Below, one piece after another: positions 1-49,829 of a stretch of 49,829 bases of DNA (positions within the stretch are counted from its first letter, which is position 1; every line of letters starts with the position of its first letter). Made by a program: the position numbers and the translations under genes. The notes beneath the pieces are model-generated. The model did not search any database and was not told the DNA's origin. It saw nothing but the letters and a program-made list of their open reading frames with translations. The stretch lies in the NCBI GenBank assembly GCA_022450705.1, contig JAKUPP010000003.1, positions 1 to 49,829 of the forward strand, in the 5' to 3' direction. Source of the DNA: Alphaproteobacteria bacterium. Lineage in GTDB: Bacteria; Pseudomonadota; Alphaproteobacteria; GCA-002720895.

Positions 1-479
1 GTATGTACCAAGAAGCTCAATATAATACTACTTCTAATGTAGGTGGTTCAGAAATTGAAGCTCACGGTGTCCATGTTGGAGGTACACTTGTTGGTGGACC
101 GGTAGCATTTACAGCTCACTATTACAGTGGTGAATGTTTAGGTATTACTCTTCAAATGGACTCAGGTGGTATGTCTAGTTATGGTAAATGTCGTGACCAT
201 GATGGTTATTATGTACAAGCTACATATAACTATGGCTCTGGTAAAGTTGGAGCTTCATGGGGCGGTTCTTACCAAGACAAAGCTGGAAATGACGGTGGTT
301 CATATGATGTTAAAGAAGAACAAGAAATGTGGACATTTGGAATTTACCACAACTTGGCTCCTGAATGGCTAGCTGTTGCTGAATATTCTCGCGCAGAAGA
401 AGATTGGTATGACAAAGAAGCAATCGATGAAAGAGGAGAAAGTGATATCTTCTCAGTAGGTATGTTTTACCTCTGGTAA
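1..479 (+). CDS. 3' part of an outer-membrane porin-like beta-barrel protein (5' end outside the window)
   Basis: The reading frame is open to the window edge. The protein is G/Y/S/T-rich with an alternating hydrophobic pattern and ends ...GMFYLW, a C-terminal aromatic typical of OM beta-barrels. An intrinsic terminator follows. Confidence 0.55.
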   Translation, partial: MYQEAQYNTTSNVGGSEIEAHGVHVGGTLVGGPVAFTAHYYSGECLGITLQMDSGGMSSYGKCRDHDGYYVQATYNYGSGKVGASWGGSYQDKAGNDGGSYDVKEEQEMWTFGIYHNLAPEWLAVAEYSRAEEDWYDKEAIDERGESDIFSVGMFYLW

Positions 480-522
480 GAGAATATTGCTTTTAAGCCT
501 CCAAAAGAGAATTTGAGAAAAA

Positions 523-555
523 GGTGGATCTCATAACGGGATCCGCCTTTTTTTT
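523..555 (+). terminator. Rho-independent terminator after the porin-like gene
   Basis: GGTGGATC(TC) at 523-532 pairs with (GG)GATCCGCC at 538-547, with one G-U pair and a 5-nt loop. A T8 run follows at 548-555. Confidence 0.8.
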
Positions 556-635
556 ATATACAAATAAACTCCTAAATAATATAATTTATTTGATTCCTTT
601 GTATTAGTAACTACTTTTAAAAATACAAAAAAATT

Positions 636-1658
636 ATGATGTGCAATTATTCCAAAAAAAAATATTTAAATTTAGCTTTATTTATAGTTCTTTTTATATT
701 TGTTTTTCCTCAAATTAATTCTGCAAAAATATCTGACAGAAGAGCTGTAAAAACCTATTGGTCTGAAGCGCCTATAATGCCTGGGGCTGCTAAATATTTT
801 GTAAGAACTGAAAAAATAGAAAAAAAAGCTAAGTCTTTAAATAATCATCCTATAAAATTAAATGAAAACACATTAAGAGTAATGCTTAAACAGTTATCCT
901 ATAAATATGATAGAGATGAGCCTGAAATCCCTTTGTTTTCAAAGAAAGAACTTATTTTATTATCTGAAAATGTCTCAAAAGCTTTAATGGAAGCCCAACC
1001 AAATGAAGATGTGACCTTTGTTATAAAAGGACCTCATAAAAGTACTAGATGGGGCTTTGCAGAAGATAGATTGACAGCCGGAAGAATATTTGTTTCTAAC
1101 AATCAACTAAATCTAATTTTTGGTGCTGTCCAAGTAAATTTACAGCCCACACTAGATGAAAGATATCAAGGAAACGTATGGGAAACAGCAAAACTAACTT
1201 ACGATATTGGCTATAGAAAAAAAAAGATTAAATATGAAGGATTAATTGTTGTTTATAATCAAAAGAAAAAAGGTATTTACAGAAAATCTACTGATAGAAA
1301 AGATTGGTTTGTTTTTACAAATGATGCTTATAAACAAGCAAGACAAGGGGAAAATCAAAAGAATTTGGGTAAAGAGCAATATAAAACATTACAACAGCAA
1401 ATAGATACTTTGCAAAAACAATTAAATAAGCAAGATCAACCGCAACAAAGAAAACAACAATACACCCCTCCTCCTCAACAAAGACAACAAATACAAAGAA
1501 AAAAAGAGCAGCCAGTTGTAACAAAAAAAAGAACAAATGCTAGTGATGCTAATGTATTAGAGCAACGCATTAAAACAATTGAACAATTATATAAAAAAGG
1601 AATTTTATCTGAAGAAGAGTATAAAAAAAAAAGAAACGAAATTTTAAAAGGACTTTAA
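636..1658 (+). CDS. secreted/membrane-anchored protein with a Q/P/K-rich linker and a C-terminal SHOCT-like domain
   Basis: The N-terminus is hydrophobic and signal-like (LALFIVLFIFVFPQINSA). A low-complexity QQRKQQYTPPPQQRQQ stretch follows. The C-terminus LEQRIKTIEQLYKKGILSEEEYKKKRNEILKGL matches the SHOCT pattern. Confidence 0.6.
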   Translation: MMCNYSKKKYLNLALFIVLFIFVFPQINSAKISDRRAVKTYWSEAPIMPGAAKYFVRTEKIEKKAKSLNNHPIKLNENTLRVMLKQLSYKYDRDEPEIPLFSKKELILLSENVSKALMEAQPNEDVTFVIKGPHKSTRWGFAEDRLTAGRIFVSNNQLNLIFGAVQVNLQPTLDERYQGNVWETAKLTYDIGYRKKKIKYEGLIVVYNQKKKGIYRKSTDRKDWFVFTNDAYKQARQGENQKNLGKEQYKTLQQQIDTLQKQLNKQDQPQQRKQQYTPPPQQRQQIQRKKEQPVVTKKRTNASDANVLEQRIKTIEQLYKKGILSEEEYKKKRNEILKGL

Positions 1659-1692
1659 TTTAAGAAATTTTTTTTCTTTTATTTATTTAGAT

Positions 1693-2649
1693 ATGTATCC
1701 TGCTATCAAACCTTTTAATTCATTTTTTTTAAAAACTAAAGATAATTTGCATTCCATCTATGTTGAAGAATGTGGTAACAAAAAAGGTATACCTATAGTA
1801 TATCTTCATGGAGGACCTGGTGGATCCATAGATCCAAAAAATAGGAGGTATTTTAATCCAAAAAAATATAGAATTATTTTATTTGATCAAAGAGGTTCTG
1901 GAAAAAGCAAGCCCAAGGGTTCGCTAATTAAAAATACAACGAGCGACTTAGTTAATGACATTGAACAAATCAGAAGTTTCTTAAAAATAAGAAAGTGGAT
2001 TATTGTTGGTGGATCTTGGGGTTCAACTTTAGCTCTTATATATGCAATAAAAAATAGTGGTAGAGTTTTAGGTATGGTTCTTAGGGGTGTTTTCCTTGGA
2101 ACTAAAGACGAGGCTTATTGGGCATTTCATCATGCTTCTAAGTATTTTTATCCTGAGATTATAGATTCAATTGAATCTAAACTTAAAGAAAAAAATAAAA
2201 AAATATTCTTAAAATTAGGAAAATTATTAGAAAGTAAAAAAATTAGTAATCAAGCTTTTTCATCAGTAATATGGGAAAAATATGAAAGAACTTTGTCTGT
2301 TTTAAATCCAGGAAAAATCAATTTAAATAAAATAATAAAAATTAAAAAAAGGAAAAAACTACCTAATAGCCCTTTTTTAGAATGGTATTATACAAAGAAT
2401 AATTTCTTTCTAAAAAAGAATGAGATCATATTGAATGTTAAAAAAATTAAAAAAAAACCAGTAATTATAGTTCAAGGTAGATATGATTTAATATGTCCTC
2501 CGAAGTCTGCTTTTCTATTAGCTAAAAATATGTCAAACTGTGAGCTAAATATAATTGAAAATAGCGGTCATTCTGCATCTGAACCGCTAATCAAAAGAAA
2601 TCTTTTAAAAGCTATTGATAAAATTTATTATAAAATTAAAAAAAAGTGA
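1693..2649 (+). CDS. pip: proline iminopeptidase (alpha/beta hydrolase, S33 family)
   Basis: HGGPGG motif, GGSWGS nucleophile elbow and C-terminal NSGHSA histidine region. The length is about 318 aa. Confidence 0.85.
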   Translation: MYPAIKPFNSFFLKTKDNLHSIYVEECGNKKGIPIVYLHGGPGGSIDPKNRRYFNPKKYRIILFDQRGSGKSKPKGSLIKNTTSDLVNDIEQIRSFLKIRKWIIVGGSWGSTLALIYAIKNSGRVLGMVLRGVFLGTKDEAYWAFHHASKYFYPEIIDSIESKLKEKNKKIFLKLGKLLESKKISNQAFSSVIWEKYERTLSVLNPGKINLNKIIKIKKRKKLPNSPFLEWYYTKNNFFLKKNEIILNVKKIKKKPVIIVQGRYDLICPPKSAFLLAKNMSNCELNIIENSGHSASEPLIKRNLLKAIDKIYYKIKKK

Positions 2650-2657
2650 TTAGTTAT

Positions 2658-3053
2658 TTATTTTATTCTTTCTAAAATCGAGCATCCAGCAATAGCGTCT
2701 CTACCACTGTCTAAATAACAAGTTTCAATCTTATTTTTTTTTATAATTGTTCCAATAACTTTTCCATCATCATTGCTACTATCAGCCCAGTAAAAATTTT
2801 TATAATCAGATTTGATAACTCCGACAAATTCTTCTGTTCCACCTTTATGAATAACATGGCCTTTAAAAACCCTATCTTTTTGATCTGTAATTTCTATGAT
2901 ATTCTTACCTTTTACAAAACCATTTTTTAAGGTTGATTTAATATTAACTCCCTCCCATTTGCCAACTAAATTTGGGATTCTTTTTCCATAAACATTGGTA
3001 GATGAAAGTAAAATAGTAAACAAAAAAATATGTAAATAAATTATTTTTTTCAT
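2658..3053 (-). CDS. small secreted protein of unknown function
   Basis: Signal peptide MKKIIYLHIFLFTILLSSTNVYG, followed by a beta-rich 110-aa domain. I recognise no family. Confidence 0.6.
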   Translation of the reverse strand: MKKIIYLHIFLFTILLSSTNVYGKRIPNLVGKWEGVNIKSTLKNGFVKGKNIIEITDQKDRVFKGHVIHKGGTEEFVGVIKSDYKNFYWADSSNDDGKVIGTIIKKNKIETCYLDSGRDAIAGCSILERIK

Positions 3054-3081
3054 AGTATGTAAATACCTTAATTATAATTAA

Positions 3082-4734
3082 ATGTTTAAAAGAATTCTAT
3101 TTAATTTTTTATTTATTTTTACTCTTTGTTGTTTAACAGGGTGTGAAGAGTTTTATAGTTTTGAAGCAAAAAAACTTAATAAAAAAGTTCAGGAACTTAT
3201 TGAGGAATCAAAAACAATTAGTGATACAGATAAAAAAATTATACTTTTGTCAAATGCTTTAAATAAGCTTGAAAAAATTCAAAAAAGATACCCGAAAACT
3301 AAGGTTGCAAGACTACATAGAAAAGAAAAAAAAATTAATAATCTTAATTTAAATATTGATGAACTTAAAAAAATATCATCAAATGAAAAAATTGAGAGAG
3401 AAAAAAATGCTAATCTTGATGAAATAAAAAAAAATATCGAATTAGCTGATGCGGAATTTAGAAATGGTAATACATTGAAAAGTTCTTTAAAATTACTTAA
3501 TGCAGCCGAATTATCTATTGATCAAATTGGTGATACAAGAACAAAATCTAGAATATCGAATGAAATTAGTAAATTAAGAATATCCTTGAATGATAAAGAA
3601 AAAGCATTTGAAAATTTATTGATGTCTGAAAAATATATTGATGAAATGTATACTGATCTTCCAAAAAAAATTAAAAATTTAACAAAAGTTTATAAAATGT
3701 ACCATGAATTAAATAAAGAAGATAAAAAGAAAGAAATAGAAAAAAAAATATATTTAATAATAAATACTGAAATATCAAATAATGATAATAAAGCAGTTGC
3801 GTTTACAGAAGTTGCAAAGATTAATTTAGAAATAAAAAATTCTTCTAAAGTAAAAGAAGATCTAATAAAAGCATCAAAACTTTCAGAAAAATCAAATACT
3901 TATTTAGATATAGCAAAAATATTATATGAAGCTAATGATATTAAAGAGCTCAATGAGATGTTAAAAAAAGCAAAGATTGCAGCAAAATCAAAAGATCAAG
4001 AATTTTGGATTATTAGAGAGTTAATAAATATAAGTTTATTTGAGGACTTAATTAATAAAAAAGAAGATAGTTACAAAACTTTATTGGATGCAAAAAATAA
4101 TATTCCAAACATTCCTGATGAAAGATTAGTTTTAGAACTTGTTGATGCTTTTGCAAAAATTAACAAAATTGAAGAGGCTGAAAAATTAATTAAATTAATT
4201 AAACCAAAGTATGAACAATCGATGGCGTATGCATTTATTGGTAAACAACTTGCAATTCAAGGAAAAAAAAAAGAAATGAAATTCTTCTCAGATAAAGCTT
4301 TAAAAGTAGCTCCTGATTCAGTTGTAGGAAATTATGAATTTCAAGGACTTCCTGGCTTTTCTGCTAAAGGTAGAGTTTTTGCTGAAGTTGCTGAATCATA
4401 TGCTTTAATAGGTAATTTTAAAATTGCATATGAGTTGTTAGGTTCCATTGAAAGCGATAGATTTTATAAAGAAGGAGTTTCAGGAGTTTTAATTATACAA
4501 GCAAAAAATGATAAACTAGGAGCAAGAAACCTAGCGTCAAAAATGCTAAAGCTTGGTGGTAAAATTATAGACAATAAATTAATAGGTAAAATAGCATATG
4601 CTCAAGCAATCAGTGGTGACATAGAGAATTCATTATTAACTACAAAAAAAATGGATATAGGATTTGATTTTTCTCAAGTGTTAATAAATATTGCTAGCCA
4701 AATTAGTCTTCAACAAGCAAATCCTTTAACTTAG
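3082..4734 (+). CDS. large lipoprotein, helical-repeat (TPR-like) architecture, unknown function
   Basis: Lipobox LTGC after a hydrophobic leader. The 550-aa protein is K/E/L-rich and helical with repeated A/L/Y patterns. Confidence 0.6.
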   Translation: MFKRILFNFLFIFTLCCLTGCEEFYSFEAKKLNKKVQELIEESKTISDTDKKIILLSNALNKLEKIQKRYPKTKVARLHRKEKKINNLNLNIDELKKISSNEKIEREKNANLDEIKKNIELADAEFRNGNTLKSSLKLLNAAELSIDQIGDTRTKSRISNEISKLRISLNDKEKAFENLLMSEKYIDEMYTDLPKKIKNLTKVYKMYHELNKEDKKKEIEKKIYLIINTEISNNDNKAVAFTEVAKINLEIKNSSKVKEDLIKASKLSEKSNTYLDIAKILYEANDIKELNEMLKKAKIAAKSKDQEFWIIRELINISLFEDLINKKEDSYKTLLDAKNNIPNIPDERLVLELVDAFAKINKIEEAEKLIKLIKPKYEQSMAYAFIGKQLAIQGKKKEMKFFSDKALKVAPDSVVGNYEFQGLPGFSAKGRVFAEVAESYALIGNFKIAYELLGSIESDRFYKEGVSGVLIIQAKNDKLGARNLASKMLKLGGKIIDNKLIGKIAYAQAISGDIENSLLTTKKMDIGFDFSQVLINIASQISLQQANPLT

Positions 4735-5710
4735 TATCAGCTACATTGTATTTAGTTGAGGAAAGTTTATAAGTCCAGTTTTTAATATTATCAACAAAAA
4801 TATCTTTATTTTTTTCAAGTTTTAAAGCTGATTGATCATCTATACTAATATTAATCCATTTATTTTTATCTTTTTTAAAAATAGTCGAATAAATATTAGA
4901 ACCGTTAAATAATTCAAAATTTATTTTTGTAATAACTTCTTTATCAATTATATTTTTGCGTTCAAAAACATCTTCAAAAATTAAATTAGTAAAAAAATAA
5001 CCTAAAAAATTTGCAATTAAGTCACTTTTTGGCAATTGTTCTTTAGTTAAACCATCAATTAGTAAGTTTTCATTTTTATCATCTTTAGTTAAAGAAAAAG
5101 ATTCATTTTTATTTGAGTGGTTAATTGTAATTTTTTTTACATTTTCATAATTTATATCTAAAATTTTTGTTTCTAACCAATCTTGTTCTACAGATGACAT
5201 CTCCAATCCTCCAGAGGTTAACCATGTTGTTTTATCATTTATTTTTTTTATATAAACCCCGTTTTTTTTCTTTTTTCCAAGAACAAACTCGATTATTTTT
5301 TCACTACTATCATCAAATATTGTTATGAGTTTAGAATCTCCGTCATCATTTTTTGGATAATCAAGATCTAATCGTGAATATAACGATTCCTGTTCCGTTT
5401 TTTTTTCAAAAAATCGTAATTCTGTGATCTGAATTAAATTTTTTCTTACTGTTTCGTTCTTTGCTTTATAGCTAGATTTTGATGACATGTACCAATTGTT
5501 ATCTTCATTTTTAAGAATTGTTATTTTTTTTTTACTATTATCAATATTTATTTCTTTAATATTATTTAATTGTTTCTGTGTCTCCTTAAAAATTAATTCT
5601 CCTTTTTTTATAAATGTTTCATACCTCGGTTGAATTAAATATGAAATAAATGCTAAAGCAAATAAGGTGACAGTTGTAAGAATTAAATATGTAAAGTTTC
5701 TATTTGACAT
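4703..5710 (-). CDS. DUF4340-like membrane-anchored protein, last gene of the GldG-type ABC operon
   Basis: N-terminal TM (LILTTVTLFALAFISYL). It starts 5 nt after the GldG-like gene, the usual partner position of DUF4340 proteins. The family call is from context and architecture only. Confidence 0.55.
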   Translation of the reverse strand: MSNRNFTYLILTTVTLFALAFISYLIQPRYETFIKKGELIFKETQKQLNNIKEINIDNSKKKITILKNEDNNWYMSSKSSYKAKNETVRKNLIQITELRFFEKKTEQESLYSRLDLDYPKNDDGDSKLITIFDDSSEKIIEFVLGKKKKNGVYIKKINDKTTWLTSGGLEMSSVEQDWLETKILDINYENVKKITINHSNKNESFSLTKDDKNENLLIDGLTKEQLPKSDLIANFLGYFFTNLIFEDVFERKNIIDKEVITKINFELFNGSNIYSTIFKKDKNKWINISIDDQSALKLEKNKDIFVDNIKNWTYKLSSTKYNVADTKLKDLLVED

Positions 5711-5715
5711 TTTTT

Positions 5716-7635
5716 TTAATCTGTTTCTCTTACAATATGTTTTTGATGTCTTTTTCTTCTTTCAATAAAACCTAAGACTAAAGAAATAATAATTAATAAT
5801 ATTGGTACAAAAAAAATGTTAAAAAATTTTAGCGTACTATCGAGTTTTTCTATATCTTTTCTTAATGCATTTTGTACTTTTCTAAGTTCTGATCTAACTA
5901 AAATCATTTCTTCTCTAAATTTATCAATTTCCAAAGCTTCTTTTTCTGTCAAAAGAGTCTTTTCTTTTTCTTCTCCTGATCCTTTTTGTATATCTTCTAA
6001 TTCATTTTCATAATTTCTTAATTTCTCAAGAAGTTCTTGTTCTTTTGCTCTAAATCTTTGTTCAGCTTCTTTTTGTATTTTCTCAACTTTTGTAAATGGC
6101 GTTGAAGTTGCGCCTTTTCCTCTTAATCCTATTAAATCCTCTGTCCCATTTAAATATTCAAGTATATTAACTGTAAAATCAGCGTTATTCGCAATAGGAG
6201 TAACTCCTCCTGATTGTTCATATTTAAGCCAAAATTCATCGTATAACATATCTGCATCTGCAACTACAACTAATGTAGATGGTTTAATAGACTCGTTAAT
6301 ATGTTCATTTTTATCAAAATCATCTTTTCTACCTGTGTCAGGAGGACCGTCTGGAAAATTTGAAATAAAATTTCCCTTTATTTCAGCAGCCAAAGTTAGC
6401 TCTTCATTTGATGGGGAAAAATTTCTTAACAAAGTAGTTGGATCTGGTGTAAATCTAACATCATCTGCATTAATTTGCATTGATTGAGTTGTGCTCCAAA
6501 CTAATCTTCTGAAGTTAATATTCTCATTATTTCCATTGTTCTTAAGGAAGCCACTTGTAGCAAAAGTTAATCTTTGAACTTCAGAAGTTACTTGATGAGT
6601 ATCGTCCATGTGATCCTTTTTAATATCTAACCAAGCAAGATAATCTGTAACAGATGGTTGATCAGAAGCACCTATCTCAACTCTTCTAGCAGAAAGCAAA
6701 TCTCCAACAACTTTATTTTCTACTAATTCTATACCCCATTTATTCAAAAGTTGGCTCAAATTAGATTCATTGCTACCTTCTTCTATTTGATTTTTATCAG
6801 GAGAAAAACTTTCTGTTTCTGAATTAGGATCAATGAAAATAAGAAGTTTTCCTCCTCTTAATACAAATTGATCAATTGTATACATTAATCTTTCTGAAAT
6901 ACTTTTTGGATGAACTAACATTAATAAGTTAAGTCCCTCAGGTAAAGATTTTGTTTTTTCATGAACTCTCTTAATTTCAAAAAATTCCTTCATTTGATTA
7001 TAAACAGCCCAAGGAGGTGCTGTCGCTGCATCTTGAGTTTTTGCTAAAGGATTAAAAGTACCTAGCATAGGTAAATCAGTATACAAGCCAACTGTTCTTC
7101 TGTTTGGATTTGCTAGATTTGTAACTATTTTACTTAAATCATATTCTAAAAAAGGACTTCGGTCAGGTTGAAAAAAAATGATTTTTTCTTCATCATCAGT
7201 GCTGTTAGTTGCTATTAATCCAAAGTATCCGTAAACACCCGACATTATTTCTGCGCCTTGCAAGCCATATTCAACAGCCTTATCTTCTTCATTTGAGAAA
7301 GGTTTTGGATTAAAAATTTTTAATTTAATCTTGTTATTAGATAATAATACGTACTGTTCTAATACTTCTTGTACTCTCGCATAATAATTTTGGTAAACAG
7401 GATTAATATCTCCAATCTGTTTTGTATAAAATAATTTAAAATCTAGTGGTTCATTAATAGATTTTAAAATTTTTTTTGTTCCATCAGATAGCGTGTATAC
7501 TTCGGAATTTGTTAAATCAAACCTTAAGTTCTTAAAAAAATTCTTATTTAAAACATTAAATGAAATAAAAGAAATAATTGCTAATAAGACAATGAAAGAA
7601 AACTTTTGTTCTTTATTTATAATTTTTTTTAACAT
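5716..7635 (-). CDS. GldG-like auxiliary component of an ABC-type transport system
   Basis: The 639-aa protein has an N-terminal TM, a large periplasmic domain, a C-terminal coiled coil (EQELLEKLRNYENELEDIQ) and a terminal TM. It lies immediately downstream of an ABC-2 permease and ATPase. Confidence 0.7.
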   Translation of the reverse strand: MLKKIINKEQKFSFIVLLAIISFISFNVLNKNFFKNLRFDLTNSEVYTLSDGTKKILKSINEPLDFKLFYTKQIGDINPVYQNYYARVQEVLEQYVLLSNNKIKLKIFNPKPFSNEEDKAVEYGLQGAEIMSGVYGYFGLIATNSTDDEEKIIFFQPDRSPFLEYDLSKIVTNLANPNRRTVGLYTDLPMLGTFNPLAKTQDAATAPPWAVYNQMKEFFEIKRVHEKTKSLPEGLNLLMLVHPKSISERLMYTIDQFVLRGGKLLIFIDPNSETESFSPDKNQIEEGSNESNLSQLLNKWGIELVENKVVGDLLSARRVEIGASDQPSVTDYLAWLDIKKDHMDDTHQVTSEVQRLTFATSGFLKNNGNNENINFRRLVWSTTQSMQINADDVRFTPDPTTLLRNFSPSNEELTLAAEIKGNFISNFPDGPPDTGRKDDFDKNEHINESIKPSTLVVVADADMLYDEFWLKYEQSGGVTPIANNADFTVNILEYLNGTEDLIGLRGKGATSTPFTKVEKIQKEAEQRFRAKEQELLEKLRNYENELEDIQKGSGEEKEKTLLTEKEALEIDKFREEMILVRSELRKVQNALRKDIEKLDSTLKFFNIFFVPILLIIISLVLGFIERRKRHQKHIVRETD

Positions 7636-7641
7636 TACAAT

Positions 7642-8376
7642 TTAATTAAATTTTTTAAACTCAACTACAACAACATTCAAAAAAAGCCAAAATACAATAA
7701 CGCTTAAATAAAAAAGAAAATCTCTTATTTCTATAACTCCTTTAGTAATAGACTCAAAATGTACTAAAAAACTCATCGAAGAAATTGTATTTACTAAAAA
7801 TTCAGGAGCCCATACTTTAAAAAAATTTAATACTATATCTACGCCACTCATGGTAAAAATAAAACAAACCGTTGCTGCTATTACAAACGCTATAACTTGA
7901 TTTTTAGTAATAGCGGAAATACAAGATCCAATAGATAGATAAGCTCCTGACATAAATAAACTACCCACATATCCTGCTAAAATAACTCCATTGTCTGGTT
8001 GTCCTAAATAATTTACTGTTATCCAAATTGGAAATGTTAAAACTAAAGCAATAAATATAAAGATCCAAGCTGCAAAAAACTTTCCAATTACTGCCTGTGT
8101 AGTTGTTAGAGGAAGCGTCATTAACAACTCTATTGTACCTGTCTTTCGTTCCTCAGCCCATAATCGCATAGTAACTGCGGGTATTAACAAAATATAGACC
8201 CAAGGATGGAAAGCAAAAAAAGCATTCAAATCTGCTTGTCCTCTGGCAAAGAAATTTCCTAAATAGAAGGTAAAAGAACCAATGAGTGTTAAAAAAATTA
8301 CTATAAAAACATATGCTAGAGGTGTAGAAAAATAACTAGCTAATTCTCTTTTTACTATATTTAAAAGGACAGTCAT
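7642..8376 (-). CDS. ABC-2 type permease (GldF-like)
   Basis: 244 aa with about 6 predicted TM helices. It lies 9 nt downstream of the ABC ATPase. Confidence 0.8.
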   Translation of the reverse strand: MTVLLNIVKRELASYFSTPLAYVFIVIFLTLIGSFTFYLGNFFARGQADLNAFFAFHPWVYILLIPAVTMRLWAEERKTGTIELLMTLPLTTTQAVIGKFFAAWIFIFIALVLTFPIWITVNYLGQPDNGVILAGYVGSLFMSGAYLSIGSCISAITKNQVIAFVIAATVCFIFTMSGVDIVLNFFKVWAPEFLVNTISSMSFLVHFESITKGVIEIRDFLFYLSVIVFWLFLNVVVVEFKKFN

Positions 8377-8385
8377 AAGTTATAA

Positions 8386-9102
8386 TTATTTACTTAATGT
8401 AATTTCTCTAAAAATGTTATCTAAGTTCTTGTTTTTATATATTTTTTTTAACTCACTAGGTTTTTTATCAATAATTTTTTTTCCTTTAGCTATAATACAA
8501 GCGCGAGAGCATACAGCATCAACTTCCTCTAATATATGTGTCGAAATTATTATTGCTTTTTCTTTACCCATTTCATTTATCAAGTTTCTTACATGATGTT
8601 TTTGGTTAGGGTCAAGTCCATCTGTTGGTTCGTCTAAAACTAAAATTTCCGGATTATGAATTAAGGCTTGCGCTAAACCAACTCTTCTTTTGTATCCTTT
8701 AGATAAAGTGTCAATTGGTTGATTAACTACATCTGTTATTTGTGTTTTAACAACAACGCTATCTAGTGCTTTTTTAAATTCTTTTGAACTCATCCCTCTT
8801 ATATGCGCAACAAATTTTAACATATTTATTGGCGTCATATCTCCATATAAAGGCGCTCCTTCGGGAAGATACCCTATTAATTTTTTACACTCTATTGGAT
8901 TAGTTTCAACATTCATTCCTTTAACTTCTATAAATCCTTCTGTAGGTTTTATAAAACCAGTAATCATTTTCATAGTAGTTGATTTTCCTGCTCCATTAGG
9001 ACCAAGAAATCCAAGAACTTCCCCTTTTTTAACACTCATTGTAAGATTGTTAACGGCTACAAATTCATCAAACTTTTTTGTTATATTAGTAATAGAAATC
9101 AT
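8386..9102 (-). CDS. ABC transporter ATP-binding protein (GldA-like)
   Basis: Walker A GPNGAGKST, signature LSKGYKRR, Walker B ILVLDEPTDGLD and H-loop STHIL. Confidence 0.92.
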   Translation of the reverse strand: MISITNITKKFDEFVAVNNLTMSVKKGEVLGFLGPNGAGKSTTMKMITGFIKPTEGFIEVKGMNVETNPIECKKLIGYLPEGAPLYGDMTPINMLKFVAHIRGMSSKEFKKALDSVVVKTQITDVVNQPIDTLSKGYKRRVGLAQALIHNPEILVLDEPTDGLDPNQKHHVRNLINEMGKEKAIIISTHILEEVDAVCSRACIIAKGKKIIDKKPSELKKIYKNKNLDNIFREITLSK

Positions 9103-9116
9103 TTTTTTGTATTCAC

Positions 9117-9467
9117 TTAATAAGCCATAGATGGAACTTTAATTTTTTTTATTTTAACAATTCTTTTTTTATAAACTTTTTTCGTTTTTTTTGTATCTAA
9201 TTTTTCTTTATTATTTATTATTAATTTTTCTTTAAAAACTTCCTGACAAATCTGTTTTAATTTTAATGTTCTAGCTAAAGAGCAATCTTTTTTAAACATA
9301 TAAGAAAGAGCGTGGTCAGTAGTAGTTTTATCTGTAGTAACATAAGAAAGAAAATCAGCGCTATTTTTTGAATAATTTAAACTATCAATGATGCTTTGTA
9401 AAGAAATTGAACAACTATTTAAAAATAAAAAAGATAATAAAATAAATATTTTAAAGCTTAATTTCAT
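9117..9467 (-). CDS. small lipoprotein, unknown function
   Basis: Lipobox FLNSC after a hydrophobic leader, with a K-rich tail. It lies 14 nt upstream of the ABC ATPase. Confidence 0.55.
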   Translation of the reverse strand: MKLSFKIFILLSFLFLNSCSISLQSIIDSLNYSKNSADFLSYVTTDKTTTDHALSYMFKKDCSLARTLKLKQICQEVFKEKLIINNKEKLDTKKTKKVYKKRIVKIKKIKVPSMAY

Positions 9468-9469
9468 TA

Positions 9470-9754
9470 TTATTTTGTCTCAAAAAAATATAACTGCTTC
9501 CCATTTTTTAAATCATAAACAATTATTTGATATTCCTCGTTTAATTTAATAATTAATATTAATTTGTCATCCGAAATATTAGCATTAACTATTTCGCTAT
9601 TTTCAGTTATTTTTAATTCATTTAATACTTTTTTCTCAGGAAAAACCAAAGTTTGTTTTGAAAAAACTCTATCATATATAATATAAATGACCCCAGCTGT
9701 GCCAAAAAAAATTAGCAAACCCATAAGAATTACTATAAATTTTAAATATTTCAT
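9470..9754 (-). CDS. small N-terminally anchored membrane protein, unknown function
   Basis: One TM helix (FIVILMGLLIFFGTAGVIYIIY) plus a 60-aa soluble domain. It lies 2 nt upstream of the lipoprotein gene. Confidence 0.55.
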   Translation of the reverse strand: MKYLKFIVILMGLLIFFGTAGVIYIIYDRVFSKQTLVFPEKKVLNELKITENSEIVNANISDDKLILIIKLNEEYQIIVYDLKNGKQLYFFETK

Positions 9755-9766
9755 AAATTTATTTAA

Positions 9767-10504
9767 ATGTGTTTTAAAAATATAAGAATTTTTTACGAAG
9801 ATAAAGACTTAATTGTAATTGATAAACCAAGTGGTTTAACAGTTCATCCTGGTGCTGGGCAAAAAACATCAACATTAGTAGATTTTCTAGTTAATAAATA
9901 TGGAAAAAAATTATCCAATTTATCTGGAATAGATAGGCCTGGAATAGTTCATAGACTAGATAAAGATACAAGTGGTTTATTATTAATTGCTAGAAATAAC
10001 AAAACTCATAAATTGTTACAAGATATGTTTAAAAAAAGAGAAATTAATCGTTTATATTACGCTATTGTTTGGGGGTTATTACAAAAAAATAGCGGTAGCT
10101 TTACAATGAATATTGGAAGAAACCCAAAAAATAGAAAGAAATTTTCTATTTTTCAAAATGGTGGGAAAAATGCAGTAACAAAGTACAAAGTAAAAAAAAA
10201 CTTCTCTAACGTAGCGTCATTAATTGAATGTAAATTATTAACAGGAAGAACTCACCAAATAAGAGTACATCTTTCTAGTTCAGGAAATTCTATTATAGGA
10301 GATAAGAAGTATGGAAAAAATAAATCAAAATTAATAAAAAATGTGGATAAATCTATAGCAAATTATATAATTTCCTTCAAAAGACAGGCATTACATGCCT
10401 ATTTTTTAAGCTTCATTCATCCTATAAAAAAAGAGGAAATAAGAATTATTTCTAAATTACCTAGTGATTTCAATAATTTAGTTAACAAACTAAAATCAAT
10501 TTAA
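9767..10504 (+). CDS. RluA-family 23S rRNA/tRNA pseudouridine synthase (no S4 domain)
   Basis: LIVIDKPSGLTVHPG, the catalytic-Asp motif HRLDKDTSGLLL and GRTHQIRVH. Confidence 0.88.
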   Translation: MCFKNIRIFYEDKDLIVIDKPSGLTVHPGAGQKTSTLVDFLVNKYGKKLSNLSGIDRPGIVHRLDKDTSGLLLIARNNKTHKLLQDMFKKREINRLYYAIVWGLLQKNSGSFTMNIGRNPKNRKKFSIFQNGGKNAVTKYKVKKNFSNVASLIECKLLTGRTHQIRVHLSSSGNSIIGDKKYGKNKSKLIKNVDKSIANYIISFKRQALHAYFLSFIHPIKKEEIRIISKLPSDFNNLVNKLKSI

Positions 10505-10566
10505 TCTCTTGACAAGTATCGTATAATTATGAGAAACTGTGGATAAGTGATAAAATAAATATTATA

Positions 10567-10601
10567 TAATAGAATCGTTATATAACTATCGGATTCTATT
10601 A
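10567..10601 (+). promoter_or_regulatory. 10-bp stem / 15-nt loop hairpin in the rpoH leader
   Basis: TAATAGAATC at 10567-10576 is the exact reverse complement of GATTCTATTA at 10592-10601. The loop begins with the palindrome GTTATATAAC. The hairpin ends 8 nt before the AAGGT SD (10610-10614) of rpoH. Confidence 0.5.
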
Positions 10602-10621
10602 ATCTTTTAAAGGTAATATAT

Positions 10622-11491
10622 ATGACAGCTATTTTTAAACACTTACCAAGAATCACTTCAGAAAACGGTCTAAGTAGATATTTACAAGAAATAAGAAAAT
10701 ATCCTCTTTTAGAACCTAAGTATGAAAGAGATTTAGCTATGAAATGGACAAATAAACAAGATATTGAATCAGCTCATATTCTAGTTACAAGTCACTTAAG
10801 ATTAGTTGCAAAAATTGCAATGGGTTATAAAGGTTATGGGCTTCCAATAAACGAGTTAATCTCTGAAGGAAATATTGGTATGTTGGAATCAATAAAAAGA
10901 TTTGATTATAAAAAAGGATTTAGACTAGCTACTTATGCAATGTGGTGGATAAGAGCATCTATACAGGAATATATTTTACACAGTTGGTCTTTAGTTAAAA
11001 TGGGCACAACTGCTGCACAAAAAAAATTATTTTTTAATTTAAGAAAAATTAAATCGAGCTTAAGAGCATATGAAGAAGGTGATATGTTGCCTGAAAATGT
11101 TAATAAGATAGCAAAAAACTTAAATGTTTCAAAAAAAGAAGTAACAGAAATGAATAGAAGATTGGCTGGCCCAGATCATTCACTTAACGCTCCTTTAAAG
11201 GAGGATGGAGAAGGAGAATGGCAAGATTGGTTGGTTGATAGTTCTCCAACTCAAGAATATACAATATCAAACTCTCAAGAGTTAAATCAAAGAAAAGATT
11301 TGCTTGATGAAGCTATAAATGTTTTAAGTCCAAGAGAAAAATACATAATGGTTCAAAGAAGACTGAAAGATAAACCAAAAACTCTAGAAGATCTAAGTAA
11401 TCATTATAAAATATCAAGAGAAAGAGTTAGGCAGATTGAAGTAAGAGCAATGGAAAAACTAAAAAAATCTGTAAAAAAACTTATTAATTAA
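10622..11491 (+). CDS. rpoH: RNA polymerase sigma-32 (heat-shock sigma factor)
   Basis: Region 2 LISEGNIGMLESIKRFD, RpoH box QKKLFFNLRK and region 4.2 ISRERVRQIE. Confidence 0.93.
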   Translation: MTAIFKHLPRITSENGLSRYLQEIRKYPLLEPKYERDLAMKWTNKQDIESAHILVTSHLRLVAKIAMGYKGYGLPINELISEGNIGMLESIKRFDYKKGFRLATYAMWWIRASIQEYILHSWSLVKMGTTAAQKKLFFNLRKIKSSLRAYEEGDMLPENVNKIAKNLNVSKKEVTEMNRRLAGPDHSLNAPLKEDGEGEWQDWLVDSSPTQEYTISNSQELNQRKDLLDEAINVLSPREKYIMVQRRLKDKPKTLEDLSNHYKISRERVRQIEVRAMEKLKKSVKKLIN

Positions 11492-11530
11492 AAGAAATCT
11501 TGAAAGAGAAGAAATTACAGCTTTCTAAGT

Positions 11531-12814
11531 TTAATCTATCTTTCTTAAATTGATAATATCGTTTCTATCAGGTCCGTTAGATAAAAAAACTATTGGAATA
11601 TTTATTAATTTCTCAATAATTTTAATAAATTCTTGTGCTTTTTTAGGAAGAGATTTTTTATTTTTTATACCGGTAGTATTCGCACACCACCCATCTACTG
11701 TTAAATAAACAGGTTTAACATTGTTTAAAGTTTTATTTGAACTAGGCATAAAGTGAATTTTTTTTCTTCCAACTTTATATTGATAGCAAATTTTTATTTT
11801 TTTAAAATCGTCTAGCACATCAATTTTTGTTAGTGCTACAGAATCAATGCCTGCAATTTGAATAGCTTTTCTACATTGAACAACATCAAACCACCCGCAT
11901 CTTCTTGGTCTATTGGTAACACTTCCAAATTCGTTTCCATTTTTTGCAATTTTTAATCCTATTTTAGATTTAATCTCAGTTGGAAAAGGTCCTTCGCCAA
12001 CTCTTGTTGTATATGATTTTAAAACGCCTAGTATGTGACCAATTTTAGATGGTTTTATTCCTATACTTGAGGCTGCTGTAGCTGGAATAGTGTTGCTTGA
12101 AGTTACAAATGGAAAAGTTCCGTGATCTATATCCAGCATTAATCCTTGCGCACCTTCAAATAGTAACTTTTTTTTAAAAAAAAATTTACTATTAATAAAC
12201 TCACTTACATCTATAGAAAATGGTAATATTTTTTTTCTTAATGAAATTAATAACTTAAAAGTTTTGTTGAATGAGATTCTTTTTTCTGAGAAATTTTTTA
12301 GAAAAATATTATGAAAATCTATTAAGTTTCTTAATCTAGTTTTAAGAACACTTATATCTTCTAAGTCATATATCTTCAAACCTCTTCTAGCAATTTTATC
12401 TTCATAGCAAGGGCCTATTCCTCTTCCCGTAGTTCCAATCTTCTTTTTTGATAATTTTTTTTCTCTAACTTGATCAATGATAGAATGTAAAGGTAATAAT
12501 ATTGAAGCGTTATTTGCTATTTTTAGATTTCTTTTAGATATTTTTATTTTTCTTTTTCTTAATAAATCTATCTCTTTTAAAAAATGGACAGGATCTATAA
12601 CTACACTACTGCCAATTATACACAATTTATTTCTAATTAATCCTGATGGCAGAATACTTAATATAAATTTATCTTTACCTATAACAATTGTATGACCAGC
12701 ATTATGACCGCCTTGAAATCTTAATACTACATCAAATTTACTACACAAGTGATCTACAATTTTACCTTTTCCTTCGTCTCCCCATTGCGCACCAACTATT
12801 GTAATATTCTTCAT
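11531..12814 (-). CDS. purA: adenylosuccinate synthetase
   Basis: GAQWGDEGKGKIVD P-loop, GTTGRGIGPCYEDK and GAQGLMLDIDHGTFPFVTSS. Confidence 0.95.
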   Translation of the reverse strand: MKNITIVGAQWGDEGKGKIVDHLCSKFDVVLRFQGGHNAGHTIVIGKDKFILSILPSGLIRNKLCIIGSSVVIDPVHFLKEIDLLRKRKIKISKRNLKIANNASILLPLHSIIDQVREKKLSKKKIGTTGRGIGPCYEDKIARRGLKIYDLEDISVLKTRLRNLIDFHNIFLKNFSEKRISFNKTFKLLISLRKKILPFSIDVSEFINSKFFFKKKLLFEGAQGLMLDIDHGTFPFVTSSNTIPATAASSIGIKPSKIGHILGVLKSYTTRVGEGPFPTEIKSKIGLKIAKNGNEFGSVTNRPRRCGWFDVVQCRKAIQIAGIDSVALTKIDVLDDFKKIKICYQYKVGRKKIHFMPSSNKTLNNVKPVYLTVDGWCANTTGIKNKKSLPKKAQEFIKIIEKLINIPIVFLSNGPDRNDIINLRKID

Positions 12815-13950
12815 TTTAATGGTTTAATCTTATTTTTTTTAAATATAAATTTACAGTTATGTAATTTAGCAATTTTTTTATCATTATCACTGTCAATATT
12901 CTGAATTGTAATCCACCCCTTTTTTCTTAATTTTGGTAAATTTTTATCAAAAATACTTTCAAAAGATACTAGAAGTTTTTTTTTTCTATATTTAGAAATA
13001 TTCTTTAATTCTAAGAACTGATTTAGAAAAAAAGTTGCTCCTACAGCGTCTTTATTTTTTGAAGTTACATAACGCCCTCCTCTGCATACTTCTTTACTAG
13101 AATTTAAACAGAAAATACTAAATGTTACTCCTGTATAATATTCAAATCCTCTGTGGTCTAATAAATCTATTGAAACTTTATAATCATCAGAATTCTTTTT
13201 TTCTAATAAAGAACAAATTTTTATAAAATCTTTTATAATCTTTTTAGCATTATTCCCAAATTTTATTTTTTTAATTCTTTTTAGATTTTTTTTTAATGAG
13301 CCTGAAGAATCAATTATTTCATTTAAAACTTTAAATAATTTAAGATCATAATTATAAATTTCTTTGATATTCTTTTTTGCAACAAGTTTTCTTAAATTAA
13401 TTCTTTTAGCTGAAGAAACTTTAAAATCATCAAATATTTTTTCTAGTATTACTGGAGCATTAATATCTAAGCTAATTTTTTTAAAATTAATCTTTTTTAA
13501 GGAATCTAAACTTAAATTAATTACTTCAAGGTCGGCTAACAATTTTTTTGAACCTATAATTTCAACTCCAGCCTGTTTAAATTGTCTATCAGATGATAAT
13601 TTTGGTTTATCCGCTCTAAAAACGTCTCCGAAATAACATAATCTCAATGGCTTTGGTAAGCTAAAAAGTCTATCTTCAGCTATTCTAGCTAATTGACTCG
13701 TTATATCAGGCCTTAATGATACTTTTTCTTTTGTTAATGGATCAAAAAAAGATAAGGTTTTTTTATTTAATAATTTATTTTTTACATCAGATAAAGTTTT
13801 TTCATATTCAATTATTGGTGGATCTATAAATGAGTAGCCCCATGATTCAAAATTTTCTAATAATTTTCTTCCATATTCAAATTGAAGATTTGCTTCGTTT
13901 GTTAAAATGTCTCTAAAACCTATGGGAAGTAAATTTTTTTTCTGATTCAT
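12811..13950 (-). CDS. hisZ: ATP phosphoribosyltransferase regulatory subunit (HisRS paralogue)
   Basis: LPIGFRDIL start and class-II aaRS-like core (LCYFGDVFRADKP...QFKQAGVEIIG). At 379 aa it has no anticodon-binding domain. It overlaps purA by 4 nt. Confidence 0.7.
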   Translation of the reverse strand: MNQKKNLLPIGFRDILTNEANLQFEYGRKLLENFESWGYSFIDPPIIEYEKTLSDVKNKLLNKKTLSFFDPLTKEKVSLRPDITSQLARIAEDRLFSLPKPLRLCYFGDVFRADKPKLSSDRQFKQAGVEIIGSKKLLADLEVINLSLDSLKKINFKKISLDINAPVILEKIFDDFKVSSAKRINLRKLVAKKNIKEIYNYDLKLFKVLNEIIDSSGSLKKNLKRIKKIKFGNNAKKIIKDFIKICSLLEKKNSDDYKVSIDLLDHRGFEYYTGVTFSIFCLNSSKEVCRGGRYVTSKNKDAVGATFFLNQFLELKNISKYRKKKLLVSFESIFDKNLPKLRKKGWITIQNIDSDNDKKIAKLHNCKFIFKKNKIKPLK

Positions 13951-13997
13951 ACATTATATGTTATAATAATTCAAAAAATTATTACTACTATTTTAAT

Positions 13998-14075
13998 GTC
14001 TCTTAGGGGAGCATGAGTAGCTGAGAAATAACCCTTAAGACCTGAACTAAATAATATTAGCGGAGGGAAAGAGAC
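13998..14075 (+). promoter_or_regulatory. TPP (THI-box) riboswitch
   Basis: The P1 stem pairs GTCTCTT at 13998-14004 with AAGAGAC at 14069-14075. The conserved core AGGGGAGC...GCTGAGAA...ACCC...GACCTGAAC...TTAGCGGAGGGAA is present. The element lies 27 nt upstream of thiC. Confidence 0.9.
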
Positions 14076-14093
14076 TATCCTTCCCGATATTAA

Positions 14094-15917
<1,824 letters not shown>

Positions 15918-15931
15918 GCGGACTGTTTTAT

Positions 15932-16240
15932 ATGAAGTCTAGTTTAGAAAAAAAAATTATTAATAATCAAGACTTCAAATCTCTAGTTAAGAAAAGATCT
16001 TTTATTAGTTGGTTACTATCAGCGATTACACTTTTAACTTACTTTTGTTTTATTCTTCTAGTTGCTTTCTTCCCAGAAGTGCTAGGACTTAAAATATCAG
16101 AAGAATCAATCATAACAATTGGAATTCCCATTGGAGTTTCTATTATACTTTTAGCTTTTGCATCAACAGGAATCTACGTCTTTATAGCAAATCGTGAATT
16201 TGATAAAACTGAAAAAAAAATTCTAAAAAAAAATAAATGA
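15932..16240 (+). CDS. yjcH: DUF485 (YjcH-like) inner-membrane protein
   Basis: 102 aa with two TM helices. Its stop overlaps the actP start (ATGA), the canonical partner arrangement of ActP. Confidence 0.8.
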
Positions 16241-17787
16241 CAAATTATCCTGCTATAACAATGTTTTTCATATTTGTTTTCGCAACTCTTATGATTACCT
16301 ACTGGGCTGCGAAAAGAACTAAGTCCCGTTCCCATTTTTACGCTGCAGGAGGAAAAATTACTAGTCTTCAAAATGGTCTGGCTATTGCTGGTGACTATAT
16401 GTCTGCTGCATCTTTTTTAGGTATTTCCGGCCTTGTTTATCTTTCAGGTTATGATGGACTTATTTATTCGATTGGATTTCTTGTAGGATGGCCAATTATA
16501 CTATTTTTACTGGCTGAACGACTACGCAATTTAGGAGACTATACATTTGCTGACGCCACCTCACATCGTCTTGATCAAATTAAAATAAGATCTCTTGCTG
16601 CATGCGGATCATTGATAACTGTTGCATTATATCTAATCGCGCAAATGGTTGGAGCAGGAAAACTAATTCAATTACTATTTGGCCTACCCTATGAATTTGC
16701 TGTTGTTATAGTTGGTGTCTTGATGATTTTATATGTAAGCTTTGGTGGCATGTTAGCAACAACATGGGTTCAAATTATTAAGGCTGTATTGCTTTTATCA
16801 GGTGCAACATTTATGGCAATCGCAGTTATGTGGACTACTGGTTTCAGTTTCGAGACACTATTTGAAAAAGCGGTGAGTGTTCATCCTCAAAATTATTCTA
16901 TTATGCAACCAGGTGGTCTAGTATCAGATCCTATTTCAGCAATATCTTTAGGAATAGCTCTTATGTTTGGAACAGCGGGACTTCCTCATATTTTAATGCG
17001 CTTTTTTACTGTTAAAGATGCAAAAGATGCACGTAAATCTGTTTTTTTTGCAACAGGTTTTATTGGTTATTTCTACATATTAACTTTCATAATAGGTTTT
17101 GGAGCCATTATGTTAATTTCAACAAATCCTGAATTCTTGAACGCAAATGGTGGGTTGATAGGAGGAAATAATATGGCTGCAATACATCTTGCAAATGCTG
17201 TTGGTGGGGATATGTTTTTAGGATTCATATCAGCAGTAGCTTTCGCAACAATACTTGCGGTAGTCTCAGGTCTAACCCTTGCTGGGGCATCGGCAGTTAG
17301 TCATGATCTATATGCTTCTGTCTTCAAAAAAGGAAAGGTTAATGAGAAAGATGAATTATTTGTTTCAAGAATATCAGCTGTTACCTTGGGTTGTGTTGCT
17401 ATCTTTCTTGGTATTATTTTTGAACAACAAAATGTTGCTTTTATGGTTGGTCTGGCATTTGCAGTAGCGGCTAGTGCAAACTTTCCAATTCTATTTCTCT
17501 CCATGTATTGGAAAAAACTAACATCCAATGGTGCGTTAATAGGAGGGGGTGTTGGCCTTATGACTGCAACGATCTTAGTAATCCTTGGTCCTGCTGTTTG
17601 GGTTGATGTTTTTGGTAATGATGAACCAGTATTTCCTTATAAATATCCAGCATTGTTTTCAGTAACAACAGCATTTATTGTAACCTGGTTATTTTCTATA
17701 ATGGATAAAAGTAAATCATCAAAAAAAGAAATTAATGCTTTTGATAGTCAATTTATACAATCGCAAATAGGTCTAAAAAAAGAATAA
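16237..17787 (+). CDS. actP: cation/acetate symporter (SSS family)
   Basis: Long blocks match E. coli ActP as I recall it: [52 protein letters not shown] and AVSHDLYA. Confidence 0.9.
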
Positions 17788-17811
17788 ATATGAAAATGAA
17801 GTATAAAAAAA

Positions 17812-17839
17812 AGAAAGGGCCCTTTTAAGGACCCTTTCT
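17812..17839 (-). terminator. intrinsic terminator for the small minus-strand membrane-protein gene (hairpin also crossed by the actP transcript)
   Basis: AGAAAGGGCC / GGACCCTTTCT stem with one mismatch and a 6-nt loop. On the minus strand it is followed by U8 (plus-strand A-run 17805-17812). On the plus strand no U-run follows. Confidence 0.7.
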
Positions 17840-17897
17840 ACTCTACACCTTCACCGTGTCGGGATCAAATTCGGGAGGGTGAAACTTTTTTTTTATC

Positions 17898-18134
17898 TTA
17901 GCTGATTGATCTTTTATTAAGTAACCAGCAAATGATAGCTAATGCTACTAAGCCAACAATACCGCCATCACCAAGGTCAGCGACTAGTGCTGTAATGTTA
18001 CTAACCACGTCTGTTCCAATAAACGGAACGTTGCCCGGTGATAATAGGCCTACAACTATAGCAAAAGCGATAAGCATTAAACCTACTTCAGTTAACGCTC
18101 CTATCCATCTTTTCGCTGCATTTAAGGCATTCAT
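17898..18134 (-). CDS. 78-aa two-helix membrane protein, unknown function
   Basis: A strong purine SD (AGGGGG, 18142-18147 on the complement) lies 7 nt before the ATG. There are two hydrophobic helices, an acidic loop (ADLGDGG) and a basic C-terminus (NKRSIS). It has its own terminator downstream. Confidence 0.7.
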   Translation of the reverse strand: MNALNAAKRWIGALTEVGLMLIAFAIVVGLLSPGNVPFIGTDVVSNITALVADLGDGGIVGLVALAIICWLLNKRSIS

Positions 18135-18159
18135 TTGATTGCCCCCTATAAAAAAAAAT

Positions 18160-18181
18160 TAGTAATTATACATAATTACTA
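18160..18181. repeat. near-perfect 22-bp palindrome in the leader/promoter of the small membrane-protein gene
   Basis: TAGTAATTAT-AC-ATAATTACTA has 10-bp arms and a 2-nt spacer. It abuts an A8/T8 run (18151-18158). It overlaps a second dyad TACTAC-N5-GTAGTA (18177-18193). Confidence 0.6.
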
Positions 18182-18307
18182 CATATAGTAGTATTGTTTT
18201 ATAATACACTTAATATAGTAGATTAAAAGCAAAAAATTATATATAAATACCATATGTTGTAATTTTGCAACAGTACTCTTTGTTTTTAGATTTTCTAGAT
18301 ATTTTAT

Positions 18308-19633
18308 TTAGATGAATTTTTTTATTTTATGAGCTAACTTCTTTGCTAAAACACTGATTTTATTGTATTCTTTCCCTTCGACTAACAATCTAATAACTGG
18401 TTCAGTCCCAGAAAATCTAATTAACACTCTATCTCCATTAATAATTTTGTTGTTGTAAATTCTTATTAAGTTGTTAATTTTTTTATTTTTTTTGTCTAAA
18501 GAATCTTTTAATTTTATGTTTTTTTGTATTTGAAAATAAGAACTATAAAGATCAAAAATTTCACTAGTTTTTTTATCATATTCTGAAATTATTTTAATTA
18601 GACATAAGGCTATTAAAATGCCGTCACCGGAAGGACCGAATTGCTTTAAAATTATGTGGCCTGATTGCTCCCCCCCTATAAAACATTTTTTTTTCTTCAT
18701 TAATTCATAAACAAACTTATCTCCTACCTTTGATTTATAAAATTTTAATCCAATTCTATTAATAAACTTTTCGAGACCTCTATTTGACATTGTTGTCCCT
18801 ATCATCGCATCTATCCTTAGTTTTGATTTGTTCAAAAAGTATTGAGTCAAACAAGCTAAAATTTTATCTCCATCAATTATCTTTCCTTTTTCATCACAGC
18901 AAATTAATCTATCGCCGTCTCCATCGAAGGAAATACCGAAATCGGCAGATTTTTCCTTTACTTTTTTTGTTAAAATTTGCGGATACAGAGAGCCGCATTT
19001 GTAATTAATATTTCTACCATTAGGCTTATCTTTTATATAAATTAAGTTAGTATTTATTTTCGAAAAAACATATTTTACAATTTTGTATGAAGACCCGTTA
19101 GCACAATCAATTACAACTTTTAATTTTCTTGAAAAATTATTCTTTTTTAGGATTTGTATAAATTTTTTTTTATAGATAGCAAATGAGTTATTTATTTTTT
19201 TTATTTTTCCTTTATCTCTATATTTTCTTGCTTTATTCGACTTGGAGAAATTTTTCTCAATTTTATTTTCATCAAAATCAGACAGTTTTTCTCCTTCTTT
19301 GTTAAAAAATTTTATTCCATTAAATTGGTATGGGTTGTGTGAAGCGGAAATAACTATACCTATATTGCAATTAAGTTTTTTTGTTAAATATGAAATCGCA
19401 GGGGTTGATATTAGACCTGCTTTAAGGACTGTTCCTCCATTATTTTTTAAAGCATTTACAAGCTTGTCTTCAATCTTTTTACTCGACTCTCTTGTGTCTC
19501 TCCCAACTATAATCTTAAAATTTTTCTTACTTTTTATAATAGCATGAGACAATGAATTTAACGATGAAACGTTAAAAATTTCATCATTTGATAAAGATCT
19601 TATCCCGTCTGTTCCAAATAATTTCTTAACCAT
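18308..19633 (-). CDS. glmM: phosphoglucosamine mutase
   Basis: GTDGIR, phosphoserine loop GIVISASHNP, FDGDGDR and GGEQSGH. Confidence 0.95.
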   Translation of the reverse strand: MVKKLFGTDGIRSLSNDEIFNVSSLNSLSHAIIKSKKNFKIIVGRDTRESSKKIEDKLVNALKNNGGTVLKAGLISTPAISYLTKKLNCNIGIVISASHNPYQFNGIKFFNKEGEKLSDFDENKIEKNFSKSNKARKYRDKGKIKKINNSFAIYKKKFIQILKKNNFSRKLKVVIDCANGSSYKIVKYVFSKINTNLIYIKDKPNGRNINYKCGSLYPQILTKKVKEKSADFGISFDGDGDRLICCDEKGKIIDGDKILACLTQYFLNKSKLRIDAMIGTTMSNRGLEKFINRIGLKFYKSKVGDKFVYELMKKKKCFIGGEQSGHIILKQFGPSGDGILIALCLIKIISEYDKKTSEIFDLYSSYFQIQKNIKLKDSLDKKNKKINNLIRIYNNKIINGDRVLIRFSGTEPVIRLLVEGKEYNKISVLAKKLAHKIKKFI

Positions 19634-19643
19634 AATTTTTTTA

Positions 19644-20483
19644 CTATCTTTTATTTAGTTCCTGCCATATTTGTTTTGCTTGAAAAGCTTCTTTGACATC
19701 ATGTACTCTAATAATATCTACACCTTGGTCTAATGCATATTGATTAGCTGCGATTGTTCCAGGAATTCTCTCAATTGGTTTCTCTTTCTTGCTTAATTCT
19801 GAAATAAATCTTTTTCTAGAAAGTCCTATTAAAATATTACATTTTAATTTATGGAATATCTTTAAATTCTGTAAAATTTGTAAATTATGTCTGCTTGTTT
19901 TACCAAAACCTATGCCTGGATCAACAATAATCCTATTTCTTTTTATACCTTGTTTCTCACATTTTATAATTTGTTTTTTTAAAAAAGAATATATATCTCT
20001 TGGAGCAAAATTATATTTAGGTTTTTTTTGCATTGTTTGAGGTGTTCCTTGCATATGCATCAAAATTATTAGACATTTAGAATTTTTAATTACATTAATA
20101 CTATTTGGATCGTGGTTTAGTGCAGAAACATCGTTAATAATTTTTATACCATTATCTAGAGCAAACTTCATAGTTAAAGAGTTTCTGGTATCAATAGAAA
20201 TATTTAATTTTTTTTTTTTTAAACCAAGAATAATAGGTTTTAATCTTTTAATTTCTAATTCTGGTTTTACAGATTTAGCTCCTGGCCTTGTTGATTCAGC
20301 GCCAATATCAATAATATCAGCTCCCATTTTTTGCATTCTTATTGCATTCTGAATTGCTATTTTTGGTTTTGAAAAATATTTTCCCCCGTCTGAAAAACTA
20401 TCAGGAGTAATATTTAATATTCCCATTATAGCTGGAGTTTTAAAACCTAAATATGGTTTTTTTAAAAATTTCGAGGAACTCAT
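19644..20483 (-). CDS. folP: dihydropteroate synthase
   Basis: GILNITPDSFSDGG, DIGAESTRPG and IIRVHDV. Confidence 0.93.
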   Translation of the reverse strand: MSSSKFLKKPYLGFKTPAIMGILNITPDSFSDGGKYFSKPKIAIQNAIRMQKMGADIIDIGAESTRPGAKSVKPELEIKRLKPIILGLKKKKLNISIDTRNSLTMKFALDNGIKIINDVSALNHDPNSINVIKNSKCLIILMHMQGTPQTMQKKPKYNFAPRDIYSFLKKQIIKCEKQGIKRNRIIVDPGIGFGKTSRHNLQILQNLKIFHKLKCNILIGLSRKRFISELSKKEKPIERIPGTIAANQYALDQGVDIIRVHDVKEAFQAKQIWQELNKR

Positions 20484-20490
20484 TTGCTAA

Positions 20491-22413
20491 TTAGTTGTTT
20501 TCCAATTGTGGTTCTGAAACGCCTATTCCTTTCTTCTTTTTTTCTACAGTAGGAACAGGTGTAAGTTGTTTGTTTTTATTTGTTTTATTTTTTGCAACAA
20601 ATTTTTTAATTTTTTTACCTTTTATAACATCTTTAATTTCTTCACCAGTTAATGTCTCATATTTCAACAAACCTTTGGCCAACTTATGCAATTGATTAAT
20701 ATTTTTTTTTATTATTGAATGAGCTTTTTTATATGCTTCATCTACAATTTTTCTAACTTCTTTGTCAATTTCTTGAGCTGTGCTTTCAGATATATTCTTT
20801 TTTTGTGTTACTGAATGACCTAAAAAAACTTCTTGTTCGTTCTCTCCATATGCTAAAGGTCCTAATTTATCACTCATCCCCCACTCTGTTACCATTTTTC
20901 TTGCAATATTTGTAGCCATACTAATATCAGATGACGCTCCTGTGGTAATTTTAGATGGGCCAAAAATAATTTCCTCAGCAATTCTGCCTCCCATTGCAAC
21001 AGCTAAATCGGCTTTTAATTTTATTTTAGATACTGAAATCCTATCACTTTCTGGCAAGCGCATGACCATACCTAATGCTCTTCCTCTCGGTATAATGGTC
21101 GCTTTATGAACTGGATCTGATTCTTTAGAATGAACTGCAACAATTGCGTGGCCTGCTTCATGATAAGCGGTTAATTTTTTTTCATCATCTTTCATAACCA
21201 TTGATTTTCTTTCTATACCCATTAAAACTTTATCTTTAGCATCCTCCATCTCATCCATAGTAACAAATCTTTTATTTCTTCTTGCTGCTAATAAAGCGCC
21301 TTCATTTACAAGATTTGCCAAATCAGCGCCTGAAAAACCTGGCGTTCCTCTAGCAATAATCTTAGGTTTAACATTTGGGGCAAGTGGTACCTTTCTTAAA
21401 TGAACTTTTAGAATTTTTTCTCTACCTAGTATATCAGGATTTGGAACGACTACTTGTCTATCAAATCTACCAGGTCTAAGTAAGGCAGGATCTAGCACGT
21501 CTGGTCTGTTGGTTGCAGCAACTATAATTACACCTTCGTTACTTTCAAAACCATCCATTTCAACTAATAATTGGTTCAATGTTTGTTCTCTTTCATCGTT
21601 GCCACCACCAAGGCCTGCTCCTCTATGTCTACCAACAGCATCAATTTCATCAATAAATATGATGCATGGAGCATTCTTTTTACCCTGTTCAAACATATCT
21701 CTTACTCTTGAAGCTCCAACGCCTACAAACATTTCTACAAAATCAGATCCTGATATAGTAAAAAATGGAACGCCTGCTTCGCCAGCTACAGCCCTACCCA
21801 AAAGAGTCTTACCGCATCCAGGCGGTCCAATTAACAAAACTCCTTTTGGTATTTTGCCGCCTAATCTTTGAAATTTTGATGGATCTCTCAAAAATTCAAC
21901 TACTTCTTGTAACTCGTTTTTTGATTCATCTATTCCAGCGACATCCTTGAAAGTAATCTTTCCAGTTTTTTCGTTTAGCATTTTAGCTTTAGATCTGCCA
22001 AAACCAAGTGCCTTACCGCTTCCTGATTGCATTTGGCGCATAAAAAATAACCATACACCAATTAATAAAAGCATTGGAAACCATGATAAAATAATATGTA
22101 AAAAAGAAGAACCTTTACTGTTATACGGTTCAACATTAATTTTTACATTTTTATTTGATAACTTTTCAATTAAATTAGGGTCATACGGGGTATATGTTTT
22201 AAATCTTTTTCCGTCTGCTAAATTTCCGTTTATTAAATCGCCTTTAATATTAACATCAAGGACATTATCCTTTTCTACTTCGTTTAAAAAATCAGAAAAA
22301 GCTATATCTTGTACAATTCTATTTTCATCTGTTTTAGTAAAAAAATTATAAAAAGACGATAAAATAAAACCTATAATTAACCAGATTAAGAAATTTTTTT
22401 TTAATTTTTTCAT
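20491..22413 (-). CDS. ftsH: ATP-dependent zinc metalloprotease FtsH
   Basis: Two N-terminal TM helices, Walker A GPPGCGKT, Walker [10 protein letters not shown], an SRH region and the HEAGH zinc site. Confidence 0.98.
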
Positions 22414-22458
22414 TATATATATATTTAATATTTTTTTTTCTTACGACAATATCAAACC

Positions 22459-23790
22459 TTAATAAATATTTGATAAAGTTAAACGCGGTTTAAAAAGAAA
22501 ATTCATATTCGAATACTCCCTTTTACTCCTTATATTCGAATAATACTGTAAATGAGGCACATATAAAACATCATTTTTTTTATTTTTTACCGCTGGCAAA
22601 GATAGAATTATTTTATTAGGAATCGTAATTTCTCTCTTAAATTTCTCATTTTTTAATGAAATCTCGTTCCAACCTTCTTTTTGCAATTGCTCGATAAAAA
22701 CTGACTTTCCAAGTTTTCTTTTTAAAAAGATTTCTTTTTTATCGTCGATCTCAAATCTGTTATCCCAAATAATTTTGTTGAATTTAAAATTTATTTCTTG
22801 TCTTCTGGTTTTTTTAAAAACTTCTCTACAAATACACATTTTTTTTTTAAAAAAAAATATATGACATCCTCCCAAGTTAGTTTTATTTACAATCTCATTG
22901 GATTTGATTTTTTTATAAAAATTATAGACATATTTTGATTTTGGCCCATAAAAAGAACCTGAAATAATATTAAGTAATTTAGAGAAAATAAATATAAAAT
23001 TATCTTTATCCAATAATTTCAAACTTTTAAAATTCACTGCCGCATAACCCAAAGTATGAATCTTAACATTCTTAATTAACCAAGTAGAAAATTTATTTTC
23101 TATTTTTTTTCTTTCTTTTTGCGCTCTTTTTAAGATTTTTTTAAAACTACTATCTGTTAATCCTTTTTCCTCTAACTTTGGCAAAATTTTTCTTAATCTA
23201 TTTCTAGAATATTTTAAAGAATTATTTGATGGATCTTCAATCCAATTTACTTTTTTTTCTTTCAAATAATCAATAATAACTTTCTTTTTTAAATCTAATA
23301 AAGGTCTTAGAATTTTAATTTCTTTCTTTAATAAGACTTTTGGCATACACGCTAAACCGTATATATTGCTATTACTATTTAATCTCATAATAAAAGTTTC
23401 TTTTTGATCCTCAAAGTGATGTGCGACTAACAAATATTTAATATTTTTTTTATAACACCATTCCTCAAAAATATTATATCTGAATTCACGTGCTTTCTCT
23501 TGTAAGCCGTTTTTTGGTTTTTTTGATAAATCCCATTTAAAAGATTTGCTAAAAATTTTTTGTTTTTTTAAAGTATTTTGTGTTTTTTTAGACTCTTGAT
23601 TGCTAGTTTTTCTAAGAGAATGATCAACGATAAGCGCTGTTATTCTCCCTCCTTTCATGTCTACCCATTTCTTAGCTAAAATAGCCAGGCACAAACTATC
23701 GCATCCTCCTGAAACAGCTACAGCTAAGTGAGGATTCTTCTCATACGGTCCTAGTGAGTTCATGGTCTTAAAAAAGACTTTTTCAATCAT
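22459..23790 (-). CDS. tilS: tRNA(Ile)-lysidine synthase
   Basis: PP-loop VAVSGGCDS. It occupies the conserved position between cpoB and ftsH. Confidence 0.88.
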   Translation of the reverse strand: MIEKVFFKTMNSLGPYEKNPHLAVAVSGGCDSLCLAILAKKWVDMKGGRITALIVDHSLRKTSNQESKKTQNTLKKQKIFSKSFKWDLSKKPKNGLQEKAREFRYNIFEEWCYKKNIKYLLVAHHFEDQKETFIMRLNSNSNIYGLACMPKVLLKKEIKILRPLLDLKKKVIIDYLKEKKVNWIEDPSNNSLKYSRNRLRKILPKLEEKGLTDSSFKKILKRAQKERKKIENKFSTWLIKNVKIHTLGYAAVNFKSLKLLDKDNFIFIFSKLLNIISGSFYGPKSKYVYNFYKKIKSNEIVNKTNLGGCHIFFFKKKMCICREVFKKTRRQEINFKFNKIIWDNRFEIDDKKEIFLKRKLGKSVFIEQLQKEGWNEISLKNEKFKREITIPNKIILSLPAVKNKKNDVLYVPHLQYYSNIRSKREYSNMNFLFKPRLTLSNIY

Positions 23791-23797
23791 GTTAAAA

Positions 23798-24715
23798 TTA
23801 ACAATTGTTTTCTTGAATTAAAAAATTTGTTTTTTTTAAAATGTCTCTTTCAGAATCAGGATATTGTTTTAAAATATTTTTCAAAGCATCGCAAGACTCT
23901 TTTTTTTTATCTAAATTAGAAAAAGAAATTCCTATTTTTAATAAACTTGCTGGAGCTTTTTCGTGTTTTTTATGATTTTTAATTATTTCACCATAAGCTA
24001 GAACTGCTTCGGGATACTTTTCTCTTACAAATAATGACTCTCCTAGCCAATAATAAGCGCTGGGGGTATTTACATCTTTTGGATATTTTTCCACAAAACC
24101 TCTAAAAGCATTTTCTGCATCTGAATAATTTAAATTTTGTAACGAATCTTTCCCGTAACTAAATAAACTATCTGGTGTTTGAAAATTTCTTGCTATTTCT
24201 ATGGCTACATCTTCAGATTTTTGTTCTTTAATAGTTCCTAAAATTTCTGTATCACCTCCTGAAGTATTTACATCAGATGTGTTTTTTGGATATGCATATG
24301 TATCTTTTTCATCAGATCTATCTCTTGCGCCTACAGGTAGTCCTCCTGAGGAGGTATTATTTTTTGTTGATAATCTAAAATCGACATCAGAACTAATTGT
24401 ATCTAATTTGGCTTGCAGTTGATCTAATCTGAAAAAGATTTCTTCAAACTGTCCGTTCATTTTTGCAAAATCATTTTCAAGTTTATTTACTCTTCTTTGA
24501 TATTTTGGAGGCAAAGGTTTTTTATCCTCTTTTACTAATGTATTGCCTTCAGGAGCATACAAAGATTTTTGTATATCAGATAATTCTTGTTCTAAACGAT
24601 TTAATTTCTCAGCTAGCAAATTATAATCAAATTCATCTACTGCATTTGAATTGAATGTTATTAAAAAAAATAAAATGAAAACGTAGTTAAAAATCTTAGA
24701 TTTAATATTAAACAT
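23798..24715 (-). CDS. cpoB: Tol-Pal system protein CpoB/YbgF
   Basis: Signal peptide, N-terminal coiled coil and C-terminal TPR region (YYWLGESLFVREKYPEAVLAYGEII). It lies immediately after pal. Confidence 0.85.
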   Translation of the reverse strand: MFNIKSKIFNYVFILFFLITFNSNAVDEFDYNLLAEKLNRLEQELSDIQKSLYAPEGNTLVKEDKKPLPPKYQRRVNKLENDFAKMNGQFEEIFFRLDQLQAKLDTISSDVDFRLSTKNNTSSGGLPVGARDRSDEKDTYAYPKNTSDVNTSGGDTEILGTIKEQKSEDVAIEIARNFQTPDSLFSYGKDSLQNLNYSDAENAFRGFVEKYPKDVNTPSAYYWLGESLFVREKYPEAVLAYGEIIKNHKKHEKAPASLLKIGISFSNLDKKKESCDALKNILKQYPDSERDILKKTNFLIQENNC

Positions 24716-24796
24716 TTTTTGTATAACTAAATTTTATAAAACTTAGTTCTATAAATATTTAAGATTACTATAAAATCAAGAGAAGAGAAGAATAAT

Positions 24797-25270
24797 TTAT
24801 CTATCTACGTCTAATGTTGTAACAGATCTTCTATTTAATGTCCAAGAATCTTCAAACGATCCCTCTTTGTCTGGTCTTTCTTTTCCATATGAAACAGTGT
24901 TTAATCTGCCTTCAGCAATACCCATTGATGTTAGATATTCTCTAACTGAATTTGCTCTTCTTTCACCTAATGCTAAATTATACTCACGAGTACCTCTTTC
25001 ATCGCAGTGCCCTTCAATAAGGATAAATTTGTCTGGGTTTTGATCCATCCAAGTAACTTGCATATCCAATGTGCTCTCTGCCATTGAAGTAAGTAAATAT
25101 GAGTCATAATCAAAATAGATTTTTGCAGGAACTGTTCCATCTTTATCAAGATAGGACATTCCGCCTTTTTCATAAAGACCTGTTGATGTATCTTCCATCC
25201 CGCCTGTGCTAGTGCAACTATATAAGAAGACTGTTAAAAGAAGTATTGTGATAGATCTAAAATTAAACAT
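24797..25270 (-). CDS. pal: peptidoglycan-associated lipoprotein Pal
   Basis: Lipobox FLYSC and OmpA-like domain IEGHCDERGTREYNLALGERRANSV. I prefer the start at MFNFRS (25270) over the track start at 25288. Confidence 0.93.
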   Translation of the reverse strand: MFNFRSITILLLTVFLYSCTSTGGMEDTSTGLYEKGGMSYLDKDGTVPAKIYFDYDSYLLTSMAESTLDMQVTWMDQNPDKFILIEGHCDERGTREYNLALGERRANSVREYLTSMGIAEGRLNTVSYGKERPDKEGSFEDSWTLNRRSVTTLDVDR

Positions 25271-25355
25271 TTCTATAAAACCATACATATAAATTATTAT
25301 TTAAGATAATTATATTAATCGATGTTTTAGATACAAGTGTTTTTTATCTTTTTTT

Positions 25356-26678
25356 TCAATCTAACAAAGGAGACCAAGCAGGATCAGATGCTTCTAAAGG
25401 TGTAATAATTTCTTTCTCATGAAAACCTGTTAAATCAATTAAAAATATTCTTGTTTTTCCTTCTTTTCTTTTTGCTGGGTAATCTTTCTTAGTATATGCA
25501 ATCATCCTACCATTAGGGGTCCATGTAGGGCCTTCTACTAGAAAGCCTTTGGAAATAACTCTTTCACCTTTACCATCAGGTGTCATTACACCAATATAAA
25601 AAGTCTTATTAAAAAACTTAGTAAAAGCAATATAATCGCCTCTTGGAGACCAAACTGGTGTTGAATAATTTCCTTTTCCAAAACTAATTCTTTTTATTTT
25701 CTTCCCATTACTATTCATAACATAAATTTGTGGAGATCCTCCTCTATCGGAATTAAAAGCAATTTTTTTTCCATTTGGTGCATATGATGGTGAAGTGTCA
25801 ATGCCTCTATAGGTCGTTAATTGCTTCCTTATATTAGTCTTAAGATTGTAAGAATAAATATCAGAATTGCCTTCACTTGCTAGAGACATTATTACCTGGT
25901 CTCCAAATGGTGAGAAACGAGGTGCAAAAGTCATACCAGGAAAATCGCCTACTATTTCTTGCTTACCAGTTTCTATATCTAATAAATAAACTCGTGGAAT
26001 TCTTCCGATATATGATAAGTAAGTTAATTCTTGCTGGGATGGAGAAAAGCGAGGCGTAAGAACTAAGTTTGTACCATTAGTTAAAAACCGATGATTTGCA
26101 CCATCTTGATCCATAATCGCTAATCTTTTAATTCTTTTTTTTGCTGGTCCACTTTCTGCAATATATGCAATTCTTGTATCAAAATACCCAATTTCACCGG
26201 TCAATCTTTCATAAACTTTATCCGCTATGCGATGAGAAATTTGTCTCCAATTACTCCTAGCAGTATTAAATGCCCACCCGGCCATCTGCTGTTCTGCGAA
26301 AACATCCCAGAGTCTAAATTCAATTCTAATGTTACCATTTGTTTCTAATATAGTAGATCCAACAATGAGTGCTTGGGCATTTATAATTTTCCAGTCAGCA
26401 AATTTAGGCATGACATTTGGGCTTGAAATTTTTTGGATATAAGCTTTTGGGTCTATAACTTTGAATAGGCCGCTGTTATTTAAATCAGCAATTACTAACT
26501 TTGTAATTTGTTTTGCTACATCTTTTTCTTCTTCAGTAAACCCTATAAAATCATTGATACCGATAGGCGTAGGCTCTGTGTACCCTGATGTTATATCAAT
26601 CTTTAATTCTGCATTTGCATTAACAATGTAAACAAAGAAAATTAAGAATGAAAAAAATATCTTTTTTATATTTTTCAA
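25356..26678 (-). CDS. tolB: Tol-Pal system beta-propeller protein TolB
   Basis: Signal peptide, an N-terminal TolB domain and repeated P.(F/W)SP.G..IAF propeller blades. Confidence 0.95.
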   Translation of the reverse strand: MKNIKKIFFSFLIFFVYIVNANAELKIDITSGYTEPTPIGINDFIGFTEEEKDVAKQITKLVIADLNNSGLFKVIDPKAYIQKISSPNVMPKFADWKIINAQALIVGSTILETNGNIRIEFRLWDVFAEQQMAGWAFNTARSNWRQISHRIADKVYERLTGEIGYFDTRIAYIAESGPAKKRIKRLAIMDQDGANHRFLTNGTNLVLTPRFSPSQQELTYLSYIGRIPRVYLLDIETGKQEIVGDFPGMTFAPRFSPFGDQVIMSLASEGNSDIYSYNLKTNIRKQLTTYRGIDTSPSYAPNGKKIAFNSDRGGSPQIYVMNSNGKKIKRISFGKGNYSTPVWSPRGDYIAFTKFFNKTFYIGVMTPDGKGERVISKGFLVEGPTWTPNGRMIAYTKKDYPAKRKEGKTRIFLIDLTGFHEKEIITPLEASDPAWSPLLD

Positions 26679-26695
26679 TTTAAAAAAAAAAAAAG

Positions 26696-27526
26696 TTAAT
26701 AACCAATTATACTTTTTGGATCAAAATTTAAAGTTAAATTTTTCCATTTATCAAATTTATCTTTTGGTAATGGTGCATTTTTACATCTAGGGTTTAAAAC
26801 TGCCCTAAGAGCGCTTTCTGCAGCTGTTCTAAAATATCTATCTCTTTTCATTCGTCCAACGTTTGCTATTCTTGCATCAAGAACATTACCTTCTTTATTA
26901 AATCTAACTTTAATTTCTGTAGCTAAATTTCCTACTTCTCTAGCACCTGAAGGAATATTCCAACATTTTTCAAAATGTCTTCTAACAGCATCAACTTCGC
27001 TAATTGACAAATTCATTCCTAGTTTTGTAGGGGTTACTTTTTCATCGGTTTCATTTTTTTCTTTATCTTTTTTTTTTTTATCACTAAAATCTTTTTTTAC
27101 TTGCTCAATAGATTTTAAAACACTTTGTAATTGATTAGGTTTCTTTTTCAATTCCTTTAATTTAACGATCTTTTTTTTTTTTATTTGAACCAATTCTTTC
27201 GTTTCTTCAATTACTTCCGTAGTATCAGGCACTTTAGTTTGGTTATTATATTTAATATTTTCTTGATTTGCATAATTTGTTTTGTTTTTTGAAGTATCTG
27301 GAGTTTTTTTAAAATTAATTTTTGGTGCTGTAGTTTTATCTGAAATATTTATTATTTCTACTGGTAAAGGAGGTAAAAAATCTGATCTATATCTAAAAAG
27401 ATTTGGCAAACCGTAATATATCAACATTACTATAAGTAAATGAAGACCTGCCGATTGTAAAAGATAATTCTTTTTTTCTAAGATTTCTCTTTTAAGTGGA
27501 AGAAAAATTAAATTATTTATTATCAT
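26696..27526 (-). CDS. tolA: TolA-like protein (TM anchor, K/E-rich linker, TolA/TonB-type C-terminal domain)
   Basis: The architecture fits, and the gene sits between tolR and tolB, overlapping tolR by 4 nt. Confidence 0.75.
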   Translation of the reverse strand: MIINNLIFLPLKREILEKKNYLLQSAGLHLLIVMLIYYGLPNLFRYRSDFLPPLPVEIINISDKTTAPKINFKKTPDTSKNKTNYANQENIKYNNQTKVPDTTEVIEETKELVQIKKKKIVKLKELKKKPNQLQSVLKSIEQVKKDFSDKKKKDKEKNETDEKVTPTKLGMNLSISEVDAVRRHFEKCWNIPSGAREVGNLATEIKVRFNKEGNVLDARIANVGRMKRDRYFRTAAESALRAVLNPRCKNAPLPKDKFDKWKNLTLNFDPKSIIGY

Positions 27527-27978
27527 TTATTTTTTTCTATTTCAAAGTCTGTAACTAGTGCAATCTTATTAAAGCCTGCTGAAGTAATTACTGCCATTAC
27601 TTCCACTACTTTTCCATATGACAAAACCTCATCAGCTCTAATAAAAATTTTTCTATCATTTCGATTTTTTGAAATAGAAATTAATTTTGGTATTAATTTT
27701 TCTATACTTATTTCTGTATCTTGGACAAATATTTTTTCTTCTTTGTTAATTGTTATTGATAAAGGAGCTTGATCTTCAGGTAATGCTTTAGCTTTTGTTT
27801 TAGGCAAATTTATTGGAACACCAACAGTTAATAATGGCGCGGTTATCATAAATATTACTAGTAAAACAAGCATAACATCAACCATTGGAGTTACATTTAT
27901 TTGACTAATTGTTTTGTTTCTTTTTAATATTCTTGAAAGTTTTAAACTGCTTATCCTTTGTATTGGTTTGTTCGACAT
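27523..27978 (-). CDS. tolR: TolR (ExbD family)
   Basis: INVTPMVDVMLVLLVIFMI TM segment with the conserved Asp. It is 151 aa. Confidence 0.9.
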   Translation of the reverse strand: MSNKPIQRISSLKLSRILKRNKTISQINVTPMVDVMLVLLVIFMITAPLLTVGVPINLPKTKAKALPEDQAPLSITINKEEKIFVQDTEISIEKLIPKLISISKNRNDRKIFIRADEVLSYGKVVEVMAVITSAGFNKIALVTDFEIEKNK

Positions 27979-27982
27979 TTTT

Positions 27983-28675
27983 TTATTTTGTTACACGGTT
28001 AACAAATTCTTGAGCAAAAGTTTCTAATCTAGTTGAGTAATTATCAAAAACACTTGATAATTTATTGTAAGCTATGACTGCAGGTATAGCTGCAATAAGA
28101 CCTAAGGCTGTTGCAAATAATGCCTCAGCAATTCCAGGTGCTACAACAGCTAAACTAGTATTTTTTGTAATTCCTATTGCTTGAAAACTATTCATAATCC
28201 CCCAAACAGTTCCAAACAATCCAACAAAAGGTGCTGCTGATCCTAATGATGCTAAAAAAATCATATTTTTTTCTAACTTTGTAATTTCATTATTAATAGA
28301 AGAAACCAAAACGTTATTTAATCTATTTTCTATCTTATCTTTAATTTTAGAATTTCTAAGTTTTAACCACTCAATCATTGATTTGTTAAAAATTGCTATC
28401 ATAGGATTATCATTCTTACTTTCCGTTTTAGAATATAAATCTTCCAAAGAAGCTGAGGCCCAAAAAAGATCTTCAAATTTCTTTGTTACATTATTCATTT
28501 TTCTAATCATTTTTATTTTATTTATGATTATTGCCCAACTCCATATTGAGGATACAAAAAGTCCAATCATAACAAACTTAACAATTGGATCTGCTCTAAA
28601 AAATAAAGAAAAAATGGATAAATCATATGCTCCATTTTGAACTAAATTAACAGCGTCTACTGCTTGGTTTTCCAT
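27983..28675 (-). CDS. tolQ: TolQ (MotA/TolQ/ExbB proton channel)
   Basis: Three TM helices, LGSAAPFVGLFGTVWGIMNSF and IAEALFATALGL. Confidence 0.93.
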   Translation of the reverse strand: MENQAVDAVNLVQNGAYDLSIFSLFFRADPIVKFVMIGLFVSSIWSWAIIINKIKMIRKMNNVTKKFEDLFWASASLEDLYSKTESKNDNPMIAIFNKSMIEWLKLRNSKIKDKIENRLNNVLVSSINNEITKLEKNMIFLASLGSAAPFVGLFGTVWGIMNSFQAIGITKNTSLAVVAPGIAEALFATALGLIAAIPAVIAYNKLSSVFDNYSTRLETFAQEFVNRVTK

Positions 28676-28720
28676 AATTTTATTTAACTATTCTAAAATT
28701 ATAACGAAAAAAACAAAGTA

Positions 28721-29029
28721 TTATTTCTTTTTAACTATATCTGACACCTTTTCTAAATCGTCACTATGTACCATTATCCAAAAACCTGGTCTGCCGGATT
28801 CACATAATGCAATAACTGGTACTTTAGATTCTTTTTTTGCCATTTCATTGGTTTCATCCCAAAGAGAAATAGCAGTGTGTTTTTTTCTTAATTTGCATTC
28901 CACAAATAATTCGTTGTGAAGAGAATCAGACCTAGTATGTCTTGAACTGCCTCCGCTTAATGGTGTTCTATTTGTATTAAAATATTTTGCAACTTGTCTT
29001 TCTCTAGCTTTCCATGTTTTATCTGCCAT
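28721..29029 (-). CDS. 102-aa minimal PD-(D/E)XK nuclease-fold protein, Hjc-like (candidate Holliday-junction resolvase)
   Basis: Motif order E10-R11 ... S25-G-G-S28 ... D35 ... hydrophobic strand LFV-E44-C-K46 ... strand VPVIAL. The start is 5 nt after the yebC stop, in the slot normally held by ruvC. Confidence 0.55.
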   Translation of the reverse strand: MADKTWKARERQVAKYFNTNRTPLSGGSSRHTRSDSLHNELFVECKLRKKHTAISLWDETNEMAKKESKVPVIALCESGRPGFWIMVHSDDLEKVSDIVKKK

Positions 29030-29034
29030 TTTTT

Positions 29035-29787
29035 TTATTTATCAAAATCTATTGTATCAAAAACTTCGTTAGAAATATCATAATTTGATGAAATGTTCTG
29101 AACATCCTCATTATCTTCTAACTGATTAATTAAATTAAAAAGTTTTTTTCCATCTTCTTTATTAACATTTACTTTATTAGATGATATCCAAGTTAAAGAA
29201 ACTGAAAAAGGCTCTAATGGTAATTTTGAAATTTTTTCTTTTATATTTATAATTTTTTTTGGATCACAATAAATTGTATAACTATCGCCTTCATTAATAA
29301 CATCGTCAGCACCAGACTCTACAGCCAAATCAAAAATTTTACTTTCTAAATTTTTATCTGATTTATAAATCAACTCCCCTTTTCTCTGAAAACTATGTGA
29401 TACGCCCCCACTTTCTGTTATTGATCCTCCATTTTTTGAAAAAATCTGTCTTATTTCAGATATTGTTCTATTTTTATTATCAGTCATAGTTTCAACTATT
29501 AATGAAGTTCCGCCAGGACCAAAACCCTCATATTTTATTTCTTCAAGACTGCTCGTGTCGGTATCAGAGCCTTTTTTAATTGCTCTTTCTATATTATCTT
29601 TTGGAACATTTGCAGCCTTTGCAGCATCTATAGCTGTTCGTAATCTGTGATTTGAATCTGGATCGCTTCCTCCTTGTTTTGATGCGATTTGTATTTCTCT
29701 TCCTAATTTTGCAAATATTTTAGCTCTTTTTTTGTCTTGAGCTCCTTTTCTAAACATTATATTCTTAAATTTTGAATGACCGGCCAT
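29035..29787 (-). CDS. yebC: YebC/PmpR-family DNA-binding regulator
   Basis: The N-terminus MAGHSKFKNIMFRKGAQDKKRAKIFAKLGREI is diagnostic of the family. Confidence 0.93.
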   Translation of the reverse strand: MAGHSKFKNIMFRKGAQDKKRAKIFAKLGREIQIASKQGGSDPDSNHRLRTAIDAAKAANVPKDNIERAIKKGSDTDTSSLEEIKYEGFGPGGTSLIVETMTDNKNRTISEIRQIFSKNGGSITESGGVSHSFQRKGELIYKSDKNLESKIFDLAVESGADDVINEGDSYTIYCDPKKIINIKEKISKLPLEPFSVSLTWISSNKVNVNKEDGKKLFNLINQLEDNEDVQNISSNYDISNEVFDTIDFDK

Positions 29788-29808
29788 ATTTAAAAATTAA
29801 TTTTTTTT

Positions 29809-30612
29809 TTAAGAACTTTCTTCTAAAGATCCACCCTTAATTATTTGCTTTATAGATTCTGCTAAACCTGTTTTATCATTTAAATCAACTAAAACACAAG
29901 ATAAAGTTGCTTCGCCTGTAGCAGGATGTATACCTTTCACAGGCGTTTTTTTTTTAAATCTTTCAAGAGCTTTGGTTTTATCCATACCAATAATTGAGTC
30001 GTAATCACCACACATTCCTAAATCCGAAATAAAAGCTGTTCCATTTGAAAGTATTCTTGCATCGGCAGTTGGAACATGGGTATGTGTTCCTACAATCAAA
30101 CCTGCTTTTCCATCAAACTCATGTCCTATAGCCATTTTTTCACTTGTTGCTTCACAATGTATATCAATTATTATTCCAGAAATATTTTCTCCAATTATTT
30201 TCTCATTAATAACTTTTCTTACAGATTCAAATGGGTCATCTAAAGCATTCATAAAGACTCGTCCCATAACATTAATAACTAATATCTTTTTTTGATTTTT
30301 TTCATAAATTCCAAAACCATTTCCCGGGGTATCGATTGGATAATTATTAGGTCTCAATAATCTTTTTTCTTTATCAATAAATTTAAATACATCGTTATTA
30401 TCAAAAATATGATTCCCGCCTGTAATTACATCTATTCCTGCTGAGAACAAATCATCACAAATTGATTTTGATATACCTTTTCCATGAGAGGCATTCTCGC
30501 CATTAGCTAAAACAAAATCAGGATTATACTTTTTTTTAAAATATGGTAGTTCTTTTATTAAAGCATCTCTTCCTGATCTGCCAAATATGTCTCCAAAAAA
30601 AAGAATTTTCAT
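29809..30612 (-). CDS. YmdB-like (TIGR00282-type) metallophosphoesterase
   Basis: FFGDIFGRSGR, ANGENASHGKG, GGNH and GTHTHV metal-binding motifs. Confidence 0.85.
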   Translation of the reverse strand: MKILFFGDIFGRSGRDALIKELPYFKKKYNPDFVLANGENASHGKGISKSICDDLFSAGIDVITGGNHIFDNNDVFKFIDKEKRLLRPNNYPIDTPGNGFGIYEKNQKKILVINVMGRVFMNALDDPFESVRKVINEKIIGENISGIIIDIHCEATSEKMAIGHEFDGKAGLIVGTHTHVPTADARILSNGTAFISDLGMCGDYDSIIGMDKTKALERFKKKTPVKGIHPATGEATLSCVLVDLNDKTGLAESIKQIIKGGSLEESS

Positions 30613-30956
30613 TTAGTCAATGATTGTATACGAGAAATTAATTTATCTATTTTATTTTTTACTATTGATGCTTTCTCAGAGTTTCTTTTCCTTAAGTTTT
30701 CTAATTCAATTTTATAATTATTTCCATAAGGATTATCAGGTTTAACTTTATCTTTCATAATATTATTTAATTTTTCACTCAATAAAATTCCTGTTAAAAC
30801 TAGAAGTCTTGAATGGTCTACGTTCTTTAATTTAACTGCTAAATTTTTAACTTCTTCATCGAAATACTTTGATAATTCTAAAACATATTTTTCCTTAGTT
30901 TTATCACAAGTAATATCATAATAACGTCCATTTATATTTATTCTTAAAACTGGCAT
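30609..30956 (-). CDS. zapA: cell-division protein ZapA
   Basis: I.INGR.Y.I.C start, followed by a C-terminal coiled coil. It is 115 aa. Confidence 0.8.
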   Translation of the reverse strand: MPVLRININGRYYDITCDKTKEKYVLELSKYFDEEVKNLAVKLKNVDHSRLLVLTGILLSEKLNNIMKDKVKPDNPYGNNYKIELENLRKRNSEKASIVKNKIDKLISRIQSLTK

Positions 30957-31051
30957 TATTTATTTTTTTTATTATATCTTCTTATACAAAGTATATTTTT
31001 TTATTCTATAATTTATATCAAAAATTAGAATTAAAAATTATATATCTTAAT

Positions 31052-33064
31052 GTGATAACCAAAAATAATTTAAATATAAAAGAGCTAAAATTAATGTCCA
31101 ATGCAATTAGGGCTCTATCTATGGATGCGGTAGAAAAAGCAAAATCTGGTCATCCTGGAATGCCCTTAGGTATGTCAGATGTAGTCACAATTCTTTACAA
31201 ATATTTTTTAAATTTTAATCCGGAGAATCCATACTGGCCTAATAGAGATAGATTTATTTTATCCGCAGGTCATGGTTCAATGCTTTTATATTCATTGCTA
31301 TATTTAACCGGGTACAAAAAAATTACTATCGATGAAATTAAAAAATTTCGACAATTAAAAAGTAAAACAGCAGGTCACCCGGAATATGACCTAGGATCTG
31401 GTATTGAAACAACTACAGGACCTTTGGGGCAAGGCCTCGCAAATTCTTTAGGTATGGCAGTTGCTGAAAGACATCTTTCTTCAATATTTGGAAAAAATTT
31501 GATGAATCATTACACTTACGCTATTGCTGGAGATGGTTGTCTTATGGAAGGTATTAGCCATGAAACAATTTCTTTAGCTGGACATTTGAAACTAGATAAA
31601 TTAATTGTTTTATTTGATGACAATAGCGTTTCTATAGATGGTCCGACAAATCTATCTACTTCTGAAAATCATTTATTAAGATTTAAAGCTTGTAACTGGG
31701 ATGTACAAAAAATAAATGGTCATGATTTCAAACAAATTTACAATGCTATTAATAAAGCAAAAAAAGCAAAAAAACCTTCTCTAATTGCCTGCAAAACTAT
31801 TATCGGATTTGGATCACCAAATAAACAAGGTAAAAATTTAAGTCATGGTGCGGCACTTGGAGTAGATGAAGTGCAAAAAACCAAAAAAAAAATAAATTGG
31901 CCCTATCCGCCTTTTATAATTCCAAAAGAAATATTAAAAACCTGGAGAAATATAGGAATTAAAGGAATTAATGAAAATAAAAAATGGAATCAAACATTAA
32001 AAAAATTAAACATAAAGAAAAAAAAATTATTTGATAATTATTTAAATAAAAAAATTGATAAAAGTTGTTTTTTAGAATTAAAAAAAATTAAAATAAAACT
32101 TTCTTTATCAAATGAAAAAATTGCTACTAGAAAAGCATCTAATATAGCAATTAATTTATTTGAAAAAAAAATACCTTTTTTAATGGGTGGTTCGGCAGAT
32201 TTAACTGAATCCAATTTAACAAAAGGAGATAATCAAAAAACATTTAGTAGTTCGAACTATAAAGGAACATACATTTATTATGGTATTAGAGAACATGCTA
32301 TGGCTGGTGCAATGTCTGGAATATCTCTTCATGGCGGCTTGATTCCTTACGGTGGTTCTTTTTTAATATTTACAGATTATTGCAAACCATCCATAAGACT
32401 TGCTTCAATTATGAAGCAAAGAATTATTTATGTAATGACTCATGACTCTATTGGTTTAGGTGAAGATGGGCCAACACATCAACCAATAGAACAACTTACA
32501 AGTTTAAGGTCAGTGCCAAATTTGAATGTTCTAAGACCGGCCGATGCTATTGAAACACTAGAATGCTGGGAAATTGCTTTAACAGAAAATACTCCATCTA
32601 TTATTTCTCTTACAAGACAAGACCTTCCTATTGTCAGAAAAAAAGAAATATCAGAAAATATGTCAAAAAAAGGAGCATATGTAATTACAGAAACAAAAAA
32701 AAATTATAGAGATATAACAATTTTATCTACAGGTTCTGAGGTTTCCATTGCAATTGAAGCAAAAAAAATTCTAGAAAAAAAATCTTTAAATATAACAGTT
32801 GTATCAATGCCTTCTTGGGAGATTTTTGACAAAACAAATGACAAATATAAAAATAAAATATTGGGCCCCATTGAAAAAAGAATAGCCATTGAAGCAGCAT
32901 CAAAATATGGATGGACAAAATATGTATTAAATGAGAAATATATATTAGGTATGGATAATTTTGGAGCGTCAGCACCTGGAGAAATTTTATATAATAATTT
33001 TGGTTTAAATGCTAAAGAAATTGTAAAATTAGCATTAAGGATTTATAAAAAAAATAATGGTTAA
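31052..33064 (+). CDS. tkt: transketolase
   Basis: AIRALSMDAVEKAKSGHPG, GDGCLMEG and THDSIGLGEDGPTHQP. The true start may be the ATG at 31094. Confidence 0.96.
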   Translation: MITKNNLNIKELKLMSNAIRALSMDAVEKAKSGHPGMPLGMSDVVTILYKYFLNFNPENPYWPNRDRFILSAGHGSMLLYSLLYLTGYKKITIDEIKKFRQLKSKTAGHPEYDLGSGIETTTGPLGQGLANSLGMAVAERHLSSIFGKNLMNHYTYAIAGDGCLMEGISHETISLAGHLKLDKLIVLFDDNSVSIDGPTNLSTSENHLLRFKACNWDVQKINGHDFKQIYNAINKAKKAKKPSLIACKTIIGFGSPNKQGKNLSHGAALGVDEVQKTKKKINWPYPPFIIPKEILKTWRNIGIKGINENKKWNQTLKKLNIKKKKLFDNYLNKKIDKSCFLELKKIKIKLSLSNEKIATRKASNIAINLFEKKIPFLMGGSADLTESNLTKGDNQKTFSSSNYKGTYIYYGIREHAMAGAMSGISLHGGLIPYGGSFLIFTDYCKPSIRLASIMKQRIIYVMTHDSIGLGEDGPTHQPIEQLTSLRSVPNLNVLRPADAIETLECWEIALTENTPSIISLTRQDLPIVRKKEISENMSKKGAYVITETKKNYRDITILSTGSEVSIAIEAKKILEKKSLNITVVSMPSWEIFDKTNDKYKNKILGPIEKRIAIEAASKYGWTKYVLNEKYILGMDNFGASAPGEILYNNFGLNAKEIVKLALRIYKKNNG

Positions 33065-34067
33065 TATAGCAATAAATGGATTTGGAAGAATTGGTAGGCT
33101 TTTTTTAAGAGCTTTAGCAGAAAATAAGAGCGCAAAAAATATTAAGGTAAAGGTTATAAATGATTTAGCAGATTTAGAATCAAATGTTCATTTATTTAAG
33201 TACGATTCTATTCACGGAACATATAATAAAAAAATTAAAAACGATAAAAATTCATTTGATATTGGTTTGGGTAGAATTCAAATTATTTCTGAAATAAATC
33301 CATTAAAATTACCATGGAAAAAAAATCAAATTGATATTGTAATTGAATGCACAGGAATTCTAACTTCAAAAGAAGACTCATTAAAGCATATAAAAGCTGG
33401 TGCAAAAAAAGTAATTATTTCCGCTCCGTCAGATAATCCTGATATTACCGTTGTATATGGAGTAAACCATAAGGAAATAAATGATAATCATAAAATAATT
33501 TCAAATGCTTCTTGCACTACAAATTGTTTGGCTCCGGTTGCCAATATTTTAAATAATACTATTGGAATAGAAACTGGCCATATGACAACTATTCATTCAT
33601 ATACTGGTGATCAAAGAATTGTTGATACTTTTCATAGCAGCGATTTAAGACGTGCAAGATCGGCCGCTACATCTTTAATACCAACAAAAACGGGTGCTGC
33701 AAAAGCAATAGGATTAGTAATACCATCTTTAGATGGAAAACTTGATGGAACAGCTATTAGAGTCCCTACTCCAAATGTAAGTTTAATTGACTTTGTTTTT
33801 AATGCTTCTAGAGATACATCGGAAAATGAAATTAATAAAATATGTATTAATTCGTCAAAAAAAGATTTAAAAAATATTTTGTCTACGGTTAGCGAGCCTT
33901 TGGTTTCAGTAGACTTCAATCATTCGCCACAAAGTTCAAATTTCGATACAACTCAAACCAAAGTTATACAAAAAAAACTTTGTAGAATTGTTTCTTGGTA
34001 TGATAATGAGTGGGGTTTCGCTAATAGATTAATTGATCTAACAAATTACATTTCAAAATACATTTAA
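33057..34067 (+). CDS. gap: glyceraldehyde-3-phosphate dehydrogenase
   Basis: INGFGRIGR, SNASCTTNCLAP and WYDNEWG. Confidence 0.96.
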   Translation: MVNIAINGFGRIGRLFLRALAENKSAKNIKVKVINDLADLESNVHLFKYDSIHGTYNKKIKNDKNSFDIGLGRIQIISEINPLKLPWKKNQIDIVIECTGILTSKEDSLKHIKAGAKKVIISAPSDNPDITVVYGVNHKEINDNHKIISNASCTTNCLAPVANILNNTIGIETGHMTTIHSYTGDQRIVDTFHSSDLRRARSAATSLIPTKTGAAKAIGLVIPSLDGKLDGTAIRVPTPNVSLIDFVFNASRDTSENEINKICINSSKKDLKNILSTVSEPLVSVDFNHSPQSSNFDTTQTKVIQKKLCRIVSWYDNEWGFANRLIDLTNYISKYI

Positions 34068-35083
34068 TGTCAGAAGAAAATATACAACTCATTGCAAAAA
34101 AAATTGTTGAAAGTGGAAAAGGAATTTTAGCCGCTGACGAAAGTACAAATACTATAAAAAAAAGGTTTGATTCTATAAATGTTGATTCTAATGAAGAAAC
34201 AAGATCTTTTTATAGAGATACTTTATTTTCAACTCCCGATATTTCGAAATATATATCTGGGGTAATTTTGTTTGAAGAAACTTTTTTCCAAAAAAATTCA
34301 AGTAATGAATCTTTAAAAGAAAAACTAGAAAATATTAATTGTTATCCAGGGATAAAAATTGACCAAGGTTTAGAAACAATTAACAAAGATTCGATTGAGA
34401 CATATACTAAAGGTATAGAAAGTCTTGATGATCGCTTAAAACCTTATAGTAAAAATGGTGCAAAATTTACAAAATGGCGAGCCGTAATTAATATTGGAAA
34501 AAATATGCCTTCAAAAGCTTGTGTGGAAAAGAATTCTTCTTTATTAGCTGAGTATGCTTTAATAAGTCAAAATAATAAGTTAGTTCCAATTGTTGAACCA
34601 GAAGTAATTATGGATGGAGAACATGGTATAGATGAATGTTACGATATAACTGTAAAAACACTTACTCAAGTTTTTAGTTCTTTAGAAGAAAAAAATGTAG
34701 ATTTAAAGGGTATGTTGTTAAAACCGAATATGATAGTTCCTGGAAATCAAAGTAGTGAGAAATTAGATATAAAAAAAATAGCTAAACAAACTTTAAAATG
34801 TTTAATTAAAACCGTTCCAAAAGAAGTGCCTGGCGTTGTTTTTTTATCTGGAGGACTAAGTAGCGTAGATGCTACTACGATTTTAAATGAAATTAATAAA
34901 TTAAATAGCGCTCCATGGAATTTATCTTTTTCATATGGAAGAGCTTTGCAAGAAGATGCTCTTAAAGCTTGGGCCGGAAAAAATGAAAATAAAAATAGAG
35001 TTCAAGATATTTTTTTACATCGTGCTAAAATGAATTCCTTGGCTTGTCATGGTAAATGGGACGCAAGCTTAGAAAATGAATAA
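34067..35083 (+). CDS. fba: fructose-bisphosphate aldolase, class I
   Basis: ILAADES, the Schiff-base lysine context LLKPNM, and FLSGG. Confidence 0.92.
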   Translation: MSEENIQLIAKKIVESGKGILAADESTNTIKKRFDSINVDSNEETRSFYRDTLFSTPDISKYISGVILFEETFFQKNSSNESLKEKLENINCYPGIKIDQGLETINKDSIETYTKGIESLDDRLKPYSKNGAKFTKWRAVINIGKNMPSKACVEKNSSLLAEYALISQNNKLVPIVEPEVIMDGEHGIDECYDITVKTLTQVFSSLEEKNVDLKGMLLKPNMIVPGNQSSEKLDIKKIAKQTLKCLIKTVPKEVPGVVFLSGGLSSVDATTILNEINKLNSAPWNLSFSYGRALQEDALKAWAGKNENKNRVQDIFLHRAKMNSLACHGKWDASLENE

Positions 35084-35738
35084 TCTTTTTAAAAAGAAAA
35101 AAAAATATTTATATCTTATAACTCCCTCCGAACTTTTAAGAAAAAAACTACCATTGAAAAAATACTTAATAATTTTAAATGAAGTTTTAAAAACAAAAAA
35201 AATAAAATTTTTACAACTAAGATTAAAAAGAAAATCAGAAAATCAAATTTTACACGCTTTAAAAAAAATAAGTTTGATTTGTAAAAAAAATAAAACAATC
35301 TTTTTTATAAATGATTATTACAATGATAAAATTTTAAAATTTTGTGACGGCATACATTTAGGCCAAAAAGATATTTCAAAAAAAAAAGTAGATAAAATTT
35401 TATTAAAAAAAAAGTTTTTAGGAATTACGTGTCATAATTCAAAAGATTTTGTAAATAAAGCAATGGTTTTTAAACCTAACTATATATCATTTGGTTCCTT
35501 TTTTAACACTAAAACAAAAAAAACTAAATATAGAGCTACAGTTAAAAATATAAAGTGGTTTAAAAAAAATTTTAAGCTACCATGTGCAGCTATTGGAGGT
35601 ATAAAAGTCAAAAATTGTAGAAAAATTATAATGACAGATTGTGATATGTTGGCTGTATCATCAGGTGTTTGGAATTATAAAGACGGCCCTGTTGAAGCAG
35701 TTAATTTATTTTATAAAATTTTAAATAAAGAAGTATGA
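35076..35738 (+). CDS. thiE: thiamine-phosphate synthase
   Basis: TMP-TENI-type motifs GIHLGQKD, GITCHN and AIGGI. It is 220 aa. Confidence 0.75.
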   Translation: MNNLFKKKKKYLYLITPSELLRKKLPLKKYLIILNEVLKTKKIKFLQLRLKRKSENQILHALKKISLICKKNKTIFFINDYYNDKILKFCDGIHLGQKDISKKKVDKILLKKKFLGITCHNSKDFVNKAMVFKPNYISFGSFFNTKTKKTKYRATVKNIKWFKKNFKLPCAAIGGIKVKNCRKIIMTDCDMLAVSSGVWNYKDGPVEAVNLFYKILNKEV

Positions 35739-36301
35739 AAATTTCAGCAAATGAAATAAAGGTTGGAAATATTTTAGAATTTGAAAATAAACTTTGGAAA
35801 GTTTTAAAATTTGAACGTACAAAACCTGGTAAAGGCGGGGCGTATGTGCAAGTTGAATTAAAAGATATAAATGCTGGAACTAAAAAAAATGAAAGATTTA
35901 GATCTGATGAAAATGTTGAAAAAGCATATCTTGAACAAAAAAACTTTCAATTTCTTTATTCTAGTGGTGATGAATATTTTTTTATGGACCAAAAAAATTA
36001 TGAACAAATCAGTGTAAACAAAGAAAAAATTGTTAATGGTACATTGCCATACTTGAAAGACGGAATTAATGTCTCAATTGAATTAAAAGATGATAATCCT
36101 ATAAATATTTTGTTACCTGAAACAGTAACATTGGAAATTAAAGAAGCAGAATCTACGATTAAAGGTCAGACAGCTACTTCAGGACTTAAGCCGGCAATTC
36201 TTGAAAATGACATAAAAGTCATGGTGCCTATTCACATTGAAAAAGGTATGAAAATAGTAGTAAAAACGTCTGATAATTCTTATGTAGAAAAAGTTAATTA
36301 A
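35735..36301 (+). CDS. efp: elongation factor P
   Basis: The KPGKGGA loop and three OB/KOW-like domains. It is 188 aa. Confidence 0.95.
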   Translation: MKISANEIKVGNILEFENKLWKVLKFERTKPGKGGAYVQVELKDINAGTKKNERFRSDENVEKAYLEQKNFQFLYSSGDEYFFMDQKNYEQISVNKEKIVNGTLPYLKDGINVSIELKDDNPINILLPETVTLEIKEAESTIKGQTATSGLKPAILENDIKVMVPIHIEKGMKIVVKTSDNSYVEKVN

Positions 36302-36323
36302 AAAAAATTTTTCATAAAAAAAT

Positions 36324-37118
36324 ATGGCTTTAAAAACTCCAATAATAAATATTATGACAAAAGCAGCATATAAAGCTGGAAATATTTTAATAAAAGATTT
36401 TAGAGAAGTAGAAAACTTACAAGTTTCAAAAAAGGGAATTGGTGATTTTGTAACATCTGCTGACTTGAATTCGGAAAATACAATTATAAAAGTTTTACAA
36501 AAAGCGTATCCTGAAATAAAAATAATATCTGAAGAAACAAGTTCGGATATAGAATTAGATAAATATGATAAAAAATGGATTGTTGATCCATTAGATGGCA
36601 CTTTAAATTTTCTTCATGGTCTGCCTCATTTTGCTATCTCTATAGCATTAATGATAAAAGATGAGGTAATTTCTGGAGTCATTTATGATCCTATAAAAGA
36701 TGAATTATTTTGGGCAGAAAAAGGTGTTGGTGCTTTTCTTAATGATAAAAGAATAAGAGTTTCTGGAAGAAATAAACTTAAAGATGCTTTAGTTTCAACC
36801 GGCATCCCTTGGAAAGGAATGGAAAGCTCTCATAAAAATTACTTAAAAATTTTAGAGAGTATAATGAAAAATTCTTCAGGTATTCGAAGATATGGTGCTG
36901 CTGCGCTAGATTTAGCATATGTAGCTGCAGGAAGATATGATGCGTTTTGGGAATTTAATTTAAAAACATGGGATATAGCGGCTGGTTCTTTATTAGTTAA
37001 AGAAGCTGGGGGTTATGTAGGAAATATTAATAAAAATGAAAATTACTTATATACAGGCAATATATATGCATGTAATAATGAATTAAATGAGGAATTAAAA
37101 AGCAAAATTACAAAATAA
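36324..37118 (+). CDS. suhB: inositol monophosphatase family protein (SuhB-like)
   Basis: EE..., WIVDPLDGT and WDIAAG motifs. Confidence 0.9.
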   Translation: MALKTPIINIMTKAAYKAGNILIKDFREVENLQVSKKGIGDFVTSADLNSENTIIKVLQKAYPEIKIISEETSSDIELDKYDKKWIVDPLDGTLNFLHGLPHFAISIALMIKDEVISGVIYDPIKDELFWAEKGVGAFLNDKRIRVSGRNKLKDALVSTGIPWKGMESSHKNYLKILESIMKNSSGIRRYGAAALDLAYVAAGRYDAFWEFNLKTWDIAAGSLLVKEAGGYVGNINKNENYLYTGNIYACNNELNEELKSKITK

Positions 37119-37120
37119 AG

Positions 37121-37747
37121 ATGAAATTAATTATAAAAAAATTTAAAGAAATTCTTTTTGTATCAATATGTATTTTTATTCATAACTCTATACTGGCTAT
37201 TGATCCTGTTGAAATTGGAAAACCATATCAAAAGGATGTTGAAATTAATTTGTCAATAATTGAAAATCTAAATCAAGATATTAAAGAAGAAATTAAAATA
37301 GATAAAGATATAAGAACAAAAATAAAAAAGAAAGCTAAAGAAAGTGTTGAAATTAAAACTAAAAATACAGATGAGAAAGGAATTAAAACTGATGATTTTG
37401 TAGAAAAAAAGTTTGCTAGAATTAAGGAAATAATAGAAAAAACGCCAAATGAAATACAAATTATTTTTAATTCCGAAACCTCAAATCTTAAAGATGAAGA
37501 TGCAAATAAAATTAGAAACTTTATTAATAATAAAATCGATAAAAAGAATTCATATTTTAAAATTACTTCGTATGCAAAAACCGATAAAACTACAGATATT
37601 TCTAGAAGATTGTCTCTTGATAGGGCTATTAATATAAGATCCATTCTATTAAAAGAAGGTATTCCGGCAAAAAATTTAATAGTTAAATCTTTTGGTGATG
37701 CTAAAAATAAAGAAAATAAAGTAATAATTAAATTTGAAAAAAAATAA
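37121..37747 (+). CDS. secreted protein with a C-terminal OmpA/MotB-like domain
   Basis: Signal-like N-terminus. The C-terminal RRLSLDRAINIRSILLKEGIPAKNLIVKSFGD resembles OmpA_C. Confidence 0.5.
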   Translation: MKLIIKKFKEILFVSICIFIHNSILAIDPVEIGKPYQKDVEINLSIIENLNQDIKEEIKIDKDIRTKIKKKAKESVEIKTKNTDEKGIKTDDFVEKKFARIKEIIEKTPNEIQIIFNSETSNLKDEDANKIRNFINNKIDKKNSYFKITSYAKTDKTTDISRRLSLDRAINIRSILLKEGIPAKNLIVKSFGDAKNKENKVIIKFEKK

Positions 37748-37769
37748 AAAAAAAATATAGTCTATACTT

Positions 37770-38057
37770 ATGAAAAAAACCATACATCCGGATTACCATG
37801 AAATTGAAGTTGTTATGACTGATGGTACTAAATTTAAAACTAGATCAACTTGGGGAAAAAAAGGAGATGTTCTTAACCTGGATATAGATCCTAAATCACA
37901 TCCTGCTTGGAGTGGAGGTGAAAAAAAATTAGTTGATACTCAGGGACAAATTTCAAAATTTTCTAAAAGATTTAAAAATTATAGAAGTAAAAAAATAGAA
38001 AAAACAGAAGAAAATAAAACTCAAAACGAGCCTCAAATTAATAAAGAAAAAAAATAG
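37770..38057 (+). CDS. rpmE: 50S ribosomal protein L31 (Cys-free form) with a K/E-rich C-terminal tail
   Basis: [12 protein letters not shown]...TRSTWG...[14 protein letters not shown]...FSKRF. No CxxC zinc motifs are present. An extra K/E-rich tail of about 20 aa follows. Confidence 0.93.
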
Positions 38058-38065
38058 ATAATTAA

Positions 38066-39043
38066 GTGAAAGTAGTTGAAATTAAGAAACACGGTGGGCC
38101 CGAGGTATTATATATTGGGTCTAGGCCAATACCAAAACCAAATATCAATGAGGTTTTAATTAAAGTTAAAGCTGCAGGAATAAATAAACCCGATATATTG
38201 CAAAGAGAGGGAGAATACCCTCCCCCTAAAGATGCCAGTGATGTATTGGGTCTTGAAGTATCGGGTGAAGTAGTTGAATTAGGAAAAGAAACAAAAAATA
38301 TAAAAAAAGGCGATAAGGTGTGTGCTTTAGTATCAGGAGGAGGATACTCTGAATATTGTCTAGCTCCCTATACTCAATGTCTTCCAATACCAAAAAATTT
38401 AAGTTTTGAAGAAGCTTCTGCAATACCTGAAACTTTTTTTACGATTTGGTTTAATTTATTTATAAGGAGTAAAATAAAAAAAAATCAAAAAATATTAATT
38501 CATGGTGGCTCGAGTGGAATAGGAACAACTGCAATACAATTTGCTAAAAATTTTGGTTTGAAAGTTTTTACAACAACACGTACAGATAAAAAAATGGAAA
38601 ACTGCAAAAAAATTGGTGCTGATTACGCTATTAATTCAAAAAAAATAAATTTTGAGGAATTTATTAAAAAAGAAACAAATAATAAAGGAGTCGATTTTAT
38701 TTTAGATATTGTTGGAGGTAGCTATGTTCAAAAAAATATTAATATTCTAAAAAGAAATGGCACTCTAATTAATATTGGATGGTTAACAGGTTCCATCGTA
38801 GAAGTTAATCTACTAATGATAATGCTTAAAAGACTAATAATTACTGGATCAACTCTTAGAATAGGCTCTATTGAAGAAAAAGAAAAAATAGCAAAAGATT
38901 TAAAAAAAAATATTTGGCCACTGATAGAAAAAGAAAAAATAAAACCAATTTTATGCAAAACTTTTCCATTAAATAAAGTTAAAGATGCTCATATTTTTAT
39001 GGATAAAGGATTGCATTTTGGTAAAATAGCATTAACTTTTTAA
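38066..39043 (+). CDS. qor: NAD(P)H:quinone oxidoreductase (zinc-free MDR family)
   Basis: GTG start. GroES-like N-domain (GINKPDILQREGEYP) and Rossmann motif IHGGSSGIGT. Confidence 0.85.
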   Translation: MKVVEIKKHGGPEVLYIGSRPIPKPNINEVLIKVKAAGINKPDILQREGEYPPPKDASDVLGLEVSGEVVELGKETKNIKKGDKVCALVSGGGYSEYCLAPYTQCLPIPKNLSFEEASAIPETFFTIWFNLFIRSKIKKNQKILIHGGSSGIGTTAIQFAKNFGLKVFTTTRTDKKMENCKKIGADYAINSKKINFEEFIKKETNNKGVDFILDIVGGSYVQKNINILKRNGTLINIGWLTGSIVEVNLLMIMLKRLIITGSTLRIGSIEEKEKIAKDLKKNIWPLIEKEKIKPILCKTFPLNKVKDAHIFMDKGLHFGKIALTF

Positions 39044-39085
39044 TATATTTTGAAATCAACAATCATTTAAATTTTATTTATAAAA

Positions 39086-39688
39086 ATGGCAAAAATTTTA
39101 ATGCCGAAGGCTACAGCAGTTTGGTTACTAGATAATACTTCTCTCACTTTCAATCAAATATCTAGTTTTTGTGAATTACATATTTTGGAAATTGAATCGA
39201 TGGCTAATGGAGAAGTTGTAGGTAAAATGCCAGGAATAAATCCGCTTAATAGCAAAATTTTAACATCAGATGAAATAAAAAAATGTGAAGGAAATTCTAA
39301 ATTAAAATTAAAATTAAATAAAAGTGAATTGCCAAAACCTAAAAAAATAGCTAAAGGTGCAAAATATACTCCGATTTCTAAAAGACAGGAAAGACCTAGT
39401 GCTATTAAATGGTTATTAAAAGAATTTCCAGGTATTACTGATAATGAAATATGTAGACTTATTCGCACTACTAAAAATACCGTAGATTCAATAAGAAATA
39501 AAAGTCATTGGAATTATGAAAATATTATTCCTAAAGACCCTTTAAAATTAGGCTTTTGTAACGAAAAAGATTTGAATAAAATATCAGAATTGTATAAAAA
39601 AGAAGAAGAAAAAAGTGAAAATAATGTAGTAAAAGATATACCTAATCAAGATGATAATGATGAAGGTGGTGAATTAGAGAAAGTGTAA
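39086..39688 (+). CDS. DUF1013 protein (alphaproteobacterial TrcR-like)
   Basis: LMPKATAVWLLDNTSLTFNQISSFCELH matches the conserved DUF1013 N-terminus as I recall it. The C-terminal tail is acidic. Confidence 0.75.
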   Translation: MAKILMPKATAVWLLDNTSLTFNQISSFCELHILEIESMANGEVVGKMPGINPLNSKILTSDEIKKCEGNSKLKLKLNKSELPKPKKIAKGAKYTPISKRQERPSAIKWLLKEFPGITDNEICRLIRTTKNTVDSIRNKSHWNYENIIPKDPLKLGFCNEKDLNKISELYKKEEEKSENNVVKDIPNQDDNDEGGELEKV

Positions 39689-39693
39689 TAAAT

Positions 39694-40176
39694 ATGAGTG
39701 ATATAAAAGTAGCAATAATAATGGGAAGTGAATCTGATGCAGAAGAAATGAAACCTGCTTCAGAAGCTCTTAATGAATTAGGTGTAAAAAATGAATCTCG
39801 AGTTATTTCTGCCCATAGAACTCCAGATAGACTTAGAGAATATATTTTAAATGCAGAAAAAAATGGAGTTAAAATATTTATTGGAGGCGCTGGTATGGCA
39901 GCTGCTTTACCAGGAGTTATAGCCGCGCACACTCATCTTCCTGTTTTAGGCGTACCTATAGAAAGTAAAAGTTTAAAAGGAATGGATAGTTTATTATCAA
40001 TTGTTCAAATGCCACCGGGTATACCGGTAGGAGCTTTAGCTATTGGTTCTGCAGGTGCAAAAAATGCTGGTCTGCTTGCTGGAGCAATTTTAGCTCTAAG
40101 CGATAAAGAAATAGAAAGTAAATTAAAAGATTATAGAAAAAAACAAAGTGATAAAGTAAGAAAAGATCCATTATAA
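39694..40176 (+). CDS. purE: N5-carboxyaminoimidazole ribonucleotide mutase (class I PurE)
   Basis: MGSESD, SAHRTP and GGAGMAAALPGV. Confidence 0.95.
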   Translation: MSDIKVAIIMGSESDAEEMKPASEALNELGVKNESRVISAHRTPDRLREYILNAEKNGVKIFIGGAGMAAALPGVIAAHTHLPVLGVPIESKSLKGMDSLLSIVQMPPGIPVGALAIGSAGAKNAGLLAGAILALSDKEIESKLKDYRKKQSDKVRKDPL

Positions 40177-40286
40177 AACTTCAATATTAATATTTTTTAT
40201 AAAAAATAATTGAATTTTGTTCATTTATTCATATTCTCTTAACAAATATATTATTAACTTAAATACAAAAAAAAAAGGTAAATAAA

Positions 40287-40475
40287 ATAGTACAAATATT
40301 TATAAGAGATAATAATCTAGAAATTGCATTAAAAATTCTCAAAAAAAAAATGCAGCAAGAAGGTTTATTTAAAGAAATGAAGTTAAGAAGACACTATGAA
40401 AAACCTTCAGTTAAAAAAAAGAGGGTAGCTTCGGAAGTTTTAAGAAGAAAAAGAAAGTTTCAAAGAAGGTATTAA
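40287..40475 (+). CDS. rpsU: 30S ribosomal protein S21, non-canonical ATA start
   Basis: The translation (M)[61 protein letters not shown] matches the alphaproteobacterial S21 pattern MVQVFVRDNN...[13 protein letters not shown]. The frame opens at 40263 after a TAA. No ATG/GTG/TTG occurs before the ATG at 40350. AAGGT lies 7 nt upstream of the ATA. Confidence 0.8.
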
Positions 40476-41806
40476 CTTATTATTCTATTTCTTTCCTTTA
40501 ATATTCTTTTTTCATCAAAATCTTTAATCAAATCTTTAAATAATTTATGCCAATTTAATTTTACATCTAATTTCATAAACAACGACCCCATTCCTATAGC
40601 TGCTCTATCAATAAAAACAAATTCTTTCGGTGGTTCCACGCCTCCAATTTTCTTTAATTCTTTATAAACATTATTTGCTACATCTATTCCATAGCCTCTA
40701 TTCTTCTCTCCTTGGATTAATCTTTTTTTATCTTCTAGCAATGGTCCGTATATGTATGAAGCCCACAAATTTAAAATTTTAATTAACCCTTTATTAATTT
40801 TTTTAAAACCCCATGTTTTATATGCTTCAATAGTTAAATCCTCGTCTTTTTTCTCAAGTGCATAATATAAATTTAGAACTGCTTTAACAAATTTAATAGG
40901 AAAAAATCTTACGCAACCGAAATCAAACAAATTTATATCACCATTTTTTTTAAAAGAATAATTGCCAAAATGTGGGTCACCGTGAATGACGCAAAATTTA
41001 TAAAAAGGCATATACCATGTATTAAAAATATTTGTTGCTATTCTTTCAGAAAATTCTTTTTTATTTTTTGAATATTTAATTACATCTTCTAATGACTGCC
41101 CTTGAAGCCAACTCATTGTTATTAATCTTTTTGTTGAACAATTTTTATAAATTCTTGGAATATTGACAGATTTGTTTGAGTTGAATATTTTTTCAAAAAT
41201 TTTAATATTTTTTATTTCATTTACATAATCAATCTCTTCGACTAGGCGATCTTTTATTTCTAAAAAAATTTTTTTTGTTTTAATAGCTTTATTGTATTTT
41301 TCGAATAAATTTAAAACTATTTTAAATTGATTTAAATCTGCGTTGACTGCTGATTGCATGTTTGGATATTGAAGTTTGCAAGCTACTATATCTCCATTTT
41401 TTAATTTTGCTTTATGAACTTGCCCAAGTGATGCTGCATATGATGCAGTAGTGTTAAAATTTAAAAAAAATTTCTTCCAATTTTCTCCTAATTCATTTGC
41501 CATTCTTCTTGTAACAAAAGATTCCCCCATTGAAGGTGCGTGTGATTGTAATTGCATTAATTGATTTGAATACTCTATTGGTAAAGCATCAGGGATCATG
41601 GAAACAAGCTGGGCAATCTTCATAAAGGGGCCTTTAACTTCTCCTAGATCTTTTTTTAAATTTAAAGCATGTTTATTCTTATCAATATCCATGCCTAAAA
41701 ATTTGTTAGCGCCTAATTTAGCTAACAAACCTCCAACTTGGCCAGATAACTGAATATATCTACTTGCTCTTTTTGAGAACTTATCTTTATCTAAAATATT
41801 GTTCAA
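40472..41806 (-). CDS. ABC1/UbiB-family atypical kinase
   Basis: ASLGQVHKA and HGDPHFGN kinase-like motifs. It is 444 aa with no C-terminal TM visible. Confidence 0.8.
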
Positions 41807-41876
41807 TTTATTTATAATTCTAAAATATACAATTGATAATAAAATATATAGAACAATTTAAATATCAATTGCTCAT

Positions 41877-43613
41877 ATGATAAATATTAAAAAAGAATTT
41901 AATTGGAAAACATTGCCAGAATTATTTTTCGAAGAAGCAGAAAAACAATTAGATAAGCCTCTACTTTGGCACAAAATAAATAATCAATATAAGTCATATT
42001 CTTGGAAAATTGTAAGAAAAAGAATTTTATTGCTTTCATCAAAACTTATTCAGTTAGGAATTAAAAAAGGTGACAAGGTTATAATTGTTTCAGAAAACAA
42101 TCCTAATTGGTTTATTACTGATTTTGCCATAATGCTTGCAGGGGGTATAACTGTTCCTGCTTATACCACATATACACAAAAGGATTATGAATTCTTAATA
42201 AAAGACAGCAAGGCAAAAATGGCATTTATTTCAAACAAAAAATTATTTTTAAACTTTTTACCTGCAATGAAAAATAATAAACAAATTAAAAATATTTTTT
42301 CTTATGAAATAATAAATCATGGTGTAAATGAAAATATAATTTGTATAGAAGATGTCTGGAAAGAAAAAATAAGAAATGAGGTTGTAAAAATAAAAATAAC
42401 TGAAGATGATCCTGCGTGTATAATTTATACTTCTGGAACTAGTGGTGAGCCAAAAGGTGTAATTTTAACTCATAAATCTATTCGCTCAAATTTAATTGGG
42501 TCTTTGGATATTTTTAGAAATATAAATTTTAATAATGAAAGATACATTTCTTTTTTACCTTTATCTCATTCATATGAACATACTGCTGGTCAATTTATGC
42601 CATTACTTACATCAAGTGAAATTTTCTATGCGGAAAATTTGGACAAACTATTTACTAATTTTAAAGAAGTTAACCCAACTTATATTTCTGCGGTTCCCCG
42701 ATTCTACGAAGCTATTTATAAGAAAATATTGAATAACTTTTCTAAAAATAAAATATTAGAAAAAATTTTTAATATAAATTTAAGTTTAGGAAAAAGAATT
42801 TATTTAAATCAAAAAAAAATCTTACTCATAACACGTTTTTTTAAATTTTTTTTTAAAATTATAATTGATAATAAAATAAAAAAAATTTTTGGAAAAAATT
42901 TAAAATTTTTTATTTCTGGTGGTGGTGCATTAAGCTACGATATTAATATTTTTTTTGAATCAATTGGGATAAAAATTTTACAAGGATACGGTTTAACAGA
43001 AACCTCTCCTACTGTTAGCTGTAATCGTCCAGAATTAAATAAAATAGGAACAGTTGGCCCAGCTATAAAAGGTGTTGAAGTAAAAATAGCTGATGATGGT
43101 GAAATATTAGTAAAGGGTGATAATTTAATGAAAGGTTATTTAGGAAAAAAAAAAGAAACTAAAGAAAAAATAAAAAATAATTGGTTATATACTGGAGACA
43201 TAGGTGAATTTGATAAAGACAATCACTTAATAATAACTGATAGAAAGAAAGATATAATCGTGACAACGGGTGGGGACAATATTGCTCCACAGAAAATAGA
43301 AAATTTATTCAAAACGTTTGATACAGAGGCTGAAGTAGTGATATTTGGGGACAACAAACCTTTCTTAATAGCTTGTGTAATTATTAAACATGAGAAATTA
43401 ACGGATGTAGAGGCAAGAAACGCAATGAAAAAAATTGATTTATATATAAAAAGACTAAATAAAATATTATCTCCTATAGAAAAAATAAGAAAACATCATT
43501 ATTTTTTTAATAAACTAGATCAAAAAAGTGGCTTATTAACACCAACAATGAAGATTAAAAGAAATAAAGTTTATGAAAAATATAAAAAAGAAATTGAGAA
43601 ATTATATAATTAA
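41877..43613 (+). CDS. long-chain acyl-CoA synthetase (AMP-forming)
   Basis: AMP-binding motif IYTSGTSGEPKGV, plus GYGLTE, TGDIG and a terminal TMKIKR. Confidence 0.88.
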   Translation: MINIKKEFNWKTLPELFFEEAEKQLDKPLLWHKINNQYKSYSWKIVRKRILLLSSKLIQLGIKKGDKVIIVSENNPNWFITDFAIMLAGGITVPAYTTYTQKDYEFLIKDSKAKMAFISNKKLFLNFLPAMKNNKQIKNIFSYEIINHGVNENIICIEDVWKEKIRNEVVKIKITEDDPACIIYTSGTSGEPKGVILTHKSIRSNLIGSLDIFRNINFNNERYISFLPLSHSYEHTAGQFMPLLTSSEIFYAENLDKLFTNFKEVNPTYISAVPRFYEAIYKKILNNFSKNKILEKIFNINLSLGKRIYLNQKKILLITRFFKFFFKIIIDNKIKKIFGKNLKFFISGGGALSYDINIFFESIGIKILQGYGLTETSPTVSCNRPELNKIGTVGPAIKGVEVKIADDGEILVKGDNLMKGYLGKKKETKEKIKNNWLYTGDIGEFDKDNHLIITDRKKDIIVTTGGDNIAPQKIENLFKTFDTEAEVVIFGDNKPFLIACVIIKHEKLTDVEARNAMKKIDLYIKRLNKILSPIEKIRKHHYFFNKLDQKSGLLTPTMKIKRNKVYEKYKKEIEKLYN

Positions 43614-44584
43614 ATAATATTATGATAATTTTTGTACCATGCGACAAATTTTTCTAAACCTTCTTTTAAATTAGTTTTCGGTTTAAATCTTAAATCCTTT
43701 TTACTCTCTTTAATGTTTGCATAAGTATGACGAACATCTCCAGGCTGCATTCTTTTTTTATTTATCTTTGCTTTTCTTTGACATAGCATTTCTAATAAAG
43801 AAATCATTTTTAAAAGTTTTTGAGGTTTGTTGTTTCCTAAATTATAAATTTTGTGGATGTTATCTTTTCTTTTCTTAATCTTTATTAACGGAGTAATACC
43901 ATTAATTATATCGTCAATAAAGGTAAAGTCTCTTTCCATTCTTCCAAAATTAAATAAATCTAAAGTTTTATTCTGGAAAATATTTTTTGTAAAAATATAT
44001 GCTGCCATATCTGGTCTTCCCCAAGGTCCATAAACAGAAAAAAATCTTAAACCTGTGCAATTAATATTAAACATTTTTGAATATGATTGCGTAATTAATT
44101 CACCAGATCTTTTTGAAGCTCCGTATAAAGATATTGGATTATCAACTCTATCATCTATTGAAAAGGGGGTTTTTTTGTTAGAACCATAAACAGAAGAGGA
44201 ACTTGCATAAATTAAGTGTTCAAAATTTTTTATTTTTTTTGCTAGTTCTAATATTGATATTTGGGCCTTAACATTACTTTCAATATATTTATATGGATGG
44301 GTAATGGAGTATCTTACGCCAGCTTGCGCTGCAAGATGTATTATTATTCTAAAATTTTTTGCTATTGGATATATTTTTTTTACGAAATTAGCATCGGAAA
44401 TATCTATTTTTTTAAATTTAAAGTTTTTTTTTCCTAATAAAATTTTTAATCTATTTTTTTTTAATTTCACATCATAATAATTGTTTATATTATCAATTCC
44501 TAAAATCTGATGTTTGTCTTCTAATAATCTTTTACATAAATGAAATCCTATAAAACCTGCAGTTCCTGTTACTAAAATTTTCAT
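43610..44584 (-). CDS. NAD-dependent nucleotide-sugar epimerase (UDP-glucuronate 4-epimerase-like)
   Basis: VTGTAGFIGFH Rossmann motif, the SSSSVYG...YGASK catalytic triad context, and RFFSVYGPWGRPDMA. Confidence 0.85.
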   Translation of the reverse strand: MKILVTGTAGFIGFHLCKRLLEDKHQILGIDNINNYYDVKLKKNRLKILLGKKNFKFKKIDISDANFVKKIYPIAKNFRIIIHLAAQAGVRYSITHPYKYIESNVKAQISILELAKKIKNFEHLIYASSSSVYGSNKKTPFSIDDRVDNPISLYGASKRSGELITQSYSKMFNINCTGLRFFSVYGPWGRPDMAAYIFTKNIFQNKTLDLFNFGRMERDFTFIDDIINGITPLIKIKKRKDNIHKIYNLGNNKPQKLLKMISLLEMLCQRKAKINKKRMQPGDVRHTYANIKESKKDLRFKPKTNLKEGLEKFVAWYKNYHNII

Positions 44585-44599
44585 GCTATAAACTTTCCT

Positions 44600-44860
44600 T
44601 CATTTATTTGACAAAGGTTTTTGATATTTTCTTTTCCATTTGTCATATGACATTCCATAAATTATTTCTTTAGCTTCTTCGTAATTTAATTTTATTCCTC
44701 TTTTTTTCGCAGATGCCATGTACCATTTTGATAGACAATTTCTACAAAAATCAGCTGTATTCATCAAATCAATATTTTGAACATCTGTTCTCTTTTTAAA
44801 ATGTGTTATTAATTTTTGAAAAACTTCCGCTTCTATTTCAATTTTTTTTTTCTTGTCCAT
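44600..44860 (-). CDS. DUF1244 protein
   Basis: An 86-aa protein with DVQNIDLMNTADFCRNCLSKWY, the conserved DUF1244 core as I recall it. Confidence 0.7.
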   Translation of the reverse strand: MDKKKKIEIEAEVFQKLITHFKKRTDVQNIDLMNTADFCRNCLSKWYMASAKKRGIKLNYEEAKEIIYGMSYDKWKRKYQKPLSNK

Positions 44861-44863
44861 AAT

Positions 44864-45991
44864 TTAAAAATTCATTGTCTCTTTAACAAGAAATTTTAAA
44901 ACTTTATCTAGTGCTAATTTTTTATTATTTGATTTTTTCATTTCTTCTTTAAAGATTTTAATTTGTTTATCTGCACTGGTTCCAACTTTACATATATTTC
45001 TTATTTTTTTTACTTCTGACTCGCATTGCAGAATCTTCGCGTCTGCTTTTACCAAATCGATTAATTCATCTGCTAATTTTTTATAAGATACAAGTTTACT
45101 TTTACCAAAATCAACTAAACTTTTTTCAATTCCATATCTTTGCGCTCTCCATCTGTTTTCATCAATCAACATTTTTGAATACACTCTCCACTTTTTATTT
45201 TCTCTTCTTAATCTACATGCCATATGAATAGTACATAAATATAATGCCGCTATAGAAATAGCATCGTTTAATGATGTGCAAGTATCACAAATTCTCATTT
45301 CTAATGTAGGAAATTTTACATTAGGTCGTAGATCCCACCAAATAGTACTAGGGTCATCTAATATTCCTGAGTTTAATAAAATTTTTACATGTCTTTTATA
45401 TTCATTGTAACTATCGAATTGTTCTGGGAGTCCGGTTCTTGGTAATTCATCAAATACACTTACTCTATAAGATTTTAAACCTGTTAGTTCCCCTCTCCAG
45501 AAAGGAGAGGATGTGCTTAAAGCTAATAAATGAGGTAAAAAATAAGAAATTTGGTTCATTAAATCAATTCTTAATTCATTATCTGGTATTCCAACATGAA
45601 TATGCATTCCAGAAATAACTAATCTCCTCCCTACAATTTGAAATTTATCAGCTAAATTAAAATACCTTTTTTTTTGAGTGTGCTTTTGAGTTTCCCAATC
45701 AGAAAATGGATGTGTAGATACAGCAAGAAATTCAAGGTCATATCTTTTAAGTATTTTACTTACATTACTTCTTAAAAAAATTAAATTATCTTTTAAATCT
45801 TTAATTGAATTACAAACCTTTGTTCCAACTTCTATTTGAGATCTTAAAAACTCAGGCTTAACTTGACCTTTAAGTTTCTTTTTACAATCTCTCATTAAAC
45901 CTTTTGGCGGGTCTACAATTAACTCGCCGTTGTATTTATTTACAACTAAATATTCTTCTTCAAGTCCTACTGAAAAGAAGTTGTTTTTCAT
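44864..45991 (-). CDS. ybdK: carboxylate-amine ligase YbdK (GCS2 family)
   Basis: GLEEEY start, GMHIHVG, SSPFW.G and WWD.RP motifs. It is 375 aa. Confidence 0.88.
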   Translation of the reverse strand: MKNNFFSVGLEEEYLVVNKYNGELIVDPPKGLMRDCKKKLKGQVKPEFLRSQIEVGTKVCNSIKDLKDNLIFLRSNVSKILKRYDLEFLAVSTHPFSDWETQKHTQKKRYFNLADKFQIVGRRLVISGMHIHVGIPDNELRIDLMNQISYFLPHLLALSTSSPFWRGELTGLKSYRVSVFDELPRTGLPEQFDSYNEYKRHVKILLNSGILDDPSTIWWDLRPNVKFPTLEMRICDTCTSLNDAISIAALYLCTIHMACRLRRENKKWRVYSKMLIDENRWRAQRYGIEKSLVDFGKSKLVSYKKLADELIDLVKADAKILQCESEVKKIRNICKVGTSADKQIKIFKEEMKKSNNKKLALDKVLKFLVKETMNF

Positions 45992-46103
45992 GTTTTTTAT
46001 TATCTCTTTTAAAATTCATTAATATATAAGTAATATTTACAAAAAAACATGTAAAGAAACAAAAAAATTACTATTTATTAATTAGTAATTCAAAATTTTA
46101 AAT

Positions 46104-47525
46104 ATGAGAAGAATTAGGAAAGCTAAAATAATCGCAACATTAGGCCCTTCAAGTTCAGATATAAAAACAATAAAAAAACTTTTTTTATCTGGAGCAGATG
46201 TTTTTAGATTAAATTTTAGTCACGATGTTGCATCTACTCATATTAAAAGATTTAAACAAATAAGAGCTTTAGAAAAAAAAGTAAATAGACCTATAGGGAT
46301 TCTAATGGATCTTCAAGGTCCAAAATTAAGAGTAGGAAAGTTTAATAACGGGCCAATCTTCCTTAAAAATGGTAAAAAATTTATTTTTGATTTAGATCCA
46401 GCTCCAGGAAGTAAACATAGAGCTTTTTTACCACATAAAGAAATTTTTAAAAAAATAAAAAAAGGAAATAAAATTTTAGTTGATGATGGTAAGCTAACTT
46501 TAATTGTTACAAAAAAGAATAGTACTTATATAGAAACAAAAGTAAAATTTAGTGGTTTTATATCTAGTAATAAAGGTTTTAATATACCTAACCTAAAATC
46601 AACTGCTAATTCTTTAACAACTAAAGATAAAGAGGATTTAAAATTAGCATTAAAATTAGGTGTTGATTGGATTGCATTATCATTCGTAGAAACAGAAAAG
46701 GATGTTTTAAATTTCAAAAAAATAATAAAAAACAAAGCATCTGTATTAACTAAACTTGAAAAACCAGTTGCCCTTAAAAATTTACATAAAATAATCGAAG
46801 TTTCTGACGCCATTATGATTGCAAGAGGTGACCTTGGAATAGAGGCTCCTTTAGAAACGTTGCCTAGCGAGCAAAAAAGAATTATCAATGCATGTAGACA
46901 GGCTGGGAAACCTGTTGTTGTTGCAACTCAAATGCTTGATTCGATGGTAAATTACCCAACTCCTACTAGAGCAGAGGCATCAGATGTTGCGACAGCTATT
47001 TACGATGGAACAGATGCTGTCATGCTGTCAGCTGAAACTGCTATAGGTTCTTATCCTAATGAATCAGTAAAAATGATGGATAAAATAATTGAAAAAGTTG
47101 AAGGCGATCCACTCTATTTAAGTATAAATGAGGCGAGTCATGTTAAAGCAGAGTCAACTGCTGAAGATGCAATAACAGAATCAGCAAAATACGTAGCAAG
47201 AATTATGTCTGCTAAAGCTGTGATTACGTATACAACATCTGGCTCAACGGCTTTAAGAGCAGCTAGAGAAAGGCCCGATGTTCCAATTTTAGGAATATCA
47301 CCTAACTTAAATACCGCTAGAAGTTTAGCGTTAGTTTGGGGAGTTCATTGTATTCATACAAAAGATGCTAGAAGTTTTAAAGATATGGTTTTGAAAGCAG
47401 GAAGACTTGCTAAAAAAGAAAAATTTGCTAAAAAAGGCGACCGAGTTGTAATAACAGCCGGAGTTCCATTTGGTCAAAGTGGAGCTACAAACGTTCTTAG
47501 AATTGCTTCAGTAGATAGATATTAA
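46104..47525 (+). CDS. pyk: pyruvate kinase
   Basis: KIIATLGPS, RLNFSHD, MIARGDLGIE and ATQMLDSM. Confidence 0.96.
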   Translation: MRRIRKAKIIATLGPSSSDIKTIKKLFLSGADVFRLNFSHDVASTHIKRFKQIRALEKKVNRPIGILMDLQGPKLRVGKFNNGPIFLKNGKKFIFDLDPAPGSKHRAFLPHKEIFKKIKKGNKILVDDGKLTLIVTKKNSTYIETKVKFSGFISSNKGFNIPNLKSTANSLTTKDKEDLKLALKLGVDWIALSFVETEKDVLNFKKIIKNKASVLTKLEKPVALKNLHKIIEVSDAIMIARGDLGIEAPLETLPSEQKRIINACRQAGKPVVVATQMLDSMVNYPTPTRAEASDVATAIYDGTDAVMLSAETAIGSYPNESVKMMDKIIEKVEGDPLYLSINEASHVKAESTAEDAITESAKYVARIMSAKAVITYTTSGSTALRAARERPDVPILGISPNLNTARSLALVWGVHCIHTKDARSFKDMVLKAGRLAKKEKFAKKGDRVVITAGVPFGQSGATNVLRIASVDRY

Positions 47526-47534
47526 AAAAAACAA

Positions 47535-47660
47535 TTATCCTTGTCTTGCTTTAAATCTAGGATTTGATTTATTGATAACATAAATTCGCCCTTTTCGACG
47601 AACGACTTTACACTTTAAATGTCGACCTTTAGCAGATTTTAATGAACTTAATACTTTCAT
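47535..47660 (-). CDS. rpmJ: 50S ribosomal protein L36 (not in the ORF track, 41 aa)
   Basis: The reverse-strand translation [41 protein letters not shown] matches the L36 pattern ...[18 protein letters not shown]. Confidence 0.9.
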
Positions 47661-47673
47661 AAAAAAACTTCTT

Positions 47674-48648
47674 TTAATTTTTGAAATCTAATAGTTTTTT
47701 TATTTTTGTCAAGATTGATGGTCTATATTGAACACCAATAATCTCAAATGGTCCTGGCGGCACATCTTTTTCATCACCAAACAAATGTCCAAATTGTGCT
47801 TGAAGAACCCATGCTATTTTTCCTTTAATTGCTACAGTTGTAGGAGTGTCTAAATTATCTTTAAGAATATTAAGTGTAATTGGATCCGATAAATTTATAT
47901 TTGTTAAGCTACCTTTATTTTCAACAACTAATAAATTGTTTTTGTCTATTGCTTTAATACCATCTGGAGCATTTAATGGTCGTGGTAAATCTATTTTGGT
48001 AAAATTAAAAGGTTTTCCATTTTCACCAACTTCTATTTTAAATAATTCTCCAGAATTCATTTTTACAGTATAAATTTTATTATCTATAAATGTAATTCCA
48101 TTAAGGTTGAATCCTTCGCCTTTAAAATCATCGTTTTCAAACCAAGTTTCAAGTCTAGACTCTGATTTATTTAAACGTAGAATCCGTGGATTAAAAGAAT
48201 CTGTAACGTAAATATTATGATTTGAATCTAACGTGATATCATTACAAAAACCTCCGTTAGGAAACTCATAACTTTTTAGAAAATCTCCAGAGTTTAAATC
48301 AAAAGCTTTAAGTGACACTAAACCATCTGATGGAAAATTTGAGACTCCTGGATTAGAAGAACAAGCCCACAAAATTTTATTACGATCATCAGCTAATATA
48401 CCAATAACAGAATTTAAATTATTTGAATTGGATGGAATAAATATTTCAGCTTCTTTTTTTTTATTTTTAAACCTTATAATTTTATTTTCTTTTAAACTAC
48501 CAACAAATAAATTGCCACTCTTTGAGACAGTTATCCCTTCTGGGAAAAAATTATCTTCTAAATATAAAACATCTATAGCTAATATATTTTTTGGTAATAC
48601 GTGTGAGAAAAACAATAATAAAAAAAAATATTTTAAGTTAAATTTCAT
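47674..48648 (-). CDS. secreted beta-propeller protein (SMP-30/gluconolactonase/NHL-like)
   Basis: Signal peptide [25 protein letters not shown] prefer this start over 48684. Blade motifs repeat (G..V...G.L(F/Y)V(G/T)D). Confidence 0.55.
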
Positions 48649-48685
48649 AATAACTTCTTTTATTAAAAATAAAAAAAAAAGCAAG

Positions 48686-49786
48686 TTACAATTTAGTTAA
48701 GTTAAGATAAATTTTTGAAATATAACTAGCGTGTTTTTGTACATTAAACTTTTCTTTTGCGTATTTTTCTGCTCTTTCTATTGTTTTTTTTAAATTATTT
48801 TTTTTTAAACCTAAAATTTTAATTGATACGTTAATAAGTTCGTTTAAATTATTTTTTTCAACTAGCCAACCATTAAATTTATCTTTAATAATTTCTTTGT
48901 GCGCTCCTGAATCAACAGCAATGACAGGAATTTTTGATAACATTCCTTCCACAATTGTTCTATTAAAACCTTCATTTTCAGAAGTTACAATAAGTAAGTC
49001 GCAATTTTTAAGCCATTGCTCTTTATATTTTGAATATCCTACATAAATTATACTTTTTGATAAGTTGCTACTTAATATCTTTTTTTTATCAGAGCCGACA
49101 ATAAAAAACTTTGAATTTGGCAAAATTTTAGAAATAGGATGAGCGATTTTAATAAAAAGATCTACTCTTTTAGTTTCAATAATATTTGCAAGAAACAAAA
49201 TCTTTTTAATTTTTTTATTTTTTAAATCTTTATTTTGTAAAATATTCTTTTTTGTTTTATTTATAGAAACAGGATTAAATATTTTTTCCGATTTTTTCTT
49301 ATTAAAATTTGGAAGACTTTTATAAACAAAATCAGATATACAAACTATCTTTTCACTAAAAAAAGATAAAGTTTTATAAAGCATCCAATTTGGAAAAACA
49401 ACTCGCTGATGCCAAACTATTTTTGCCTTACTTAATTTTGATGGTATTACCCATGTTAGTCCAGCGCTTGCATCATTAAGATGTACAATGTCAATATTAT
49501 TTTTATTAATAAATGAAGTTAATCTAAAAATATTAATTAAAATATTTAAGAAATTAATAATAATTCCTTTTTTTTGACCTACGAAATTTTTTATTTCTAA
49601 AAAAATTGGTTTGATGCCTTCACTAACTAAATGTTTAGACAAAACTCCTTTTTTATGAACTAATAATTTTATATCAAATTTTGATTTATCTAGTGCCTTA
49701 ATTAATTCTATTGATGATAAATGGCTTCCGCCAATACTATCGCCAACAAAGGGAAAACAAACTCGTACTTTGTTTTTTTCATTCAT
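48686..49786 (-). CDS. family-1/GT4-type glycosyltransferase
   Basis: The N-terminus has GGSH, and the C-terminus has the SENEGFNRTIVEGM (EX7E) motif. It is 366 aa. Confidence 0.8.
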   Translation of the reverse strand: MNEKNKVRVCFPFVGDSIGGSHLSSIELIKALDKSKFDIKLLVHKKGVLSKHLVSEGIKPIFLEIKNFVGQKKGIIINFLNILINIFRLTSFINKNNIDIVHLNDASAGLTWVIPSKLSKAKIVWHQRVVFPNWMLYKTLSFFSEKIVCISDFVYKSLPNFNKKKSEKIFNPVSINKTKKNILQNKDLKNKKIKKILFLANIIETKRVDLFIKIAHPISKILPNSKFFIVGSDKKKILSSNLSKSIIYVGYSKYKEQWLKNCDLLIVTSENEGFNRTIVEGMLSKIPVIAVDSGAHKEIIKDKFNGWLVEKNNLNELINVSIKILGLKKNNLKKTIERAEKYAKEKFNVQKHASYISKIYLNLTKL

Positions 49787-49829
49787 TAAAAAATTAATTA
49801 AAAAAATTTACAATCTTTAAGTGTGTTTG

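Follow-up and report, generated by a model that had tools for sequence, protein, structure and literature searches.

A phage-type Hjc-like PD-(D/E)XK nuclease between yebC and tolQ, a candidate Holliday junction resolvase of SAR11-type alphaproteobacteria

The 102-amino-acid open reading frame found between yebC and tolQ in SAR11-type alphaproteobacteria, here named gene X, most likely codes for a Holliday junction resolvase, namely a small, Mg2+-dependent endonuclease of the Hjc-type PD-(D/E)XK class, a reading to which we give a probability of roughly 0.6. In other alphaproteobacteria the stretch between yebC and tolQ is frequently occupied by ruvC-ruvA-ruvB-ybgC. The window, that is the whole stretch of DNA analysed (49,829 nucleotides), carries gene X and its surroundings as follows:

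23798-24715, minus strand: cpoB/ybgF-like TPR gene (Pfam TPR)
24797-25288, minus strand: pal (Pfam OmpA)
25356-26678, minus strand: tolB (Pfam TolB_N/PD40)
26696-27526, minus strand: tolA-like gene, without a Pfam match and named from its position alone
27523-27978, minus strand: tolR of the Tol-Pal cluster (Pfam ExbD)
23798-27978, minus strand: remainder of the Tol-Pal cluster, from tolR to the cpoB/ybgF-like gene
27983-28675, minus strand: tolQ (Pfam PF01618), directly downstream of gene X
28721-29029, minus strand: gene X, 102 aa with an ATG start, phage-type Hjc-like PD-(D/E)XK nuclease and candidate Holliday junction resolvase (evidence: PHROG 2002 match, relatives from 50% clustering, dN/dS, hhalign against Hjc, Foldseek with model 1)
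28892-29002, minus strand: predicted active-site segment of gene X, with E10-R11 (28997-29002), R21, S25-G26, D35 (28925-28927) and E44-x-K46 (28892-28900)
29035-29787, minus strand: yebC, TACO1/YebC family (Pfam PF20772 and PF01709), directly upstream of gene X
29809-30612, minus strand: ymdB (Pfam YmdB), upstream of yebC
30609-30956, minus strand: zapA (Pfam ZapA), upstream of ymdB

The gene order in the window is thus zapA, ymdB, yebC, X, tolQ, tolR, tolA-like, tolB, pal, cpoB and tilS. The coordinates given by the initial annotation were verified in the sequence: gene X, whose translation is MADKTWKARERQVAKYFNTNRTPLSGGSSRHTRSDSLHNELFVECKLRKKHTAISLWDETNEMAKKESKVPVIALCESGRPGFWIMVHSDDLEKVSDIVKKK, starts 5 nt after the yebC stop codon and ends 45 nt before tolQ, and no terminator-like site was found between gene X and tolQ. 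On the basis of spacing, ymdB and zapA may belong to one transcription unit with gene X. The same arrangement was recovered in related loci by a scan that used the SAR11-type alignment as query and returned SAR11-type genomes. In particular, the order ymdB-yebC-X-tolQ-tolR is kept in 84 of 84 loci and also in 80 GTDB species; yebC lies directly upstream of gene X in all 87 SAR11-type sources, and tolQ follows it in every one of the 84 loci with enough flank, overlapping the end of gene X by 11 nt in loci L001-L006. The order of zapA and ymdB further upstream is also shared by the relatives. In none of the 84 SAR11 loci is gene X flanked by a methylase or mobile-element gene, and no phage genes were seen around it. 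Thus, the proposal that gene X stands alone in the slot between yebC and tolQ holds for every related genome examined.

Gene X is a true, strongly constrained gene, far beyond a chance open reading frame. Indeed, the median dN/dS among SAR11 orthologues is 0.03 (2338 pairs), and homologues group into 291 clusters when the identity cut-off is 90% and into 1191 when it is 50%, with one variant alone occurring on at least 999 contigs; conservation and dN/dS together rule out a spurious reading frame. Between deep lineages, gene X is 61-70% identical, as compared with 44-55% for YebC, TolQ, TolB and YmdB, so that it is better conserved than the genes around it. Its divergence parallels that of these neighbours, which indicates vertical descent. 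Gene X is a fixed, vertically inherited core chromosomal gene of SAR11-type alphaproteobacteria, one that every public record naming it labels as a "hypothetical protein".

The residues that had suggested a nuclease core, namely E10-R11, S25-G-G-S28, D35 and E44-C-K46, followed by the segments VPVIALCE and FWIMVH, are all present in the translation, and the corresponding codons were read in the DNA (E10 at 29000-29002, D35 at 28925-28927, E44 at 28898-28900 and K46 at 28892-28894). Across 96 representatives sharing 38-58% identity with gene X, no variation occurs at E10, R21, S25, G26, D35, E44 or K46, and R11 is kept in at least 90% of relatives; among 76 distinct chromosomal and viral sequences, all eight positions, R11 included, are invariant. 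The order in which the catalytic and DNA-binding residues occur is that of Hjc: E-R in the first helix, R before an S/G turn, D, and E-x-K. The initial annotation had likened this order to that of archaeal Hjc enzymes, and profile-profile comparison bears it out by pairing six residues of gene X one-to-one with those of the Pyrococcus (Pfu) enzyme, whose sequence was verified as 1GEF: E10/E9, R11/R10, R21/R25, D35/D33, E44/E46 and K46/K48. The Pfu positions concerned (9, 10, 25, 33, 46 and 48) are presumably important for Hjc function. The hhalign match of gene X with the Hjc alignment has E-values from 1e-3 to 1.6e-4 and a probability of only 20-50%. Its extent depends on the query: with the broad alignments A5 and A2, residues 8-92 of gene X are aligned to residues 7-95 of Pfu Hjc, and with alignment A1 only residues 35-92 align. 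The Hjc alignment includes four solved, PDB-checked Hjc proteins, the database search alone having yielded almost only Thermococcales; a Thermococcales-only Hjc profile gave a probability of about 7%. By sequence, gene X falls outside the Pfam family Hjc (PF01870): it has no match in Pfam, PF01870 included, or NCBIfam at E <= 10, a single one of the 96 relatives reaches E 0.028 with PF01870, and phmmer and hmmsearch against PDB sequences gave no match, to Hjc or otherwise.

Structure prediction, which the initial annotation had proposed as a check, points to Hjc in one model and not in the other. The first AlphaFold model (pLDDT 78.7) was compared with the PDB by Foldseek, and the top nine matches were all archaeal Hjc (1gef, 2wiw, 2wiz, 2wcz, 2wcw, 2wj0), with the Hjc entries 2eo0 and 1hh1 further down the list; the best match had an E-value of 4.6e-3, a probability of 1.0 and a TM score of about 0.5. 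Against BFVD, the same model matches, among others, phage proteins that carry the name Holliday junction resolvase (E-values down to 1.1e-5, TM scores up to 0.73). A second model, for which a deeper alignment was used and whose pLDDT is 92.3, has no match in the PDB (best E 1.3) and none to Hjc, and its DSSP string is devoid of the central strands. Since the more confident model matches nothing, the evidence for an Hjc-type fold is mixed and derives from the less confident model together with the sequence motifs.

A closer affiliation is found among phage proteins. Over residues 3-97, gene X aligns with positions 16-115 of the 130-position profile of PHROG 2002, "Holliday junction resolvase" (E 1.7e-7); this profile is also matched by 86 of the 96 relatives, with a best E-value of 6.8e-12, and by the viral copy in locus L223 (E 3.4e-10). 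The name of PHROG 2002 is an annotation, no experimentally tested member having been found. Weak matches to the Pfam family PDDEXK_15 (PF24608) were obtained for 14 of the 96 relatives (best E 1.9e-4) and none for gene X itself; by sequence the two families look related. A further 'RusA-like' group of PHROGs, phrog_244, is matched by 25 of the 96 relatives, and Pfam RusA is absent from the 25 Pfam families listed for the relatives. Gene X itself has no sequence match to RuvC (PF02075), RecU (PF03838) or RusA (PF05866).

The genomic settings of these relatives are replication, recombination or packaging modules of phages, which are the usual positions of phage resolvases. In particular, copies 60-77% identical to gene X are found on 202 viral contigs, where they adjoin the gene for the large terminase; in 73 of 80 viral loci terL is the gene immediately downstream, and in L223 the viral copy lies between a terS-like gene and terL. 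The large terminase of such phages and that of a cultured SAR11 phage share 80% identity; in the closest cultured phage by TerL, Pelagibacter phage Baldr, the small gene upstream of terL is unrelated to gene X. Other relatives are found beside genes for UDG, a PDDEXK_1 nuclease, an AAA_24 ATPase and DNA polymerase A (L296), or, in L297, downstream of a gene for a DUF3799/PDDEXK_1-like protein and upstream of one for an MT-A70 methylase, while the contigs of relatives P0190, P0208 and P0172 are too short to give useful context. Gene X, not a member of Pfam Hjc by sequence, thus belongs to a large and mainly phage-borne family, so that 'phage-type Hjc-like' is its accurate label.

The same settings can be read differently, as gene X could be a domesticated phage PD-(D/E)XK nuclease with a cellular job other than Holliday junction resolution, which we consider unlikely, if the most serious of the alternatives. 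Such an enzyme might process DNA that enters the cell, serve as an endonuclease of a site-specific or packaging type, cut damaged DNA or branched DNA of other kinds, or interfere with phages, the targets in the latter case being infecting phages with a homologue of gene X next to their terminase. PD-(D/E)XK nucleases have many functions, and the place of the closest non-chromosomal relatives directly upstream of terL could mean a packaging nuclease. Moreover, in Bacteroides phage BS162P1 the X-type domain makes up the C-terminal part of a protein that matches homing endonucleases over its N-terminal part, and DNA methyltransferases adjoin relatives in L007, L093 and L297. The lack of Pfam Hjc membership and of an Hjc match for the second AlphaFold model also agrees with a non-resolvase nuclease. 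On the other hand, the residues paired with the six Hjc positions are all conserved, and cultured SAR11 reportedly lack any other dedicated resolvase. A fixed, vertically inherited gene, better conserved than the housekeeping genes that surround it and with no methylase or mobile-element gene beside it, would also be unusual for a defence or selfish element. Among the PADLOC defence models, no family was matched by gene X or the viral copy at E <= 0.01, and on this result, together with the fixed locus, we reject the reading of gene X as a defence gene.

Comparison with known systems helps to place a putative resolvase of this kind. Gene X resembles archaeal Hjc (PF01870; 1GEF, 1HH1, 2EO0, 2WCW) in size, with 102 aa against about 120-140 aa, and in the succession of an E-R helix, an R...S-G turn, a D strand, an E-x-K strand, a helix and a hydrophobic P-V-x-A-L strand. 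It differs from Hjc in the distance from the R...S-G turn to D, in a shorter C-terminus, in being bacterial and phage-borne rather than archaeal, and in the missing PF01870 match and the low profile-profile probability noted above. With the phage proteins of PHROG 2002 and PDDEXK_15 it shares a direct match to the PHROG 2002 HMM and relatives in phage modules, whereas gene X is a fixed core chromosomal gene of a cellular lineage without phage genes around it. With RuvC, an enzyme of RNase H-like fold (PF02075), the likeness is one of position, directly downstream of yebC, and of presumed substrate; the sequence is unrelated, as the predicted fold would be, no tblastn similarity to E. coli RuvC was found and, if the published absence of RuvAB is right, gene X would work without these partners. 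RusA of lambdoid prophages, a phage-derived resolvase that can stand in for RuvC in E. coli, is of a fold other than PD-(D/E)XK and is normally silent there, in contrast to gene X, which is a constrained core gene without a Pfam RusA match. RecU of Firmicutes and Mollicutes is a PD-(D/E)XK resolvase that has replaced RuvC in a whole bacterial clade, in genomes that keep RuvAB (Zhang et al. 2012, PMC3403352). Gene X differs from RecU in having no RecU Pfam match and in that cultured SAR11 are scored as lacking RuvAB; with respect to the two precedents, it would unite the PD-(D/E)XK fold of RecU and the phage-type origin of RusA.

An operon of yebC and ruvC occurs widely (Zhang et al. 2012, PMC3403352), and in E. 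coli, too, ruvC follows yebC. As the initial annotation had stated, RuvA, RuvB, RuvC and YbgC are missing between yebC and tolQ and elsewhere in the 49.8-kb window: tblastn with the E. coli proteins detected none of them there or in 86 related loci (about 10 kb around gene X). Weak RuvB matches reflect Walker-motif similarity to FtsH, and there were no other matches to RuvB. Likewise, the surroundings of gene X, in all about 1.4 Mb of SAR11-type DNA, yielded no RuvA, RuvB or RuvC. A canonical ruvC elsewhere in the genome would speak against a replacement, and for cultured SAR11 the published record has none: the Pelagibacter isolates HTCC1062 and HTCC7211 are scored as having YebC and as lacking RuvC, RecU, RuvA and RuvB, all four of which are present in the adjacent rows for Anaplasma, Ehrlichia and Midichloria (Zhang et al. 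2012, Table S1, PMC3403352). For cultured SAR11, the suggestion that gene X replaces RuvC is thus favoured by the scoring of RuvC and RecU as absent, and needs to be amended in that RuvA and RuvB are scored absent too, so that the whole resolvasome would be missing. Gene X would then be a stand-alone resolvase and not part of a RuvAB-RuvC machine.

It is quite improbable, though less so than some other readings, that gene X is an Hjc-like resolvase made redundant by a RuvC or RuvABC elsewhere in the window lineage or in SAR11, with divergent copies missed by the 2012 table. The published absence comes from that one computational table and two subclade Ia isolates, not matched genome by genome with the loci that carry gene X. 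The window lineage (MarineAlpha6/SP38) lies outside these two isolates and is deep-branching, its neighbouring proteins being only about 50% identical to those of genomes labelled Pelagibacteraceae. A 2025 study describes SAR11 without RecBCD, RecF and MutSL, and this ISME J paper on missing recombination genes makes no mention of Ruv, with no Ruv terms in its supplement; no discussion was found in the searchable literature on SAR11 or Pelagibacter together with ruvC, ruv or Holliday junctions. Against redundancy stand the four absences in the table, next to rows that score these proteins present, and the 1.4 Mb of SAR11-type DNA without RuvA, RuvB or RuvC; RuvB is also one of the bacterial proteins easiest to find by similarity. 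Moreover, a scan of metagenomes with a pattern for the RuvB motif GPPGLGKTTLA in AT-biased DNA yielded 120 AT-rich ruvB loci, none of them with gene X nearby and none with a YebC more than 44% identical to that of the window. Tetranucleotide similarity did not separate the sources of these loci, and the best candidate for a SAR11 cluster, L117, was rejected as it looks like Flavobacteria in carrying alternative complex III and cox genes. The scan is consistent with SAR11 without ruvB and proves nothing.

Far less probable still is that gene X is a Tol-Pal or cell-division accessory in the position of ybgC, which in other proteobacteria lies upstream of tolQ, with nuclease-like residues that are vestigial or serve purposes other than DNA cleavage: its closeness to tolQ, with no terminator-like site in between and with the overlap in L001-L006, and its place in a same-strand cluster from zapA to cpoB that has no YbgC homologue, would fit such a role, but the invariant residues are the exact PD-(D/E)XK catalytic set, hundreds of close relatives reside in phages with no tol genes nearby, the PHROG annotation is that of DNA metabolism, and gene X has no similarity to any Tol protein or to 4HBT thioesterases, for which reason a YbgC-like thioesterase is rejected.

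From the gene, its conservation, synteny, family membership and motif correspondence, which are established directly, we infer how the Hjc-type resolvase might dimerise, recognise junctions and serve the cell. By analogy with Hjc, gene X would bind four-way DNA junctions as a homodimer and introduce paired nicks, with a metal site made up of E10 in the first helix, D35 in the second strand and E44-x-K46 in the third strand, while R11, R21 and the S25-G26 turn may touch the DNA backbone. As to its origin, one copy from a large, mainly phage-borne family, whose members lie either in modules for replication and recombination or immediately upstream of terL, would have been fixed in the SAR11-type core chromosome, between yebC and tolQ in the slot of ruvC-ruvA-ruvB-ybgC, and then vertically inherited. 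Given the reported lack of RuvA, RuvB, RuvC and RecU in cultured SAR11, it would fall to gene X to serve as their main, or even sole, dedicated junction resolvase, with branch migration presumably supplied by another helicase. We put forward only tentatively, and with somewhat less than even confidence, that SAR11-type bacteria have discarded the RuvABC resolvasome as a whole and depend on one Hjc-like PD-(D/E)XK resolvase of phage origin that sits in the ancestral post-yebC slot and is still exchanged with phages.

SAR11, which rank among the most abundant marine organisms, are known for very high recombination, and in the searchable literature no candidate is named for the last step of this process, the cutting of crossovers. 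Gene X would be a concrete, testable and, at present, the best candidate for how SAR11 finish recombination. It looks like a phage nuclease recruited to a core cellular function at the position of the gene that it functionally replaced, and we know of no other free-living Gram-negative lineage that has been described to rely on an Hjc-like PD-(D/E)XK enzyme as its main resolvase. With the resolvase reading, a family of more than 1000 clusters, for which there is neither a Pfam nor an NCBIfam model, would also gain a name and a function. If true, a stand-alone and probably less selective resolvase could contribute to the frequent and promiscuous recombination of SAR11.

The 102-aa ORF analysed here, gene X, belongs to a run of genes on one strand, namely zapA, ymdB, yebC, X, tolQ, tolR, tolA-like, tolB, pal, cpoB-like and tilS, in which X and its neighbours are placed as follows:

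28721-29029, minus strand: gene X, ORF of 102 aa
29035-29787, minus strand: yebC (Pfam TACO1/YebC), stop codon 5 nt before the start of X
27983-28675, minus strand: tolQ (MotA/TolQ/ExbB), 45 nt beyond the end of X

The initial annotation had this placement right, and all the residues that it named are present (E10-R11, S25-G-G-S28, D35, E44-C-K46, VPVIALCE and FWIMVH), with the codons for E10, R11, D35, E44, C45 and K46 confirmed in the DNA. Its claim that the window holds no RuvA, RuvB, RuvC or YbgC is borne out by tblastn with the E. coli proteins, where the sole RuvB match is a weak Walker-motif similarity within ftsH. No terminator-like sites were found in the X region, promoter-like matches there are no commoner than in shuffled sequence, and Pfam scans of ten more large window ORFs returned metabolic and transport genes only. 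At the tolA position (26696-27526, minus strand) lies a lysine-rich ORF of 276 aa with a single N-terminal hydrophobic segment and no Pfam match, and its 338-aa counterpart in six metagenome or MAG loci (L001-L006) is likewise without one. A 550-aa ORF at 3082-4734 (plus strand) also has no Pfam match at E <= 1e-8, in a housekeeping region that is otherwise well annotated.

For X itself, searches of Pfam, NCBIfam and PDB sequences return nothing at a cutoff of E <= 10. X is matched over nearly its full length by the phage protein family PHROG 2002 ("Holliday junction resolvase"; E 1.7e-7), which also matches 86 of 96 diverse X relatives (best E 6.8e-12); weak matches to Pfam PDDEXK_15 ("Phage putative PDDEXK endonuclease") occur in 14 of the 96, and Pfam Hjc is touched by one (E 0.028). 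Across these relatives, which are 38-58% identical to X, residues E10, R21, S25, G26, D35, E44 and K46 are invariant, and the position between E44 and K46 is variable (C, V, A, M, Q, N). Judged from sequence, the invariant residues are the PD-(D/E)XK active-site signature together with an additional acidic residue on the first helix, and X can be assigned with good confidence to the PD-(D/E)XK nucleases of the phage "Hjc-like resolvase" type. A second phage family, phrog_244, named 'RusA-like Holliday junction resolvase' in PHROGs, matches 25 of the 96, and Pfam RusA is not among the 25 Pfam families listed for the 96 relatives; the name may be a mislabel, or phrog_244 may be a PD-(D/E)XK family. 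Five members of 160-180 aa (P0172, P0178, P0220, P0238 and P0250) carry one N-terminal catalytic half (E...D...ExK) followed by the C-terminal half (helix, PV-strand and GFW-strand) in two copies, an arrangement that resembles a partial dimer joined into a single chain; their genomic context is represented by one 918-bp contig only.

The likeness to Hjc was followed with an alignment of four solved proteins (Pfu 1GEF and Sso 1HH1, confirmed as identical in PDB, and Sto 2EO0 and Afu 2WCW, taken from printed alignments) and eight database sequences. Compared by hhalign, the X family and Hjc give pairwise E values of 1e-3 to 1.6e-4 at probabilities of 20-50%; two broad X alignments place X 8-92 on Pfu (Pyrococcus) Hjc 7-95, and the SAR11-only alignment is limited to X residues 35-92. 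With the broad alignments, E10, R11, R21, D35, E44 and K46 of X are paired with E9, R10, R25, D33, E46 and K48 of Pfu Hjc, positions reported as functionally important in Pfu Hjc mutagenesis. Two AlphaFold models of X conflict. The first (53 sequences, pLDDT 78.7) runs helix, strands, helix, strand, strand, helix; archaeal Hjc takes all nine top places in its PDB search (best E 4.6e-3, probability 1.0, TM about 0.5), and it matches predicted phage proteins, several of them named Holliday junction resolvase, at E values as low as 1.1e-5 and TM as high as 0.73. The second (127 sequences, pLDDT 92.3) keeps the three helices and the last two strands, but around residues 35-46 no strand is called by DSSP, and there is no PDB match (best E 1.3); as a guess, the discrepancy could arise if the central strands were opened out or arranged as in a dimer. 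An Hjc-type fold is thus supported but not settled by the predictions. The proposal of an Hjc-like nuclease stands as to residue order, PHROG 2002 and the first model, whereas by sequence X is no member of Pfam Hjc and the second model lacks a match.

The X family is mainly phage-borne. In an IMG/VR scan, 202 viral contigs were found to carry a protein with 60-77% identity to X, and the 80 viral loci fetched (L214-L293) contain neither yebC nor tolQ and range in GC content from 0.27 to 0.52, so that they are not SAR11 chromosome fragments; the GC range also suggests varied hosts. The large terminase gene begins 0-300 nt downstream of the X-like gene in 73 of the 80. Among them is a large group of uncultured marine phages of about 35-38 kb in which a terS-like gene precedes the X-like gene and terL follows it, for example L223 7302-10057; there the order is terS-like, X-like, terL, acetyltransferases, portal, protease or scaffold and major head protein, with helicase and primase genes on the other side. 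The TerL proteins are mutually 66-99% identical, and that of L223 is 80% identical to TerL of Pelagibacter phage EXVC032P Baldr (host HTCC1062), which has an unrelated 108-aa gene at the corresponding position upstream of terL. One X-family cluster includes the uvMED phage protein BAQ86412.1. In a neighbour-joining tree, viral sequences fall between chromosomal groups, and identity between certain viral copies and Pelagibacteraceae-labelled ones reaches 85%; such sequence relations suggest that SAR11 and its phages exchange X genes, although about 95 aligned residues are too few for the direction of exchange to be trusted. Among phage-like loci, a distant relative in L296 adjoins UDG, a PDDEXK_1 nuclease, an AAA_24 ATPase and DNA polymerase A, another in L297 is preceded by a DUF3799/PDDEXK_1-like protein and followed by an MT-A70 methylase, and those in L007 and L093 lie beside other methylases. 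In Bacteroides phage BS162P1 (L089 5323-6315, OP172706.1), a 330-aa protein annotated 'DNA endonuclease I-HmuI' ends in a domain of roughly 95 residues with 45% identity to X, and its N-terminal part matches homing endonuclease models; the X-type domain thus also serves in modular nucleases. With this company on one side and the Hjc-like residues on the other, the alternative that X is a phage-type nuclease with another job is possible, if doubtful.

Other alphaproteobacteria, Caulobacter and Brucella for example, are known to have ruvC-ruvA-ruvB-ybgC between yebC and tolQ. With each GTDB species represented by a single genome, a scan recovered 177 species with an X relative, and 80 loci were fetched (from SAR11 single-cell genomes, Pelagibacteraceae-labelled genomes, MarineAlpha5 and MarineAlpha6 bins and one HIMB59-labelled bin), to which L001-L006 were added. 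YebC is directly upstream of X in 87/87 sources, the order ymdB-yebC-X-tolQ-tolR is kept in all 84 loci with sufficient flank, the median aligned gap is 24 nt, and X runs into the start of tolQ in L001-L006. In none of these loci did tblastn with the E. coli proteins find RuvA, RuvB, RuvC or YbgC. A copy from 'Gammaproteobacteria bacterium TMED225' (L048, NHJW02000023.1) groups with Pelagibacteraceae-labelled copies in the neighbour-joining tree, and its bin label or binning is probably wrong.

The searchable literature yielded no discussion of SAR11 Ruv genes. Zhang, Lin and Gao 2012 (PMC3403352, Additional file 1) tabulate YebC, RuvC, RecU, RuvA and RuvB for sequenced bacteria, and score Pelagibacter HTCC7211 and HTCC1062 as positive for YebC and negative for the other four; the adjacent Anaplasma, Ehrlichia and Midichloria rows are positive for RuvC, RuvA and RuvB, and bacteria without RuvAB amount to < 2%, mainly small-genome parasites. 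A 2025 study describes SAR11 without RecBCD, RecF and MutSL, with Ruv unmentioned. For cultured SAR11, these scores favour the proposal that X may replace RuvC, and they also change it: according to this one computational table of two isolates, the entire ruvCAB set is gone, beyond ruvC alone. Next to these scores, it is unlikely that X is a redundant resolvase beside an undetected RuvC.

X is a real gene under strong constraint, with a median dN/dS of 0.03 over 83 distinct SAR11-type coding sequences. Its relatives form 291 clusters at 90% identity by word-indexed search, the named ones all labelled "hypothetical protein", and an exhaustive profile search at 50% identity gives 1191 clusters below E 1e-3 and 748 below E 1e-10. 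Closest to the lineage of the window, with X at 89-94% identity, are MarineAlpha6 bins and Pelagibacteraceae SP38. In comparison with the large group labelled Pelagibacteraceae, identity is about 69% for X and only about 50% for neighbouring proteins (YebC 51%, TolQ 48%, TolR 47%, YmdB 45%, TolB 52%), making X the best conserved protein of the neighbourhood. Across lineages its identity rises and falls together with that of its neighbours, the pattern expected of vertical inheritance. The record of one SAR11-type variant (P0143) places it on a 'contig' 140,429,288 bases long, presumably a bacterial sequence within a eukaryotic or chimeric assembly. In spite of its place beside tolQ, X is very improbably a Tol-Pal accessory factor, given its nuclease signature.

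The reading that we favour, at a probability of roughly 0.6, is that X would resolve four-way junctions as Hjc does, being a small, structure-specific endonuclease that depends on metal, and that it would have been recruited from among phage genes and become fixed behind yebC in a lineage that had lost RuvABC. This cellular role is suggested by the family annotation, by the correspondence of X residues to Hjc, by the recombination modules that its phage relatives occupy, by its position after yebC, and by the published absence of all other dedicated resolvases from cultured SAR11. The kind of enzyme is already known; apparently unreported is the standing of X as a universal, highly constrained SAR11-type core gene that holds the ruvC position in a lineage which, by the published scores, lacks RuvABC.
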